This document shows positions 1 to 64,000 of a stretch of 64,000 nt of DNA, one piece after another. The notes beneath the pieces are model-generated. The model made no database searches. It saw only the letters and a list, made by a program, of their open reading frames with translations, and was not told the origin of the DNA. The stretch comes from Selenomonas sp. (lineage in GTDB: Bacteria; Bacillota; Negativicutes; Selenomonadales; Selenomonadaceae). The number at the start of each line of letters is the position of its first letter. Position 1 is the stretch's first letter. The stretch lies in NCBI GenBank assembly GCA_018052705.1, contig JAGPMW010000003.1:31451-95450 (forward strand), read 5' to 3'. Made by a program: the position numbers and the translations under genes.

Positions 1-127
1 TTAAGAAAATTGCATCATTGAATTCTTTATCGAAGTAACCGTTACCATTAGGAGAAACGTCCCAAAGGATTCCTTGACGCTACTAATCAAAAGGTTGTAT
101 AATCACGGTATCGGGGAAGCAAGAAAG

Positions 128-916
128 ATGAAAACGGGAGTTTTCAGTAAAGGGGAACGTGCGATGGAAGCAGAAGCTAATGCAGAAGAGCTATTCAGAG
201 AACAGCTCTATGGAGAGTTTGAAGATCTCACGGATGAAGAGATTTTGCTCGCAATCAAAGAAAAAAACGACAAGGTCGCACTGGATTATCTGATTAATAA
301 ATATCGGAATTTTGTCCGGGCCAAGGCGCGGTCATATTTTCTGATTGGTGCCGATCGTGAGGACATCATTCAGGAAGGCATGATTGGCTTCTATAAGGCA
401 ATTCGCGACTTTCGAAATGATAAGCTGTCGTCTTTCCGGGCGTTTGCAGAGCTCTGTGTGACGCGTCAGATTATCACAGCCATCAAGACGGCCACACGGC
501 AGAAGCATATTCCGCTCAACTCATATATCTCGCTGAATAAGCCGATATATGACGAAGACTCGGACCGTACGCTGCTGGATGTTCTGGCTGGTGCCAAGGT
601 ATCCGATCCGGAGGAACTGGTGATCAGCCGGGAAGAGTTCATCGATATCGAAAAGAAGATGGAAGAAATCCTTTCCGATCTGGAGTGGAAAGTTCTCATG
701 AGCTATCTCGACGGCAAGTCTTATCAGGAGATTGCTGGAGATTTGCATCGTCATGTGAAGTCGATTGATAATGCGCTGCAGCGCGTAAAGCGCAAGCTCG
801 AGAAGTATATGGAAAATCGCGGGGATGATCTGGATATCGGAACCGTCTACCGGGGGTTGAGTTCTATTAATCGCCGTCTGCGTGGCGTGAGTGATGAGGA
901 CGGCCTGAGCCGGTAA
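128..916 (+). CDS. sigH: RNA polymerase sigma factor SigH (Bacillus SigH type)
   Basis: ORF track 74..916. The protein has SigH-like blocks LDYLINKYRNFVRAKARSYFLIGADREDIIQEGMIGFYKAIRDF, ELCVTRQIITAIKTATRQKHIPLNSY and HVKSIDNALQRVKRKLEKY. The start is ambiguous (TTG 74, ATG 128 or ATG 164). It has about 27 extra C-terminal residues compared with my memory of B. subtilis SigH. Confidence 0.85.
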   Translation: MKTGVFSKGERAMEAEANAEELFREQLYGEFEDLTDEEILLAIKEKNDKVALDYLINKYRNFVRAKARSYFLIGADREDIIQEGMIGFYKAIRDFRNDKLSSFRAFAELCVTRQIITAIKTATRQKHIPLNSYISLNKPIYDEDSDRTLLDVLAGAKVSDPEELVISREEFIDIEKKMEEILSDLEWKVLMSYLDGKSYQEIAGDLHRHVKSIDNALQRVKRKLEKYMENRGDDLDIGTVYRGLSSINRRLRGVSDEDGLSR

Positions 917-963
917 TGGCAGGTTAGGGAATTCATCTGATCATTTTCAGAGAGAAAAATAAG

Positions 964-1006
964 GTGCCTGGATTTGTGGTAATGACCATAGATCCAGGCG
1001 CTTTTT
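964..1006 (+). terminator. Intrinsic terminator after sigH
   Basis: Stem gtgcctggat / atccaggcgc followed by ttttt. Confidence 0.7.
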
Positions 1007-1109
1007 AGTTTTGCAGCGAAATATAAAGATGGGTGAAAAAGATCGTGAAAATCCGGCTTAATGTGATAAATATTATAGCCGGATGTCTTGTTTTAAAGTA
1101 TAATGAAAG

Positions 1110-1230
1110 AAAAATAACTCCGAGCAAAAGCATCTACGGTGTTTCACTGACGCTATGATGCTGCGCCTGGGCTTTGGCCCACAGGGGGACAGGAGAAATC
1201 CTGCCGCCTTCCGTTTTGAAAAGGAGCGTT
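1110..1230 (+). promoter_or_regulatory. Probable molybdenum-cofactor (Moco) riboswitch aptamer upstream of modABC
   Basis: It contains blocks I associate with the Moco RNA motif in the expected order: AACUCCGAGC ... GCCUGGGC-uuug-GCCCAC ... CCGCCUUCC ... AAAAGGAGC. A TATAAT lies at 1099-1104 just upstream and a terminator hairpin just downstream. The genomic context (modA) fits. Confidence 0.6.
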
Positions 1231-1266
1231 GAAAGTGATGTCCACAGGACTATTGTGTCTTGTCAG

Positions 1267-1312
1267 GCTGCTTCTTTGTGCGCGTTTTTCGGGCGGAGAA
1301 GCAGCTTTTTTT
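1267..1312 (+). terminator. Leader terminator (likely expression platform of the Moco element)
   Basis: Stem gctgcttct (1267-1275) / agaagcagc (1297-1305) followed by a T7 run, located 40 nt before the modA start. Confidence 0.7.
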
Positions 1313-1350
1313 CGTGCAAGAAATTATGAATTTCGGGGTGGAGGGTGTTT

Positions 1351-2154
1351 ATGAGAAGATGGATCGTATGGGCTTTGGCAGTTGTCATGATGCTGGCAGC
1401 AGGCTGCAGTGTTCAGCAGGGGAACTCTGCGGGGAATTTGCCAGCATCGAAGGACAGGGCACCACAGGAGCTTCATGTGGCTGCGGCGGCCAGTCTGACG
1501 GATGCGATGAAGGAAATTGCGGCAGGCTATGAGAAAGAGCATCCGGATGTGAAGATCGTATTCAATTTTGGCAGTTCAGGCGCGCTGCAGCAGGCCATCG
1601 AGAATGGCGGCGGGGCGGATCTGTTCTTTTCGGCGGCTCAAAAACAGATGAATGCGCTGGCGAAGGATGGATTGCTGGCTGATGGTACACGCAGGGACCT
1701 GCTGGTCAATGAGGTGGTCCTGATTGTCCCCAAGGACAGTGACATGAAACTCACGGATTTCAATCAGCTGACAGGGGCAGCCGTCGAGCATATTGCGCTG
1801 GGGGAACCAAAAGGAGTGCCGGTTGGCCAGTATTCGGAAGAAGTGTTCACGAAGATGGGAATACTGGATCAGGTGAAGGCGAAGGCGGTCTATGGCTCGG
1901 ATGTGCGTCAGGTCCTGTCCTGGGTGGAGACTGGTGATGCAGACTGCGGCGTGGTCTATGCGACGGATGCGGCAGTGTCTGATCGGGTGAGGGTCGTTGC
2001 CAAGGCACCGGCCGATACGCATAAACCGATTATCTATCCAGCGGCAGTGCTCAAAGATTCAAAGCAGCCTGGGCTGGCGGATGATTTTCTGACTTATGTG
2101 TCGGGGGAGGCCGGCAAGGCGGTATTTTCGAAGTTTGGATTTGAGGTAAGGTAG
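1351..2154 (+). CDS. modA: Molybdate ABC transporter substrate-binding lipoprotein ModA
   Basis: ORF 1345..2154, with ATG 1351 preceded by GGTGGAGGG. Lipoprotein signal MMLAAGCS. ModA-like blocks include AAAASLTDAMKEI, FNFGSSGAL and VYATDA. It is followed by modB and modC. Confidence 0.85.
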   Translation: MRRWIVWALAVVMMLAAGCSVQQGNSAGNLPASKDRAPQELHVAAAASLTDAMKEIAAGYEKEHPDVKIVFNFGSSGALQQAIENGGGADLFFSAAQKQMNALAKDGLLADGTRRDLLVNEVVLIVPKDSDMKLTDFNQLTGAAVEHIALGEPKGVPVGQYSEEVFTKMGILDQVKAKAVYGSDVRQVLSWVETGDADCGVVYATDAAVSDRVRVVAKAPADTHKPIIYPAAVLKDSKQPGLADDFLTYVSGEAGKAVFSKFGFEVR

Positions 2155-2156
2155 AG

Positions 2157-2828
2157 ATGGAACTATCCCCGCTGATTATTACATTGGAGACGGCGGTGGT
2201 CGCGACAGTGGTGACGTTTTTGGCTGGTATCGGCCTGGCGCTGGCAGTGGTCCGGATGAGACACTTTCAGGGGCTCGCCGATGCCATTATTACGCTGCCA
2301 ATGGTGCTGCCGCCGACGGTGGTTGGTTTCTTTTTGCTGCTGTTTCTGGGCCGGCGCAGTGCTGTGGGACGGTTCCTGCTGCAATTTGATCTATCGCTGG
2401 TCTTTACATGGAAGGCGGCGGTTATTGCTGCGGTGGTCGTCTCGCTGCCGTTGATGTATCGTACGGCCCGTGGGGCATTTGAGCAGCTTGATCCGAATAT
2501 CCTGGCTGCAGCCCGGACACTTGGCGTATCCGAATGGCGTATCTTCTGGCGGGTTCTGCTGCCCAATGCCCGGGCTGGGATACTGGCTGGACTGGTGCTG
2601 TCGTTTACGCGGGCGCTGGGTGAGTTTGGAGCAACCATCATGTTTGCGGGCAATATCCCGGGGACGACCCAGACGATGAGTACGGCTATCTATGCGGCGG
2701 TGCAGGCAAATGACTATGATCTGGCTTTTGACTGGGCGGCTGCGATTGTGCTGTTCTCGCTGTTCTTTGTGGTGCTTATGAATTGGTGGATTGCAAGATT
2801 GGCGAAGGGGGCCCTGCGATGGAGCTGA
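2157..2828 (+). CDS. modB: Molybdate ABC transporter permease ModB
   Basis: ORF 2157..2828. Polytopic membrane protein with the ABC permease EAA-like loop AARTLGVSEWRIFWRVLLPNARAG, lying between modA and modC. Confidence 0.85.
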   Translation: MELSPLIITLETAVVATVVTFLAGIGLALAVVRMRHFQGLADAIITLPMVLPPTVVGFFLLLFLGRRSAVGRFLLQFDLSLVFTWKAAVIAAVVVSLPLMYRTARGAFEQLDPNILAAARTLGVSEWRIFWRVLLPNARAGILAGLVLSFTRALGEFGATIMFAGNIPGTTQTMSTAIYAAVQANDYDLAFDWAAAIVLFSLFFVVLMNWWIARLAKGALRWS

Positions 2829-3862
2829 TGGTAAATATTCGGAAAAGGCTCCGGGATTTCGAACTGGCCGCTGATTTTATGGTCCGCGATGAAGTGTTTG
2901 CGCTGCTGGGGGCTTCGGGCTGCGGCAAGAGTATGACGCTTAAGTGTATTGCGGGGATTGAGCAGCCGGACAGCGGTCGGATTGTACTGGATGGAAGGGT
3001 ACTCTATGACAGTGAGGCCGGCATCAATCTGCGGCCGCAGCAGCGGCGGGTAGGCTATCTTTTTCAGAACTATGCGTTGTTTCCCAATATGACGATCGGT
3101 GAAAATATCCGTTTTGCCGCCAGTGGCAGCCGTGGGCAGCGGGAGCAGAAGGTGCAGGAGAATCTAAGGCGTTTTTCATTGGCAAAGCTTGAAGGTGCCT
3201 ATCCGCACGAGCTTTCTGGTGGACAGCAGCAGCGGGCTGCCTTCGCCCGTATTTTGTCGTCGGATGCCGGGCTGCTCTTGCTCGATGAGCCGTTCTCAGC
3301 GCTCGACAGCTATCTTAGGTGGCAGCTGGAGCTGGAACTATCAGAGGTGCTGCAGGCCTACGATGGGATGGCACTGCTGGTCTCGCATGATCGTGGTGAG
3401 GTCTACCGCCTTGCAGACCGGGTGGCCGTAATCGATCGTGGGAAGATGGAGATGGCCTACACGAAACACGAGTTATTTCAGCATCCGGATACGCTGGCGG
3501 CGACGCTGCTGACGGGCTGCAAGAATGTCAGTCTGGTGCAGCGTGTGGACCAGCATCGTGTCATCGCCGATGACTGGCAGCTGGAACTGATGACGGAACA
3601 GATCGTGCCGGATAAGGTACGCTATGCGGGAATCCGGGCCCATTATATCGAGGTAAAGGCCGCGGCAGGCGTGAATACGTTTTGTATGGAAGTCATGAAA
3701 GTCATCGAAGATACCTTCTCTTATCTCATCATGGTCCGCCGCCAGGGAACGCAGGCGAAGCCGATTCGCTGGGAGCTTGACAAGTCCGCCTGGCATAGCA
3801 TTGCTGCCGCGCAGCTGTACCTGTACTTCCCGCCCGACAAGATCATGCTTATGGAGCATTGA
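2819..3862 (+). CDS. modC: Molybdate ABC transporter ATP-binding protein ModC (with C-terminal TOBE-like domain)
   Basis: ORF 2783..3862. The likely start, ATG 2819 (MELMVNIRK), overlaps the modB stop. Walker A GASGCGKS, signature LSGGQQQR and Walker B LLLLDEP are present. Confidence 0.85.
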   Translation: MELMVNIRKRLRDFELAADFMVRDEVFALLGASGCGKSMTLKCIAGIEQPDSGRIVLDGRVLYDSEAGINLRPQQRRVGYLFQNYALFPNMTIGENIRFAASGSRGQREQKVQENLRRFSLAKLEGAYPHELSGGQQQRAAFARILSSDAGLLLLDEPFSALDSYLRWQLELELSEVLQAYDGMALLVSHDRGEVYRLADRVAVIDRGKMEMAYTKHELFQHPDTLAATLLTGCKNVSLVQRVDQHRVIADDWQLELMTEQIVPDKVRYAGIRAHYIEVKAAAGVNTFCMEVMKVIEDTFSYLIMVRRQGTQAKPIRWELDKSAWHSIAAAQLYLYFPPDKIMLMEH

Positions 3863-3866
3863 AATT

Positions 3867-3904
3867 GAAAAGGAAGCCTTGCAATATAGCAGGGCTTCCT
3901 TTTC
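3867..3904. terminator. Bidirectional terminator between convergent modC and the MCP gene
   Basis: Stem gaaaaggaagccttgc / gcagggcttccttttc with A/T runs on both sides. Confidence 0.75.
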
Positions 3905-3913
3905 AGGTGCTGA

Positions 3914-5098
3914 TTAGAATTTGAAGCTGTTGAGCGAGGTTTGTAGTTGTTCAGCCAACTTGGATAAAGATGTGCTGGCTGAAGCAATTTCGGTGGAAGA
4001 GGCGGACTGTTCTTCCGTGGATGCTGATACGGTCTCCATTTCTGACGATACCGATTTTCCCTGATCACCAATTCTGGTGACCTGAAGTGATATATTGTCG
4101 GCATCAGTGCTGGCGGAGCGGACCGAGGTTGTCATCTGCTTGACTTCCCGGCTGACTTCCTTAACCAGGGATTCAATCTGCTGGAATGCTTCACGGAGTT
4201 TTTCTACCGACTCGGCACCGGCATCGACCGTGGCACGTCCATTTTTCATGGCATTGACCGCCAGGCTGGTGTCCTGCTGGACACTGGAAATCAAGGTCGC
4301 AATCTGTTGGGCAGCCTGGCCAGATTGTTCGGCCAGTTTGCGGACTTCATCAGCTACCACAGCAAAGCCATGTCCATGCTCACCGGCGCGGGCGGCTTCG
4401 ATGGCTGCATTGAGGGCCAGCAGATTCGTCTGATCGGCAATATTAGATATTGTTTCGACAATCGTACCGATTTCCTGGGAACTTTCACCCAGACAATCGA
4501 CCATTTGAGCAGATTCCTGAACGCTTTTTGCGCCATCGTGAATCTGGCTGACGGTGCTGTCGATGACCTGAGCTCCGTTAGTTGCATGAAGGGAAGCGGT
4601 GTCGGCGCGGTCGGCTACGCGGCTGGCCTGTTTGTTGATGGAATCGACGGTACTGCTGATCTGCTGGACAGCGGTACTGCTGGATTCAACGGCTGACTGC
4701 TGCTCAATGACAGAACTGGCAGCATCGGTGACTGACTGGGCAACCTGATTGGAGGCCTGTGCTGATTGCTGTGAACTGGCGGTCAGTTCCTCGCTGGCGG
4801 CGGCAATCTGTTGGGCGCTGTCATGAGTCTGGCGCATGAGATGGTTGAGATTATCGCGCATTTTTATGATGACATCAGCCATTTGGCCGAACTCATCGCC
4901 GCGGTCAAGTTCTCTCGGCGTGAGGCGGAAATCCCCAGCACCCAGACGCTGGCAAGCCGCCATCATGGTTTGCAGCGGATTAGTGATGGCTTTGGTGATC
5001 CAGATACCAATAGCTGCCAGCAGTGCTAAAGCAACAAGTGAGAATAAGATCATCGCCGTACCAGCGGCGGCAGAAGCCGCCTGGATTTGCTGATACAA
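3914..5098 (-). CDS. Methyl-accepting chemotaxis protein, N-terminally truncated (one TM + HAMP + MA signalling domain); possibly a pseudogene
   Basis: ORF 3914..5098 (394 aa, TTG start). The protein begins 13 residues before a single TM helix ([21 protein letters not shown]). This is followed by HAMP ([19 protein letters not shown]) and the conserved MCP hairpin core [40 protein letters not shown]. There is no TM1 or ligand-binding domain and no promoter or RBS upstream. Confidence 0.75.
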
Positions 5099-5253
5099 TG
5101 ATTCGGAATTCTGCGCATGAGCATCTGCAGGTCAAGCGGATCGATGAGGCGGTCCTGCGGACCCGGCTTGTCGCCATCTGGCGACGGGACCGCTATCTTT
5201 CAACGGCCGGGGAGAAGTTTCTGGAGGCATTAGGAATGGAGGAGGCAGTATAA
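5098..5253 (+). pseudogene. C-terminal remnant (about 50 aa) of a LysR-family transcriptional regulator
   Basis: The tail of ORF 5023..5253 reads [37 protein letters not shown], which is a typical LysR substrate-domain C-terminus. The HTH and the first ~250 aa are absent. It abuts the 5' end of the truncated MCP gene. Confidence 0.6.
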
Positions 5254-5294
5254 ATAATGAAATGGAGCACGCTGCTCTGAGTCTGCTGTAAAGG

Positions 5295-5328
5295 AAAAGG
5301 CTGCCGCATTTTCGTGTGGCAGCCTTTT
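5295..5328. terminator. Bidirectional intrinsic terminator
   Basis: Stem aaaaggctgcc / ggcagcctttt. A second small hairpin cacccg-gta-cgggtg lies at about 5335-5351. Confidence 0.7.
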
Positions 5329-5367
5329 GGCTCTGCACCCGGTACGGGTGTAATCTCTCATATTTTG

Positions 5368-5796
5368 TTATGCCTGGGCCGCTTTGGCGCTGGCAAGCTC
5401 CTGGCGCAGTCCGTCGTAGAATTTCACCAGGCCGTCAATGATGGCCGCACGGTTTTCTTCGCCGATGTTCACCTGTTTCTTGAGTTCGCGGGTGGTCTCG
5501 ATGATGTTGCCGATGGTCAGGATGTAGTTGTATTCGTCTTCGAGGACCTCGGCAGCATCGAGTGGCGGCAGGCAGGCTACTTGCTGACTCAGCTTGTCGT
5601 ATTGAGTGCTCAGGAGTTTAAGATTTTTTTTCTGAGTCAGTGCGAGATCGAGGTTCTCGGCGTTTACCCGGCTCAGTGCGGTGTTTATTTTGTCACGCAG
5701 GGCATGCATATCGCGGATGCTTTTCTGCAGCACCGTGATATGCCGGCGCATTTTATTGGCTTCAGCCGGACTCAGGTTGATTTGTTCGTCGTTCAT
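5368..5796 (-). CDS. Hypothetical coiled-coil protein (142 aa)
   Basis: ORF 5368..5796. The composition is helical and heptad-like (ITVLQKSIRDMHALRDKINTAL..., LKLLSTQYDKLSQQV). I recognise no motif. It has its own terminators downstream. Confidence 0.5.
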   Translation of the reverse strand: MNDEQINLSPAEANKMRRHITVLQKSIRDMHALRDKINTALSRVNAENLDLALTQKKNLKLLSTQYDKLSQQVACLPPLDAAEVLEDEYNYILTIGNIIETTRELKKQVNIGEENRAAIIDGLVKFYDGLRQELASAKAAQA

Positions 5797-5917
5797 TGTT
5801 TACATCTCCTCATAAAGTCTGATAGAATCTATTGTAGCATATCGTTTGACAAGTTTGCTACAATATTAAATAGGTTAGGAACTGAAATTCGGTAGATAGA
5901 GTTTCTGGGAGATCTGA

Positions 5918-6790
5918 ATGATAACGATTGATAAACTAACAAAGAAATTTCCGCATAAGACGAAGTCTGGGGCGAATCGGGATAAGACGGCTGTTGATGA
6001 GCTGTCGCTTTCGATTGGGCCGGGCGAGATATTTGGGCTTCTGGGCCCAAATGGTGCGGGTAAGACGACGACAATCCGGATGCTGACGATGCAGACACGG
6101 CCGACAAGCGGCCGCATCCTGTATGCGGGAAAGGAGCTTGCGACGCACGGTGCGCTGCTTAAGAGTGCCATTGGCGTGGTGCCGCAGCATGTGAATTTCG
6201 ATCAGGACCTCACGGTTGGTGAGAATCTGGAACTGCATGCCCGGCTGCATCATATGGCGCGTCCAGAGCGGCAGGCGCGGATACAGGAGCTGCTGGCTTA
6301 TATGGAATTGGCCGATGTCGTGAATGATGGAGTCCGTCGGTTGTCCGGCGGCATGAAGCGCCGGCTGCTGATTGCCCGTGCGCTGATTCATCGGCCACGG
6401 ATTCTGTTTATGGATGAGCCGACAGTGGCGCTTGACCCGCAGGTGCGGCGGCGGATCTGGGAGCTGATCCGGCAGATGGCAAAGGATGGTGTGACCGTGT
6501 TTCTCACGACGCATTATATTGAAGAAGCTGAGAGTCTCTGTGACCGGGTGGCTATCCTCAACAGGGGGCGGCTGGTGGCATTGGATACGCCGGCGGCTTT
6601 TTGCGATCAGCTGGGCCGCTTTACGGTGGAATGGGATGGGGCATCTGGACGCGAATATCATTTCTTTGCCGAGCAGCATGAGGCGGCGTCGTTTGCCGGT
6701 GAGCAGCAGGCGGCCGGTGGCATCCTGATCCGGCCGACAAATCTGGAGGATGTATTCATCGAGCTTACCGGACGAAAGGAGGGGATCTGA
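5918..6790 (+). CDS. ABC transporter ATP-binding protein (ABC-2/DrrA-like exporter type)
   Basis: ORF 5918..6790. Walker A GPNGAGKTT, signature LSGGMKRRL and Walker B ILFMDEPT. It is coupled by ATGA-type overlap to the permease gene. Confidence 0.85.
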   Translation: MITIDKLTKKFPHKTKSGANRDKTAVDELSLSIGPGEIFGLLGPNGAGKTTTIRMLTMQTRPTSGRILYAGKELATHGALLKSAIGVVPQHVNFDQDLTVGENLELHARLHHMARPERQARIQELLAYMELADVVNDGVRRLSGGMKRRLLIARALIHRPRILFMDEPTVALDPQVRRRIWELIRQMAKDGVTVFLTTHYIEEAESLCDRVAILNRGRLVALDTPAAFCDQLGRFTVEWDGASGREYHFFAEQHEAASFAGEQQAAGGILIRPTNLEDVFIELTGRKEGI

Positions 6791-7527
6791 TGCTGCAGGA
6801 TATCTGGACGGTATTTTGGCGGGACTGGGTTGTGCTGAAGCGGCGGCTGACCAAGTTTATCCTGTCGCGTATGGTGGCACCGATTCTCTATCTGGTGGCC
6901 TTTGGCTGGGGACTCGGACGCAGTATTCAGGTCGATACTGGTACCTATCTTGACTTTCTGGTACCGGGCATCCTCGCACTGAATTCGATGAATATCAGTT
7001 TCAACAGCATTACGCCTGTGCACGCGGAGCGGATCTATCATAAGAGCCTCGAAGAGTATATGATTGCGCCGATCTGGCCGGATGCGTTTGTGATCGGCAA
7101 GGTGCTTGCCGCGGTGCTGCGCGGGCTGATTTCGTCGGGGATCATCGTGCTGCTGGCGTTCTTGTTTGGGGCTCATATTGCGTTGACGCCGCTGTTTCTG
7201 CTGGTATTGGTGCTGAACTGCATCATCTTTGCAGAGATCGGTTTTCTTGCCGCGATGAAGATCAACACCTATGAGGAAATGAGCCAGGTTAATACCTATA
7301 TTTTGTTGCCGATGTCCTTCCTTTGTGGGACATTCTTTGCAACGCAGTCCCTGCCAATGGTGCTGCGCTATATCATCGAGCTGCTGCCCCTGACACATAC
7401 CAGTTATCTGCTGCGTGGACTGGGAAGCGGCAGCGAGGTAGCCCTGTCATCGGTGCTGGTACTGATCGTTTATGCAGCAGCGGGGCTGCTGCTTGGCAGC
7501 CGTGCGTTCCGGCGGCTGACGCGTTGA
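6790..7527 (+). CDS. ABC-2 type transporter permease
   Basis: ORF 6790..7527. A six-TM style hydrophobic protein directly after the ATPase, with start overlapping the ATPase stop. Confidence 0.8.
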   Translation: MLQDIWTVFWRDWVVLKRRLTKFILSRMVAPILYLVAFGWGLGRSIQVDTGTYLDFLVPGILALNSMNISFNSITPVHAERIYHKSLEEYMIAPIWPDAFVIGKVLAAVLRGLISSGIIVLLAFLFGAHIALTPLFLLVLVLNCIIFAEIGFLAAMKINTYEEMSQVNTYILLPMSFLCGTFFATQSLPMVLRYIIELLPLTHTSYLLRGLGSGSEVALSSVLVLIVYAAAGLLLGSRAFRRLTR

Positions 7528-7560
7528 GCGCGCAGTTGTTGATTTTAAGGAGTTTTAATT

Positions 7561-8379
7561 TTGTTCAAGACAATCATGCACCATCGTGCCTCGTCCTGTG
7601 AGGATTGCGCGAAGCTATGCTGTACGAAAATTGAAGATTTCACGGTCCGGATCGGACGGGTGACGATCTTTGAAGATGTCAACATTCATATCCATTGCGG
7701 TCAGCTGACGGCACTTATTGGCCCGAACGGTGCGGGAAAGAGCACGCTGCTGAAGGCATTGCTCGGTGAGATCCCGCATCAGGGGAAGCTTCACTACGTG
7801 GATGCCAAGGGCAAGCACACCGGGCATCCGGTAATCGGCTATGTGCCGCAGTATCTGCGTTTTGATGTCAGCGCGCCGACCAGTGTCATGGATATTTTTA
7901 TGGCCTGTCTGTCGAATAAGCCGGTCTGGCTGTGTTCGGCGAAAGCCCTGCGGCCACGCGTGCTCAAGAATCTTGAACGCGTCCACGCAGAGCATCTCAT
8001 CGATCGCCGTCTTGGTGCCCTGTCCGGTGGTGAACTGCAGCGTGTTCTGCTGGCACTGGCCATGGACCCGCTGCCGGATCTGCTGCTGCTGGATGAGCCG
8101 GTCTCTGGTGTCGATCAGAATGGGCTGGAGCTGTTCTATGAGATCCTGGCCGATCTACGGGAAAAAGAAGATATGGCCATCATTCTGATCTCACATGATC
8201 TCAATATGGTTGCCAAGCATGCTGATCAGGTGGTGCTGCTCAATAAGGGGGTCATCACTAACGGTACTCCTGCTGAGGTGTTCAGCGATCCGCGTACGAA
8301 GAAGATATTCGGGATGCTGGCTGGCGAGGATACCGCGGAAGTGTGCGGCGGGATTGTGAAAAGTGAGGTACAGGACTGA
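7561..8379 (+). CDS. Metal (Zn/Mn-type, ABC-3 family) ABC transporter ATP-binding protein
   Basis: ORF 7561..8379 (TTG start). Walker A GPNGAGKST, LSGGELQRV and LLLLDEP. It resembles ZnuC/MntB-type ATPases and is followed by an ABC-3 permease. Confidence 0.75.
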   Translation: MFKTIMHHRASSCEDCAKLCCTKIEDFTVRIGRVTIFEDVNIHIHCGQLTALIGPNGAGKSTLLKALLGEIPHQGKLHYVDAKGKHTGHPVIGYVPQYLRFDVSAPTSVMDIFMACLSNKPVWLCSAKALRPRVLKNLERVHAEHLIDRRLGALSGGELQRVLLALAMDPLPDLLLLDEPVSGVDQNGLELFYEILADLREKEDMAIILISHDLNMVAKHADQVVLLNKGVITNGTPAEVFSDPRTKKIFGMLAGEDTAEVCGGIVKSEVQD

Positions 8380-9221
8380 TGGATGTTATCTATACGGCCA
8401 TGAATGTGCTGCTGCCGTTTGAATGGGCCAGCCATGCTTTTATGAAAAATGCGTTTTTGGCCATCCTGCTGGTCACACCGCTGTTCGGACTGTTGAGCAC
8501 GATGGTGGTCTCAAACCGCATGGCGTTCTTCTCGGATTCGCTGGGGCATGGAGCCTTTACGGGTATCGCCATTGGCGTGCTGTTTGGTTCGGTGTCGCCG
8601 CTGATGTCACTGCTGGCCTTTTCCGTAGTGTTTGCTCTTTTCATCACCTATATCAAGAGCAAGAGCACGGCTTCGACGGATACCATCATCGGCGTGTTTT
8701 CGTCGACAGCGATTGCGCTGGGGCTTATGATTATGAGCTATGGCGGCGGTTTCAATAAATTTTCGTCCTTTCTCATCGGCGATGTGCTGAGCATCACCGA
8801 TGATGACCTGCAGGCACTGGTTATTGTGTTTGTGCTGGTGATCATTGCCTGGGCATTGCTGTTCAACCGGCTGCTCGTGCTGTCTATCAATTCATCCTTT
8901 GCCCGCAGCCGCGGAATTTCGACTTTTGGGGCGGAGGGGCTGTTTGCGGCTATCCTGGCAGTAGTCGTATCCATCAGTATCCAGTGGGTTGGCATTCTGA
9001 TTATCAATGCACTGCTGGTCCTGCCAGCTGCTGCCGCCCGTAATGTGACACGCAATGTCAAACAGTATCATGTCGTATCCGTGCTCATTGCGCTTTTCGC
9101 TGGCTTTACCGGGCTGATCCTGGCCTATTATTTCAATATGGCAGCTGGTGCGACAATCGTCGTATTGTCGGCGGCAATCTTCTTTTTCACGTTGATCCTG
9201 AAGTCTTATTTTATCCGATAA
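8379..9221 (+). CDS. Metal ABC transporter permease (ABC-3 / ZnuB-like)
   Basis: ORF 8379..9221. Polytopic protein with typical ABC-3 blocks (FMKNAFLAILLV, FFSDSLGHGAFTGIA, LLVLPAAAARN). Confidence 0.75.
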   Translation: MDVIYTAMNVLLPFEWASHAFMKNAFLAILLVTPLFGLLSTMVVSNRMAFFSDSLGHGAFTGIAIGVLFGSVSPLMSLLAFSVVFALFITYIKSKSTASTDTIIGVFSSTAIALGLMIMSYGGGFNKFSSFLIGDVLSITDDDLQALVIVFVLVIIAWALLFNRLLVLSINSSFARSRGISTFGAEGLFAAILAVVVSISIQWVGILIINALLVLPAAAARNVTRNVKQYHVVSVLIALFAGFTGLILAYYFNMAAGATIVVLSAAIFFFTLILKSYFIR

Positions 9222-9294
9222 AAAGGATATTCCCCCCAAAAGGCGAATGAATAGCAATGACAAGTGGTGTTATTTGATAAAGGGGGAATATGGG

Positions 9295-10050
9295 ATGACT
9301 GATGAAGAACAGCGAAATTTTCGTTATGAGGAAATGCGCGATGCATTTGAAGAAATACTGGATCTGCATAAGCGGACCATTATCCTGGCCATGGAATTGC
9401 ACAAAGCAATGGAAGCAGATCAGGATCTGGTCGGTATCGAAAACAGTAAGGAGTTTCTGGAATTGCTGGCTAAGCAGCGTTCGTTGATTATCATGGGCAT
9501 GGTGCATAAGGTCAATGTGGTTCCCAATGAGATCGAAGGCCGTAAATTGATTCCTTTTCCATTGAAACCCACCTTGTCGAAAATGGACGAAGCATTGCAT
9601 CAGTACATTCCCGATGAAATCGAGCAGTTTGCCAAGTGCCATGCGGAGATTATGCGCATAGCCAATAAGGTTGGCTATTATTACTGGCCTCTGCCTAAAC
9701 AGTGCATCAATCATGTCAAACGCAGTCTGGTGTCTGTTTATGATTGTGCACAGTGCGAGGTGCTGGAGCAGGCAATGGATAACAGCAGCCTGGATAAAGA
9801 AATGTTCCGCCTGCGGCAGCAGGAGGTCTATGAGTTATATCGGAAATGGTCGGTTCAGTTTCGTATGCTGGAGGATTCTGCTGATGATACAGATCTGGCT
9901 GCGCTGCTTAAAAAGATGGATGCCGAGCAGGAGTGCATTCATCATGCAGCCGAAGAACACCAGCAGAAGCGGCAGGTTTCTGTCGAGCAGTGTTATGGCT
10001 GTCTGGTAATCCGGGAGTCATTTCGCAAGCTTGAAAAAAGGAAGAGATAG
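9295..10050 (+). CDS. Hypothetical acidic, helical, Cys-containing protein (about 251 aa)
   Basis: ORF 9247..10050. The preferred start is ATG 9295, preceded by AAGGGGG. The composition looks protein-like. CxxC-type pairs (CAQCEVL, CYGC) are present. I recognise no family. Confidence 0.55.
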   Translation: MTDEEQRNFRYEEMRDAFEEILDLHKRTIILAMELHKAMEADQDLVGIENSKEFLELLAKQRSLIIMGMVHKVNVVPNEIEGRKLIPFPLKPTLSKMDEALHQYIPDEIEQFAKCHAEIMRIANKVGYYYWPLPKQCINHVKRSLVSVYDCAQCEVLEQAMDNSSLDKEMFRLRQQEVYELYRKWSVQFRMLEDSADDTDLAALLKKMDAEQECIHHAAEEHQQKRQVSVEQCYGCLVIRESFRKLEKRKR

Positions 10051-10091
10051 CGTTATGCTGCCTGATCGGGGCAGCTGGTTTGGAGGAACGT

Positions 10092-10490
10092 ATGGAAAAT
10101 ATCTTGTTGGTGTTTACCGGCGGTGGTATCGGTTCTGTCTGCCGGTATTTGCTGACGACGCACATCGGTGCCCGTTTTGGTACCGTATTTCCCTGGGGGA
10201 CTTTGACGGTCAATACAATCGGCAGCTTTCTTATGGGGCTTATCATGGGGGTGCTGCTGCTGCTTACAGAGCGCGCAGAAATAAGCCTTGCTGAACCAGC
10301 AAGGCTGTTGTTGACGGTGGGTTTTTTAGGCGGATTTACCACGTTTTCGTCGCTTAGTCTCGAAACGCTGACCCTGATGCGCGGTGACAGCACGTTCTAT
10401 GTGTTCGCTAATATTGCCTCGAATCTGGTGCTGGGGCTTCTGGCCGCATGGCTCGGCCTTATGGCTGCCCGTTTACTGGTGGTGCGCTGA
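10092..10490 (+). CDS. crcB: Fluoride ion channel CrcB/FluC
   Basis: ORF 10080..10490, with start ATG 10092 (MENILLVFTGGGIGSVCRYLL). Four-TM small protein with CrcB blocks GTLTVNTIGSFLMG and GFLGGFTTFSS. Confidence 0.85.
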   Translation: MENILLVFTGGGIGSVCRYLLTTHIGARFGTVFPWGTLTVNTIGSFLMGLIMGVLLLLTERAEISLAEPARLLLTVGFLGGFTTFSSLSLETLTLMRGDSTFYVFANIASNLVLGLLAAWLGLMAARLLVVR

Positions 10491-10492
10491 GA

Positions 10493-11146
10493 TTACCAAT
10501 GGGGGTGAAAAATCAGTGTGCCAGCCTGGTTGACTGTGCTCAGGTGCTTTAGGAAGAAGCGGGCGATCCCCCCGGTAATCAAGGCAGAAATCAGCGTGCC
10601 TTCCCGGATTCCTTCGATTGCGCCCAGATAGCAGAATGATACGATTGCCGCCAGACAAACCAGCAGCACATCGTTGGCGGTCTTTACCTTGCCAAAATCG
10701 ATATGAAAATGCCGGGCAATCGCATAGACAATACCTTCGCCGGGCAGCATGAGCACGTTGGCAATGCCCTGAACGGCGACACCGAAGGAAATGAGCGTCG
10801 TGCCAATAAGGAGCGGCAGCAGCTGCAGCAGGTAGTTCGTCGGGATCACCCAGCTCCACAGATCCGTGAAAATATCGATGGAATAAGCGAAGACCATGGT
10901 GAAGGGGACCTGCAGCAGCTGGATCTGATCGAAGTCACGGCGCAGCAGCAGAATCTGTCCTACTACCAGCAGCATATTCACGGCGAAAGTCATCTCGCCT
11001 AATGTGTAAGGAAAAGTGAGGCTCAGAACATAAGGCAGGCTTGAGATCGGCGAGGTGCCGAGCAGGCTCTTGACGACGAGGGCGATACCCGATGACTGCA
11101 CGATAACGGCGAAGATGAAAAGCATATAGCGACGCGTGATGGACAT
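10493..11146 (-). CDS. YczE/YyaS/YitT-N-like membrane protein (DUF6198-type)
   Basis: ORF 10493..11146. Polytopic, with N-terminal QSSGIALVVKSLLGTSPISSLPYVLS typical of this family. Confidence 0.6.
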   Translation of the reverse strand: MSITRRYMLFIFAVIVQSSGIALVVKSLLGTSPISSLPYVLSLTFPYTLGEMTFAVNMLLVVGQILLLRRDFDQIQLLQVPFTMVFAYSIDIFTDLWSWVIPTNYLLQLLPLLIGTTLISFGVAVQGIANVLMLPGEGIVYAIARHFHIDFGKVKTANDVLLVCLAAIVSFCYLGAIEGIREGTLISALITGGIARFFLKHLSTVNQAGTLIFHPHW

Positions 11147-11209
11147 AGAAAAAAGACTCCTTTACAATAAACAATCGTATTCCTACAGTATAGCATAGGA
11201 GTGACATGC

Positions 11210-12016
11210 ATGACAAAAATCGTATTTTCTGATATCGATGGGACCTTCCTGACACCGGCGAGCAAGGTCACGAAGCGCACTGGGCAGGCAGTCCGTGATC
11301 TGCTGGCCCGGGAGATTCCCTTTGTGCTGGTATCGGCCCGGATGCCGGAGGCTATTTACCCGATCACGGACGGACTGGGCATCAGGATTCCCATCATCAG
11401 TTACAGCGGCGGACTGGTGCTGACCCGCGAGGGCGTGACACTGGCCAGTACGGTCATGGATGAGGCGGATACCCGCCGGCTTTTGCAGACGATTGCCGTG
11501 CGCTTTCCACAGGTCACGGTAAACTACTATGCGGGCCGCCACTGGTATGTGCGGGATCGGCATGATCCGCGGGTGCAGACCGAGATCGATATCACGACGG
11601 CCCAGCCGACCGAGCAGGATTTTGCTGAGCGGCTGCGGGCCGGCGAACTGCCGAATAAGATCCTCCTCATGGCGGACCCGGCAGACTGTGAGCAGGCAGA
11701 GCAGGAGCTGGCAGCAGCGTTTCCCATGTTTCATGTGGTGCGCTCCGCTCCGTTCCTGCTCGAGATCATGGATCAGTCGGTATCGAAAGCCAGCGGGATC
11801 GAGGTCATGCTGGCGCATTTTGGCCTGACGGCAGCGGAGGCTTTGTCGTTTGGCGACAACTATAACGATCTGGAAATGCTCCGCTATACGGGGCGGAGTG
11901 TGGCCATGGGCAATGCCCCTGATCCGGTGAAAGCAGCGGCAACAGAGGTGACGGCGCCGAATACGGAGGATGGACTCTACCAGTATCTGGTGAAGGCCGG
12001 GCTGATCGAAGCGTAA
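11210..12016 (+). CDS. Cof-type HAD-IIB family hydrolase/phosphatase
   Basis: ORF 11201..12016, start ATG 11210. HAD motif I FSDIDGTFL and C-terminal motif FGDNYNDLEML...AMGNA. Confidence 0.85.
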   Translation: MTKIVFSDIDGTFLTPASKVTKRTGQAVRDLLAREIPFVLVSARMPEAIYPITDGLGIRIPIISYSGGLVLTREGVTLASTVMDEADTRRLLQTIAVRFPQVTVNYYAGRHWYVRDRHDPRVQTEIDITTAQPTEQDFAERLRAGELPNKILLMADPADCEQAEQELAAAFPMFHVVRSAPFLLEIMDQSVSKASGIEVMLAHFGLTAAEALSFGDNYNDLEMLRYTGRSVAMGNAPDPVKAAATEVTAPNTEDGLYQYLVKAGLIEA

Positions 12017-12043
12017 TAGAGGTGTATTGAGGAGGAAAGCAGT

Positions 12044-13069
12044 ATGAGACAAGTAACACTCGGCAGTACGGGCATTACCGTGCCACAGAATGGTTTTGGG
12101 GCCCTCCCCATCCAGCGCGTGACGAAGGATGAGGCGGTGCAGCTGTTGCAGCATGCCTATGCGGGTGGCATCCATTATTTTGATACGGCCCGCGCCTACA
12201 GCGACAGTGAGGAAAAGCTGGGCGCAGCATTCCATTCCTTGTGGGATAAGGTATTCCTGGCAACCAAGACGCATGCGAAGACGCCGGCCGAGTTCTGGCA
12301 GCATCTGGAAACCTCCCTGCGCCTGCTGCAGACGGACTGCATTGATGTGTATCAGTTCCATTGCGTTGAGCAGTGCTGGCGTCCAGGGGATGGATCGGGC
12401 ATGTATGAGGCGATGCTCGAGGCCAGACAGCAGGGCAAGATCCGGCATATCGGTGCGACTGCGCACAAGATCGAAGTCGCGTTTGAATGCGTGGAGTCGG
12501 GGCTCTATGAGACCATGCAATTCCCGTTCAGCTATCTGGCCTCGCCTCGGGAGATTGAGCTGGTGAATCTCTGCCGTGAGAAGAATGTCGGCTTCATTGC
12601 CATGAAGGGGCTGGCCGGCGGGCTGATCAACCGTTCCGAGGCAGCGATGGCCTATATTGCCCACTATGACAATGTGCTGCCCATCTGGGGCATCCAGCGT
12701 GAGCAGGAACTCGCGGAGTGGATCGGTTATATGACTGATACGCCGGCGATGACGGATGAGATTGCTGCGTATATTGCCAAAGAGCAGCAGGCGCTCAGCG
12801 GTGAGTTCTGCCGTGGCTGCGGTTACTGCATGCCGTGTCCGGCTGGTATCGAGATCAATCAGTGTGCCCGCATGTCACTCATGCTGCGCCGTGCACCGTC
12901 CGAAGCCTGGCTGACGCCGGCGATGCAGGCCGAGATGAAGAAGATCGAAGACTGCCTGAACTGCCGCCAGTGTACGCGGAAATGTCCGTATGAGCTCGAT
13001 ACGCCTGAGCTGCTGCGGAAGAACTACGAAGATTATAAGAAGGTCCTGACTGGTGAGACTAAGGTCTGA
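12044..13069 (+). CDS. Aldo/keto reductase with C-terminal 4Fe-4S cluster motif
   Basis: ORF 12044..13069. AKR N-terminal blocks (LGSTGITVPQNGFGALPIQR, FDTARAYSDSE) and a C-terminal Cys cluster CRGCGYCMPCP...CLNCRQCTRKCP. Confidence 0.8.
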   Translation: MRQVTLGSTGITVPQNGFGALPIQRVTKDEAVQLLQHAYAGGIHYFDTARAYSDSEEKLGAAFHSLWDKVFLATKTHAKTPAEFWQHLETSLRLLQTDCIDVYQFHCVEQCWRPGDGSGMYEAMLEARQQGKIRHIGATAHKIEVAFECVESGLYETMQFPFSYLASPREIELVNLCREKNVGFIAMKGLAGGLINRSEAAMAYIAHYDNVLPIWGIQREQELAEWIGYMTDTPAMTDEIAAYIAKEQQALSGEFCRGCGYCMPCPAGIEINQCARMSLMLRRAPSEAWLTPAMQAEMKKIEDCLNCRQCTRKCPYELDTPELLRKNYEDYKKVLTGETKV

Positions 13070-13143
13070 GTTGCGCGGTTTTTAGGGTGATCGGATAAAG
13101 CTATTCATGTTGACGGAAGTATTTATAGGAAGAAGGCGAGCCG

Positions 13144-13386
13144 ATGGAAAGAGCACTGCCAAAAGTCGGCGAGGTATGGCAGCATTTCAAGCAGAAGGAA
13201 TATAAAATCATCGCTTGTCCCGTGACGCATACGGAGACGCGGGAGCAGATGATTTGCTATCAGGCCCTTTACGGGGATTATGGCTATTTTGTACGGCCAC
13301 TGGCTATGTTCATGGAACCAACGGACAAGGTCAAGTATCCAGAGGCTCAGCAGGCGTTCCGCTTCATGAAGAAAAAGAGCGTCTGA
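13144..13386 (+). CDS. DUF1653 domain protein
   Basis: ORF 13144..13386. Contains GEVWQHFKQKEYKIIACPVTHTETREQMICYQALYGDYGYFVRPLAMF, which matches the DUF1653 pattern as I remember it. Confidence 0.65.
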   Translation: MERALPKVGEVWQHFKQKEYKIIACPVTHTETREQMICYQALYGDYGYFVRPLAMFMEPTDKVKYPEAQQAFRFMKKKSV

Positions 13387-13479
13387 TTCAGTGGGCGGAA
13401 ATCCTTCCGTAGATTGAAAATCATACTTACGGGAAGTATGATAAAATGAATATAGATTAATCAGAGGAGGATCTATTTT

Positions 13480-14358
13480 ATGCTTTATACGTTGGAAAAT
13501 GACAAGCTTTGTGTGCTGGTGCGCAGCCATGGAGCAGAACTCCGGTCCATCAAAGAACGCGCTGATGAGACCGAATATCTTTGGGATGGCAATCCGTCCT
13601 GGTGGAAATACAGTTCACCGGTCCTGTTCCCCATTGTTGGCAAGCTGCTCAATGGCAAATACCGTGTGGGCGGGCAGGAATATGAGCTGCCTGGTCATGG
13701 TCTCGGCCGTATCTCGGACTTTGAGCTGGTTGAGCGTCAGGCGGATCGTATCAGGTTCAGCCTCAAATGGACTCAGGAATCGCTCAAGAAATATCCCTGG
13801 AAATTCCAGCTGGATATCGAATATGTCCTGCACGACAATCAGATTGAGGTCATCTGGACCGTACAGAATCTCGATGACAAGGAAATGATCTACTCAATCG
13901 GTTCACATGGTGCATTCCGCTGCCCCATCGTGCCAGGAGAGAAGTTCGAGGACTGCTATCTGGCCTTCAGTGAGGACGAGGATGCGGGCAATATGCAGCT
14001 GGACGCCAAAGGCCAGTTCCAGCACGGCTATGGCACGGCGAAACTCAGCGGCAGGAAACTGGCCCTGAACTATGAGATGTTCCGGAATGATGCGCTGGCG
14101 TATGATAAGCAGAAATCTGATACCGTGTCGATCTGTTCAACGAAAAGCGACAAGAAACTCACTGTGACGGCCAGGGACTTCCCTTACTGGGGGTTCTGGA
14201 CTCCGGATCAGGGCGGTGCGCCGTTCTTATGCATCGAGCCGTGGCATGGACATGCCGATTTTGTCGATTTCACAGGTGAATTCAAAGATCGTGAAGGCAG
14301 CGAATCTCTGTTGCCGGGGAATAAACAGACCTTCCGCTATACCATCCAGATTGGTTGA
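13480..14358 (+). CDS. Aldose 1-epimerase (galactose mutarotase-like, LacX-type) family protein
   Basis: ORF 13480..14358. Mutarotase-like blocks PVLFPIVGKL, GHGLGR and CIEPWHG. Confidence 0.75.
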   Translation: MLYTLENDKLCVLVRSHGAELRSIKERADETEYLWDGNPSWWKYSSPVLFPIVGKLLNGKYRVGGQEYELPGHGLGRISDFELVERQADRIRFSLKWTQESLKKYPWKFQLDIEYVLHDNQIEVIWTVQNLDDKEMIYSIGSHGAFRCPIVPGEKFEDCYLAFSEDEDAGNMQLDAKGQFQHGYGTAKLSGRKLALNYEMFRNDALAYDKQKSDTVSICSTKSDKKLTVTARDFPYWGFWTPDQGGAPFLCIEPWHGHADFVDFTGEFKDREGSESLLPGNKQTFRYTIQIG

Positions 14359-14379
14359 CTCCTGAAGCCTGAAACAAAT

Positions 14380-14429
14380 AAAAGCGATGCTCCGTTATGC
14401 AGGCAGCTGCGTAAGGGAGCATCGCTTTT
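14380..14429. terminator. Terminator hairpin after the epimerase gene
   Basis: 14-bp stem aaaagcgatgctcc / ggagcatcgctttt. Confidence 0.7.
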
Positions 14430-14433
14430 ATCA

Positions 14434-14464
14434 TCAAAAAAACGGCCTGCAGCTGCAGACCGTC
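14434..14464 (-). terminator. Intrinsic terminator of tRNA-Arg
   Basis: The minus strand reads acggtctgcag/ctgcaggccgt followed by a T8 run directly downstream of the tRNA 3' end. Confidence 0.75.
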
Positions 14465-14475
14465 TACATTCAATA

Positions 14476-14550
14476 TGGTGCGCTCGGGCAGAGTCGAACT
14501 GCCGCTTTCAGCTCCGGAGGCTAACGTCCTATCCACTGGACTACGAGCGC
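14476..14550 (-). tRNA. tRNA-Arg (anticodon CCG), CCA encoded
   Basis: The minus strand reads GCGCTCG-TA-GTCC-AGTGGATA-GGAC-G-TTAGC-CTCCGGA-GCTGA-AAGCG-GCAG-TTCGACT-CTGC-CCGAGCGC-A-CCA. This gives a cloverleaf with a 7-bp acceptor stem, a TTCGA T-loop and the anticodon loop CU-CCG-GA. Confidence 0.9.
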
Positions 14551-14558
14551 ATACAAAT

Positions 14559-14587
14559 ATATTAGCACAACCTGTCAGACAATGCAA
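14559..14587 (-). promoter_or_regulatory. Sigma-A promoter of tRNA-Arg
   Basis: Minus strand TTGCAT, 17 nt spacer, TAATAT, with the tRNA 5' end 8 nt downstream. Confidence 0.6.
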
Positions 14588-14768
14588 GGTCTATTTCGTT
14601 ATTCTATGCAGCAGGATCTGAATTCACCTCGTTTTTGCAAAAGAAGGCAAAGAATTTTGTGGGGGCATGAGTAAAAAAAGTTTTCAATGAATTCTAAATT
14701 TTAATAACTTTATATGGTAAAATCAACCAAATAAAGTTATAATGAAGAGTAAGATGGGAGGGATTCTG

Positions 14769-14999
14769 ATGGAGCTGAAAAACTACATGGAAGATGTCGT
14801 GTTGAATAAACTGGACACGGTCCTGGCAAGTTTTCCGGGGTATTGTACTTGTGAGAAATGCAGACGTGATGTGGTGATGCTGGCCTTGAACCATCTGCCA
14901 CCGAAATATATATCTTCGTATAAAGGTGATGTGTATGCCCGGCTGGATGGGATGGAAGTCCAATATGAGGTAGAAGTCATTCGGCTTTATTTTTTGTGA
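14769..14999 (+). CDS. ComFB-family (late competence protein ComFB-like) small protein
   Basis: ORF 14742..14999, start ATG 14769 after GGGAGGG. Carries the ComFB signature CTCEKCRRDVVMLALNHLPPKY. The 3' end overlaps the convergent aminotransferase gene by 13 nt. Confidence 0.7.
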   Translation: MELKNYMEDVVLNKLDTVLASFPGYCTCEKCRRDVVMLALNHLPPKYISSYKGDVYARLDGMEVQYEVEVIRLYFL

Positions 15000-16174
15000 T
15001 TTTTGAGGAAGTTCTCGATGCGGTTGAGTGCCTCCGATATTTTGTCGATGGATGTGGCGTAAGAGCAGCGGACGTGTCCCTCGCCACACTGGCCGAAGGC
15101 GCTGCCCGGGACCAGCGCGACATGTTCAGCCTTCAGCAGTTCTTCCGCGAAGTCGTTGGAATTGTAACCGGTGGAGACGATGCTCGGGAAGATGTAGAAG
15201 GCGCCTTTGGGCTCGAAGCATTCAAGGCCGAGCTTGATGAAGCCATCATAGATCAGCCGGCGGCGGCGGTCATACTCGGCGACCATCTTCTTCATGTACT
15301 TTTCTCCATGGCGCAGGGCCTCGACGGCTCCAATCTGGGCCGTGATCGGGGCGCAGAGCATGGTGTACTGATGGATCTTGGTCATAGCGGCAATGATGGC
15401 CGGGTTGCCTAGTGCATAGCCGATGCGCCAGCCGGTCATGGCATAGGCCTTGGAAAAACCGTTGAGCAGGATGGTACGTTCCTGCATCCGTGGCAGTGAG
15501 GAGAAGCAGGTATGCTCTTCATCCCCGTAGGTCAGGTCCCCGTAGATCTCATCCGAGATGACGATGAGATCATGCTTTTCGGCAAAATCGGCAATGGCGA
15601 GCAGATCTTTGCGCGTCATGATGGCACCGGTCGGGTTGTTGGGATAGCCGATGAGCAGCACCTTTGTCTTAGCTGTGACATAGGCTTCCAGTTCGACCGG
15701 GGTAATGCGGAACTCGTTTTCGATGGTGGCGGGAACGGATACTGGCACGCCGCCAGCCAGTATCGTGCAGGCCTGATAGGAGACATAGCATGGCTCCGGG
15801 ATCAGCACTTCGTCGCCGGGCGCGAGGATGGCCCGCATCGCGAGGTCCAGGGCTTCGCTGACGCCGACGGTGACCAGAACATCGGTCTTGGGATCATAGT
15901 CGGTCTGGAACTTGTTATGGAAATGATTGACAATCTCCTGCCGGAGTTCGAGCAGGCCGCGGTTGGCTGTATAGGAGGTGTAGCCCTGCTCGAGTCCGTA
16001 GACGCAGCTTTCGCGGATCGACCATGGCGTGACGAAATCCGGCTCGCCGACACCCAGGGAGATCACGTCTTTCATCTGGGCGGCGATATCGAAGAATTTG
16101 CGTATGCCTGAAGGGGCGATGGCACTGACTCCGGGCGAGAGCCGCTGCTCCCAGTCATTATGTGTTGTATTCAT
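14987..16174 (-). CDS. alaT: Class I/II PLP-dependent aminotransferase, AlaT/YugH-like (probable alanine aminotransferase)
   Basis: ORF 14987..16174. Contains SGIRKFFD, LGVGEPDF, NPTG and the PLP-lysine motif FSKAYAMTGWRIG. It is paired with an upstream overlapping Lrp-family gene as in the B. subtilis alaR-alaT operon, and the leader T-box has an Ala specifier. The symbol is assigned from synteny plus the leader, not from a search. Confidence 0.65.
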   Translation of the reverse strand: MNTTHNDWEQRLSPGVSAIAPSGIRKFFDIAAQMKDVISLGVGEPDFVTPWSIRESCVYGLEQGYTSYTANRGLLELRQEIVNHFHNKFQTDYDPKTDVLVTVGVSEALDLAMRAILAPGDEVLIPEPCYVSYQACTILAGGVPVSVPATIENEFRITPVELEAYVTAKTKVLLIGYPNNPTGAIMTRKDLLAIADFAEKHDLIVISDEIYGDLTYGDEEHTCFSSLPRMQERTILLNGFSKAYAMTGWRIGYALGNPAIIAAMTKIHQYTMLCAPITAQIGAVEALRHGEKYMKKMVAEYDRRRRLIYDGFIKLGLECFEPKGAFYIFPSIVSTGYNSNDFAEELLKAEHVALVPGSAFGQCGEGHVRCSYATSIDKISEALNRIENFLKNHKK

Positions 16175-16653
16175 CAGGGGGACACCACCAGTCTGCGGTC
16201 ACATTCTTCGTCGTTGATGACGATGCCGTCTTTCTTATAGGGTTTGAGCATGAAATGGCTGCGGGTCGCGGTGACGCCTTCAATTGTGGACAGGCGGGTG
16301 GCGACGAAGTTCGCGACATCCTTGAGTGATTTTCCCTCGATAATGACCATGAGATCGAAGCTGCCGCTCATGAGGTATACCGTGCGGACTTCGTCGAAGC
16401 GGTAGATGCGTTCGGCGATGGCATCGAACCCTACCTCACGCTGCGGGGTCAGATTGATCTCAATGACTGCCGTGACGGTGTCGTCACCAAATTTTTCCCA
16501 GTTGATCAACGTGTTATAGGAAAGGATAATCTTGTTTTTCTCCAGCTCCTTGATGTCTTTCTCGACTTCATACTCGCTGCGATGGAGCATGGATGCCAGC
16601 TCACCGACTGGCCGGCGGGCATCATGTTCGAGCAGTTCTAAAAGTTCACGCAT
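16174..16653 (-). CDS. alaR: Lrp/AsnC family transcriptional regulator (AlaR/YugG-like)
   Basis: ORF 16174..16653. N-terminal HTH region (LLELLEHDARRPVGELASML) and an AsnC-type ligand domain. The stop overlaps the aminotransferase start. Confidence 0.65.
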   Translation of the reverse strand: MRELLELLEHDARRPVGELASMLHRSEYEVEKDIKELEKNKIILSYNTLINWEKFGDDTVTAVIEINLTPQREVGFDAIAERIYRFDEVRTVYLMSGSFDLMVIIEGKSLKDVANFVATRLSTIEGVTATRSHFMLKPYKKDGIVINDEECDRRLVVSP

Positions 16654-16681
16654 GGATATTCCTCCTTATATTGTTGCATAT

Positions 16682-16895
16682 AAAAAGCCCCCGTCCGGAA
16701 AAGGACGAGGGCAAATTCCCGTGGTACCACCTTAATTGGATCGCAAAGATCCGCTCAAAGCCTTAACGCGGCTGACGGTCAGGCTTTCGGTCTGACAGCT
16801 CGTGAGCAGCTTTCCCTGTGTTCATCCGACGGTTTACACCAGCCACCGCCTCTCTGCGGGATATCTGACAGGTACTCGTTCAGTCATTGCTTTTT
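16682..16895 (-). promoter_or_regulatory. T-box riboswitch leader (probable Ala specifier GCU) of the alaR-alaT-like operon
   Basis: On the minus strand: K-turn-like ATGAC, AGTA, AG-bulge AGAGAG and distal GGTG. The specifier-loop 3' side is GGAAA-GCT-G (plus strand 16808-16810). The T-box sequence is AAGGTGGTACCACGGG (plus 16718-16733). The terminator is gccctcgtcc/ggacgggggc + T5 (plus 16682-16712). Confidence 0.85.
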
Positions 16896-16908
16896 TCGAT
16901 ATGAGACA

Positions 16909-16938
16909 ATCATACCACAACGATAGCGAGTATGGCAA
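16909..16938 (-). promoter_or_regulatory. Sigma-A promoter of the T-box/alaRT transcript
   Basis: Minus strand TTGCCA, 18 nt spacer, TGgTATGAT (extended -10). Confidence 0.65.
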
Positions 16939-17148
16939 GCATTAAATTACATACTGTCCGTTCCTGGTGAACACTTGCTGAAATGCGGTCAGACACGTGT
17001 CCTGTTGTGGAAATTTGCCGCTTTTTCATAAAGATTTGGCTGTATCCTTGCATTACGTACTTGTTTTAGGTAAAATAATGATATAATAGCTCGGATATGA
17101 GTGGCAGCGCAAAAGATTTCAGATATAAATCGGGAAGAGGGGGATGGC

Positions 17149-17622
17149 ATGTTCATTGGCAGCATCGATGTGCTGGAGGATAGTCTGGTTGATTATCCAG
17201 AGCTGATCCGCAAGGCTCTTTGTTATCTGCGGGATCATGATTTCACGCAGATCGAGGATGGGAGTTACCCCATCGAGGGCGATAAGTGTGTGGCTAAGGT
17301 GCAGCGCTATACGACGCGGCCGCATTTTGACTGCCGTCCGGAAACGCATGAGAAGTATGTTGATATTCAGTATGTGGTAGAGGGCGAAGAGTATCTGGGC
17401 TGGTGCCCGTTAAGCCCGGACCTGCAGATTACTGAGGCTTATGATGCAGAAAAGGATATAACGTTTTATGCGTCGCTGGTTCCGGACAGCAGTATTGTGC
17501 TGTCTCCGGGGCGTTTTGCTGTGCTTTATCCGGAGGATGTCCATCGTCCGCAGGGCGCAGTAGATGACTTGCCGGCTCCGGTGACGAAAGTTGTCGTCAA
17601 AGTGGCGGTAGATAGTTTGTGA
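17149..17622 (+). CDS. YhcH/YjgK/YiaL family (DUF386) protein
   Basis: ORF 17101..17622, start ATG 17149 after GAGGGGG. Family-like blocks ETHEKYVDIQYVVEGEE and FAVLYPEDVHRP. Confidence 0.7.
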   Translation: MFIGSIDVLEDSLVDYPELIRKALCYLRDHDFTQIEDGSYPIEGDKCVAKVQRYTTRPHFDCRPETHEKYVDIQYVVEGEEYLGWCPLSPDLQITEAYDAEKDITFYASLVPDSSIVLSPGRFAVLYPEDVHRPQGAVDDLPAPVTKVVVKVAVDSL

Positions 17623-17627
17623 TGAAG

Positions 17628-17666
17628 TAGGCACAGGGTCCCCAGGCGGGATTCTGTGCCTATTTA
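17628..17666 (+). terminator. Terminator-like hairpin after the yhcH-like gene
   Basis: Stem taggcacag / ctgtgccta followed by tttat. The U-tract is weak. Confidence 0.5.
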
Positions 17667-17723
17667 TCTATATAAAAGCTTTATGTGTTTAAGATCTATT
17701 TCATTTGGAGGAAAAGAGCACTC

Positions 17724-20700
17724 ATGACTGTAAGAAGAATTTTCGTAGAAAAACGGCAGGGATTCTTTGATATCCCGGCTCAGCAGCTCTGTGACGACCT
17801 CAAGGAGACATTCCGGCTGGATGAGCTCAAAGCTGTCCGCATCATCACCCGGTATGACATCGAGGGACTCAGCGATGAGGAGTATGCTGCGGTCAAATCC
17901 GTCGTATTCTCCGAGCCGCCGGTTGATGTTGTATACGAGGAAAAGCTGCCGCATTTTGCGAATTCCCGCTTGTTCGCGGTGGAGTATCTGCCGGGGCAGT
18001 ATGATCAGACCGCAGATTCTGCAGCCCAGTGCGTACAGCTGGTCACGCAAAAGGATCGTCCGCAGATTGCGACGGCCCGTGTCATCGTCATTGTAGGCGA
18101 CGTTGACATGGATACGTTCAATAAGATCAAGGCGTACTGCATTAATGCTGTGGAAAGCCGCGAGGCATCACTGACGAAACCGGAAACGCTCGACATGGCT
18201 TATGAGGAGCCGGCGGATGTTGAAGTGCTGGAAACCTTCAATACGCTGGATGAAAGCGGCCTGCAGTCATTTATGGCTGACAAAGGCTTTGCGATGAGCT
18301 TCGAGGATCTGAAATTCTGTCAGCAGTATTTCCGTGACACCGAGCATCGTGCACCGACAATCACCGAGCTGCGCGTGATCGATACCTATTGGTCCGATCA
18401 TTGCCGCCATACGACCTTTACGACGGCCGTTGATATGGTCGATATCGCCGATGGTTATTTCTCCCCGGCTATTACGAAAGCCTATAACAAGTATCTGGAA
18501 GACCGCAAGTCAGTCTATGGCACGGAACTGCGTGACGTGACACTCATGGACATAGCTGTGATTGGAATGAAGACACTGCGCAAGCAGGGCCTGCTGGAGG
18601 ATCTGGATAAGTCTGAAGAGATCAATGCCTGCAGCATTGTTGTCAAGGCCGATGTGGACGGCAAGGATGAGGAATGGCTCGTGATGTTCAAGAACGAGAC
18701 GCATAACCATCCGACGGAGATTGAGCCTTTTGGCGGTGCAGCTACCTGTCTGGGCGGCGCAATCCGCGATCCGCTCTCTGGACGCTCCTATGTTTATCAG
18801 GCTATGCGCGTGACGGGAGCGGCTGATCCGCGCCGTCTGTTCAAGGATACACTGCCGGGCAAGCTGCCGCAGAAGAAGATCACGCTCGGGGCCGCTGCCG
18901 GTTATAGTTCCTACGGCAACCAGATCGGGCTGGCAACCGGCCAGGTCCGCGAGGTATATCATGATGGCTATATGGCCAAGCGCATGGAGATTGGAGCGGT
19001 TGTTGCAGCGGCACCGAAAGTCAATGTGGTCCGTGAGCGTCCGGCTGCGAATGATCTCATTGTGCTCGTCGGCGGCCGTACGGGGCGTGACGGTTGTGGT
19101 GGTGCAACTGGCTCGTCCAAGGAACATACCGAAGATTCGCTGAAAAGCTGCGGCGCTGAGGTCCAGAAGGGCAATCCGCCAACGGAACGCAAGATTCAGC
19201 GTCTGTTCCGCAATCCGGCCGTGAGCCATATGATCAAACGTTGCAATGACTTTGGCGCTGGCGGCGTGGCTGTAGCCATTGGTGAGCTGGCTGATGGTCT
19301 CATTATCGATCTGGATGCGGTTAAGAAAAAGTATGCGGGTCTCGATGGTACAGAGCTGGCTATTTCTGAATCGCAGGAGCGAATGGCCGTGGTTATCGAT
19401 CCGGATAATCTGGACGCGTTTGTTCAGTATGCGGACGAAGAAAATCTTGAGGCTACGCTGGTGGCCATCGTCACTGAGGAGCCGCGGCTGGTCATGAAAT
19501 GGCGTAATCAGCCAATCGTTCGCATGACGCGGGCTTTCCTGGATACCAATGGCGTGCGTCAGCATGTCACGGCTAAAATCAATATGCCGGATGAACAGCG
19601 GCGTTATCTCCATCAGGTGCCGGCAGCAGTAAAAGCCTGGGGCACGGATTTGGAAAAAGCCTGGGTAGAGAACCTCAAAAATCTCAATGTCTGCAGTCAG
19701 AAAGGGCTGGCAGAACGCTTCGATTCGACCATTGGCGGCAATTCGGTGCTCATGCCGTTTGGCGGCCGCAAGCAGTTAACGCCGGCCGAAGGAATGGTAG
19801 CCAAGCTGCCGGTGCAGGGGGCTGAGACCAATACGGCGACAGCCATGACCTTTGGTCTTGATCCTGCCTTCACAGAGTGGAGCCCATTCCATGGCGCTTT
19901 ATATGCAGTAGTCGAAGCGGCAGCCAAGATGGTTGCACTGGGCGGACGTGCCGACAAGATCCGGCTGACGTTCCAGGAGTATTTCGAGAGTTTGGGCAAA
20001 GATCCGGAAAAATGGGGGCAGCCGTTTGCCGCACTGATCGGTGCGCTCTGGGCGCAGCACGAGCTCGAAATCCCGGCAATTGGCGGCAAGGACTCGATGT
20101 CTGGTACGTTTGAGGATATTCATGTCCCGCCAACGCTGGCAGCATTCGCTGTCGATGTGATGAAGGCGGACCATGCGGTGTCGCCGGAGTTCAAATATGC
20201 TGGCAATAAGGTTTATCTCGTTCCGGCTCCTAAGGATGATCAGGATCTGCCGCAGTTTGCCAAGCTGCGTCGGAACTGGGCCAAGATCAGTGCCATGACG
20301 GCAGAAAAGAAAGTCTTTGCTGCACAGAGCGTTGGCGTGGGCGGCATTGCTGCTGCCGTCAGCAAGATGTGTCTGGGCAATGGGGTTGGGTTCAAGTTTA
20401 CCAACTTTGTGGCACAGAATGATCTTTTTGTTCCGGACTATGGCGCTATCATCATTGAAGCAGCCGAGGCCACGGATGTGGAGACGCTGCTGGCTGGTAC
20501 GGGCTACTGTGAGCTGGGCGTTACGACAGCAGGACCAAGCATTGTCTGCGGTTCGGCGGTCATTATGCTGGCTGACGCCGAAGAAGCCTATACGACGCCG
20601 CTGGAGAAGATTTTCCCGACCCAGGTCCGTCAGAGAAGTAAAGAGCGGGCGACCTATGTGCCTTATACGAAAGGCAGTACGCTCAAACGGGAAGTCCGTA

Positions 20701-21503
20701 TTGTCCGCCCGAAAGTATTTATCCCGGTATTTCCGGGGACTAACTGCGAGTATGATTCAGCCAGAGCCTGGGAGCGGGCTGGTGCTGAGGCACAAACGCT
20801 GGTCGTCCGCAATCTCACGGCAGCCGCAGTTGAGGAAACGGTTGAGTCTATCGTCAAGGGCATCCGGGAGTCGCAGATTGTGATGCTGCCAGGCGGCTTC
20901 AGCGGTGGTGATGAGCCGGATGGTTCCGGCAAGTTCATTGCGGCGATGTTCCGCAATCCGCGCATCAAAGAAGAGATCCGCCTGCTGCTGCAGAAACGAG
21001 ATGGTCTGATGCTGGGCATCTGCAATGGCTTCCAGGCACTCATCAAACTGGGGCTGGTTCCTTATGGCGATATCCGTGACCTGACGGACAGTTCACCGAC
21101 CCTTACGCATAATAACATTGGCCGCCATGTATCCTGTATGGTACAGACGAAAGTGGTGTCGAACTTGTCGCCATGGTTCAATAACGTCAAAGTCGGGGAT
21201 ATCCATACCATTGCGGTATCTCACGGCGAGGGCCGTTTTGTCGCCGATCAGGAAATCCTGGCTAAAATGAGAATTCGCGGTCAGATTGCCACGCAGTATG
21301 TAGATGAGCTTGGCGATCCGTCCATGGTTATCCCGTTCAATCCGAATGGTTCCGTCAATGCGGTTGAGGGGATTACAAGTCCGGATGGGCGCGTACTGGG
21401 CAAAATGGGACATTCCGAGCGTATTGGCGCGGATATTGCCAAGAACATAGCTGGTAATAAGGATCAGCAGCTATTTGAAGCCGGAGTTGCTTATTACAAA
21501 TGA
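17724..21503 (+). CDS. purL: Phosphoribosylformylglycinamidine (FGAM) synthase, single-chain large PurL
   Basis: ORF 17685..21503, start ATG 17724 (MTVRRIFVEK). About 1259 aa. It has PurL blocks (NHPTEIEPFGGAATCLGGAIRD, RMAVVI) and a C-terminal glutamine amidotransferase domain (GICNGFQAL, SHGEGRF). Confidence 0.9.
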   Translation: MTVRRIFVEKRQGFFDIPAQQLCDDLKETFRLDELKAVRIITRYDIEGLSDEEYAAVKSVVFSEPPVDVVYEEKLPHFANSRLFAVEYLPGQYDQTADSAAQCVQLVTQKDRPQIATARVIVIVGDVDMDTFNKIKAYCINAVESREASLTKPETLDMAYEEPADVEVLETFNTLDESGLQSFMADKGFAMSFEDLKFCQQYFRDTEHRAPTITELRVIDTYWSDHCRHTTFTTAVDMVDIADGYFSPAITKAYNKYLEDRKSVYGTELRDVTLMDIAVIGMKTLRKQGLLEDLDKSEEINACSIVVKADVDGKDEEWLVMFKNETHNHPTEIEPFGGAATCLGGAIRDPLSGRSYVYQAMRVTGAADPRRLFKDTLPGKLPQKKITLGAAAGYSSYGNQIGLATGQVREVYHDGYMAKRMEIGAVVAAAPKVNVVRERPAANDLIVLVGGRTGRDGCGGATGSSKEHTEDSLKSCGAEVQKGNPPTERKIQRLFRNPAVSHMIKRCNDFGAGGVAVAIGELADGLIIDLDAVKKKYAGLDGTELAISESQERMAVVIDPDNLDAFVQYADEENLEATLVAIVTEEPRLVMKWRNQPIVRMTRAFLDTNGVRQHVTAKINMPDEQRRYLHQVPAAVKAWGTDLEKAWVENLKNLNVCSQKGLAERFDSTIGGNSVLMPFGGRKQLTPAEGMVAKLPVQGAETNTATAMTFGLDPAFTEWSPFHGALYAVVEAAAKMVALGGRADKIRLTFQEYFESLGKDPEKWGQPFAALIGALWAQHELEIPAIGGKDSMSGTFEDIHVPPTLAAFAVDVMKADHAVSPEFKYAGNKVYLVPAPKDDQDLPQFAKLRRNWAKISAMTAEKKVFAAQSVGVGGIAAAVSKMCLGNGVGFKFTNFVAQNDLFVPDYGAIIIEAAEATDVETLLAGTGYCELGVTTAGPSIVCGSAVIMLADAEEAYTTPLEKIFPTQVRQRSKERATYVPYTKGSTLKREVRIVRPKVFIPVFPGTNCEYDSARAWERAGAEAQTLVVRNLTAAAVEETVESIVKGIRESQIVMLPGGFSGGDEPDGSGKFIAAMFRNPRIKEEIRLLLQKRDGLMLGICNGFQALIKLGLVPYGDIRDLTDSSPTLTHNNIGRHVSCMVQTKVVSNLSPWFNNVKVGDIHTIAVSHGEGRFVADQEILAKMRIRGQIATQYVDELGDPSMVIPFNPNGSVNAVEGITSPDGRVLGKMGHSERIGADIAKNIAGNKDQQLFEAGVAYYK

Positions 21504-21551
21504 TGCAGGCTGTCAGTCGTTGACAGATGTGATAAAATAAAGAAAACAAAT

Positions 21552-21585
21552 AACGAAGGCGGTCAGGGTACTGACCGCCTTCGTT
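21552..21585 (+). terminator. Terminator hairpin after purL
   Basis: 15-bp stem aacgaaggcggtcag / ctgaccgccttcgtt. Confidence 0.7.
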
Positions 21586-21601
21586 TAAGGAGGAATACCA
21601 G

Positions 21602-21985
21602 TTGGTAGGGATTGTAGTGGTTTCCCACAGCCAGAAATTGGCTGAGGGCGTTAAGGAACTGGCTGAAATGATGGCCCATAATGTACAGATTGCAGCTGCA
21701 GGCGGCCTGGACGAAGGGATACTCGGCACAAGTTATGAGAAGATCAGCCGTGCAGTAGAAGACGTTTGCGGAATGGATGGCGCGGTGGTACTGATGGATA
21801 TGGGCAGTGCTGTAATGACAACAGAACTGGTAGCAGAGAATCTTAAGGATGACGCAATCCGTCTGGTCGATTGTCCGGTAGCAGAGGGCGCTGTGCTGGC
21901 TGCTGTGGCTTCTGCTGGCGGCGCTTCTTTGGATGAAGTTGTCCGTCAGGCTGAGTCCGCCCGTGATCTGAAAAAACTGGGGTGA
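21602..21985 (+). CDS. dhaM: PTS-dependent dihydroxyacetone kinase phosphotransferase subunit DhaM (EIIA-Man-like single domain)
   Basis: ORF 21602..21985 (TTG start, AGGAGG 8 nt upstream). Contains VGIVVVSHSQKLAEGVKELAEMM and DMGSAVM, typical of the DhaM/EIIA-Man fold. No dhaK or dhaL is adjacent. Confidence 0.7.
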   Translation: MVGIVVVSHSQKLAEGVKELAEMMAHNVQIAAAGGLDEGILGTSYEKISRAVEDVCGMDGAVVLMDMGSAVMTTELVAENLKDDAIRLVDCPVAEGAVLAAVASAGGASLDEVVRQAESARDLKKLG

Positions 21986-22061
21986 CTCAGTTACAGTCTT
22001 TCCTTGACGGGTCAGTTATAATGAGAAGGTACGAGGAAAGAGCGTAAATATCATCGGGAGG

Positions 22062-22973
22062 ATGAGTGTCATAGAGTTCAAGGATTTGACCAAAGAAGAA
22101 AAGCCGTTGCTGGATCGATATTTTCACAGCCGCTGCTACGAGAATTCCCATTTCAATTTTACGAACCTGTTCATGTGGCGGGAGCCATATCAGGTGAAAT
22201 GGTGCGAGGAGGATCAGGTCCTTTATATGACCTGTGAATGGGCTGGAGAGCTTATGGCGATGCAGCCATTTGGCCCGGCGGAGAAGATGCAGGAAGCAGC
22301 GGGGAAACTGATCCAGTATTTTGCCGAACAGGCGCGGCCACTAGTATTCACTGGTCTGGAAAAAGGATTTGCAGACGTGCTTGCCTGTTACCCTGCGGCC
22401 GCGTTCACGATTGAGTCTGACCGGGATAATTTTGACTATGTCTATTTGGCAGAGCATCTGATCAGTCTGTCCGGTCGTAAACTGCATTCAAAGAAAAATC
22501 ATTTGAATGCCTTTCACAAGGCAAATCCGCAGGCCCAGTATCTGCCTATTACGGCCGATATAATTCCTGCCTGCCGGGCGGAACTTGAGAGCTGGTATGC
22601 GCTGCGTATTCAGGATGAACCGGATGATCCGTTTATTGGCTGGGAGCGTAAAGCCATTATGGAGATATTTGATGATTATTCCTATTTTGGGCTGCAGGGG
22701 GGCGCAATTCTGCTTGATGGGCGGATTATCGCTTTCACATTTGGTGAGCAGTTGAATGAGAATACAGCGGTTGTCCACGTAGAGAAGGCCGATCCCAATA
22801 TCCGTGGTGCGTATCCAGCTATTAATCAGGCGTATGTTTCCAGCTGCTGGCAAGACATGATGTATATCAATCGTGAAGAAGATATGGGACATGATGGACT
22901 GCGCAAGGCCAAGGAATCTTATAAACCGGAAAAGCTTATCGAGAAATTTAATGCGCAGTTGATAGAGTCATGA
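22062..22973 (+). CDS. DUF2156 domain protein (lysyl-phosphatidylglycerol synthase C-terminal-like)
   Basis: ORF 22062..22973. The N-terminal pattern SHFNFTNLFMWREPYQVKW and the LSGRKLHSKKNHLN block match DUF2156 as I remember it. Confidence 0.65.
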   Translation: MSVIEFKDLTKEEKPLLDRYFHSRCYENSHFNFTNLFMWREPYQVKWCEEDQVLYMTCEWAGELMAMQPFGPAEKMQEAAGKLIQYFAEQARPLVFTGLEKGFADVLACYPAAAFTIESDRDNFDYVYLAEHLISLSGRKLHSKKNHLNAFHKANPQAQYLPITADIIPACRAELESWYALRIQDEPDDPFIGWERKAIMEIFDDYSYFGLQGGAILLDGRIIAFTFGEQLNENTAVVHVEKADPNIRGAYPAINQAYVSSCWQDMMYINREEDMGHDGLRKAKESYKPEKLIEKFNAQLIES

Positions 22974-23015
22974 GAGACTGGATTTTCTGACAGAGAACAT
23001 CTTTTCTGAAATCGC

Positions 23016-23044
23016 TTGACAACTGTGTATAAAAGGCATATATT
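23016..23044 (+). promoter_or_regulatory. Near-consensus sigma-A promoter with no CDS behind it
   Basis: TTGACA (23016-23021), 17 nt spacer, TATATT (23039-23044). Confidence 0.5.
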
Positions 23045-23088
23045 GAATAGGAACTAATTTTTAGCTTTACTCATTTTTATGTATTTAG

Positions 23089-23121
23089 GCGGACCACAGG
23101 CAGTGGTTCGCTATTTTTTTT
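23089..23121 (+). terminator. Strong intrinsic terminator
   Basis: 9-bp stem gcggaccac / gtggttcgc, loop aggca, followed by taTTTTTTTT. Confidence 0.8.
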
Positions 23122-23267
23122 ACCATCGTGCGTAATTCATTGGATAGTTTGTCAGAATAATATTGCGAAAACAGATTATGTGGTATAAAATAAGAAAGTG
23201 AAGCATCGCATTAGCTGATGCTTTGTCTGTTTACTGTTATATTGTGCGTATTGAAGGAGTGGAGATC

Positions 23268-23654
23268 ATGGCAAAGAAGTTCTATATCTGCAAGACTTGT
23301 GGCAATATCGTGGGGCTCATCAAAGAGGGCGGCGGGCCATTGAACTGTTGTGGCACAGCGATGACAGAGCTGGTTCCGAACACGGTGGATGCGGCACAGG
23401 AAAAACATGTTCCCGTCGTAACATTCGATCGTCAGGGCAGTGAAGTAACAGTACAGGTCGGCTCGACTGCGCATCCGATGACGGAAGAGCATTTGATTGA
23501 GTGGATTCATCTGCAGACGAAACAGGGAGCACAGATGAAACAGCTGCATGCCGGAGATTCGCCAGAGGCAGTATTTAAACTGACGACTGATGATGAGCCA
23601 GTAGCGGTATATGCTTATTGCAATCTGCACGGACTTTGGATGACCGAGGTCTGA
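23268..23654 (+). CDS. dfx: Desulfoferrodoxin (2Fe superoxide reductase)
   Basis: ORF 23223..23654, start ATG 23268 after GAAGGAG. It has the N-terminal desulforedoxin Cys motif YICKTCGNIV...LNCCG and the SOR centre II ligands (HVP..., H...H, CNLHGLW). Confidence 0.85.
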   Translation: MAKKFYICKTCGNIVGLIKEGGGPLNCCGTAMTELVPNTVDAAQEKHVPVVTFDRQGSEVTVQVGSTAHPMTEEHLIEWIHLQTKQGAQMKQLHAGDSPEAVFKLTTDDEPVAVYAYCNLHGLWMTEV

Positions 23655-23665
23655 GAAGAAATACA

Positions 23666-23711
23666 TAAAAAAACGGGAATTGCCATTTTTGTTGGCAATT
23701 CCCGTTTTTTA
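23666..23711. terminator. Bidirectional terminator between convergent dfx and bioB
   Basis: 13-bp stem acgggaattgcca / tggcaattcccgt flanked by an A7 run and a T6 run. Confidence 0.85.
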
Positions 23712-23729
23712 TGTATTTTTCGTTTTAGT

Positions 23730-24734
23730 TCATGCATGAGATCCGCAGGTGCCCGTGCCTTCGGCATCCGGACTGTATTGGTTGGTAAGTCCGAGTTCTT
23801 TCAGCATGTCCATATCTTCTTTTATGGTAGTGCCGGAAGTGGTCAGCATATTGCCAGTGATCGAGGCGGAGGCACCAGCCCGGAAGGCGGTTGCACCATT
23901 CTGGGGCAGAATCTTGCGTCCGGCAGCAAGACGGATATTGGCTGCCGGGTTGATGAAGCGGAAGATGGCAATGGTACGGAGTACGTCATCGGCCGGCAGC
24001 TGTGGGCGCCCTTCCATACCGGTGCCAGGAATGGCCATAAGCGTGTTGATGGGAATCGATTCGATACCGAGCTCCTGCAGGCTCAGGGCCATATCGAGCC
24101 GGTCGTCCCAGGTCTCGCCCATGCCGATGATGCCGCCGGAGCAGACACAGAAGCCCTCGGCCTGAGCCAGCTTGATGGTACGGATACGATCTTCATAGGT
24201 ATGCGAGGTACAAATCTGTGGGAAGAAACGCCGGGAGGTTTCGATGTTGTGATGATAGCTGGTGACGCCGGCGGCAAATAGACGGTGCAGCTGTTCGCGG
24301 CTCAGGAGCCCATGGGAGGCGCAGAGGCCGATGGTCAGGTTTTCTTTCATTTCCTGATAGGCAGCAATGGCTTTGTCGAAGTCTTTGCCGGTCAGGGCGC
24401 GTCCAGAGGTGACGATGGCGAAGCGGTTGGCACCGGCATCCTGATTCGCTTTAGCATTGCGGATGATTTCTTCTTTGGGGAGGAAGTCATATTCGTCGAC
24501 GTCGGTATGGTGGCAGGCGGCCTGCGCGCAGTATTTGCAGTTTTCACCGCAGCGGCCGCTGCGTCCGTTGAGGATGGTGCAGAAGTCGATATGCCTGCCA
24601 CAGAAGTGGTCCTGCAGACGCAGAGCGCCTGCCTGCAGTTCGGCAAGTGGTGCCGTGAGAAAGAAGGAGAGGTCATCACCGCGTTTGATGCGGCGGCCGG
24701 CAATGATCTGGTCGGTAAGTTTAGCGATATTCAT
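23730..24734 (-). CDS. bioB: Biotin synthase BioB (radical SAM)
   Basis: ORF 23730..24734. Radical-SAM motif CGENCKYCAQ and BioB blocks (GANRFAIVTSGR, YHHNIETS, CSGGIIGMGET). Confidence 0.9.
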   Translation of the reverse strand: MNIAKLTDQIIAGRRIKRGDDLSFFLTAPLAELQAGALRLQDHFCGRHIDFCTILNGRSGRCGENCKYCAQAACHHTDVDEYDFLPKEEIIRNAKANQDAGANRFAIVTSGRALTGKDFDKAIAAYQEMKENLTIGLCASHGLLSREQLHRLFAAGVTSYHHNIETSRRFFPQICTSHTYEDRIRTIKLAQAEGFCVCSGGIIGMGETWDDRLDMALSLQELGIESIPINTLMAIPGTGMEGRPQLPADDVLRTIAIFRFINPAANIRLAAGRKILPQNGATAFRAGASASITGNMLTTSGTTIKEDMDMLKELGLTNQYSPDAEGTGTCGSHA

Positions 24735-24772
24735 GAGAAAACCTCGTTTCTGATCAAGAGTGAATTTTACAT

Positions 24773-24808
24773 TGTTAACATTATATAACGATAGAAGTTT
24801 ACGGTCAA
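24773..24808 (-). promoter_or_regulatory. bioB promoter with a possible BirA operator
   Basis: Minus strand TTGACC (plus 24803-24808), 17 nt spacer, TATAAT (plus 24780-24785). The imperfect inverted repeat TGTTAAC-N16-GTTTAC spans the promoter and resembles the TGTAAAC...GTTTACA bio operators. The half-sites are imperfect. Confidence 0.45.
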
Positions 24809-24887
24809 CTTAATATGATTAGTATAGTTTACTATGGAAATTTGCACCAAGGATAAGTTCGAAGAACGAGCAACAATCCTGAATAAG

Positions 24888-25248
24888 GGAGCACAGCGGT
24901 CTTGAAAATTAGACCGCCGCGGAGCCAGCGGACAGTCAACGCTCCACCTGGATGTTCTGCTAAAGAATTTTTTTGCCTTTAATTAAGCATTCCAAAAGGA
25001 GCTAAACGCACTTTGTTTGGACGGACGCTCTTTTGAAACGATCGGTAGTAGGCAAAAAAATTCTTCTTCACGCAGAACATCAAAGCTCCACTTATGACTG
25101 TCCGCTGCCTCTGCGGCTGGGCTTGATGCGTTCAGGGGCTGTTGTCTAAATTAACCATATCGCTGGTTCGTTCATGGAAGTTAAAAGCAGGCAAATTTGT
25201 TCGAATCGAATCCAGACCTGCCAGCAGAAATCAAATTTTACAGGAGCC
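24888..25248 (+). repeat. Copy 1 of an unclassified conserved intergenic element (long bubble-containing hairpin 24911-25123 plus a conserved tail)
   Basis: It aligns along its length with 33410-33794 in the same orientation. The inverted-repeat arms are agaccgccgcggagccagcggacagtc...agaatttttttgcc and ggcaaaaaaattct...gactgtccgctgcctctgcggctgggct. No coding potential is conserved. Confidence 0.8.
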
Positions 25249-25420
25249 TTAACCAATTACCGAGCCCCGTGCTGAGCTTTGACCTACTCGCACCCTGTTC
25301 CTGATTTCTGCAGATAGTCCTTCAGATTCACGTTTATATTGGTGTGTAAATAGAACCAATGGGAATTTCGTGATATAATACTAGACGATATTTTGTTTTT
25401 TATTAGAAAGGGATTAGATA

Positions 25421-27085
25421 ATGCAAGGCTTTTTTCATATATGGCGTGTTCTGTTGGTTCTTTTGTGCCTGTTTATTACCACGCATACGGTTTCTGAGGC
25501 GCGGCAGGCGAAGAAAGCCGTGCCGAGTCCTCCGGTTGTTCAACCGGCAGCGCCTGGGGCAATGGGGAAAATCCTCTTTATTCCGCATGATGACAGGCCG
25601 ACCTCCTGTGAACAGACAGCTGCCGTTGTAAGGAAACTGGGCTATGAAGTCGTTATGCCGGATAAAAAACTGCTGGGAGGACTGGGGACAATAGGCGATA
25701 CTGAGGCGCTGTGGAAATGGACCCGTGATAACGTATCTGGCGCCAAAGCGGCGGTAATTGCTACGGATTCACTGCTTTATGGCGGTCTGGTTGCCTCGAG
25801 AAAACATGAGATTCCAGACTGGCAGCTGCAACGGCGTACTGCCCGTTTACGGGAATTGCGGGCTGAGAATCCGAATCTCAAGATATATGCATTTGCGTCA
25901 CTGATGCGGACTCCGCGTACCGGTGAGGCTTCGGGCGGAGAGGACCCGGATTATTTTTTGCAATATGGCAGTCAGCTCTTCCGCTATACTGCCTTGATGG
26001 ATAAGACTGAAACTGTCGGGCTGACAACGGATGAGGAATGGGAACTTAGCCAGTTGGCTGATGCGCTGCCACCAGACATCCTACAAGACTGGTTTGGCCG
26101 GCGGCAGCGTAATCTCGCATCAACCAAAGCGCTGATGGATGAGGTGCGGCAGGGAACACTGGATTATCTGTTGATCGGCAAAGACGACAATGCACCTTTG
26201 TCACAGACGCATAGAGAAGCCCGCTGGCTTATGAAATATGGACAGGACCTGCCTAAATCCAAGTTTCAATTAGTGGCAGGTATTGATGAATTTGCTATGC
26301 TGCTGCTGGCCCGCGCGGTAAATGATGACCAGAAACTGGTGCCGAAGGTTTATGTGCAGTTCAACGTCGGCAAGGGGGGAGCTACCGTGCCCACCTATTC
26401 GGATGAGCGGGCAGCGGATACCATTAATGAAGAATTGTTCATTGCCGGCGCGGTTTCTGTCAGTGAGCCGGCACAGTCGGACTATGTACTGCTGGTCAAT
26501 ACCAATCCTGATGGAACGACCGGTGAAGCCAACCATATAAATCCGGATGAGGGGCGGCTGCTTAATAATGGGGCAGATCGTGCCGGGACGAAGCCGTTCT
26601 TCGAACAGATTCAGACCATGCTGCAGGCCGGGTATCGGGTTGGTGTGGCTGATATTGCCTTTACGAATGGATCGGATAATGCATTGATGCATCAATTGCA
26701 GACGGCCGGTTTGTTATTCCGGCTGCAGACTTACTCCGGCTGGAATACCGCAACGAACAGCATGGGTTTTGCGTTGGGACAGGGAATGCTGGCCACCCGC
26801 CTGCGCCTTGAAGACTGTCAGTCACTATTGCTGACCAGATATCTGGATGATTGGGCCTATCAGGCCAATGTCCGCACAGCGATGGCATACCGGATCAATC
26901 AGATTGCTGATCCGTCCGTTTATCTTTATCTGGGCGATTATGAACCGTCCATTGCCATGGAGACACGACAACGCCTTATGACGTTTGCCCGTCTGCACTT
27001 GCCAGCGGAGGTGGTCCCGTCCTCTTTGCAGGTATCTTTTCCCTGGCATCGCATGTTTATTGCGGACATTCAGGGGAGTAAATAA
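25421..27085 (+). CDS. DUF4127 family protein with N-terminal signal/anchor sequence
   Basis: ORF 25421..27085. It has a hydrophobic N-terminus followed by KILFIPHDDRPTS, which resembles the DUF4127 N-terminal motif (I-x-x-P-x-D-x-RP). The assignment is from memory. Confidence 0.55.
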   Translation: MQGFFHIWRVLLVLLCLFITTHTVSEARQAKKAVPSPPVVQPAAPGAMGKILFIPHDDRPTSCEQTAAVVRKLGYEVVMPDKKLLGGLGTIGDTEALWKWTRDNVSGAKAAVIATDSLLYGGLVASRKHEIPDWQLQRRTARLRELRAENPNLKIYAFASLMRTPRTGEASGGEDPDYFLQYGSQLFRYTALMDKTETVGLTTDEEWELSQLADALPPDILQDWFGRRQRNLASTKALMDEVRQGTLDYLLIGKDDNAPLSQTHREARWLMKYGQDLPKSKFQLVAGIDEFAMLLLARAVNDDQKLVPKVYVQFNVGKGGATVPTYSDERAADTINEELFIAGAVSVSEPAQSDYVLLVNTNPDGTTGEANHINPDEGRLLNNGADRAGTKPFFEQIQTMLQAGYRVGVADIAFTNGSDNALMHQLQTAGLLFRLQTYSGWNTATNSMGFALGQGMLATRLRLEDCQSLLLTRYLDDWAYQANVRTAMAYRINQIADPSVYLYLGDYEPSIAMETRQRLMTFARLHLPAEVVPSSLQVSFPWHRMFIADIQGSK

Positions 27086-27098
27086 CGCCGGAAAAAAC

Positions 27099-27150
27099 AA
27101 GGTCAAAAGGTCAAAAAAGTATTTGACTTTTTGACCTTATTCGGTATAAT
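27099..27150 (+). promoter_or_regulatory. clpB promoter overlapped by a dyad-symmetric fourfold GTCAAA operator (CtsR-like half-sites)
   Basis: aaGGTCAAAaGGTCAAAaaagtatTTTGACtttTTGACCtt has its symmetry centre at 27118/27119. The -35 TTGACT (27123-27128) lies inside the right arm, followed by a 16 nt spacer and the -10 TATAAT (27145-27150). Confidence 0.65.
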
Positions 27151-27227
27151 AAGAATTAGAAACGGAGCCGTTCATGAAGCAAACGTCCGGCAGGCAGCCG
27201 GGCAGAAATGATTACGGAGGAATAAAT

Positions 27228-29801
27228 ATGGGACAGGAAAAATATACAGCCAGGACATTGGCCGCATTGCAGTCTGCACAGCAGCTGGCGGCAATGCGTT
27301 ATCATCAGGAAATTACTTCCGCGCATGTGCTGTTGGCGTTGGCCAAGGAGCCGGAGGGGCTGCTCGCGACAATCTTTGAAGATTGTCAGGCTGACCTGCC
27401 AATGCTCAAAGCGCGTCTGGAACAGGTGCTTAACAAGATTCCGAGTGTGAAGGGGACAGATCGTCTTGGTATGGGCATGGATATGGTCCGTGTGCTGGGA
27501 CGGGCGGAGCAGCTCGCTCAGTCGATGAAGGATGAGTATGTATCGACGGAGCATCTTTTGCTGGCACTAGCTATTGATGGCAGCGATGAGGTGCAGGAAA
27601 TCTGCCGCAAATTTGAGCTGACGAAGAGTCATATCCAGAGCTCCATCAAGAAGAACCGCAAACAAAATGTGACAAGTGAAAATCCGGAGGAAGGCTATAA
27701 GTCATTGGAGAAATTTGGCCGCGATTTGACCGATGCGGCTCGTCATGGCAAACTTGATCCGGTAATCGGGCGTGACGAAGAGATTCGCCGTACCATTGAA
27801 ATCCTCTCGCGCCGTACCAAGAACAATCCGGTACTCATCGGTGAGCCGGGTGTCGGCAAGACGGCCATCGTTGAGGGGCTGGCCCGCCGTATCGTAGCCG
27901 GGGATGTGCCGGAATCATTAAAGAATAAGACACTGTATTCTTTGGATATGGGGTCATTGGTTGCCGGCGCGAAGTTCCGTGGTGAATTTGAGGAGCGGTT
28001 AAAAGCAGTCCTCAATGAAATTGCAAAATCCGACGGCCAGATCCTGCTGTTCATCGATGAAGTGCACACTGTGGTTGGCGCGGGGGCGGCTGAGGGCGCG
28101 ATGGATGCTGGTAATATCCTGAAACCAATGCTGGCCCGTGGCGAATTGCGCTGCATTGGTGCGACCACGCTCAACGAATATCGGAAGTATATTGAGAAAG
28201 ATACAGCGTTGGAACGCCGTTTCCAGCCGGTTATGGTTGGTCAGCCAAGCGTAGAGGATACCATTTCCATCTTGCGCGGGCTGAAGGAACGCTATGAGGT
28301 ACATCATGGAGTCCGCATCCGTGATGCAGCCCTGGTGTCGGCAGCGGTGCTTTCTGATCGCTATATTTCTGATCGCTTCCTGCCGGATAAGGCTATCGAT
28401 CTGGTCGATGAGGCAGCAGCTAAACTGCGCACCGAGATTGAATCTATGCCGGCACCACTCGATGAGATTCGCCGCAAGATCATGCAGCTCGAGATCGAAG
28501 AACAGGCGTTGAAAAAAGAAACAGATGAGGCTTCCCAGGAAAAGCTCAATGGCATTTCTGCTGAGAAGGAGACTCTACAGCAGCAGGAAAATGAACTCAA
28601 GGCCAAATGGGAAGCCGAGAAACAGGCTATTTTGCGTGTCCGGGCCATCAAGAAGGAGATCGATGAGGTCAACAGTCAGATGGAAGAAGCGGAGCGTGCC
28701 TATGATCTGAACCGCATGTCCGAACTGAAATACGGCAAACTGCCGGAACTGCAGAAAAAACTGGCAGAGGAAGAAGCGGTGATTGCCACGAAATCCAAGG
28801 ATGAGCAGCTGCTCAAAGAAGAAGTAGGCGAGGAAGACATCGCCAGGGTAGTGAGCCGCTGGACAGGTATTCCGGTCACCAAGATGCTGACAGGGGAACG
28901 CGAGAAGCTGATTCATCTGGAGGATGTACTGCATGAGCGGGTAGTCGGTCAGGAGGAAGCAGTAAAGGCAGTCAGCGAAGCCATCCTGCGTGCCCGCGCG
29001 GGGATCAAGGACCCGAACCGCCCTATTGGTTCATTCATTTTCCTTGGCCCGACGGGCGTTGGCAAGACAGAACTGGCCAAGACGCTTGCTGAGTCATTGT
29101 TCGATGATGAGCGCAGCATGATCCGTATCGATATGAGTGAATACATGGAGAAGCACAGCGTATCCCGTCTGATCGGTGCGCCTCCGGGATATGTCGGTTA
29201 CGATGAGGGCGGGCAGCTGACAGAGGCAGTTCGCCGCCATCCGTACAGTGTCATTCTGCTGGATGAGATCGAGAAAGCCCATCGGGATGTGTTCAATGTC
29301 CTGCTGCAGATTCTTGATGATGGCCGACTGACCGATGGCAAAGGCCGGGTGGTGAACTTTAAGAACACGGTCATCATCATGACCAGTAATCTCGGTTCCC
29401 ACGAGATCCTTAACAAAAATTACGAGGAGGCCAGGGGCGCGGTCAAGGATATCCTGAAGGATTATTTCCGGCCGGAGTTCCTCAACCGTGTCGACGATAT
29501 TATCGTGTTCAAGGCTCTGGCGAAAGAGCAGGTCAAAAAGATCGCAGCGATTCTGCTCGGGGCATTGGGGGCACGGCTGGAGCGTCAGGTCAAGATTACG
29601 CTTGGCTGGAATGATGCATCCCTTACGGCGCTGGCAGATCAGGGCTTTGACCCGAATTTTGGGGCCAGACCATTGCGTCGTCTGCTGATTCATACCGTGG
29701 AGACCGCCCTTTCCAAGGAAATTATCAAAGGCGAAATCCGCGAAGGAGATACGGTCAATATTGGTTTTGAAGCTGGCCAGTTTACATTCCAAAAAGTATA
29801 A
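27228..29801 (+). CDS. clpB: ATP-dependent chaperone/disaggregase ClpB
   Basis: ORF 27174..29801, start ATG 27228 after GGAGG. It has two AAA+ modules ([18 protein letters not shown]) and a long middle coiled-coil. ClpB blocks include [22 protein letters not shown]. Confidence 0.92.
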
Positions 29802-29812
29802 ATAGTACTTGC

Positions 29813-29845
29813 AGTCCCGGTTTTATGTAAGCCGGGACTTTTTAT
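29813..29845 (+). terminator. Intrinsic terminator after clpB
   Basis: Stem agtcccgg / ccgggact followed by tttttatt. Confidence 0.75.
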
Positions 29846-29945
29846 TGCCGGCAGCGATCCGTGGCTGCAATCGGCTGGTGGCGGTTTGTTTTGACTATGC
29901 CATGGGTGTATAATGAACCGATAAAATGTGAAGAAGTGATGGAGT

Positions 29946-31199
29946 ATGTCAAAAAAAAGAGCGGAAACGTTACTGGAACTGCGTGAACCTGACTATATGG
30001 ATGCGTTTGTCTGTACCGGCGGACTTTGTCCGGATACCTGCTGTCAGGGCTGGGAAATCGTCATTGATGAAGCAACGTGCGACCGCTATGCCAGGACAGC
30101 GGATGATGAAGTGCGAGAGCTGCTGGGACGCGCGATCGTCCATCGGCAGGAAGAACAGGCCGATGGGACAATGGATGATGTGGCGTGTATCCGTATGGGC
30201 AAGGGGCAGCGGTGCCTTTTCCTGCGCAATGACGGGTTGTGCATGATCCAGCGCAAGACCGAGGAAGGCAACCTGTCTGAGACGTGCCGGACTTATCCCC
30301 GGGTTATTTATTGCTGGAATGATCATTATGCGGAGCGGGCACTTTGTGTGTCCTGTCCTGAGGCTGCCAAGTTGATTCTGGGTCAGGATAAGCCGTTGCA
30401 TTTCCATACCCGTGAATTGGCAGAAGAGGAATTGTCCGGCTTGCGCATTACTGATGCAGGCGAACATCTCCGGATGGATTGTCTGCCGCTGCGGCGTTTT
30501 ATCGTACATATCCTGCAGGCCCACGGGCAGCCGCTGGCCGACCGGCTGCGATTGGCTGATGATTATTTCTGGGAGGCGGCACTAATTGGCGGGCATCATG
30601 CGGGCCGGCAGCAGTCGCGTCTGCAGGCGGCATATGCTATACAGCTGCGGCCGGAGCACGATCCAATTACTGGCGAACGGCCGGATTCAAGATGGCGGCT
30701 CGAGCAGCTCCAATGTCTGTTGCAGCTGCGGCTCCGAAATCCAGAACTGCGGCTGGATTTTCGGCAGCGGATTGAGTCTGCGCTGGCTTATTGGCACCTT
30801 GAGGATCAGGCGGCCGTTACCGCCGCGAGTCTGGCCCGCTATGAGGAAGATGAAGAAATCTATCGGGCCTTTTTTCTGCCTGTTTATGAGTTGCTGCTTG
30901 AAAATTATCTGGTTAATGCCGTGTTCAAAAACCTGTTCATTACCGAGGAGCAGCCGGACTACTACCGGGAATGGCTGCGGCTGGTCTTGCAATTTTCGCT
31001 GGTCCGTTTTCTACTGATAGCCCAGCTGGCGGACTATCAGCAGGTACCTGAGCGTCAGGCTGTGATCGATTTGATTCAGCAGACTACGCGTGCGGTCGGG
31101 CATGACAGTCTATATCTTGATCAGGCCGCTGCCGGTCTCGCCGCCGGGCAGGATAAGGCCACGGCATTTAGAACTTTTTGCCTGAAAATGTTGGCCTAG
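29946..31199 (+). CDS. Flagellin lysine-N-methylase (FliB)-like Cys-rich protein
   Basis: ORF 29946..31199. The N-terminal pattern FVCTGGLCPDTCCQGWEIVIDEATCDRY matches the FliB/YkgJ-type cysteine cluster (F-x-C-x-G-x-x-C-x-D-x-CC-x-GW-x-I). Confidence 0.65.
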   Translation: MSKKRAETLLELREPDYMDAFVCTGGLCPDTCCQGWEIVIDEATCDRYARTADDEVRELLGRAIVHRQEEQADGTMDDVACIRMGKGQRCLFLRNDGLCMIQRKTEEGNLSETCRTYPRVIYCWNDHYAERALCVSCPEAAKLILGQDKPLHFHTRELAEEELSGLRITDAGEHLRMDCLPLRRFIVHILQAHGQPLADRLRLADDYFWEAALIGGHHAGRQQSRLQAAYAIQLRPEHDPITGERPDSRWRLEQLQCLLQLRLRNPELRLDFRQRIESALAYWHLEDQAAVTAASLARYEEDEEIYRAFFLPVYELLLENYLVNAVFKNLFITEEQPDYYREWLRLVLQFSLVRFLLIAQLADYQQVPERQAVIDLIQQTTRAVGHDSLYLDQAAAGLAAGQDKATAFRTFCLKMLA

Positions 31200-31209
31200 A
31201 TTGGGTATA

Positions 31210-31238
31210 TTGACTTCTATAACGAAATGGGTTACAAT
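31210..31238 (+). promoter_or_regulatory. Sigma-A promoter of the glmS leader
   Basis: TTGACT (31210-31215), 17 nt spacer, TACAAT (31233-31238). Confidence 0.65.
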
Positions 31239-31324
31239 ATGCGAGTGCTGTGGAATACGGCGCATTTTGAAGAAATCCAGAGAAAATATCCTGTTGTTCT
31301 GGTGTATTGAAAAGGATAGGGAAA

Positions 31325-31505
31325 CCTATTTTTAGCGCAAGTTCTCGTGAGACGCGTTCATTGAACGGTTCATGAGAAGACGAGGAGAAGGTTGTCGAAT
31401 AGTCAGCGGATGCCTTCCGGCCGGTCCGGTCGATAGAAAACGGTTAAATCCCAGGCGTGAGCGTGGGGAAAGAGCGGTTGCAGGACACAACAGGGCACAA
31501 CTTCA
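31325..31505 (+). ncRNA. glmS ribozyme (GlcN6P-dependent self-cleaving riboswitch)
   Basis: It carries the cleavage-site context A-GCGC at 31334-31338. Conserved core blocks are AAGACGAGGA, GGUUGUCGAAU and GCGGAUGCCUUCCGGC. It lies directly upstream of glmS. Confidence 0.9.
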
Positions 31506-31519
31506 TAGGAGGTACTATT

Positions 31520-33349
31520 ATGTGTGGTATCGTAGGTTATGTCGGTGACAAACAGGCAGCGGAGTTCCTGCTGGAAGGTCTTTCCAAGCTGGAGTATCGT
31601 GGCTATGACTCGGCAGGTATTGCTGTCTATAATGATGGTAGTATCCGGGTAGAGAAAAGTGTAGGCCGTCTGGCTTCACTGCGCGATAAGATCAAGGACG
31701 ACGTTCCGCAGGGGACGATGGGCATTGGTCATACCCGCTGGGCTACGCATGGCCGTCCGTCTGATGCCAACTCGCATCCGCATACGGACTGCTCCGGTGA
31801 TTTCGTCGTTGTCCATAACGGCATCATCGAGAACTACCTGACGCTCAAAGAGGATCTCATTGAGAAAGGGCATGCTTTTAAGTCCGAGACGGATACAGAG
31901 GTCGTAGCTCATCTGCTCGAAGAGATCTACAATGGAGACTTTGTGTCTTCGGTCCGCGAGGTACTGCGCCGTATCGACGGTGCATATTCCCTCGTATTCA
32001 TGAGCAGCAAACATCCGGGAATGCTGATTGCCGCCAAGCAGGATAACCCGCTGGTCATTGGTATTGGCGAGGGTGAGAACTTCATTGCTTCGGATATCCC
32101 GGCGATCATCCAGCGTACCCGCCGCACCTACATCCTCAACGATGGGGAGCTGGCTGTACTCACGAAGGATTCCATCAAGATTACCAACCGTCAGGGTGAG
32201 CCCGTGACGAAGAAGGTATTCGAAGTCAACTGGAATGCTGAAGCGGCTGAAAAGGGCGGCTATGAGCATTTCATGCTCAAGGAAATCCATGAGCAGCCGA
32301 AGGCTGTCCGTGACACGATGAGCCAGCGCATTGCCAAAGATGGCAAGTCCATTGTTATGGATGAGCTGAAATGGGATGCGGATTATCTCAATTCCTTCAA
32401 CAAGATCTATATTGTTGCCTGCGGCACAGCTTATCATGCCGGTCTGGTGGGCAAGTTCTATATCGAGAAGCTGGCGCGTACGGTGGTCGAGGTCGATGTG
32501 GCTTCCGAGTTCCGTTATCGTGAGCCGATTGTCGACGAGAATACGCTGTTCATTGCGGTTTCGCAGTCTGGTGAGACGAGTGATACGCTGGCAGCGATGA
32601 AAGAGTCCAAGCGCCTTGGTGCGAAGACGCTGGCGCTGACCAATGTGGTCGGTTCGTCCATTGCCCGCGAAGCCGATCAGGTACTCTATACCTGGGCTGG
32701 CCCGGAGATTGCTGTTGCCTCGACGAAAGCCTATACGACGCAGATTGTATTGTTCTTCATGCTTGCGCTTTATATGGCCGAGATCAAAGGAACGCAGAAG
32801 CCGGAACGGGTGGCAGAGCTTATCGCTATGCTCAAGGATATCCCAAATGGCATTGGCAATACGTTGTCGGATGTTGAACCAATCAAGACTTTTGCGAAGC
32901 AGTATGGCTTCAATGAGGATGTGTTCTACATTGGCCGCTCGCTGGATTATGATGTCGCACTCGAAGGCTCGCTGAAGCTCAAGGAGATTTCCTACATTCA
33001 TGCTGAGGCTTATGCGGCTGGTGAACTTAAGCATGGTACGCTGGCCCTGATCGTTGAGGGTGTGCCGGTTATCGCACTGGCTACGCAGAAGAGTGTCTAT
33101 GAGAAGACGCTCTCCAACATCAAAGAGGTTAAGGCTCGTGATGCCGTTGTTATCGGTATTGCTTCCGAGGGCGATGAGGAACTGGAGAAGTATGTGGATC
33201 ATGTTATCAGGATTCCGGAAACGGATGAGCTCCTGATTCCTATCCTGGCGGTAGTTCCATTGCAGCTCCTCGCTTACTATGCCGCAATCACGCGTGGCTG
33301 CGATGTAGATAAACCACGCAACCTGGCAAAATCTGTTACGGTTGAGTAA
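31520..33349 (+). CDS. glmS: Glutamine--fructose-6-phosphate aminotransferase (isomerizing) GlmS
   Basis: ORF 31457..33349. The true start is ATG 31520 (MCGIVGYVG, with the catalytic Cys at residue 2), preceded by AGGAGG. The C-terminus is the canonical KSVTVE. Confidence 0.95.
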   Translation: MCGIVGYVGDKQAAEFLLEGLSKLEYRGYDSAGIAVYNDGSIRVEKSVGRLASLRDKIKDDVPQGTMGIGHTRWATHGRPSDANSHPHTDCSGDFVVVHNGIIENYLTLKEDLIEKGHAFKSETDTEVVAHLLEEIYNGDFVSSVREVLRRIDGAYSLVFMSSKHPGMLIAAKQDNPLVIGIGEGENFIASDIPAIIQRTRRTYILNDGELAVLTKDSIKITNRQGEPVTKKVFEVNWNAEAAEKGGYEHFMLKEIHEQPKAVRDTMSQRIAKDGKSIVMDELKWDADYLNSFNKIYIVACGTAYHAGLVGKFYIEKLARTVVEVDVASEFRYREPIVDENTLFIAVSQSGETSDTLAAMKESKRLGAKTLALTNVVGSSIAREADQVLYTWAGPEIAVASTKAYTTQIVLFFMLALYMAEIKGTQKPERVAELIAMLKDIPNGIGNTLSDVEPIKTFAKQYGFNEDVFYIGRSLDYDVALEGSLKLKEISYIHAEAYAAGELKHGTLALIVEGVPVIALATQKSVYEKTLSNIKEVKARDAVVIGIASEGDEELEKYVDHVIRIPETDELLIPILAVVPLQLLAYYAAITRGCDVDKPRNLAKSVTVE

Positions 33350-33373
33350 AAAAGTTAAAAAGTAACGACCAAT

Positions 33374-33407
33374 AGTCGCAGTGAAGTATTTCGCTGCGGC
33401 TATTTTT
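33374..33407 (+). terminator. Intrinsic terminator after glmS
   Basis: Stem agtcgcag / ctgcggct followed by attttt. Confidence 0.65.
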
Positions 33408-33409
33408 GT

Positions 33410-33794
33410 GGAGCACTACGGCCTGCTGATCGTAACGAACCGGGATTGGCAGAAATAAGACCGCCGCGAGGACAGTGCCTAGCCAACGTTCCACCTGGGT
33501 AACCTGCTAAAGAATTTTTTTGCCGTTCAATTAAGCATTCCAAAAGGAGCTAAACGCACTTCGTTTGAACGGACGCTCTTTTGAAACAATCGGTAGCAGG
33601 CAAAAAAATTCTTCTTAACGCAGAACACCAAGGCTCCACTTATGGCTATGCGCTGCCCACGCGGCTGGGCTCGATGTATAAAGGCTTGTTGTGTCTTAAA
33701 GCTACATCCCGAGTTCATTAATGGATGTCAAAATTGAGCTCATCTGCTCGAATCAAATCCAGACCTGCCAGCAGAAAAGGATTTTAGCAGCAGC
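33410..33794 (+). repeat. Copy 2 of the unclassified conserved intergenic element (hairpin 33458-33671 plus a conserved tail)
   Basis: It aligns with 24888-25248 in the same orientation. The stem sequences differ from copy 1 by paired (compensatory) substitutions. It has a 33-nt insertion in the first small hairpin loop. Confidence 0.8.
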
Positions 33795-33914
33795 CGGAAC
33801 GATTGACGGTGGGCGAGGGGAAACTTTATGGTCGCGGAGATTCAGGAAAAGAGGTATAATAAAGCAGATTGGATTTTAATGATGATTGGATAAGGAAAAA
33901 GGTGAATATATTCT

Positions 33915-34949
33915 TTGCAGCAGGCATTAGAAAAGCAGATTATCTTTAAAGATCATAAAGAAGCCTATTCTCTTTTGGGGGAACGGGATCAATTCCTGCA
34001 GGTGCTTCGGGATAGTTTTGACTGCCAGTTCGTCAGTCGTGGCGATCAGGTAGAAATCCTGGGCGAGAGTTCGCAGGTGGGACCGGCAGCGAAGGTCATG
34101 GAGGAACTCCAGTACCTTTATCGTCAGGGCACGACGATCACCATGCATGAAGTCCGCTATGGAATCGGACTTGTCAAAGGCGGCAAGGGCGAGGCCCTGC
34201 ACACGTTGTTTGGCGATACGATTCTCGTGACTTCGCGTGGACGGCATGTGCGGCCAAAGACATTGGGACAGCGGCTTTATCTCGATACCATCCGGCACAA
34301 TTCCATCACGTTTGGTATTGGGCCGGCCGGGACAGGCAAGACGTATCTGGCCGTGGTTATGGCTGTGGCGGCTTTCCGCAATAAAGAGGTCAATAAGATT
34401 ATCCTGACGCGGCCGGCAGTGGAGGCTGGTGAGCGGCTGGGATTCCTGCCGGGCGACTTGCAGGACAAGGTTGATCCATATCTGCGGCCGCTTTATGATG
34501 CCTTGCAGGACATTCTTGGGCAGGACACCTATCAGAAGCTCATGGCCAAGGGCATCATTGAGATTGCCCCGCTGGCTTATATGCGCGGGCGGACGCTCGA
34601 AGATGCATTCATCATTCTGGATGAGGCTCAGAACACGACGGATAAGCAGATGAAGATGTTCCTGACCCGTCTGGGATTCGGCTCCCGCATGGTCGTTACG
34701 GGCGATCTGGGACAGATCGATCTGCCGCGCGGCGTAACCTCTGGTTTGCGTGAGGCCTCTCAGATCCTTGCTGGCGTCAAGGGGATCGGCGTTGTCCGCA
34801 TGGCACCGATGGATGTCATCCGGCATGAGGTGGTCACGCGCATCGTGGAGGCCTATGGTGACTGGGAAGCCAAAAAGAAGAAGGCAAAGGCCGAGGCAGA
34901 TGCCGCCAGAACGGTACGTCCAGGCCGGAATCAGGAGCAGAAAGGGTAG
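33915..34949 (+). CDS. phoH: PhoH family ATPase
   Basis: ORF 33915..34949 (TTG start). Walker [13 protein letters not shown], and PhoH blocks [18 protein letters not shown] and DEAQNTT. Confidence 0.9.
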
Positions 34950-34950
34950 T

Positions 34951-35415
34951 ATGGAAGTAATCATCAGCAATTATCCTGAGGAGTTATCGTTTCCGCAGGA
35001 AATTATCGATAATGTCACTAAGGCAGCCGAGATGGTGGGGGAGCTCTATGGCGTCGAGAATGGCGAGGTCAGCGTGACGCTGACGGACAATGCCTATATC
35101 CACACCCTCAACCGCCAGTATCGCGGCATTGACCGGCCCACCGATGTGCTGTCGTTTGCACTTAACGAGAGTGAGGAACCGGAGATTGATGGCGGGCTGG
35201 ACGTCAACGTACTCGGGGATCTCATTATCTCCGTGGAACGGGCTGAAGAACAGGCTGCTGACTATGGGCACAGTGTGCGCCGGGAGATGGCGTTCCTGAC
35301 GGTCCATGGCATGCTGCATCTGCTGGGGTATGATCATATGGAAGACGAAGAACGGGCAGAGATGGAAGCGGAACAGCGCTTCGTGATGGATAAGCTGGGT
35401 ATCCCCAGAGAATGA
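34951..35415 (+). CDS. ybeY: rRNA maturation endoribonuclease YbeY
   Basis: The in-frame ATG 34951 (MEVIISNY) lies within ORF 34750..35415. The zinc motif [11 protein letters not shown] and the TDVLSF block are present. Confidence 0.9.
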
Positions 35416-35427
35416 GGAGACAGACAG

Positions 35428-36333
35428 ATGGAACAGAATCAGAAACATAAATCCGGCTTTATTGCCGTTATCGGCCGACCGAATGTAGGCAAGTCAACGC
35501 TGATCAATACACTGATCGGACAGAAAATCGCGATCATGAGCGATAAGCCGCAGACGACGCGCAACCGGATTCTCTGTATATTGACGGAGCCGGATGCACA
35601 GATCGTATTCCTCGATACGCCGGGCATCCATAAGCCCAAACATAAGCTTGGCGAGTACATGGTCAAGGCGGCTGAGGGAACGCTCAAGGAAGTCGATGCA
35701 ATTTTCTTTGTTGTTGATGCCACTGAAAAGATGGGACCCGGGGAGCGTTATATCCTTGAGCGGCTGCAGGCTACGCGCAAGCCGGTCATCCTGGTCGTCA
35801 ACAAGCTCGATCTCATTGAGCGTGAGCGCGCGCTGCCGATCATCTCTCACTATACCAGCCAGTATTCTTTTGCTGGTGTTGTACCAATCTCCGCCAAGGA
35901 GAAGATGAATCTCGACAGCCTGCTGGCCGAGGTCAAGAAATATCTGCCGGAAGGGCCGCAGTACTATCCGGAAGATATGATCACCGATCAGCCGGAGCGG
36001 TTGATCGTGGCTGAACTGGTCCGGGAAAAGGCGCTGCAGCTGACCCGCGATGAGATTCCGCATGCGATTGCGGTTGATGTGGATGAGATGACGACCCGCT
36101 CGAATGACGATGTCTATATCCGTGCGACTATCTATGTGGAGCGGGATTCCCAGAAGGGCATCATCATCGGTGCCAAGGGCACGATGTTGAAGAAGATTGG
36201 CGCGATGGCGCGCGAGGATATCCAGAATCTGCTGGGGTCGAAGGTATTCCTCGATCTCTGGGTCAAGGTCAAGAAAGACTGGCGCAACCGTGATGGTGTT
36301 CTGCACAATTTTGGCTTTGGTGGCGAACGATGA
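35428..36333 (+). CDS. era: GTPase Era
   Basis: ORF 35428..36333. G1 GRPNVGKST, G3 DTPG, G4 NKLD and a C-terminal KH domain (VERDSQKGIIIGAKG). Confidence 0.93.
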   Translation: MEQNQKHKSGFIAVIGRPNVGKSTLINTLIGQKIAIMSDKPQTTRNRILCILTEPDAQIVFLDTPGIHKPKHKLGEYMVKAAEGTLKEVDAIFFVVDATEKMGPGERYILERLQATRKPVILVVNKLDLIERERALPIISHYTSQYSFAGVVPISAKEKMNLDSLLAEVKKYLPEGPQYYPEDMITDQPERLIVAELVREKALQLTRDEIPHAIAVDVDEMTTRSNDDVYIRATIYVERDSQKGIIIGAKGTMLKKIGAMAREDIQNLLGSKVFLDLWVKVKKDWRNRDGVLHNFGFGGER

Positions 36334-37022
36334 GTGAGGACAAGCCTTCGAGTGAACGCCGCCGCAGCCTGTCCCGGCGGGTATCGCGCCGGTTCATCAA
36401 TGGCCTGATCCTGCTGGTTCCACTGGCGATTACCTTTTTTGTGGTGGAAGAGACGCTGCAGTTTACCGAAGGCGTACTGGGCAAGCATCTGCCCTTCTAT
36501 TTCCCGGGAATGGGGCTGGCAACGCTGCTGCTGGTCATCTATCTGGCTGGCTGGGCTTCATCCTACTGGGCAACCCGACGGGTTATCCATCTCGGTGAGG
36601 AACTGCTGGGGAAAATCCCGGTAGTCAAGTTTATCTACAACAGCGTCAAGCATCTGTCGACCGCTGTGTTCGAATCGAACAGCATGTTCGATCATGTGGT
36701 GCTGGTACCGTTTCATCAGTCCAAGGCGCTCGGGTTTATCATGGCGGATGTGCCGCAGATGCTCAAGGAGAAGCTCGGTGATGACTACGTCTGCGTGTTC
36801 GTGCCCTGGAGTCTCAACATGACCTCGGGGACGAATCTCTTCGTTCTTAAGAAGGATGTCATCTATCTGGATATCAGCAGCGAATCGGCATTGCAGTATA
36901 TGCTGACAGCGGGGGCTGTCATGCCGCAGCGGGTGGCGCATCCCGCTGCTGACGATACGAATATTTCTGCAGCCGCTGTGGCGGATTTGCAGAAAAAGGA
37001 AAAGAACGATGGCGCTGTATAA
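36330..37022 (+). CDS. DUF502 domain membrane protein
   Basis: ORF 36330..37022. It has two N-terminal TM helices and blocks like IPVVKFIYNSVKHL and VPWSLNMTSG, typical of DUF502 as I remember it. It overlaps the era stop and the recO start. Confidence 0.6.
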   Translation: MSEDKPSSERRRSLSRRVSRRFINGLILLVPLAITFFVVEETLQFTEGVLGKHLPFYFPGMGLATLLLVIYLAGWASSYWATRRVIHLGEELLGKIPVVKFIYNSVKHLSTAVFESNSMFDHVVLVPFHQSKALGFIMADVPQMLKEKLGDDYVCVFVPWSLNMTSGTNLFVLKKDVIYLDISSESALQYMLTAGAVMPQRVAHPAADDTNISAAAVADLQKKEKNDGAV

Positions 37023-37737
37023 GACCGATGCAGTAGTGCTGGGAGCAAAAAACTGGGGCGAGGCGGACAAGATGATGACCTTTTTTACGAAGGAGCGTGG
37101 TTTGGTGCGGGCCGCAGCGTTTGGCTGCCGTCGTCCGCGCAGTCCGCTGGCTGGCGGGATGCAGATGTTTTCCTATCTCGAGCTGCAGCTGGCTGAGGGA
37201 CGTCGTGTCGACACGGTCCGGCAGTGTACGCTTCAGCAGCATTACCGTAAGCTTAGTGAGGACCTGACCACTATGGCCTATGGCAGTTTTGTAGCTGAGT
37301 TCCTGCGTGAATTCCTGCCGGAAGGAGAGCCGGAACCGCATATGTTTACCCAGCTGCTTGCAATAATGGCAGCATTTGAGACACGGAATCCGCGTGTGAC
37401 AGCAGCTGCTGCTGTTTATCAGCTGCTCGAGTATACGGGAATGCAATTGCGGTTCGAGCATTGCGTCCACTGTGGCAAAGCCATTACGGCTGATGCGTAT
37501 TTCCTCATGCATGATGGCGGGGTACTCTGCACGGATTGCCATGAGGCCGGGGCAGAGCCGTTCCCCTCCGATTTGCGGATGTTTATCATTGGCCTGAGGG
37601 ATTTTGACTGGGAGCAGCCACAGGCACTGAAAATCAGTGCGGCGCTGCTTATGCAGGCGGAGGCAATCCTGTTGCAATACCTGCAATCGATGCTGGGCAA
37701 ACCGCTGAAATCGCTGGCCTTTATTCAGCAGCTATAG
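37009..37737 (+). CDS. recO: DNA repair protein RecO
   Basis: ORF 37009..37737. N-terminal OB-fold pattern YKTDAVVLGAKNWGEADKMMTFFTKERGLV, the zinc motif CVHCG...CTDC and the conserved era-recO synteny. Confidence 0.88.
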   Translation: MALYKTDAVVLGAKNWGEADKMMTFFTKERGLVRAAAFGCRRPRSPLAGGMQMFSYLELQLAEGRRVDTVRQCTLQQHYRKLSEDLTTMAYGSFVAEFLREFLPEGEPEPHMFTQLLAIMAAFETRNPRVTAAAAVYQLLEYTGMQLRFEHCVHCGKAITADAYFLMHDGGVLCTDCHEAGAEPFPSDLRMFIIGLRDFDWEQPQALKISAALLMQAEAILLQYLQSMLGKPLKSLAFIQQL

Positions 37738-37750
37738 GAGCGAGATTGAT

Positions 37751-38380
37751 ATGATGAAAAAGAACATAATCCAGACGGGTATGCTGACGCTGATCCTGAT
37801 TTGCCTGCTGGCAACCGGCTGTTTCATGGATAAGCCGTTAGAAACGACAGCTGTTCAGGGAACCGTCTATCAGTTAAATCTGAAACTTCCTTTTGCGATA
37901 AAAGCGGAACCAAAAGATATGAATTTAGATCCAAGTACAGCGGTTTTCGTGCAGAAAGCACAGAGCTGTATGGAACGGCCGACTGGCGAAGATCTGCATA
38001 TGGCCGAGTTTGCGGTAAACACCTTTGATCAGGAGAATATTAACCAGTCCTATGGTGGTGCAGATAGCGAAAAAGTGCAGCAATTCTATAAGAATTTTGG
38101 CAAGGTGCTGACCGATTCCTATATCCAATCGCTGACGAAGGCCGCAAATATGACGGATGTTTCGACCGAGGCAAAAGCGGTTGAAATTGATGGGCGCGAG
38201 GCAACGGTTACGACGGTTCAGTGCAAGATGAAGGGGGAGGATGAGACCCTTAAAATCATCTATATCAATGATCCGGCAGAATCCTGGCTCATTGCACTGG
38301 CTTATCCGAAGGAGAAACAGGACGGCATCGGCCGCAAAATCGATGAGACGATCATTCCGGGGATAAAACTGGTGAAGTGA
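37751..38380 (+). CDS. Hypothetical lipoprotein
   Basis: ORF 37751..38380. Signal peptide with lipobox LLATGC. I recognise no other motif. Confidence 0.55.
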   Translation: MMKKNIIQTGMLTLILICLLATGCFMDKPLETTAVQGTVYQLNLKLPFAIKAEPKDMNLDPSTAVFVQKAQSCMERPTGEDLHMAEFAVNTFDQENINQSYGGADSEKVQQFYKNFGKVLTDSYIQSLTKAANMTDVSTEAKAVEIDGREATVTTVQCKMKGEDETLKIIYINDPAESWLIALAYPKEKQDGIGRKIDETIIPGIKLVK

Positions 38381-38415
38381 TGGTGCAATAATCCTATGGA
38401 TTTGAATCCGTGTCA

Positions 38416-38444
38416 TTGACATACATAGAAGAATCAGTTAAACT
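38416..38444 (+). promoter_or_regulatory. Candidate promoter of the glyQS leader
   Basis: TTGACA (38416-38421), 17 nt spacer, TAAACT (38439-38444). The -10 is weak. Confidence 0.4.
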
Positions 38445-38450
38445 TGATTT

Positions 38451-38653
38451 TAGCGATGACGAAGAGGAGTAGCGCCATTTCAGCGAGACCGGGAGAGTGA
38501 GAGCCGGTCAGCGGTGCGAAGGCGCTTCTGAGCGGAAACCAATACTTTGAGGTGGGCTTCCTTTACGGGAACCAATCAGGGTGGAACCGCGGGAACTTGT
38601 AATCCAAGTCTCGTCCCTGTAACGATAATGCGTTGCAGGGACGAGACTTTTTT
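38451..38653 (+). promoter_or_regulatory. T-box riboswitch leader, Gly specifier (GGC)
   Basis: K-turn GATGA, AGTA, and specifier-loop GAA-GGC-G (GGC at 38521-38523). The T-box sequence AATCAGGGTGGAACCGCGGG has UGGA, matching the U73 discriminator of tRNA-Gly. The terminator is gtctcgtccctg / cagggacgagac + T6 (38608-38653). Confidence 0.92.
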
Positions 38654-38694
38654 GTTGCCTGCAGCATAGTATTTTTTGTAGAGGAGTTGTTCTC

Positions 38695-39573
38695 ATGAAA
38701 TTTCAGGAAATCATCCTGACCCTGCAGAAATTCTGGTCTGAGCAGGGCTGCATCCTGGCCGAACCGTATGATGTAGAAAAAGGTGCTGGTACCATGAACC
38801 CATCGACGTTCCTGCGGGTGCTGGGTCCGGAACCATGGCATGTGGCCTATGTTGAGCCGTCACGCCGTCCGGCGGATGGCCGCTATGGTGATAATCCGAA
38901 CCGCCTGTATCAGCATCATCAGTTTCAGGTCATTATGAAACCCTCGCCGAACAATATTCAGGAGCTTTATCTTGAGAGCCTGGAGCGTCTCGGCATTGAT
39001 CCGAAGCAGCATGATATCCGTTTTGTCGAAGATAACTGGGAATCTCCAACGCTGGGTGCCTGGGGGCTGGGCTGGGAAGTATGGCTCGATGGCATGGAAA
39101 TCACGCAGTTCACGTATTTCCAGCAGGTCGGCAGCCAGGACATCAAGCCAGTTGCTTCCGAGATCACGTATGGCCTCGAGCGTCTGGCCATGTATATTCA
39201 GGGCGTTGAAAATGTTTACGACATCCAGTGGACGGATGATTACACCTATGGCGATGTCTTCCATCAGAACGAGTATGAGCAGTCGGTCTATGCGTTTGAC
39301 CTCTCGGATGAGAAACTGCTGTTTGAGCTGTTTGACAAGTATGAGGCGGAGGCAGTACGCGTCATCGCTGAGGGCTATGTGCATCCGGCCTATGACTATG
39401 TACTGAAATGCTCCCATGCGTTCAATCTGCTGGATGCTCGTGGTGCAATCTCGGTATCCCAGCGTACGGCATTTATTGGTCGTGTTCGTAAGCTTGCCCG
39501 TCTGTGTGCAGAGTGTTATCTGAAACAGCGTGAAGAGCTGGGCTATCCAATGCTGCACAGAGGGGAGAAATGA
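38695..39573 (+). CDS. glyQ: Glycine--tRNA ligase alpha subunit
   Basis: ORF 38695..39573. Highly conserved GlyQ sequence ([39 protein letters not shown]). Confidence 0.95.
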
Positions 39574-41627
39574 TCATGAGTAAGGATTTATTACTGGAAA
39601 TCGGCACGGAAGAAGTTCCGGCCCATGTCATGCCGGGCATTCTTGCCCAGCTGAAAGAGAATGCCGGGAAGGCATTCAAAGAGAACCGTATCGAATTTGG
39701 CAGTGTCCGCACGATTGGCACGCCGCGCCGCACGGCCCTGATCGTCAAGGATTTGGCCGAAAAACAGGCGGATGTTTCGAGTGAGAACCGTGGCCCGTCC
39801 ATCCAGATCGCTTTTGATGCCGATGGCAATCCGACCAAGGCTGCGCAGGGGTTCGCCCGTGGCCAGAAAGTCGACGCCAAGGATCTGGTGGTCAAGGACG
39901 GTTATGTCTATGCGATGGTTCATGAGGCAGGCAAGCCGGCCACGGAACTTCTGCAGACCATCCTTGCAGAGCTCATCTGCGGTCTGAGCTTCCCGAACAA
40001 CATGCGCTGGGCGGATCTTGACTTCAAGTTCATCCGTCCGCTGCGCTGGATTGTGGCCCTCTATGGCAGCGAAGTTGTCCCGTTTGAGGTGGCCGAGGTC
40101 AAATCCGGCCGCGTTTCCCGTGGTCACCGCTTCCTGTCGGACGGCGATTTCGAGATTTCCGATGCTGACAGCTATGAGGCTGCCTGCGAGCAGAACTTCA
40201 TTCTTGTTGATCAGGACAAGCGCAAAGCACTGATCCGTCAGCAGATTGAGGCAGTTGCCAAAGAGAATGGCGGTACGGCGGAGATTACGGAAGAACTGCT
40301 CGAAGAGGTCCTGTATCTTGTCGAGTACCCGACGGCGCTGTGCGGCAGGTTCGAGGAGAAATATCTGGAGCTGCCGCCTGAAGCCGTCATAACGCCAATG
40401 CGCGATCATCAGCGTTACTTCCCGGTCAAGGCCGCTGATGGCAGTCTGATGCCGCTGTTCATCACCGTCCGCAATGGCGGCAATGAACATCTGGAGACGG
40501 TACAGCATGGCAATGAGCGTGTGCTGCGTGCCCGCCTGGCAGATGCGCAGTTCTTCTTTGATGAAGACCGCAAGAAGACGCTGGAAGAACACCGTGAGAA
40601 GCTGAAAACCGTTGTATTCCAGCAGGGGCTGGGAACGATGTATGAAAAGTCTGAGCGTCTGGCTGAGCTGGCCGGCTTCATTGCCGATGCACTCGGTGCA
40701 GATGAGAAGGCCCACAAGCATGCGGTACGGGCAGCACTGCTCTGCAAGGCAGATCTCGTGACCGGCATGGTCACCGAGTTCACGGAGCTGCAGGGCATCA
40801 TGGGCCGTGAGTATGCAAAGCTCGATGGTGAATGCCCGAATGTTGCAATTGCCATCGATGAGCATTATATGCCGCGCTTTGCTGGCGACAGCCAGCCACA
40901 GTCCGAGGCCGGCCGTATTGTGAGCATTGCCGATAAGATCGATACGATTGTCGGCACCTTCAGCCGCGGTAAGATCCCGACGGGCTCCCAGGATCCGTTT
41001 GCTCTGCGCCGTCAGGCTCTCGGCCTCGTCAATATGATGATCGAGGCGAAATATACGCTGAGTCTTGCTGGCGTGGTTGACAAGGCCATGGATCTCTATG
41101 GAATCACAGCTGAGGCCGCCCGCACGAAGATGCAGGCTGACGTTGCTGACTTCATGCGTCTGCGCCTGAAGAATGTTCTCGACGGCACGCGCTATGATGT
41201 TGTCGATGCTGTGCTGACTGATGTCGATGATCTCTATCTGGTCAGCCTCAGAGCTGCCGCGGTAACCGCTTTCGTAACATCGTCTGCTGCTGCTGCGAAT
41301 ATTCAGGCCTTTGTCCGTGCCGCCAATCTGGCGAAGAAGGCGGATTGTGCCAGTGTGGATACCGCGCTGTTCCAGGCGGCCGAGGAAAAGGCACTGTATC
41401 AGGTCTATACCTCTACCGCCAGTGCAATGGAAAGCCTGGTCAAAGGACACGACTATGCTGGAGCCATTGATGCACTGACGGAACTGGCTCAGCCGATTGA
41501 TGCGTTCTTTGATGCTGTTATGGTCATGGATAAAGACGAAAAGGTCAAGAATAATCGTCTGGGACTGCTTAAGTCGATTGATGATCTGGTTAATCGTATC
41601 GCTGATTTCAGCAAGATTGTTCTTTAA
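39570..41627 (+). CDS. glyS: Glycine--tRNA ligase beta subunit
   Basis: ORF 39570..41627, with start overlapping the glyQ stop (ATGA). GlyS blocks [17 protein letters not shown] and the ending pattern. Confidence 0.93.
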
Positions 41628-41633
41628 AACCTA

Positions 41634-41692
41634 AAAAATACCCCCTGCCTGGGATAGCACCATGGTGCGGTCCGGGGCAGGGGGTATTTTTG
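41634..41692. terminator. Bidirectional terminator between glyS and the convergent LptA-like gene
   Basis: Stem aaaaaataccccctgcc / ggcagggggtattttt. Confidence 0.8.
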
Positions 41693-41695
41693 TGG

Positions 41696-42241
41696 TCAGC
41701 CAATAATCGCATCTTTGTCCAGATCGAATTCCAAATGGCTGCTTGTTGTATTATGTCCGTGCTGGGCACAGTAGACATGTCCATCGAAGGTTACGATGCG
41801 GGTCACCCAGTTATAATTCATGTTGTCGGCATGAATGACGAGTCCGGGGCGCTTGAGCCCGCAGCGGGTGCCGAAGAACCAGGCTGTATTTTCAGCCGGA
41901 TCTGCATATAGTGCATCACCAGTAAAACAGAGCTCTCCTTCGAGAAGTGTTGTATCACCATTGGTCCAGATCTGCAGAGTCTGACTGCTGATCTGGGCCG
42001 TGTTGGTTGTAATCGTGCGGCCGCCAATAACAATGCGGACATTGCCTGTGAGCGTATAGCGGCCAGTGGACTCGTTATACGCGGTTTTATCGGCAGAAAC
42101 AAGGGGCTGCTCACGGGCTGTCACCAGGCTGCTGCTCAGCTGGATCAGCTTCGGGTGGGCTTGGCCATTGGCGGGGACTGCGCATAACAGACCCAGGGCA
42201 AGGCTGAAAGCAAAATATAGAGGAATTCGGCTAAGTGTCAT
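41696..42241 (-). CDS. Exported OstA/LptA-like (beta-jellyroll) domain protein
   Basis: ORF 41696..42241. It has a signal peptide (LLCAVPANGQA) and repeated LptA/OstA-like strands (ADKTAYNESTGRYTLTGNVRIVIGGRTITTNTAQI; ADNMNYNWVTRIVTFDGHV). The assignment is by pattern only. Confidence 0.45.
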   Translation of the reverse strand: MTLSRIPLYFAFSLALGLLCAVPANGQAHPKLIQLSSSLVTAREQPLVSADKTAYNESTGRYTLTGNVRIVIGGRTITTNTAQISSQTLQIWTNGDTTLLEGELCFTGDALYADPAENTAWFFGTRCGLKRPGLVIHADNMNYNWVTRIVTFDGHVYCAQHGHNTTSSHLEFDLDKDAIIG

Positions 42242-42418
42242 AGAATACCCTCCTTCTCGTCATAATCGCTCAGGCTACTCTTATTCTCTATAATTTTACC
42301 GCAAAGAGGCTTTTTTTGCAAAAAAGATAAAATATTAATAAAAACAGGCGGTACAGGCAGGACTTTTCCTCAATTGTATTGTAATATATAAGGATATCTA
42401 TTTGAAGGGGGCTGGAAT

Positions 42419-43417
42419 ATGAACGTCAGGGAACGTATCGAAGAACAGGAAGTCCAGATTCTTTCGCCTTGGGCGGCGAAGAGCCGGCAGGCGCAGCGGA
42501 AACATCCGATGGAGGAGTGCCCGTTCCGGACGAAATTCCAGCGGGATCGTGACCGTATCCTGCACTCGAAGTCATTCCGGCGCCTGAAGCATAAGACGCA
42601 GGTCTACATTGTATCCGGGGATCATTATCGCACGCGGATGACACACAGTCTCGAGGTAGCACAGATTTCGCGGACAATTGCCCGGGGGCTTCAGCTTAAT
42701 GAAGATCTGACTGAGGCGATAGCCCTGGGACATGATGTCGGGCATACACCGTTCGGCCACGTTGGCGAGGCTGTCATGAATGAGCTCACCGGACATTTCA
42801 CGCATAATGAACAAAGCCTGCGTGTGGTGGAATTTCTTGAACGTGGCGGTCAGGGGCTGAATCTGACCTATGAGGTCAAGGATGGCATCGTCAACCATAC
42901 CGGGCCTAACTTGCCGAAGACATTGGAAGGGCAGATTGTGCGCACGGCTGATCGTATTGCGTATCTCTGTCATGACTATGATGACAGTCTGCGCTCCGGC
43001 CTGCTGCAGGCTGGAGATCTGCCGGCGGCAGTATACAGTTCTCTGGGAGCTGACACCTCGCATATGATTACGAGCATGGTGGGTGATATGATCACGCAGT
43101 CAGCCGGGAAGGATGAAATTTGTTTGTCACCGGCTATACAGGCTGCAATGGACCGATTCCGCAGTTTTATGTTTGACCGGATCTATCACTCGGATGCATT
43201 ATCCCGCGAACGTCGTCAGGCTGCATTTGTCCTGCGGGAACTTTATAACTGGTTCATGGCAGATATTGAGCAGCTGCCATCAGAATTTATTCAGCGCGAA
43301 GAATGCTGGGGACGCCAGAAAATCGTGGCTGACTATGTGTCTGGCCTGACAGACAGCTATGCCGTCCAGCGCTTTCATGAAATCTTTATTCCGCCAGTCG
43401 GGCTCATGGTGCATTGA
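42419..43417 (+). CDS. dGTPase-like HD-domain triphosphohydrolase (Dgt family)
   Basis: ORF 42419..43417. Contains FQRDRDRILHSKSFRRLKHKTQV, RMTHSLEVAQISR and GHDVGHTPFGH, which are typical dGTP triphosphohydrolase-like motifs. It is upstream of dnaG, as in many Firmicutes. Confidence 0.85.
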   Translation: MNVRERIEEQEVQILSPWAAKSRQAQRKHPMEECPFRTKFQRDRDRILHSKSFRRLKHKTQVYIVSGDHYRTRMTHSLEVAQISRTIARGLQLNEDLTEAIALGHDVGHTPFGHVGEAVMNELTGHFTHNEQSLRVVEFLERGGQGLNLTYEVKDGIVNHTGPNLPKTLEGQIVRTADRIAYLCHDYDDSLRSGLLQAGDLPAAVYSSLGADTSHMITSMVGDMITQSAGKDEICLSPAIQAAMDRFRSFMFDRIYHSDALSRERRQAAFVLRELYNWFMADIEQLPSEFIQREECWGRQKIVADYVSGLTDSYAVQRFHEIFIPPVGLMVH

Positions 43418-43620
43418 TGCTAAATAAATTTGTCCAGCAAAAAGGATATTGACATTTTGGGTGGAATAGTATAACTTGAGATGGTCTGTATTGAAAATTG
43501 TGAGCTTATCCGGGAAAAAAATTTCCATGGTAAGCAGGAATATGGCGTTTTAGCGCGAATAAAGTACAGGTGTCTTATTATTGAGTGTCTTATTTTGGTT
43601 ATATCGTAAGGGGAAAAGTT

Positions 43621-45411
43621 ATGCGCAGCGAGAAAATGGATGAGTTTGTGGAGCAGGTACGCTCACAGTCAGACATTGTTCAGGTCGTGCAGAGCTATGT
43701 TCCACTCAAACGTAAAGGAAATCGTTATTGGGGCTGCTGTCCGTTTCATAGTGAGCAGACCCCTTCCTTTTCCGTTGTCCCGGATAAGGGCTTCTTTTAT
43801 TGCTTTGGCTGCCATGCAGGCGGAAATGTTTTCAAGTTTATATCTTTAATTGAGAACGTTACGTATTTTGAAGCGATTAAGCTTCAGGCAGAAAAGCTTG
43901 GAGTTGCTTTGCCGGAACGCCAGCGGACACCACAGGAGCTGGCCCGGGATCAGCAGATCGCGGATCTTCGCAAAGTAAATGAGCTGGCTCGCGATTTTTT
44001 CCATAACTGTCTGACTATGACTGCTTATGGAACTTCGGGTAAGGAGTATTTTGCCCAAAGAGATATTTCTTCCGAGACAATTGAGGAATTCAAGCTTGGT
44101 TTTGCACCGGATGCCTGGGATAAGCTGTCTATGGCTTTCAAGAAGCGCGGCGTGAAGCAGGAGTTCCTGCTGGCAAGCGGCCTCTCAGCCGAGCGCAGTA
44201 ATGGCGGCGGTCTTTATGACCGCTTCCGCAACCGTGTGATTATCCCGATTGCGGATGAGCGCGGGCGGGTGGTTGGTTTTGGCGGCCGTGTATTGGATGA
44301 CAGTACGCCCAAATACCTTAATACACCAGAAACGATATTGTTTAATAAGCGAAAGATCCTTTTTGGCCTGGACCGCTCGCATCGGGCAATCCAACAGGCA
44401 GGTTATGCGATTGTGGTGGAAGGCTATATGGATGCGATATCCGTTTATGGTGCTGGCGTCAAGAATGTGGTTGCCTCTTTAGGAACCGCGTTTACGGCAG
44501 AGCACTGCCAAAAACTTCTGCGCTATGCGCCGGAAATCTATTTCTGTTATGACAGCGATGAAGCCGGACAGAAAGCAACCATTCGTGCCTTGTCGATCGT
44601 GAGGGACACAGGAGCCATCGTCAAGGTGATTGTTGTTCCGGATGGCAAGGACCCGGATGAATATATCCGCAGGCATGGTCCTGAAAAATTCCAGGCACTT
44701 GTCAGACAGGCTTTGCCATTGGTGGAGTATCGTCTGCAGTATGTGCTGAACCATGTGAATTATGATACGCTGGAAGGCAAAGTGAAGGCACTGCACGAGA
44801 TGATGCCGGTTTTGACCGGGGTTCGTGAGGTGACCGTGCGCAGTGAATACGTCAAGAAACTCGCGCAGGCGTTGTTTCTTGATGAGGGTATTGTGCGCGA
44901 TGAATTCCGGCATTATGCCGGGCAGGCACTGCCCGAGGATGCCGGCAATGGCCGGGCGCCCATCCGTCAGGCCGTTCACCAGCAGGATAATGCTCTCAGA
45001 AAGGCTGGGCGCGTGGTTATCCGCATGGCCTGGCAGGATGCTGGTATCCTGCAGCATGTGCAGTCTGTATTGCCATTGACAGGCATTGGCGATCCTACCC
45101 AGCGTGAGATTCTGCAGTTCCTGCAGGATCTGGGTACGCAAAGGCAGGCTGGCGATGATGTGACGGTCGCGGAAAGACTCAGTGAGGACGCGGCGGCAGA
45201 ACTCTCGCGGGCCATGGTCGAAGATTTAGGTGGACGTGAAGAAACGGAAGCGTATAATGACTCGCTTAGAGTACTCAGGAAAGCTTACCTTAATATGCTG
45301 TACATGGAACATTCCCGCAAGGCAGAGGAATATCTGAAGGCAGGAGATACAGCGTATATCCAGGAATTAAATGAGGTAAAGAATATCAAAGATGAAATGG
45401 ATGAATTATAA
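43621..45411 (+). CDS. dnaG: DNA primase DnaG
   Basis: ORF 43585..45411, start ATG 43621 after AAGGGGA. Zinc finger CCPFHSEQTPSFSV...FYCFGCHAGG and TOPRIM EGYMD. Confidence 0.93.
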   Translation: MRSEKMDEFVEQVRSQSDIVQVVQSYVPLKRKGNRYWGCCPFHSEQTPSFSVVPDKGFFYCFGCHAGGNVFKFISLIENVTYFEAIKLQAEKLGVALPERQRTPQELARDQQIADLRKVNELARDFFHNCLTMTAYGTSGKEYFAQRDISSETIEEFKLGFAPDAWDKLSMAFKKRGVKQEFLLASGLSAERSNGGGLYDRFRNRVIIPIADERGRVVGFGGRVLDDSTPKYLNTPETILFNKRKILFGLDRSHRAIQQAGYAIVVEGYMDAISVYGAGVKNVVASLGTAFTAEHCQKLLRYAPEIYFCYDSDEAGQKATIRALSIVRDTGAIVKVIVVPDGKDPDEYIRRHGPEKFQALVRQALPLVEYRLQYVLNHVNYDTLEGKVKALHEMMPVLTGVREVTVRSEYVKKLAQALFLDEGIVRDEFRHYAGQALPEDAGNGRAPIRQAVHQQDNALRKAGRVVIRMAWQDAGILQHVQSVLPLTGIGDPTQREILQFLQDLGTQRQAGDDVTVAERLSEDAAAELSRAMVEDLGGREETEAYNDSLRVLRKAYLNMLYMEHSRKAEEYLKAGDTAYIQELNEVKNIKDEMDEL

Positions 45412-45461
45412 CTTGAATGGAAATGGATGGAGTTCGATAGACATGGAAAGGGGAATGCTGA

Positions 45462-46595
45462 ATGGCTGAGGCTAAGAAAAAAGCAGTGCAGGCTGAGGCT
45501 GGCAGTAAGAACCATAGCTCAGAGATCCTGGATAATCTCCTGTCGAAAGGCAAGAAGAACGGCGGGACGCTGACGTATGGAGAACTGGTTGAGGCTTTGC
45601 AAAAAGAAGAGCTTTCTCCCGATGAAATCGATCAGATGTATGATACCTTCAGTAAGAAAGGTATTGAAATAGTGGATGATTCGAGCAACACGGATGATCA
45701 GGATGATGATGCGGAGGACAAGGAAACAGAAGAGGTCGAGATCGATCTGTCTGTGCCTGAAGGCGTCAGCATTGATGATCCTGTCCGCATGTATCTCAAG
45801 GAGATTGGCCGCGTGCCTCTGCTTACAGCCGAGGAAGAGGTTGCTTTGGCAAAGCGGATGCAGGATGGGGACGAAGAAGCGCAGAAGCGCCTGGCTGAGG
45901 CCAATCTGCGACTGGTTGTCAGTATCGCCAAGCGTTATGTTGGCCGTGGCATGCTGTTCCTTGATCTGATTCAGGAAGGCAATCTCGGACTCATCAAGGC
46001 AGTCGAGAAGTTTGATTACACCAAAGGCTATAAGTTCAGTACTTATGCAACCTGGTGGATTCGTCAGGCCATTACCCGTGCGATTGCTGACCAGGCGCGT
46101 ACGATTCGTATTCCAGTACATATGGTTGAGACGATCAACAAGCTGATCCGTGTCTCCCGTCAGCTGCTGCAGCAGCTTGGCCGTGAGCCGGCTCCGGAAG
46201 AAATAGCCAAAGAAATGGATATTACCGTCGAGCGGGTGCGGGAAATCATGAAAATTGCTCAGGAGCCGGTTTCGCTTGAGACGCCAATTGGTGAGGAGGA
46301 AGACTCGCATCTGGGCGACTTCATTGAAGATCAGGATGCACCTGCTCCGGCAGATGCGGCATCCTTCATGCTGCTCAAAGAACAGCTCGAGGAAGTACTG
46401 GATACACTGACCCCGCGTGAAGAGAAAGTCCTCCGGCTTCGTTTTGGGCTTGATGATGGACGGGCTCGTACGCTCGAAGAGGTTGGACAGAACTTTGGTG
46501 TTACACGTGAGCGTATCCGTCAGATTGAGGCGAAGGCTCTCAGGAAGCTGCGGCATCCGAGCCGCAGCCGCAAGCTTAAGGATTTTCTGGATTAA
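45462..46595 (+). CDS. rpoD: Primary RNA polymerase sigma factor SigA/RpoD
   Basis: ORF 45462..46595. Regions 1.2 to 4.2 are present, including [41 protein letters not shown] and [30 protein letters not shown]. Confidence 0.95.
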
Positions 46596-46600
46596 AATCC

Positions 46601-46629
46601 TTGACATAAACGGGGCTGTCAGCTATAAT
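46601..46629 (+). promoter_or_regulatory. Consensus sigma-A promoter of tRNA-Asn
   Basis: TTGACA (46601-46606), 17 nt spacer, TATAAT (46624-46629). Confidence 0.75.
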
Positions 46630-46663
46630 AGTTTCTGTTGATGCGGAAGCATCGTGAAAATAT

Positions 46664-46739
46664 TCCTCGATAGCTCAGCCGGTAGAGCACCTGACTGTTA
46701 ATCAGGCTGTCGCAGGTTCGAATCCTGCTCGAGGAGCCA
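46664..46739 (+). tRNA. tRNA-Asn (anticodon GUU), CCA encoded
   Basis: TCCTCGA-TA-GCTC-AGCCGGTA-GAGC-A-CCTGA-CTGTTAA-TCAGG-CTGTC-GCAGG-TTCGAAT-CCTGC-TCGAGGA-G-CCA. Confidence 0.92.
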
Positions 46740-46819
46740 TTGAACGCACAAGGGTGTAACGTATATGTTACACCCTTTTATGTTATCGTTTTATGTTATT
46801 GCTGTAAGGGGGGAATCCT

Positions 46820-47509
46820 ATGCAAATCGATGATCGGCTTCAGGCTTTGGCAGAACTGGTACCTGAGGGCTGCCGGGCGGCAGATATCGGTACGGATCAT
46901 GGCTATCTGGCCATCACGCTGCTGCGGGAAGGGCGGGCTTCATTTGTAGTTGCCAGCGACAAGAACCAGGGGCCGTATGAGGCAGCGAAGCGCACGGTCC
47001 GCGAAAATGCTGTATCAGCGGAGGCCATATCGGTTCGCCTCGGTGATGGTCTGCAGGTTCTTGAACCGGGGGAGGTCGATACCGCCTGCATTGCCGGTAT
47101 GGGCGGTGTCCTGATGATCTCCATTTTTGAGGCTGCCCCGGATGTGACAAAAAGCCTGACAACGCTGGTGCTGCAGCCGATGAATGGCGCAGCAGAGCTC
47201 CGCCGGTGGCTGTATGGACATGGCTGGCATATAAGCGATGAGTCACTGGCGGTGGCTGATGGACGTATCTATGAGATTATCCAGGCCAGGAGGGGCCGGC
47301 GGACAATGCCATCGGCACTTGATCTGCTGGTTGGTCCGGTTCTGTGGGCGAAGAAACCACCGCTTCTGCGGCACCACATCGAGGCGCTGCTGTTTCAGCT
47401 GCGCCGCGTGCTGACCGGGATGGAGAAAAGCTCACGGGCACAGGAGAGCCGGAAGTACGCACAGGTGAAGAAGCAGGTCATGGAATTGGAGGAACGGCTG
47501 AAATGGTGA
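46820..47509 (+). CDS. trmK: tRNA (adenine22-N1)-methyltransferase TrmK
   Basis: ORF 46820..47509. Contains DIGTDHGYL, IAGMGG and the position after sigA ahead of nif3 (the yqfN-yqfO arrangement of Bacillus). Confidence 0.8.
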   Translation: MQIDDRLQALAELVPEGCRAADIGTDHGYLAITLLREGRASFVVASDKNQGPYEAAKRTVRENAVSAEAISVRLGDGLQVLEPGEVDTACIAGMGGVLMISIFEAAPDVTKSLTTLVLQPMNGAAELRRWLYGHGWHISDESLAVADGRIYEIIQARRGRRTMPSALDLLVGPVLWAKKPPLLRHHIEALLFQLRRVLTGMEKSSRAQESRKYAQVKKQVMELEERLKW

Positions 47510-48312
47510 GTTGTCAGGTAGTCATGGATGCGCTCGAACGCATTGCACCGAAGCGTCTGGCTGAAGATTGGGATAATCCTGGCCTGCTGGTCGGGGCGCT
47601 GGATCAGGACGTACGGCGGATACTGGTCTGTCTTGATGTCAGTGACAGTGTGGTGGAATGTGCCATCAGGAGCGGTGCGGATATGATTGTAGCCCATCAT
47701 CCGCTGATCTTCAAGGGGCTGAAAAAGATCCGTACCGATCTGCCGCTGGGACGCCGTCTGCAGCAGCTCCTGAAGCATGATATCGCCGTGGCCGCGGCCC
47801 ATACGAATCTGGACATTGCCGTGGGTGGGGTTAATGATGTGCTGGCGACAGCCATCGGCCTGTCCAAACTATCGACGTTCGTCATTGCCAGCCAGTCGCC
47901 GGATGGTACCGTGGACAGTATGGGCCGTATGGGGCGGCTGCCGGCACCGATGACAGTTCATGATTTTGCACAGCAGGTGCGCAAGGCACTGCCGACAGAG
48001 CATGTCCGGCTGGTTGACGCTGGGGCCCGTCCGGTGCGCAAGGTCGCACTCTGCAGCGGCAGTGGTGCCGAGTTCATCCATAAGGCGGCATTCATGGGAG
48101 CGGATGTCTATGTGACTGGTGATGTGAAATACCATGAAGCACAGCAGGCTGTGGAACTCGGGATGCATGTCATCGATGCCGGACATTTCGGCACAGAGTT
48201 CCCGGTCGTTGCTGTACTCAGAGAGCGGCTGTCGCAGGAACTGGCTGAAGCCAAAGGGCAGGTTGATGTGATTGCTGATGAGGCGTCGCACGACTTCTTC
48301 GAGATTGTGTGA
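47503..48312 (+). CDS. Nif3-like dinuclear metal center protein (YqfO family)
   Basis: ATG 47503 lies within ORF 47344..48312 and overlaps the trmK stop. Contains AEDWDNPGLLVG, IVAHHPLIFKGLK, AHTNLD and GHFGTE. Confidence 0.88.
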   Translation: MVSCQVVMDALERIAPKRLAEDWDNPGLLVGALDQDVRRILVCLDVSDSVVECAIRSGADMIVAHHPLIFKGLKKIRTDLPLGRRLQQLLKHDIAVAAAHTNLDIAVGGVNDVLATAIGLSKLSTFVIASQSPDGTVDSMGRMGRLPAPMTVHDFAQQVRKALPTEHVRLVDAGARPVRKVALCSGSGAEFIHKAAFMGADVYVTGDVKYHEAQQAVELGMHVIDAGHFGTEFPVVAVLRERLSQELAEAKGQVDVIADEASHDFFEIV

Positions 48313-48324
48313 TGGGACGATAAA

Positions 48325-49254
48325 ATGACAAACAGCGAATTAAGAAAACATGCAATGCGTTATGTGCAGATTACGCTAGGCTGCCTGATTACCTGCCTGG
48401 GATTCAACTTATTCATTATTCCGGCCCATCTGCTGACTGGCGGGATCAGTGGTGTTGCGCTGATCTGCTATTATCTGACCGGTCTGCCTGTCGGTGCCCA
48501 GAATCTCGTGTATAACCTGCCAATCCTGTATCTGGCTTACAAGGTCTTCGGCCGGCTCTATGCCTGGGATACTATCGTGGGGACCGTGGTGCTTTCCGTT
48601 ATCCTTGATGCAACACATTTCATGGTAAACTGGAATGTTACGGCCGATGGGATGCTCAGTGCTATCTTTGGCGGTGTCATGGCCGGTATTGGTTTTGGTA
48701 TCATCTTCCGGGCCAACGGCAATACGGGTGGCCTCGATGTTGTAGGAGCTGTGGCCAAGAAATTCTATTCACTGGATATGGGGACCGTCATCTTTGTGAT
48801 GAATTTCATTATTGTCATGGCTTCAGCCTGGATGTTCAGTGTGGATGAGGCGCTCTATACCCTGGTATCGATTTATGTGACGGCCGAGCTTACGAACCGT
48901 GTGGCGGCCGGTCTGAATCGGGAGAAGTCGATCTTCATCGTTTCTCCGGCAGCCGAGCAGATCTGTCAGGATATCATGGAAAACGTCCATCGCGGTGTGA
49001 CTTATATTGAGGGCAAGGGCGGCTTTGCGCAGGAACATAAGGATATCCTGTTTATCGTCGTGCGCCTCACGCAGGTCAGCCGCGTTAAAACTATTGTTGA
49101 GCACTACGACCGGCAGGCCTTCATGATTGTGTCGGACACATCCGAGGTGTCCGGCAAGGGATTCACGCTGGAATGCGAGACCTATCAGGATGCCCGCCGG
49201 AAATGGGTGGAAGCACGGGAAAAACAGAAGACCTTAATGGATGGACATGAGTAA
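48325..49254 (+). CDS. YitT family membrane protein (with C-terminal DUF2179)
   Basis: ORF 48325..49254. N-terminal polytopic region with the GGISGVAL motif and a C-terminal soluble DUF2179-like part (VTYIEGKGGF...IVVRLTQVSRVKTIV). Confidence 0.8.
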   Translation: MTNSELRKHAMRYVQITLGCLITCLGFNLFIIPAHLLTGGISGVALICYYLTGLPVGAQNLVYNLPILYLAYKVFGRLYAWDTIVGTVVLSVILDATHFMVNWNVTADGMLSAIFGGVMAGIGFGIIFRANGNTGGLDVVGAVAKKFYSLDMGTVIFVMNFIIVMASAWMFSVDEALYTLVSIYVTAELTNRVAAGLNREKSIFIVSPAAEQICQDIMENVHRGVTYIEGKGGFAQEHKDILFIVVRLTQVSRVKTIVEHYDRQAFMIVSDTSEVSGKGFTLECETYQDARRKWVEAREKQKTLMDGHE

Positions 49255-49283
49255 CAGTAACGCCTGATTGTTGTAAATGCCGG

Positions 49284-49313
49284 TTGACGATACAAAGGCT
49301 TTTACGGTATAAT
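49284..49313 (+). promoter_or_regulatory. Sigma-A promoter of leuS
   Basis: TTGACG (49284-49289), 18 nt spacer, TATAAT (49308-49313). Confidence 0.65.
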
Positions 49314-49342
49314 AAGCGTTAGCTGTAAAACGCGAAGCTAAG

Positions 49343-49369
49343 ATCCCGTCTGCATTTTGCAGGCGGGAT
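49343..49369 (+). promoter_or_regulatory. 11-bp leader hairpin in the short leuS 5' UTR (no T-box)
   Basis: atcccgtctgc-atttt-gcaggcgggat is followed by ttcgc, with no U-tract. It lies 27 nt before the TTG start. Confidence 0.5.
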
Positions 49370-49395
49370 TTCGCATATCATAGGAGGAGATTGCC

Positions 49396-51873
49396 TTGGA
49401 GAAGTATTCACCGCAGGAAATTGAGAAAAAATGGCAGGCCAAATGGACGGAAGATGATGTCTATAAGACGGAGATGGATCCAGATCGCCCGAAGTACTAT
49501 GCACTGGAGATGTTCCCGTATCCGTCAGGCAATCTGCATATGGGACATGTCCGCAATTATTCCATCGGTGATGTGCTGGCCCGCTACAAGACGATGGAGG
49601 GCTATAATGTTCTGCATCCGATGGGCTTCGATTCCTTCGGCATGCCGGCAGAGAATGCTGCCATCAAGCATGGTGTCAAGCCGTCAGACTGGACGTTCAG
49701 CAATATCGAGCATATGAAGCAGCAGCAGAGCCAGATGGGCCTGTCCTATGACTGGGACCGTCAGGCGGTTACGTGTACGCCGGAGTACTACCGGTGGACG
49801 CAGTGGCTGTTTGAGCTGTTCTACAAGCGTGGGCTGGCGTACAAGAAAAAGGCGTCGGTCAACTGGTGCGATACCTGCGGGACCGTGCTGGCCAATGAGC
49901 AGGTGGTCGATGGCAAGTGCTGGCGCTGCGACTCTGATGTGCAGAAAAAGGATCTGTCCCAGTGGTTCCTGAAGATCACGGACTATGCCGATATTCTGCT
50001 CAAGGATCTCGATAAGCTCGAAGGCTGGCCGGAGCGCGTCAAGACGATGCAGGATAACTGGATCGGCCGCAGCGAGGGACTCGAATTCCAGCTGGATGTG
50101 CCAGAGCTCGGAGAGAAGCTGCCAGTCTACACTACCCGTCCGGATACGGCATATGGCATCACATTTGTCGCACTGGCCGCTGAAAATCCAATCGTAGCGA
50201 AAATCTGTGCGGGCAATCCTAAAGCTGAGGCCATCGAGGCATTCTGCGCGAAGGTGCGCAACCAGTCTGAGCTGGAGCGTACATCCAGCGAGTCGGAGAA
50301 GGAAGGCATCTTCACCGGCATCTATGCCATCAATCCGTTCAATGGCAACAAGGTCGAGCTCTGGGTCACGAATTATGTGTTGGCTGATTATGGTACGGGC
50401 GCTGTCATGGGCGTGCCGTCCGGCGACCAGCGTGACTGGATGTTTGCGAAAAAGTATGATTTGCCGATCATCCTGACCATCCAGCCGAAAGGGCAGGAGC
50501 TTCGCCTTGAAGAGATGACAGAAGCCTATACGGATAAAGACGGGGTGCTCGTCAATTCCGGCAAATTCTCCGGGATGGAGATGCATAAGGCTATGTCCGG
50601 CATTATTGATGAGGCTGAGGCGCAGGGCTTCGGCCAGCGCAAGGTCAACTATCGTCTGCGCGACTGGCTGATCTCGCGTCAGCGTTACTGGGGCGCACCG
50701 ATTCCGGTCATCCACTGCCCGCATTGCGGCGAAGTGCTGGTACCGGAAAAAGATCTGCCGGTCCTGCTGCCAGAGGATGTGTCTTTTGATCAGGGATCGC
50801 TTTCGCCGCTGGCCAGCAGTGAAAGCTTCGTGCATTGCAAATGCCCGCAGTGCGGCGCTGATGCGACCCGTGAGACGGATACGATGGACACCTTCATCTG
50901 TTCGTCCTGGTACTATCTGCGTTATACGGACCCGAAGAATGATCAGGCACCGTTTGACAAGGATAAAGTCAACTACTGGGCACCGGTTGATCAGTATATT
51001 GGCGGTATCGAGCATGCGATTCTGCATCTGCTGTACAGTCGTTTCTTCACGAAAGTTCTGCATGATGCGGGACTGGTTGATTTCGATGAGCCGTTCAAGA
51101 ACCTGCTGACGCAGGGCATGGTGCTCAAAGATGGCTCCAAGATGTCTAAATCCAAGGGGAATGTCGTTTCCCCGGAGGAAATCATCGAGAAGTACGGTGC
51201 CGATACGGCCCGCCTGTTTATCCTGTTCGCGGCACCGGTTGACCGTGATCTGGAATGGAGCGATCAGGGCGTCGAGGGCGCCTACCGCTTCCTCGGTCGT
51301 GTATGGCGTATCCTTGGACATTTCGAGGACGATATCAAGGCCGGTCAGGATGAGTATGACGTGACGGCACTGACGAAAGAGGAGCAGGAGCTGCGCCGCG
51401 TTCTGCATCTGACTATCCGGAAGGTCACAGAGGATGTCCGTGATCGCTTCATGTTCAATACGGCAATCTCCTCGGTTATGGAACTGGTCAACGCGTTCTA
51501 CGGTTTCCAGGACAAGACGATCAATCAGGGTCTTGTGCGTGAGATTGCTGCTGATCTTGTGAAGATGCTGGCTCCGTTTGCGCCGCATATTACGGAAGAA
51601 CTTTGGAGTAGACTGTTTGGCAATGGCAGGGTTCATCAGCAGAAATGGCCGGTTTATGATGAAGCTGCGACGAGACAGTCCGAGATCGAGATTGTCCTGC
51701 AGATCAATGGCAAAGTCCGCGATAAGATCACGGTCTCTGCAGATCTCGACCGTACCGGAATGGAGAAAGCGGTAATGGCATTGCCACGGACCGTGGAACT
51801 GACGGCCGGCAAAGAAATCGTCAAAGTTATCTGTGTGCCGAAGAAATTGGTGAATATTGTTGTCAAAGGCTGA
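49396..51873 (+). CDS. leuS: Leucine--tRNA ligase
   Basis: ORF 49396..51873 (TTG start after AGGAGGAG). HIGH motif [11 protein letters not shown] and KMSKS motif present. LeuS blocks appear throughout. Confidence 0.95.
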
Positions 51874-51902
51874 ACTTTTGCTGAAATGATATGAAAGATA
51901 GG

Positions 51903-51947
51903 CGCTGTTTCCTGTGGATATGCCCCAGAGGGAACAGCGTTTTTTTT
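51903..51947 (+). terminator. Intrinsic terminator after leuS
   Basis: Stem cgctgtttcc / ggaacagcg followed by a T8 run. Confidence 0.85.
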
Positions 51948-51990
51948 CTCTGGGGCATTTAAATACAGGTGGTCAGATACTATTTTGGTA

Positions 51991-51999
51991 TGCTATAAT
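51991..51999 (+). promoter_or_regulatory. Extended -10 promoter candidate for the HD-GYP gene
   Basis: TGcTATAAT at 51991-51999. There is no good -35. Confidence 0.4.
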
Positions 52000-52062
52000 G
52001 TAGGCACGTCATGGATGGTTATGAGCGGTAGTGGGATGTCGCTATTAGGAGGATGAAATGTT

Positions 52063-53154
52063 ATGCTGAAAGCATATGCCATTGAGAATCTTCGGGCAGG
52101 AATGATTATTGGCCGGGATGTTTTGGATGAAAGCACGAATGTACTGATTGGTGCCGGTATGGTATTGAATAATGATATGATTTTCAGCCTTCTGGATCGC
52201 CCCATTTTTTCGGTCTATGTGGAAGAAGCTGAGCCTGTAATTGAGGCGACGTTTGTTCCTGGGCGGGAATTCCTGCTGGATGATGCCTATATGACCTGCT
52301 ATGACAGGGTGCATCATCAGCTTAAGGTTATATTTACAGCGTTGGCTGAACGGGGCACGTTTAATGCTTCGGCACTGCAGGAATTGACAGATGAAAAGAA
52401 CTTTCTGGAACTTTGCAATGGGTCTAAGGCTGTTTCACAGATGCATAACATGAATCGTCAGGGTGACTATCTGATTAATCACTGCCTGCATGTCGGTATT
52501 ATGGCAGGCATGATGGGGAAATGGCTCAACTGGTCGGTATTGGATCAGTATAATCTGGTTATTGCCGGTTTATTCCTCGACCTCGGCAAGATGCGCATTG
52601 CGCCTGAAATATTGGAGAAGAAGGGGAAGCTGACCCCGGCTGAGTTCGATATTGTCAAGAAACATCCGCAGGCCGGTTATGAGCTTATTGATAAGACGAC
52701 GCTCAGGTCGAATCAGGATATCATGTGGGGCGTCCTGCAGCATCATGAGCGCTGTGATGGCTCAGGTTATCCCAACCATCTCAAGAAAGACCGGATTTCG
52801 CGGTTCGGCCGTATCCTGGCGATTCTCGATATCTACGATGCCATGGCCGGAGATCGTGTCTTTGCCAAGCGCCGTTCTCCTTTTGAAGTATTTTCCATCC
52901 TCTATGATGACATCCTGAACGGCAAGCTGGATACGGAATATGGCGTGTTATTCCTCAGGCATCTGTGCCATGCCCTGAACGGCAACTGGGTAGCACTGAG
53001 CAATGGTGAGAGGGGCCGCATCGTCTATATCGATGAAAGCCGGGTGACATCGCTGCCGGTGGTACAGACCAGTCGCGGGGAATTTATCGATCTCAATACG
53101 AACCGTGAGGTCAAGGTACAGTATCTGCTGACGGCTGAAGAAGTTGCAGGTTAA
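52063..53154 (+). CDS. HD-GYP domain protein (putative cyclic-di-GMP phosphodiesterase)
   Basis: ORF 52063..53154. HD motif in HCLHVGIMAG...LFLDLGK, and HHERCDGSGYPNHL (the HD-GYP signature). Confidence 0.85.
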   Translation: MLKAYAIENLRAGMIIGRDVLDESTNVLIGAGMVLNNDMIFSLLDRPIFSVYVEEAEPVIEATFVPGREFLLDDAYMTCYDRVHHQLKVIFTALAERGTFNASALQELTDEKNFLELCNGSKAVSQMHNMNRQGDYLINHCLHVGIMAGMMGKWLNWSVLDQYNLVIAGLFLDLGKMRIAPEILEKKGKLTPAEFDIVKKHPQAGYELIDKTTLRSNQDIMWGVLQHHERCDGSGYPNHLKKDRISRFGRILAILDIYDAMAGDRVFAKRRSPFEVFSILYDDILNGKLDTEYGVLFLRHLCHALNGNWVALSNGERGRIVYIDESRVTSLPVVQTSRGEFIDLNTNREVKVQYLLTAEEVAG

Positions 53155-53169
53155 ATAAAAGAATCAAGC

Positions 53170-53213
53170 AAGGCTCAAGGGAAGATAATCATATTTTCCA
53201 TTGAGCCTTTTGT
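53170..53213 (+). terminator. Terminator after the HD-GYP gene
   Basis: Stem aaggctcaa / ttgagcctt followed by ttgtt. Confidence 0.6.
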
Positions 53214-53267
53214 TATTGTGCGATATAATAGAGTATGTATGTTCGATTTATGAAGGAGGATCTGGAT

Positions 53268-55307
53268 ATGGCTATGGTGCCAAAGCTGAATACGATGCAA
53301 TTCGATAAAGAAACGCCGTTCAAGGTAGTGGCGCCGTTTGAGCCGATGGGCGACCAGCCACAGGCGATAGAAGACCTTGCGGCCGGAATCCGGAATGGCC
53401 AGGAAACACAGGTCCTGCTTGGTGCGACCGGTACAGGAAAGACCTACACGATTGCGAAAGTAATTGAACAGGTGCAGAAACCGACGCTGGTCATTGCCCA
53501 TAATAAAACGCTGGCGGCCCAGCTGGCCAGCGAGTTTAAGGCCTTCTTTCCTGAGAATTATGTCGGCTATTTTGTCAGCTATTATGATTATTATCAGCCG
53601 GAGGCTTATATCGCCTCGACGGATACCTATATTGAGAAAGATGCGTCCATCAATGATGAAATCGATGAGCTGCGGCATTCGGCGACCTGCTCTCTCTTTG
53701 AGCGGCGGGATGTCATCATCGTGGCTTCGGTATCCTGTATCTATGGTCTGGGTTCGCCGGAAAGTTATCATGAGATGGTTCTGTCCCTGCATAAGGGGCA
53801 GGAAGTGGAGCGGGACGCAATCCTGCATAAACTGGTGAACATCCGTTATGAGCGCAATGATATCGCGTTTGAGCGCGGCCGGTTCCGGGTCCGTGGCGAT
53901 GTCATCGAGGTCTTTCCGGCCGGCTATAATAACCGCGCAGTGCGCATCGAACTGTTTGGCGATGAAGTGGATCGCATGACGGAATTTGATGTAGTTACAG
54001 GCGAGGTGTATGGCGAGCGTACACATGTCATGGTATTTCCGGCTTCGCATTATGTGACGGAAGATGAAGACCTGAAAATCGCAATGAAGGATATCCGGAC
54101 GGAACTGCAAGTACAGCTCGAATCCTTTCAGGCGCAGGGCAAACTGCTCGAGGCACAGCGCATCGAGCAGCGGACAAATTATGATCTCGAGATGATGCAG
54201 GAGATGGGCTACTGTTCGGGCATCGAAAACTATTCGCGGCATCTGACCCATCGTCAGGCGGGCGATTCTCCCTATACGCTGCTTGATTATTTTCCTGAGG
54301 ATTTTCTGATCGTCATGGACGAGTCTCATGTGACGCTGCCACAAGTTCATGCGATGTATGCGGGAGACCGCAGCCGTAAGGTTTCACTGGTGGAGAATGG
54401 GTTTCGTCTGCCCTCGGCGTTCGATAACCGGCCGCTGACCTTCGAGGAATTTGCTGCCCGTATCAACCAGATCATATACGTTTCGGCTACGCCGGGCAAA
54501 TATGAGCTTTCAAAAGCACAGCAGGTAGCGCAGCAGGTCATTCGTCCGACGGGACTGCTGGACCCGGAAATCGAGGTTCGGCCGCTGGAGGGGCAGATTG
54601 ATGATCTGTTGTCGGAGATCCGGGTGCGAATCGGGCAGAATGAGCGCGTACTCGTTACGACCTTGACGAAGAAGATGTCGGAAAACCTCACCGATTACCT
54701 GAAGGAAACCGGCATCAAAGTGCGGTATCTGCACTCGGATATTGCGACAATCGAGCGGGCTGAGATCATCCATGACCTGCGGGCTGGTAAATTCGATGTG
54801 CTCGTTGGCATCAATCTTTTGCGTGAGGGACTGGACATGCCGGAGGTCTCACTGATTGCGATTCTCGATGCCGACAAGGAAGGCTTCCTGCGATCGGATA
54901 CCTCACTGATTCAGATCATTGGGCGTGCCGCGCGTAATTCGCATGGCCATGTCATCATGTATGCGGACCGCATCACCGATTCCATGAAGCGGGCCATGGG
55001 CGAGACTGACCGCCGCCGGGAGATTCAACAGGCCTATAACAAGGAACATGGCATCACGCCACAGACGATCGTCAAGCCAATCGTTCCGCTGATTGAGACC
55101 ACGTTTGTGGCAGAGACGGCGGCCTCGTATGGTGATGATACAGCGAAGAAAAAGAAGAAACTCAGCAAGAAAGATAAGGAAAAACTCGTCAAATCGCTGC
55201 TGCGGGAGATGCAGCAGGCATCGCGGGGCATGGAATTCGAGCGGGCCGCCGAGCTTCGTGATATGATCATCGAGCTCGAGGGCAGCCTGCCAGTAAAGAA
55301 AAAATAG
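53268..55307 (+). CDS. uvrB: Excinuclease ABC subunit B
   Basis: ORF 53235..55307, start ATG 53268 after AAGGAGG. Contains [19 protein letters not shown] and the C-terminal UVR domain ([16 protein letters not shown]). Confidence 0.95.
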
Positions 55308-55315
55308 GAGGAACT

Positions 55316-58144
55316 ATGGATAACTGCATCAGGATCAAGGGCGCTCGTGCCCATAATCTCAAAAATATCAACGTGGAGATTCCCCGCGACCAGCTGGTCG
55401 TTATTACCGGCTTGTCTGGATCAGGCAAATCATCGCTTGCCTTTGATACGATCTATGCCGAGGGGCAGCGCCGCTATGTCGAGTCCTTGTCCTCCTATGC
55501 CCGCCAGTTCCTGGGACAGATGGACAAGCCGGATGTTGACAACATCGATGGACTGTCTCCTGCAATCTCTATCGATCAGAAAACGACCAGCCATAATCCG
55601 CGCTCGACAGTCGGCACGGTTACAGAGATCTATGACTATCTGCGCCTGATCTATGCCAGGGCTGGCCATCCGCATTGTCCCAAATGCGGCAAGCCAATTA
55701 CGCAGCAGTCTGTGGACCAGATGGTAGATCAGATCAGGGATCTGCCCGAACAGACAAAGATGCTCATCATGGCGCAGGTCATTCGCGGCAAAAAGGGCGA
55801 ACACAAGAAGGTGTTGGAACATATCCGCCATGAAGGTTATGTCCGGGTCCGGATCGATGGCGAGATCTATGATATCAATGAGGATATTCAGCTCGAGAAA
55901 AATAAGAAGCACACCATCGAGGTGGTCATTGATCGGCTTGTTGTACGTGAAGGCATGGAAAAGCGGCTGGCCGATTCGCTTGAGACTGCGCTGAAGCTGG
56001 GTGAAGGAGTCGTCTATGTCCAGATCGTCGATGGCGAACTGCTGATGTTCAGTGAAAATTTTGCCTGCGTTGATTGTGGCATCAGTCTGCCCGAGATTAC
56101 ACCGCGTATGTTTTCGTTCAACAATCCCTACGGTGCCTGCCCCGTCTGTATGGGGCTTGGCAGTCATATGGAATTCGATGAAGATCTGGTCATTCCTGAT
56201 GCCCGGTTATCGGTCGGCGCGGGTGTGTTTGCTCCGTTGTCCAAGAATCGGCATTCCTATGCGATGTGTGCGATGGCTGCTGTGCTTAAGGACTATGGCT
56301 ATACATTGGAGACACCATGGAAGGATATGGACAAAAAGACCCGGCAGGTTTTGCTGCATGGTGCGGGTGATGAGAAGTTCCGCTTCAAGTACACGAACAT
56401 GTTTGGGGAGCTCAAGGAGTATCATGTGGAATTCGAGGGCGTGCTGCCGACATTGTCCCGTCGTTATCACGAGACGGACTCCGATGAGATGCGCGAGTCC
56501 TATGAGAACTATATGACCGAGATTCCGTGTACGGCCTGTCATGGCGCCCGGCTCAAGCCGGAGACCCTGTCGGTGACGATTGGGGAGAAGAATATCCACG
56601 AGGTCACGTCTATGACCATACGGGAGGCCGATCAGTTCTTCGAGTCGCTGGAACTGACGAAGCGCGAGCAGAAAATTGCGGCCCAGATCCTCAAAGAAAT
56701 CCATGCCCGGCTGAACTTCCTGCTCGATGTGGGACTGGATTATCTGACGCTGTCGCGCTCTGCCGGCACATTGTCGGGCGGTGAGGCGCAGCGCATCCGG
56801 CTGGCAACCCAGATCGGCTCAGGACTACAGGGCGTTCTCTATGTGCTTGATGAGCCGAGCATCGGTCTGCATCAGCGCGACAACAACCGGCTGCTCGCGA
56901 CACTCAAGCATCTCCGGGATCTCGGGAATACGCTCATAGTGGTTGAGCATGACGAAGACACCATGTATGCGGCAGACTATATCATTGATATCGGTCCGGG
57001 AGCAGGTGCTCATGGCGGCCAGATTGTGGCCCAGGGCACTGCACAGGAGATCATGCAGGTGCCAGAGTCCGTGACAGGCCAGTATCTGTCGCGCCGCAAG
57101 TTTATTCCGGTGCCCGCGCGCCGTCGGCCGGGCAATGGCAAATTCCTTGAGATCGTGGGGGCACAGGAAAATAATCTCAAGAACCTCGATGTCCGGTTCC
57201 CGCTCGGGACGTTGACACTTGTGACCGGTGTATCGGGCTCGGGTAAGAGTACTTTGATCAACGAGGTCCTCTACAAGGGCATTGCATCGCGCCTCTATCA
57301 TGCCAAGGGCAAACCAGGACTGCATAAGAAGATCAAGGGCCTCGAGCATATCGACAAGATCATTGATATCGATCAGCAGCCGATCGGACGGACTCCGCGG
57401 TCCAACCCTGCAACGTATACTGGCGTATTCGATGCGATCCGCGATTTGTTCAGTCAGACAGCGGAGTCCAAGATGCGCGGCTATAAGGCGGGCCGGTTCA
57501 GTTTTAACGTCAAAGGCGGCCGCTGCGAGGCCTGCAAGGGGGACGGCATCCTGAAAATCGAGATGCATTTCCTGCCAGACGTCTATGTGCCCTGCGAAGT
57601 GTGCAAGGGCGCCCGCTATAATCGCGAGACATTAGAGGTCCGCTACAAGGGCAGGAACATCTCTGAGGTGCTCGAAATGACCATTGATGAAGCTGTGGTG
57701 TTTTTTGCCAATGTGCCGCGGATCTCGCGCAAGCTGCAGGTCATTCAGGACGTCGGGCTGGGCTATGTCAAGCTGGGGCAGCCCGCGACGACTCTGTCCG
57801 GCGGCGAGGCGCAGCGCGTCAAGCTCGCCACGGAACTCTCGCGCCGCAGTACCGGCAAGACGCTCTATATCCTTGATGAGCCGACGACCGGCCTGCATAC
57901 CGCTGATATCCATAAGCTGCTCGAGATTCTGCAGCGGCTCGTAGACGGCGGCGACACTGTGATCGTCATCGAGCATAATCTGGATGTCATCAAGACCGCA
58001 GATCATATCATTGACCTGGGGCCGGAGGGCGGAGATAAGGGCGGCACTATCGTAGCCGAAGGGCGCCCTGAGGACATCGTCAAGGCAGCGGCATCCTATA
58101 CGGGAAAATACCTGAAACCACTGCTGGAGGAAAAGAACGAATGA
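55316..58144 (+). CDS. uvrA: Excinuclease ABC subunit A
   Basis: ORF 55316..58144. Contains ARAHNLKNI, two ABC ATPase modules ([18 protein letters not shown]) and zinc fingers ([13 protein letters not shown]...CEVCKG). Confidence 0.96.
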
Positions 58145-59673
58145 AGCAGAAGCTATGTAAAACGCTGCTGGCCGCAGCACTGATCCTGACTGTCTTTCTG
58201 CCCGTACCGGTCTTGGCATCGGTACAGAAAGATGGCGTCCATATAACGATCCTGCATACCAATGATATGCATGCCAGAGTTGTGGATGGGGATGACAATG
58301 GCAGCTCACTGGGGATGGCCTGGATTGCTGGTGCAATACGCGCGCAGAAGGATAAAGATGAGGATACGCTGGCTCTTGATGCCGGAGATACCTTTCATGG
58401 CATGCCGATCATAAACATCAGCAAGGGGGCGAATATGGCTCAGCTGATGAATCTGGCCGGTTATGATGCCATGACGCCGGGCAATCATGATTTCAACTAC
58501 GGTGCCGACCGGTTGCAGGAACTGGCTGGAATGTTGAACTTTCCGGTGCTGAGTGCAAATCTGGTAGACAAGGAGGGAAAAGGTTATGTGTTCCGTCCCT
58601 ATAAGAGTTTTGTACTCGATGGGGTGAGCATTGCGGTGGTCGGATTGAGCACACCTGAGACGGCCTATAAGACCAGCCCTGCCAATGTAAAGGATGTCCG
58701 GTTCCTTGATCCCGTAGTGGTGGCCAAACAGCTGGTCCCCGAACTGCGCAAGACGCATGATGTGGTCATCGGCCTTATGCATATGGGCCTTGATGCCAGT
58801 TCGGAAGTTACGTCCGAGCGCATTGCCCGTGAGGTACCCGGCTTTGATGTCATCATTGACGGTCACAGTCATACCCAGCTGAATAAAGGCCGGCTGGTCG
58901 GGCGGACACTGATCTGTCAGACTGGCTGGCACGGGCATTATCTGGGCGATGTAGAGCTGGTGGTTCAGAATCATAAACTGCGGAAGGCCAGAGCCGCCCT
59001 GCTCGATCGACAGGCGGTTCAGCAGCTGGCCGGTGAGCCGGACGACGGGGTCAAGACTGCATTACAGGAAATAGAAGCAAGAAATAAAACGGATTTTCAG
59101 CAGGTTGTGGCGACGTCACCGCGGGCTTTGTCCGGTGATCGGAGCCTTGTCCGGGCACAGGAGGCAGACCTTGGCAATCTGACGGCCGATGCGATGCGCT
59201 GGGGCGCCGGGGCGGATGCTGCCGTGGTCAATGGGGGCGGTATCCGGGCCAATCTGCCGGCCGGTCAGCTGACCAGGGCCGATCTCATGACCGTGTTTCC
59301 TTTTGGCAATACACTGGTCAAATTGGAAATCCGGGGAGCTGCCATCCATGAGATGCTCGAACATTCCGTGGAATATCTGCCAGCGCCATTCGGCGGCTTT
59401 CTGCAGGTCAGCGGTCTGACGTTCACACTGGATAAGTCGGCCAAAGCTGGAAAACGGGTCACTGCTGTCCGGATCGGCAATGCGCCGTTGGAGCCGGATA
59501 AATTATACACGCTGGCAGTCAATGATTTTAATGCTGCTGGTGGTGATGGCTATACGATGCTGAAAGCGGCAAAGGTTGTCGGCGAGTATGGCACGATGGA
59601 AGAAATATTTGCCGCGTACCTGAATCAGCAGGGCATACAACCGGCTGCACTGGGGCGCATTACGGTGAAATGA
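58141..59673 (+). CDS. Secreted bifunctional metallophosphatase/5'-nucleotidase
   Basis: ORF 58141..59673. It has a signal peptide, calcineurin-like motifs ([21 protein letters not shown]) and a C-terminal 5'-nucleotidase domain. The start overlaps the uvrA stop (ATGA). Confidence 0.85.
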
Positions 59674-59674
59674 A

Positions 59675-59720
59675 AAAAGAAGGTGGACAAAATGCGAAAG
59701 CAATTTGTCCACCTTCTTTT
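59675..59720. terminator. Bidirectional terminator between convergent genes
   Basis: 17-bp stem aaaagaaggtggacaaa / tttgtccaccttctttt. Confidence 0.85.
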
Positions 59721-59729
59721 TAGTAGTGA

Positions 59730-60965
59730 TCAGGAATAACTGTCGGTATGCATGAATTCCCGATCGACGATCTGTCCGTTTTCTTTCCAGACGCGATACA
59801 GGGATGGATGGGCGGAAGAGCCGCCTGTGACCAGTGTGATGGTTTTGCCGGCAAGGTCGGCCCTGGTTCCCAGCACATAGATGGTCAGTGATGATCCGGT
59901 ATTGGCAACCCGCAGATAGACCGGATGCGGCAGCGGATTCTGGAAGACGAGATCCAGCAGATCGTCGGCAACCGTGGCATCACGCCCACGCGGGACATAG
60001 CTTGATGGCAACGCATGATTGCTGCGTTCGGTCGGCTTCATGCCTGCCAAAAGGATTGCATTGTAAAGTGTTGAACTGACCTGACAGACTCCTCCGCCTA
60101 CGTCGATGGCTGGTTCTCCGTCAACGATGACACCGGCATTCTTGTAACCGGCTGACCGGGTGCGATGCCCAACGATATTGTTAAAGGACAGGGTGGACTG
60201 GCTGCGAACCAGTGCACCCTGCAGCTGACTGGCAGCCAGTCCAATATTGTCTCCGCGGTCGCCGGGCGAGAAACGGGTTGTGTATGAGCCAAGCACACCG
60301 TCAATGGAGGCGAGATCGTCATCGGTGACAAAAGGCGGCTCCTCAGCCGGAGACAATGGAGTCCGGATTGTCAGTGCCAGCGCTTTGAGCTGGGGGTCCA
60401 GACTCGCTTTGACGGGGTCGATATCAAGTGTCAGTCCAATGACGGCGGCTGTTTTCTTGATGCTGCCATTGGCCAGCAGCTGCGCAGAAGCATTGACCGG
60501 ATCACTATGGATTTCCTTTTGGACCTGCTGCAGCTTTTGCTCCAGCAGATTCTCATCGTAGCGGCCGGTCAGATCGATCTTCGTGCCAAACATGGCGCAC
60601 TTGAGCTGTATGAGCAGGTTGACCGGCAATGAAGAGCTGCGGCCAACCTGATAAGCAGCGTCTGTTGCATCGTCGATATTGGCCTGCAGGTTGATGTCTT
60701 TGGCCTGGATTTCCCAGCTGCGATTTTGATAGGTAAGAATAGCCGCTTTGTGGTTCAGCTTATTTTGAGCTGTCTTTTCGAAAAACGTATGGACTTCTTT
60801 TTTGGTCATGCCTGCCAGGGTGGTGCCATTTGATTGCACGCCCATGATGACCCGGTCCTGATTGGACATTGAGACCGATATACTGCCAATAACAACCACG
60901 GCAAAAGCAATCCCTACTGTTGCTGCCGCAACAGCTGTTCCCAATGAAACTGATGGTAACTTCAT
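59730..60965 (-). CDS. VanW family protein (N-terminal anchor, PG-binding-like region, VanW domain)
   Basis: ORF 59730..60965. It has an N-terminal TM helix. VanW-like blocks are GVCQVSSTLYNA and TERSNH. Confidence 0.75.
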   Translation of the reverse strand: MKLPSVSLGTAVAAATVGIAFAVVVIGSISVSMSNQDRVIMGVQSNGTTLAGMTKKEVHTFFEKTAQNKLNHKAAILTYQNRSWEIQAKDINLQANIDDATDAAYQVGRSSSLPVNLLIQLKCAMFGTKIDLTGRYDENLLEQKLQQVQKEIHSDPVNASAQLLANGSIKKTAAVIGLTLDIDPVKASLDPQLKALALTIRTPLSPAEEPPFVTDDDLASIDGVLGSYTTRFSPGDRGDNIGLAASQLQGALVRSQSTLSFNNIVGHRTRSAGYKNAGVIVDGEPAIDVGGGVCQVSSTLYNAILLAGMKPTERSNHALPSSYVPRGRDATVADDLLDLVFQNPLPHPVYLRVANTGSSLTIYVLGTRADLAGKTITLVTGGSSAHPSLYRVWKENGQIVDREFMHTDSYS

Positions 60966-61061
60966 ATTAATCCCAACACTCCTATAACTAACTCTCTATG
61001 CATCATTATATCCTTTTTAGAAGTATGGTGCAATTAAGAAAATGATGCCAAAAAGGACAAG

Positions 61062-61090
61062 TTGCAAATAAGGGACAGGTATGATAGAAT
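61062..61090 (+). promoter_or_regulatory. Sigma-A promoter of the valS leader
   Basis: TTGCAA (61062-61067), 17 nt spacer, extended -10 TGaTAGAAT (61082-61090). Confidence 0.65.
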
Positions 61091-61096
61091 TAACGC

Positions 61097-61355
61097 CATA
61101 TAATAGAATAGCAGGGAAGAAGAGGAGTACAGCATTCGGGCGGCTCAGCGAGGAGACGGCAGGTGAAAGTCTTTGCGACGGATGGTGGAAGGTAGCTTCG
61201 GAGCTGCCGGGCTGAATCTGGCATGCCAGGGTAGGTCCGGTCGTCAGGCCGCGTTAAGGCTGTGAGTCCCGCATCCATGTTACTGGCTGCAGGAGAAGAT
61301 TGGTGGTACCACGATAGCAGACGCTTTCGTCCTTTTGGACGGAGGCGTTTTATAG
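61097..61355 (+). promoter_or_regulatory. T-box riboswitch leader, Val specifier (GUA)
   Basis: AGTA, specifier-loop GGAAG-GTA-G (GTA at 61192-61194). The T-box sequence AGATTGGTGGTACCACG has UGGU, matching the A73 discriminator. The terminator is acgctttcgtcc / ggacggaggcgt + ttta (61321-61355). Confidence 0.9.
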
Positions 61356-61385
61356 TTTTGTGCTCATGAAGTAGGAGGATGAACG

Positions 61386-64000
61386 ATGTCAGAGAATCAG
61401 GAACAGGGAAACAATATTCCGAAGGTATACGACCCGCAGTCGTTTGAGAAGAAATGGTATCAGTACTGGGAAGAGAACAAGTTCTTCCATGCTGAGGTTG
61501 ATAAGAAAAAAAAGCCATACAGCATGGTTATTCCGCCGCCAAATGTTACAGGGCAGCTGCATATGGGACATGCGCTTGACAATACGCTGCAGGATATCCT
61601 GATCCGCTATCATCGCATGCAGGGATTCAACACAGTCTGGGTTCCGGGCTGCGATCATGCTGGTATCGCAACGCAGGCGAAGGTCGAGGGGGCACTGCGC
61701 GAAGAGGGCAAGACCCGCTATGATCTGGGCCGTGACAAGTTTCTCGAGCGCGTCTGGGACTGGAAAGAGAAGTTCGGCAGCCGGATCATGTATCAGCTGC
61801 GGTCGCTGGGATCGTCCTGCGACTGGGACCGCGAGCGCTTTACGATGGATGAAGGGTGCTCACATGCTGTCCGCGAGGTATTCGTCAGTCTTTACGAGAA
61901 AGGCCTGATCTATCAGGGAACCCGCATCACCAACTGGTGTCCGCAGTGTAATACGGCTATCTCGGATATCGAGGTTGACCATGAGACGGAGCAGGGGCAT
62001 CTGTGGCATCTGCGGTATCAGGTTGAGGGAACGGACCGGTATGTCGAGATTGCGACGACCCGCCCGGAGACGATGTTCGGCGATACGGGTGTAGCCGTTC
62101 ATCCGGACGATGACCGCTATAAGGATCTGGTCGGCAAGACCCTGATCCTGCCAATCGTCAACCGCCGCATTCCGCTGTTTGCCGATGAGTATGTTGATCA
62201 ATCGTTCGGCACAGGTGCCGTCAAGGTAACTCCGGCACATGATCCGAATGACTTTGAGATGGGGATGCGTCACCATCTGGAACAGATCAAGGTCATCAAT
62301 AACGACGGTACGATGGGTGAAGGTGCTGGCAAATACAAGGATATGGACCGCTACGACTGCCGCAAGGCACTGGTCAAAGAGCTCGATGAGCTTGGTGTGC
62401 TCGTATCGGTCGAGGATCATGAGCATGCTGTCGGGCATTGCTCGCGCTGCCATAGCACCATCGAACCGCTGGTATCCAAGCAGTGGTTTGTAAAGATGGA
62501 GTCGCTGGCCAAACCGGCCATCGAAGCCGTACAGGATGGCCGCATCCAGTTTGTACCAGAGCGCTTCACGAAGACCTATGTTCAGTGGCTGGATAATATC
62601 CGCGACTGGTGCATTTCGCGTCAGCTCTGGTGGGGACATCGCATTCCGGCCTGGTACTGTGATGACTGCGGCGAGACCAGCGTTTCGCGCACGGATCTGA
62701 CGGAGTGCCCGCATTGTCATGGCCATCACATCCATCAGGATGAGGATGTGCTTGATACCTGGTTCTCCTCGGGCCTCTGGCCGTTTGAGACGATGGGCTG
62801 GCCCGAGCAGACGGAAGAATTCAAGCAGTTCTATCCGACGGCTACGCTGGTTACCGGCTACGACATCATCTTCTTCTGGGTAGCCCGCATGGTCATGATG
62901 GGACTCGAGTTCGGCAAGGACATCCCGTTCCATCATGTATTCATCCATGGTCTTGTACGCGACAGCCAGGGCCGTAAAATGTCCAAATCGCTCGGCAACG
63001 GCATCGATCCGGTCGAGGTCGTCGAGAAATATGGTGCGGATACGCTGCGTTTCATGCTCATTACAGGCAATACGCCGGGCAATGATATGCGTTTCTACTG
63101 GGAGCGCGTCGAGTCTGCCCGCAACTTCGCCAATAAGATCTGGAATGCATCCCGCTATATGCTGATGAATCTGGAAGAGGGCTTCGACAAGGACTTTGTA
63201 CCGGCTGAGAGCGACTACACTTTGTCTGATCAGTGGATTCTTTCGCGCTATGCCCGTACAGTCCGCGACGTGACTGGGAATCTGGACAAGTTCGAGCTCG
63301 GCGAGGCTGCCCGCATGATCTATGAGTTCATCTGGAATGAGTTCTGTGACTGGTACATCGAGCTGACCAAGGCCCGTCTCTATGACAAGGACAACGCGCA
63401 GGCCCGCAATACGGCGCTCTATGTGCTGTCGCACGTTCTGGAGGGCACGCTGCGCCTGCTGCATCCGTTTATGCCGTTCCTGACTGAGGAAATCTGGCAG
63501 AAGGTGCCGCATGCAGAGAATATCAGCAGTATCATGATTGCGGATTGGCCGGAGGCAGATGCTGCGCGCATCAGCGACAGCGTAGAGGCCCAGATGACAG
63601 CGATAATGGAAACCATCAAGTCGGTCCGCAATATGCGGGCGGAGGTCGGTGCGGCACCGGGGCATAAGAGCGAGGTTATCCTGAACTTCACCGATGAGTC
63701 GCTGCGTGAGGTCTTTGCCCAGAATCAGAGCTATCTGGACAAGCTGGCTGCAGCCGAGCCCGTAACAATCCTGCCGGCAGGATCGGCCAAGCCCGATAAT
63801 GCGATGGCTGGTGTCGTGAATGGCGTCGAGATCTATCTGCCGCTCAAGGGGCTTATCGATGTCGAGAAGGAAACAGCGCGTCTGAATAAGGAACTGGAGA
63901 AGCTGGAAAAAGAGATCAAGCGTCTGGCTGGCAAGCTGGGCAATGAAGGATTCCTTAAGAAAGCGCCAGAGCAGGTAGTAGCCGGTGAAAAAGAGAAACT
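61386..64000 (+). CDS. valS: Valine--tRNA ligase (3' end beyond the window)
   Basis: This is my own translation from ATG 61386 after GGAGGA: [28 protein letters not shown]... It has the HIGH-type [13 protein letters not shown] and KMSKS. The frame is open to position 64000, so it is absent from the ORF track. The 601-aa minus-strand ORF 61860..63665 is its antisense shadow. Confidence 0.93.

Follow-up and report, generated by a model that had tools for sequence, protein, structure and literature searches.

Structured intergenic palindromic repeats of Gram-negative bacteria include the ERIC/IRU, BIME, and REPIN sequences, and compensatory changes are reported to preserve pairing in REPINs. Non-autonomous repeats of the MITE type include the Correia, RUP, and BOX elements. 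6S RNA, which binds the sigma-70 holoenzyme and templates a product RNA, is encoded by a housekeeping gene that is present in one or two copies and is conserved among related species. The cwpV switch of Clostridioides difficile terminates read-through in one orientation only. Invertons are segments that lie between inverted repeats of 10-40 nt and are flipped by invertases; a single genome may carry, at several loci, groups of them whose repeats and interiors are homologous (PMC11892184).

The 64-kb stretch of DNA analysed here (the window) contains two similar structured sequences that a first-pass annotation took for an unclassified element of ~360 bp and likened to 6S RNA, a MITE-like palindromic repeat, or a shared cis-regulatory leader. 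We consider it fairly probable that this element is the hairpin-plus-tail core of two degenerate, immobilized copies of a mosaic, protein-free, invertible or mobile repeat of ~750 bp. The finding is outside the RNA family library; instead of standing alone as an RNA element of 360 nt, it belongs to a larger DNA repeat. Among the three likenesses first suggested, the MITE-like palindromic repeat came nearest to the comparative data.

Window copies and the full-length unit

The two look-alike copies are real: positions 24906-25248 and 33453-33795 of the window were 80.3% identical over 346 nt on the same strand (BLASTN, E 2e-85), and each contains an imperfect hairpin of ~215 nt. The start first given for copy 2, 33410, was ~40 nt too far left. 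BLASTN found no third copy in the 64-kb window, and no copy lies in ~15 kb beyond the window ends, giving this genome only two copies in ~80 kb.

The neighbors of the copies are housekeeping genes (bioB, clpB, glmS with its ribozyme, phoH, glyQS, dnaG, and rpoD), with no recombinase among the annotated genes around them. Copy 1 lies between the divergent bioB promoter (TTGACC-17-TATAAT, 24780-24808, minus strand) and the DUF4127 promoter region (25340-25385). The DUF4127 promoter is of the extended -10 type (TGATATAAT) and is outside the element, in a region conserved with locus L020 from the element's end onward. Identity of the window's ClpB protein is 97% with its counterpart in 'MAG: Selenomonas sp.', 90% with the S. 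caprae protein, and 89% with the Mitsuokella protein; DUF4127 genes identical to that of the window are present in sewage and other metagenome assemblies. Gene order around clpB is DUF4127-clpB-fliB-glmS-phoH in the window and DUF4127-(thiME)-clpB-deacetylase in L020 and other Selenomonas loci; in a comparison of window 24000-34500 with L020, both copies were at the edges of a rearranged block. The window also has Rfam matches at gathering score to a Moco riboswitch, two T-boxes, and a glmS ribozyme (at 1106-1242, 16698-16896 on the minus strand, 31323-31491, and 61105-61337), as well as two tRNAs (14479-14550 on the minus strand and 46664-46736).

Relatives of the element were reached by several routes. 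Exact-pattern scans gave only L016 and L017, the two orthologous loci of one close relative, which were matched in metagenome contigs by the tail block. A protein search with a spurious ORF from the element led through P0001 to L018 and through P0002 to L019, both diverged copies that consist of the hairpin only. Contigs of ClpB homologues yielded L020, a Selenomonas MAG shown by BLAST to have two full-length copies (L020_a and L020_b), plus ten contigs encoding the same ClpB protein (L033-L042). Another 'protein', P0003 (432 aa, outside the window), was an unrelated chance match; its regularly repeated peptide blocks LWFAEKFVSLLIEQH / VVICWKIRIFAYWTTP suggest that a CRISPR-type repeat array was annotated as a gene and translated.

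The full-length unit is ~750 nt long, and L020_a and L020_b are 88% identical over 756 nt. It consists of a ~125-nt 5' extension, the 215-nt hairpin, and a ~125-nt tail with the block TCGAATCGAAYCMAGACCTRCC, followed by a junction block GGGCGAGGGGAAACT, a ~190-nt GC-rich module, and a right-end module that starts ACCGARCCCCGTGCTGAGC. Terminal inverted repeats of 13-19 bp (GATAAACNGGAAG...) occur at both ends of L020_a, L034_b, and L033; those of L020_a, GATAAACTGGAAGTTGCAG and GATAAACGGGAAGTTACAG, match at 17 of 19 positions. Full-length copies occupy entire intergenic regions. Homology to them extends in the window over both spans given as whole remnants in Table 1, which is why a ~360-bp unit is not a correct description. 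As for the reported lack of IS-like ends with a target duplication, the window copies do lack them because they are truncated; their full-length relatives have terminal inverted repeats. That the window copies share no conserved ORF was confirmed, and neither a conserved ORF nor a Pfam domain was found in the 750-nt unit. A 132-aa ORF of L020_a, considered for coding potential, belongs to no Pfam family and is broken in L020_b by frame-shifting indels.

Table 1. Parts of the two element copies in the window and the basis on which each was delimited
Feature	Coordinates	Strand	Basis
Copy 1, whole remnant	24855..25338	+	Homology to L020 copies from 24855
Copy 1, 5' extension remnant (AAGTTCGAAGAACGAG...)	24855..24904	+	Alignment with 5' extension of L020_a and L020_b
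Copy 1, hairpin module with type-A apical cassette	24905..25130	+	Covariance model R1 (251.7 bits), inverted repeats, fold, covariation
Copy 1, tail, with invariant block TCGAATCGAATCCAGACCTGCCAGCAGAAA at 25201-25230	25131..25255	+	Conserved in six copies
Copy 1, right-end module (ACCGAGCCCCGTGCTGAGC...)	25256..25338	+	Matches right-end module of L020_a/b, L017, L034_b
Copy 1, degenerate right inverted repeat CACGTTTAT	25329-25337	+	End of right-end module
Copy 2, whole remnant	33451..33825	+	Span of homology to L020 copies
Copy 2, hairpin module with type-A apical cassette	33452..33678	+	Covariance model R1 (251.8 bits), fold
Copy 2, tail, with invariant block at 33748-33777	33679..33804	+	Alignment, conserved block
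Copy 2, junction block GACGGTGGGCGAGGGGAAACT	33805..33825	+	Site of ~225-nt deletion relative to L017 and L020

Copy 1 is truncated at its 5' end, with loss of the left inverted repeat, and has lost ~190 nt internally relative to full-length copies; the junction block and GC-rich module are missing. It retains a degenerate right end at ~25338, where ...CTTCAGATTCACGTTTAT corresponds to the right inverted repeat of L034_b and L033 and adjoins the same DUF4127 promoter flank. Copy 2 begins at the hairpin base and stops at GGGGAAACT, so that both ends of the full unit are missing. In its orthologue L017, copy 2 is followed by ~225 nt more (2730-2960), made up of the GC-rich and right-end modules and flanked by 8-bp direct repeats GGGAAACT; judged from this alignment, the window strain apparently lost the extra stretch by deletion between the GGGAAACT repeats. 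Both window copies, with one or both ends gone, are probably frozen. Within each of them the motif AAWTNAGACCNGCC occurs twice in direct orientation, at the 5' hairpin base and inside the invariant tail block (24905-24925 and 25201-25225 in copy 1; 33452-33470 and 33748-33772 in copy 2).

Element copies differ from one another by 12-30% and occupy at least three distinct sites, namely upstream of DUF4127, downstream of clpB or glmS, and between folD and fhs, where the lone hairpins of L018 and L019 are found in another organism. No direct repeat that might be a target-site duplication flanks L020_a, L020_b, L034_b, or L033, no recombinase or transposase gene is within 10 kb of any copy examined, and among the loci examined the end pattern is present only in L020 and no autonomous element has the same ends. 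Assemblies break repeatedly inside the element ends. In L018 (8420-8891), 17 nt past the base of the hairpin-only copy, the 3' end of folD recurs imperfectly and in inverted orientation, where the orthologous contig L019 has fhs; this inverted copy carries substitutions and indels and is therefore not a simple fold-back assembly artefact. In L033 (6460-7551), clpB and the element are followed by genes for RNase E/G and a radical-SAM protein, rodA, and minCDE in place of the polysaccharide deacetylase locus, and the element has an extra insert of ~88 nt within its GC-rich module; at the L033 junction, either the element was the site of a rearrangement or a further copy made the join.

Only one Selenomonas lineage has the repeat. 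No copy was present at six loci (~120 kb in total) of other species of the genus, S. caprae among them, also when searched with covariance model R1, which found no further diverged copies in the ~395 kb examined; the spacer from clpB to the deacetylase gene is 57 nt in element-free Selenomonas loci vs ~880 nt where the element is present. BLASTN of plasmids and phages with the 361-nt core or the 771-nt full unit gave no match, nor did viral contigs. A search of genome contigs for the exact pattern CATTCCAAAAGGAGCTAAAC returned only chance matches of 20-21 nt, mostly in Streptococcus; L018 itself differs from this pattern (CATTTC).

The hairpin module and its strand sense

All of the hairpin stems listed by the first-pass annotation were found again, by complementarity and in the minimum-free-energy fold. 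From its base upward, the hairpin of copy 1 has a GC-rich stem, an internal loop ('bubble'), several short helices, an A/T helix of 16 bp, and an apical domain. Segments 24916-24938 and 25095-25117 are 91% complementary over 23 nt, 24951-24960 and 25072-25081 are complementary at 10 of 10 positions, the A/T stem lies within 24963-24998 and 25030-25065, and AAAAGGAGC and GCTCTTTTG are paired in the minimum-free-energy fold. Each copy, on either strand, folded better than its dinucleotide shuffles: z was -4.8 (copy 1) and -3.5 (copy 2) for the plus strand and -6.7 and -5.2 for the minus strand; the minus sense folds more stably than the plus sense in both window copies.

A covariation test, which the first-pass annotation had proposed, was made on an alignment of eight sequences. 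Standard pairs filled 95.8% of the pair cells, 22 of the 66 pairs had compensatory changes on both sides (vs 0-3 in slid controls), and none of 500 shuffles reached the hairpin's values for pairing and covariation; we take this comparative signal to indicate that the hairpin is under selection to pair. Particular features are conserved as well. They include a basal AGRCCGCCG/CGGCTGGGCT helix together with its bulges, an internal loop CAACRYTYC... opposite ...GCTSCRYTTATGG that is kept in all copies, and the apical 5' loop TTTAATTAA; CTGCTAAA and TTCTTNACGCAGAAC are likewise conserved.

The apical ~100 nt come as two collinear cassette types that are ~65% alike, within each of which the apical 70 nt are nearly invariant. 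Type A (GGAGC/GCTCT) is present in the window copies, L016, L017, L018, L034_b, and L035_b, and type B (AGACT/AGTCT) in L019, L020_a, L020_b, and L033_b; L018 and L019 have different types at one locus. This distribution bears on the proposal that three GCTC(C/T) segments compete for a Shine-Dalgarno-like GGAGC. The GGAGC is not conserved in relatives, since AGACT/AGTCT replaces GGAGC/GCTCT in L020; and because the two sides of the apical pair change together while the bubble strands remain GCTCC-like, the bubble is not an alternative partner. The heptamer GCTCCAC does stand on both bubble strands in the window copies as reported, but not in relatives (L020 has ATTTCGC opposite GCTCCAT). The 8-nt palindrome TTAATTAA (24979-24986 and 33528-33535), which lies unpaired in the 5' strand of the apical internal loop, is invariant in every copy of both types.

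Of the ~125-nt tail, only the sequence block TCGAATCRAAYCMAGACCTRCC is conserved across six copies. The second stem-loop that the first-pass annotation placed there is not: no structure is consistent among the six, and the consensus folding energy is only ~-6 kcal/mol. The tail (GTTCGAATC...CCA) was also considered as tRNA- or tmRNA-like, but had no ARAGORN or Rfam match and no conserved pairing.

Complementary arms could in principle persist without selection. A decaying selfish palindromic repeat with no cellular function might have its arms kept complementary by template-switch (quasi-palindrome) correction and gene conversion, and the mosaic and truncated copies, the exchange of cassettes among copies, the deletion between 8-bp direct repeats, and the inverted flank duplication in L018 would all suit such a history, as would the balance of G.T and A.C mismatches, which is expected of a process at the DNA level. 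Correction of this kind should not, however, spare loops and bulges, whose sequences are conserved; a perfect palindrome occurs in 0 of 10 copies, the apical 70 nt hardly vary within a cassette type, and the tail block, which is not palindromic, is conserved too. We therefore regard a functionless repeat as very unlikely.

The strand on which the hairpin might act was sought in several ways. Counts of G.U vs A.C favor the plus sense for the apical helices but the minus sense near the bubble and are balanced overall, so they are uninformative as to strand. The balance fits a structure at the DNA level, and equally RNA produced in either sense as the element turns. Read in the minus sense, 9 of 10 copies have a U-rich tract just past the hairpin base, with 5-7 T in 10 positions vs 1-4 in the plus sense; this UAAUUUC-like tract is not continuous, and the stem before it encloses a structure of 200 nt. 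Promoter prediction gave no sigma-70-like promoter inside L020_a or L020_b, inspection by eye for sigma-54 or sigma-70 promoters found nothing conserved, and L020 lacks the TAAAAT that precedes the tail in the window copies.

These data bear on whether the copies form a family of independently transcribed genes for structured small RNAs, acting as a 6S-like decoy of RNA polymerase or otherwise, with the hairpin as the mature RNA and the inverted repeats and flips as incidental. The strong covariation, the conserved internal loops, the rod with a central bubble of 6S-like size, and the minus-sense U-rich tract would all be expected of such genes, and the element is ~72% identical between genomes whose DUF4127 genes are themselves only 73% identical. 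On the other hand, no promoter is conserved, the TAAAAT included, the G.U vs A.C asymmetry points to no strand, the copies are bounded by inverted repeats or truncated, and related species lack the element at the same loci. The proposed Rfam scan of the whole window at gathering score gave no match to the element, whose unclassified status therefore stands, and scans at E<=10 of copy 1 (cmscan, 24700-25450) and of L020 5600-6700 found no relevant family and no 6S RNA; E-value scans of L016-L018 also gave nothing relevant. The statement that the element is not a T-box, riboswitch, tmRNA, RNase P, or SRP RNA agrees with these scans and with ARAGORN, which found nothing in the elements of L017, L019, or L020. 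A 6S-like RNA is not supported, since there is no model match, no conservation in related species (the element is absent at the six loci), and a number of copies per genome, in both orientations; a small-RNA family in general seems to us quite unlikely.

Orientation at two sites

Strains that share one ClpB protein carry the element in both orientations at two sites, a (upstream of the DUF4127 gene) and b (downstream of clpB). At site b the orientation is minus in L020, L035, and L039 and plus in L033, L034, L036, L038, and L042. The flanks of L020 and L034 are collinear there at 97-98% identity (L020 12300-12667 with L034 5904-6270, and L020 13399-13719 with L034 6980-7300), with the element between them reversed (L020 12720-13412 with L034 6949-6258). 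The junctions are inside AAACTGGAAG and GTTTATC, i.e., the breakpoints fall within the inverted repeats. At site a the left end of the element adjoins DUF4127 in L020, L034, L035, and L036, and the right end does so in L033 and window copy 1, which have the same junction GTTTAT(C). Contigs of opposite orientation came from independent samples and different assemblers; both orientations were observed between strains.

The age of these events may differ between sites. L020 and L033 have a common flank haplotype and opposite orientation at site a, so that the event looks recent, whereas at site b orientation is linked to a few bases beside the junction (the flank haplotype) and the event may thus be old and rare. 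Orientation variants are 84% identical in the interior vs 97-98% in the flanks. Because the interior diverges so much more than the flanks, replacement by recombination with other copies also occurs. Recombination between the two copies cannot explain the changes at the junctions, from which we infer that each element was turned or replaced in place. All four combinations of orientation and cassette type were found at site b.

The inverted repeats are probably acted on by a recombinase or transposase whose gene lies at another place in the genome, and this putative enzyme would flip the segment, or excise and re-insert it. The hairpin is probably needed as an intrastrand structure, which could form in DNA, either in a cruciform or in a single-stranded intermediate, or else in RNA of the sense that the element's orientation at the time happens to expose. 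Taken further, the hairpin could represent a new class of structured nucleic acid that belongs to a family of invertible elements flipped in trans, and could serve as a portable terminator or insulator cassette that depends on orientation, or as an RNA or single-stranded-DNA cofactor of the recombinase, with cassettes A and B as specificity modules and the TTAATTAA loop as a contact or dimerization site. This extension is a doubtful one.

With the U-rich tract behind it in the minus sense, the hairpin could be an orientation-dependent terminator or an RNA-stabilizing stem. The former could make the element a phase-variation switch, an inverton in which, as in the cwpV switch, hairpin and U-tract stop read-through in one orientation only and so set expression of DUF4127-thiME-clpB or of neighboring genes. 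Both orientations at two sites, with breakpoints within inverted repeats, agree with such a switch, as do the restriction of the U-rich 3' flank to the minus sense and terminator-like calls at the minus-sense hairpin base in four copies. Against it, site b is between convergent genes that each have their own terminator, and the DUF4127 promoter is outside the element. The lack of a nearby invertase gene, the tie between orientation and flank haplotype at site b, and the 66-bp interrupted stem, unusual for an intrinsic terminator, argue against it as well, and we judge a switch of this sort unlikely.

A cis-regulatory leader shared by DUF4127 and phoH would accord with the window, in which each copy is upstream of, and co-oriented with, a plus-strand gene. 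The promoter-like sequences of those downstream genes, however, lie after the element, and copy 2 itself comes after the glmS terminator. Of the two L020 copies, the one before DUF4127 is inverted and the second lies between convergent genes, and the L019 copy is antisense to folD-fhs. Copies are thus sense, antisense, between convergent genes, or behind a terminator; because orientation and context vary in this way, a leader RNA is extremely unlikely.

Comparison with known systems

The resemblance to 6S RNA is one of shape: the ~215-nt hairpin module is a ~66-bp rod with a central bubble of ~12 by 14 nt. Unlike 6S RNA, the element has no match to the Rfam 6S model and no defined promoter, is multi-copy and invertible or truncated, and is not conserved in related species.

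Likeness to ERIC/IRU, BIME, and REPIN sequences is closer, in that the element is a long, imperfect intergenic palindrome and a mosaic of modules that probably forms hairpins in transcripts or single-stranded DNA; its pairing, like that of REPINs, is preserved by compensatory changes. Its hairpin is nevertheless at least twice as long, has large conserved internal loops, and is set inside a larger unit bounded by inverted repeats, in a lineage of the Negativicutes; and no RAYT-like gene was seen.

With MITEs the element shares small size, terminal inverted repeats, an intergenic location, multiple copies in either orientation, the lack of an ORF or transposase, and presence or absence between related species; its modular build recalls BOX elements in particular. 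It differs from MITEs in having no target-site duplication and no known parent insertion sequence, in copies that are 12-30% different rather than near-identical, and in a polymorphism that consists of a change of orientation at the same site and not of insertion at new sites.

As in invertons, short terminal inverted repeats (13-19 bp; one or both lost from the window copies) bound a non-coding interior, homologous copies exist at several loci, and the same segment is seen, between strains, in both orientations between unchanged flanks at two loci. Differences from invertons are that no invertase gene is within 10 kb, no promoter is predicted inside, one of the sites is between convergent genes, the interior is ~750 bp and dominated by a covarying hairpin of 215 nt, and truncated and hairpin-only copies exist.

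How much this matters depends on how the flips arise. If they are old and rare, the element would be one more lineage-specific mosaic repeat, of modest interest; in practice, metagenome assemblies break at it, and it marks where these genomes have been rearranged. If an enzyme drives the flips, the copies would belong to a family of non-coding invertible elements in the Negativicutes, for which we found no described example (literature searches gave nothing on such elements in Selenomonas or the Negativicutes), and their cargo would be a large, selected hairpin rather than a simple promoter. They would then allow the dependence of an RNA or DNA structure on orientation to be tested and would link structured intergenic repeats, MITE-like mobility, and phase-variable inversion, which are usually studied apart. 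The best reading of the comparison is that the element is closer to invertons, MITEs, and ERIC sequences than to 6S RNA or a leader.

Follow-up and report, generated by a model that had tools for sequence, protein, structure and literature searches.

A truncated copy of a structured, modular intergenic repeat at the glmS–phoH locus of a Selenomonas genome

The spacer between glmS and phoH in a Selenomonas sp. genome contains a long hairpin, which raises the question of whether this structure belongs to an RNA that controls phoH or to something else. The hairpin was analyzed within a 64,000-nucleotide stretch of the genome, referred to here as the window. A preliminary description, based on two copies of one element in the window, had read it as a structured plus-strand RNA (or single-stranded DNA) located ahead of plus-strand genes, phoH and a DUF4127 gene. 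The presence of two copies was confirmed by blastn within the window (80.3% identity over 346 nt, E = 2.6e-85, both on the + strand): copy 2 is placed between glmS and phoH, and copy 1 between a divergent BioB-like radical-SAM gene and the DUF4127 gene. As described, the stem of copy 1, CAGCGGACAGTC / GACTGTCCGCTG, comprises 12 Watson-Crick pairs, and its counterpart in copy 2, CAGTGCCTAGCC / GGCTATGCGCTG, differs by three Watson-Crick swaps, one U·G pair and one C·U mismatch. The changes in the outer stem, from G·U to G-C and from A-U to G-C, are likewise present in the sequence. LptC/LptD-like, T-box and glmS-ribozyme features occur in the neighborhood of the window copies, the glmS ribozyme being at positions 31323–31491; this combination is indicative of a diderm Firmicute.

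Relatives of the two copies were sought in genomes and metagenomes. A scan of genomes (one per species) with one exact 19-mer from the hairpin apex produced matches in one genome only, a Selenomonas sp. metagenome-assembled genome (MAG; JAKVOG01), where the 19-mer is found in 4 places, and a metagenome scan with the same 19-mer yielded five further true copies. Because one exact 19-mer was used, the copy number and taxonomic range obtained from these scans are lower bounds. A profile of a spurious reading frame in the element retrieved three pseudo-protein clusters and six further contigs (L043–L047), of which five were usable as new copies and L044 was an assembly chimera. One of the clusters contains a MAG 'hypothetical protein', MCH3958122.1. 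Most cluster members are encoded on contigs of 690–1117 nt, approximately as long as the element, which is what a collapsed repeat would give. A concatenated six-frame pseudo-protein query recovered no copies, its candidate list probably being swamped, and the 63-aa pseudo-ORF of the window, used as a query, had no match. Together, the copies come from approximately eight loci of the Selenomonas MAG lineage (L021–L024, L043, L045, L046 and L047), to which the window's own lineage adds at least three, with a low copy number of about ten per genome as sampled.

The genomic surroundings of these copies have little in common. Copies occupy many unrelated intergenic sites in both orientations, their neighbors are unrelated, and their orientation relative to the neighbors varies between copies and even between strains at one locus. 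In the MAG lineage, copies precede convergent genes or, in one case, are positioned 49 nt after a 23S rRNA gene, at variance with a role tied to a downstream plus-strand gene. Many metagenome contigs break at the element, and several end at its borders; an empty, element-free site was not recovered for any locus. In Rfam 15, no family matched the window at the gathering score, and the E-value mode (E ≤ 0.1 to 10; both copies and nine related loci) returned chance eukaryotic hairpin families only. Among the covariance models of the same release, there was no match to OLE, GOLLD, ROOL, HEARO, 6S, group I/II introns or small ribozymes. The element matched nothing in the phage and viral-contig collections and showed no similarity to any of 72,556 plasmids, and a phage, plasmid or viral origin was rejected given the absence of matches from all three collections. 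The literature on repeats and RNA motifs of Selenomonas and Negativicutes contained nothing relevant. Structured intergenic repeats of the MITE/ERIC/BOX type are known as a kind; the Selenomonas family itself has no description in Rfam, the collections or the literature searched.

Comparison of the copies revealed the layout of the complete element, which is 760–795 bp long, non-coding and modular. It is bounded by 14-bp (about 14–17 bp) terminal inverted repeats, CGATAAACTGGAAT ... ATTCCAGTTTATCG. In L022, CGATAAACTGGAAT at 2048–2061 and its exact reverse complement, ATTCCAGTTTATCG, at 2829–2842 form a perfect 14-bp pair; the repeats of L024 and L021 are near-perfect, with 2 mismatches, and their end motif recurs in L025, L029, L037, L028 and copy 1. 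Between the ends, the modules are arranged in the order of an optional left module M0, a hairpin rod of approximately 208 nt, a variable tail, an optional module M2 and a right module M3. M2 consists of approximately 180 nt closed by a covarying stem, AACTATTTTTTTCG... / ...CGAAAAAAATAGTT, with GGCT/AGCC, CGTCC/GGACG and CACCC/GGGTG as variants. A 38-nt block inside M2 is invariant in every M2-bearing copy recovered, including copies from lineages whose flanks fail to align. At the right end of L047, an inverted copy of M0 of about 100 nt extends the terminal repeats to approximately 100 nt. Conservation is higher in the rod apex and the M2 block than in the terminal repeats.

None of the reading frames stays open across the copies, and a Shine-Dalgarno-like AAAGGAG in the rod apex varies (GGAGC, GCAGC, GAAGC) at the position of a bulge; a protein-coding reading was rejected on these two grounds. 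No consistent direct repeat that could represent a target-site duplication flanks L022, L024, L021, L025, L029/L037, L046 or L047. A conserved sigma-70-type promoter was found on neither strand in the copies scanned, M2 and M3 contained no convincing sigma-54 or sigma-70 candidate, and no outward-facing promoter was found inside the segment. The rod stem contains promoter-like hexamers, TTGAAA-17-AAAAAT, which are weak (9/12) and conserved in every copy scanned. The rod apex and the M2 block share a 7-nt complementarity, GACGGAC versus GTCCGTC; since both are invariant and a 7-nt match is expected by chance, long-range pairing between the two was discounted as evidence. By-eye comparison of the borders with Xer/dif-like and Hin/Gin-like sites showed a resemblance that was inconsistent across copies, and both were set aside.

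With the complete element as a reference, copy 2 extends from about 33433 to 33825 rather than from 33410 to 33794, as had been proposed, and is placed on the + strand by orientation convention only. It consists of the left terminal-repeat region, the rod and the tail and lacks M2, M3 and the right terminal repeat, and is thus truncated. Over window positions 33437–33825, it is 99% identical (blastn) to the full-length allele L029, and at the same locus L007 and L029 run on into M2, M3 and the right repeat where copy 2 stops. Its 3' end is a deletion junction inside the repeated GGGAAACT, and copy 2 is probably immobile. The left terminal inverted-repeat-like motif, TAACGAACCGGGATT (33433–33447, + strand), fits the family motif C.A.AAA..GGRATTT and was placed by aligning the left ends of L029, L037, L025 and L028. 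What had been taken for a 33-nt insertion in the first small hairpin is, by comparison with L029, L025 and L037, the left terminal-repeat region of the element. The terminator hairpin of glmS (33376–33406, + strand) lies in the flank, outside the element, and is identical in all alleles of the locus.

The rod of copy 2, the feature on which the preliminary description centered, spans 33461–33668 and is assigned to no strand. It comprises a GC-rich basal stem that is variable among copies, a mid stem, an A/T stem of 15 bp (AAGAATTTTTTTGCC / GGCAAAAAAATTCTT) and an apical region of approximately 70 nt that is nearly invariant. The tail (33669–33825, + strand) is less conserved (~70%) and stops at the deletion junction. 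On the minus strand, the end of the rod resembles a terminator (33455–33476), with the GC-rich stem base followed by CTTATTTCTG, and equivalents are present in copy 1 (24905–24931) and in L021, L024 and L025. Copy 1 (~24857–25337, + strand) consists of a partial left leader, the rod (24914–25121, no strand), the tail, M3 and the right terminal repeat, with neither M2 nor a clear left terminal repeat. Its M3 (25257–25323, + strand; ACCGAGCCCCGTGCTGAGC...ACTCGCACCCTGT...) is homologous to M3 of L021, L024, L025 and L029. The right terminal inverted repeat, AGATTCACGTTTAT, was located by a pattern scan at 25324–25337 (+ strand), and this 14-mer, together with its flank, also borders the inverted allele in L028.

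We asked whether the rod is maintained as a paired structure. Compared with shuffled sequences, the plus strand folds with z = -5.3 in copy 1 and z = -4.2 in copy 2, and the minus strand with z = -7.4 and -5.0, respectively, at energies lower than those of the plus strand. Covariation was evaluated in alignments of 10–11 copies from three lineages. For the plus-strand pair set (10 copies, 64 predicted pairs), 98.3% of cells are paired and 18 pairs are double-substituted, compared with 6.4±1.8 in column shuffles (0/500) and 0–2 in slid controls. On the minus strand (11 copies, 75 pairs), 97.7% are paired, and there are 21 double-change pairs against 9.2±1.8 in shuffles (0/500) and at most 3 in slid controls. 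The proposal of a selected structure with compensatory changes, which the preliminary description had itself called suggestive for two copies while advising that more be gathered, is therefore borne out (18–21 double-change pairs versus 6–9 in shuffles, 0/500), by covariation far stronger than two copies could show. The basal stem is variable in 37 of its 56 columns and still paired, and the apical region in 16 of 74. Bulges, internal loops and mismatches are fixed throughout the copies, as are three A·C/G·U positions. The rod is clearly a structure selected to stay paired in single-stranded nucleic acid, and the covariation fits a folded RNA and a folded DNA strand equally.

Pairing could also be kept without selection, if quasipalindrome template switching and gene conversion copied changes from one arm of the hairpin to the other. 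Such templated arm-to-arm copying may contribute, because 8 of the 20 alternative pair types need two transversions, so that a wobble intermediate is impossible. The copies moreover recombine, as the M2 stem arms of different types in L022 (see below) indicate, those within a strain are homogenized, and both wobble types occur in the stems. Nevertheless, the pairing is more than palindrome homogenization, because the fixed bulges and mismatches persist in all copies: these irregularities, the internal loops and the three A·C/G·U positions are never 'corrected'. In addition, conservation is stronger in the loops and the apex than in the stems, and templated copying would explain the origin of compensation but not the persistence of the rod despite easy hairpin-spanning deletions. 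As a full account of the pairing, we consider it improbable.

If the rod is selected to fold, which strand folds? The preliminary description had argued for the plus strand from G-U pairs that would be A-C mismatches on the other strand. This argument fails for the stems shared by both strands, where G·T and A·C states are equally numerous (8 and 8 cells, 7 columns each). The U·G pair that copy 2 has in its 12-bp stem occurs in the strain of the window alone, the alleles L002, L010 and L029 having C-G at this position, and is a recent mutation rather than a conserved wobble. The consensus rod fold reaches -104.6 to -107 kcal/mol on the minus strand compared with -75 on the plus strand, and 10 of 11 copies fold more stably on the minus strand (mean difference, 14.4 kcal/mol). 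Six minus-only pairs alternate strictly between Watson-Crick and G·U states (e.g., GC:6/GU:5, UA:6/UG:5, GU:9/AU:1/GC:1). Covariation is absent from the plus-specific apical helix. In every copy scanned, the GC-rich foot of the rod runs into a U-rich tract, on the minus strand only. M2 behaves in the opposite way, its plus strand being more stable in 7 of 7 copies, by 4–11 kcal/mol, and whole-element folds are similar on both strands. The minus strand is the better candidate if the rod is considered by itself; for the element as a whole, a single strand cannot be assigned, since the rod and M2 prefer opposite strands.

These results bear directly on the original reading, in which the hairpin would be a structured RNA made from the plus strand ahead of phoH and the DUF4127 gene, serving them as a leader or cis-regulator. 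Both window copies are indeed located upstream of plus-strand genes, and the plus strand has a few G·U pairs. The position holds, but its link to the genes is incidental, as sister strains carry the element in reversed orientation at the same loci, and other copies precede convergent genes. Between the element and the start codon of phoH, and likewise of the DUF4127 gene, there is a -10-like hexamer, TATAAT, which we read as belonging to a putative promoter of each gene's own, downstream of the supposed leader. The plus-type wobbles are singletons, matched in number by A·C states, and the helix specific to the plus strand does not covary. A plus-strand leader is thus hardly credible as an explanation of the family, and that the copy 2 hairpin in particular serves as a plus-strand control RNA for phoH is very unlikely.

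The reversed orientations are part of a pronounced turnover between strains. In the glmS–phoH spacer, four structural alleles occur among contigs that encode identical GlmS and/or PhoH proteins: a full-length element in plus orientation (L007, L029), the truncated plus-orientation allele of the window, an inverted element without M2 that is 84% identical to the plus allele (L003, L037–L039), and an inverted element with the rod deleted at a GCTG microhomology (L005, L006, L035). The plus orientation at this locus was found in the window, L001 and L029. At the DUF4127 locus, the element is in plus orientation in the window and inverted in L028. The inverted copies of the two loci share 96% identity and closely resemble L025 from a third locus, but they are only 87–90% like the plus-orientation copy at their own locus. 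Since inverted copies are more alike between loci than within a locus, the interiors did not diverge in place but have been exchanged or homogenized from one locus to another. The M2 stem of L022, with its two arms derived from different copy types, shows directly that copies recombine. At both loci, the plus and inverted alleles have the same border repeat next to the downstream gene, whereas the glmS-side border repeat differs between the plus (L029) and inverted (L037) alleles. M2, the rod and the right half were each lost between short direct repeats at a hairpin foot, as is typical of palindrome instability.

The coexistence of two orientations suggests an inverton, that is, a segment flipped by a trans-encoded invertase such that in one orientation the rod and its U-tract would terminate read-through into the neighboring gene. 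Both orientations are found at both window loci with identical flanking proteins, inverted repeats are present at both borders, the repeat on the side of the downstream gene is the same in both alleles, and the terminator-like signal depends on orientation. Simple inversion was nonetheless rejected, because the two orientations differ in sequence, in modules and in one border repeat. At about 16% sequence difference and with distinct module content, they are different family members and not flips of one segment, and the glmS-side repeat is not shared. No promoter was found inside the segment, and the -10-like TATAAT of each downstream gene, read as its promoter, lies outside it. The proteins encoded in the 64-kb window, including those of the flanking genes, are all housekeeping proteins, with no recombinase, transposase or partner protein among them; an enzyme acting in trans could be encoded elsewhere in the genome. 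We regard an invertible switch as a doubtful explanation.

A different possibility is that the family consists of genes for a large (about 0.6–0.8 kb) structured non-coding RNA, with the window copies being pseudogenes. The 'terminal repeats' would then form a closing helix, the minus-strand rod would be a 3' hairpin that also terminates transcription, and carriage on a mobile cassette would be possible. The covarying stems with nearly invariant apical and loop segments fit such an RNA, as do the optional, stem-enclosed domains (including M2 with its covarying closing stem), the 38-nt block that is invariant between lineages with non-alignable flanks, the fixed G·U pairs found on the minus strand of the rod only, the U-tract that follows the rod there, and the whole-element folding scores (z = -8.8 and -7.6). 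Set against this are the lack of a conserved sigma-70-type promoter on either strand, the opposite strand preferences of the rod and M2, the persistence of alleles without the rod, M2 or M3 in otherwise identical strains, and the absence of an Rfam relative. Perfect A/T helices of 15–22 bp are, furthermore, unusual for functional RNAs. An RNA gene family is therefore unlikely on balance, though it deserves serious consideration.

We compared the element with known systems that share some of its features. Like MITEs and foldback elements (Correia/NEMIS, RUP), it is short, non-coding and intergenic, carries terminal inverted repeats, is present several times per genome and in either orientation, pairs extensively with itself and, in the form of structural alleles, shows insertion/deletion polymorphism between strains. 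Unlike them, it shows no target-site duplication and has no known parent insertion sequence. Its interior is more conserved than its ends, whereas the opposite is typical of MITEs, and it is also larger, reaching 795 bp, with optional stem-enclosed modules. ERIC/IRU and the pneumococcal BOX elements are also non-coding, intergenic imperfect palindromes with optional internal modules, compensatory pairing and no known mobilizing enzyme, but they occur in different taxa, are not known to be similar in sequence to the Selenomonas family and contrast with its low copy number (about ten per genome as sampled). ERIC (about 127 bp) and BOX are much shorter than the Selenomonas element.

Invertible switches, such as the polysaccharide promoters of Bacteroides fragilis and cwpV of Clostridioides difficile, likewise have homologous segments between inverted repeats, both orientations at one locus and an orientation-dependent terminator-like hairpin. 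Here, in contrast, the orientations are different sequences (84% identical), neither an internal promoter nor a nearby invertase was found, and the neighbors are housekeeping genes. Large non-coding RNAs (HEARO/IscB ωRNA, OLE, ROOL, GOLLD and 6S RNA) resemble the element in their length of hundreds of nucleotides, covarying stems, invariant loops and optional domains. HEARO also exists as several ORF-less copies per genome, and 6S RNA is loosely alike in being a rod with internal bubbles. The element differs from them in its very long perfect helices and its common decaying alleles; neither strand matched any of their covariance models, and no promoter was found. Finally, single-stranded DNA origins and promoters (sso of rolling-circle plasmids, Frpo/ssi of conjugative plasmids) have an orientation-specific hairpin of 200–300 nt with promoter-like hexamers in the stem (here weak, 9/12), whereas the Selenomonas element is chromosomal, dispersed and bounded by terminal repeats, with neither a rep or relaxase context nor a match in the plasmid collection.

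Taken together, the family is best read as a lineage-restricted repeat of the foldback type, comparable to MITE, ERIC and BOX elements, whose structured interior is unusually well conserved. Very closely related strains differ in their copies, which have been replaced, occur inverted or have undergone deletion between short direct repeats. With moderate confidence, we propose that copy 2 is a truncated copy of a non-coding, modular foldback repeat carried by a few Selenomonas-like bacteria, in which the rod and M2 act in cis and an enzyme is supplied in trans. We hypothesize that the rod and M2 are parts needed for the propagation or maintenance of the element itself and that they would act in single-stranded form, either as single-stranded DNA or as a transcript. 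A recombinase or transposase encoded elsewhere might act on the terminal motif, and movement would generate no target-site duplication. Any effect on phoH or the DUF4127 gene would be a side effect, for example, orientation-dependent termination of read-through by the rod and its U-tract.

Several observations sit uneasily with a foldback repeat. A target-site duplication is visible at none of the complete copies, no empty site was recovered, and no partner protein gene was found in the window. An interior more conserved than the ends would rather fit an RNA gene or a structure-dependent mechanism, and the identity of the gene-side repeat in plus and inverted alleles points to exchange or inversion at fixed sites and not to transposition in which the element brings its own ends. 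Because of these weak points, we keep open the possibility of a functional large RNA payload, perhaps on a mobile cassette. The specific version in which a mobile cassette carries a new large structured RNA, comprising the rod and the invariant M2, seems to us rather unlikely. In that case, the payload might guide, or serve as an RNA scaffold for, a recombinase or nuclease whose gene lies elsewhere in the genome; alternatively, it might be an RNA or single-stranded DNA structure directing the copying of the element itself. If true, such a cassette would account jointly for the conserved interior, the absent target duplication and the replacement of copies at the same site.

For the locus in question, the analysis removes a tempting false lead, that of a phoH leader RNA. 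The repeat explains why assemblies of this organism break at both spacers, neither of which is assembled in the sewage metagenome ERZ22666027, for example. Parts of the element are annotated as 'hypothetical protein' in a public MAG, an annotation that warrants correction. The combination of structural and sequence constraint inside the element with replacement, inversion and deletion of whole copies between near-identical strains is unusual among bacterial intergenic repeats. The family thus offers a tractable case for studying how structured non-coding repeats spread and why their hairpins persist.

The ORFs that span the rod, the element's ~208-nt hairpin, in two related contigs (L021:6039–6585 and L024:2834–3187) have been entered as hypothetical proteins in public records, MCH3958122.1 of Selenomonas sp. 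being one example. No reading frame across the rod is conserved between element copies, and these ORFs are spurious. All copies scanned contain a weak promoter-like hexamer pair within the rod, TTGAAA-17-AAAAAT, located at 25033–25061 and 33581–33609 in the two window copies. A mirror pair, TTGGAA-17-AAAAAT, was spotted by eye on the opposite strand. If a single strand folds, the hexamer pairs would fall in the duplex stem.

Contig L044 (1–545) is a palindromic chimera, in which the reverse complement of the tail comes first, the perfect basal stem marks its junction with the rod, and the forward rod and tail follow. Rather than a genuine head-to-head arrangement, this layout most likely reflects the assembler jumping strands at the 22-bp inverted repeat. 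In L046:1–1117, where Rfam LSU matches a 23S rRNA gene at 1–328, a copy in the same orientation as that gene begins 49 nt beyond the gene's 3' end. This copy is missing the left repeat along with the rest of its first 76 nt, and 9 nt past its right repeat there is a second CAGTTTATC motif. The right flank of the copy in L045 (640–747) contains several DnaA-box-like sequences (TGTCCACA, GTGGATAA, and TGTGGATAA) and is possibly a replication origin or the promoter region of dnaA.

RNA features of the window include a glmS ribozyme upstream of glmS (31323–31491; 85 bits) and, listed jointly at 16698–16896 (−), 61105–61337 (+), and 1106–1242 (+), two T-box leaders and one molybdenum-cofactor riboswitch. 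The listed GTG start of the glmS ORF, 31457, falls within the ribozyme; the gene call in related contigs starts at 31520. The molybdenum-cofactor riboswitch precedes an ABC transporter operon encoding a solute-binding protein, a permease, and an ATPase. Four sizeable window ORFs, 5314–5895, 9247–10050, 11183–12664, and 13123–13530 (193, 267, 493, and 135 aa, respectively), have no Pfam match.

The GACGGAC sequence in the rod apex (window 24975–25050) is complementary over 7 nt to GTCCGTC in the invariant block of the optional M2 module (L021 and L029). Because neither sequence varies, covariation is uninformative here, and chance alone would be expected to yield a complementarity of this length. 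The closing stem of M2 in L022:2440–2640 combines a 5' arm (CGTCC) like that of L024 with a 3' arm (GGCTTCC) like that of L021, and is mismatched because its two arms derive from different copy types. This mismatched stem is a footprint of recombination between copies of the element.
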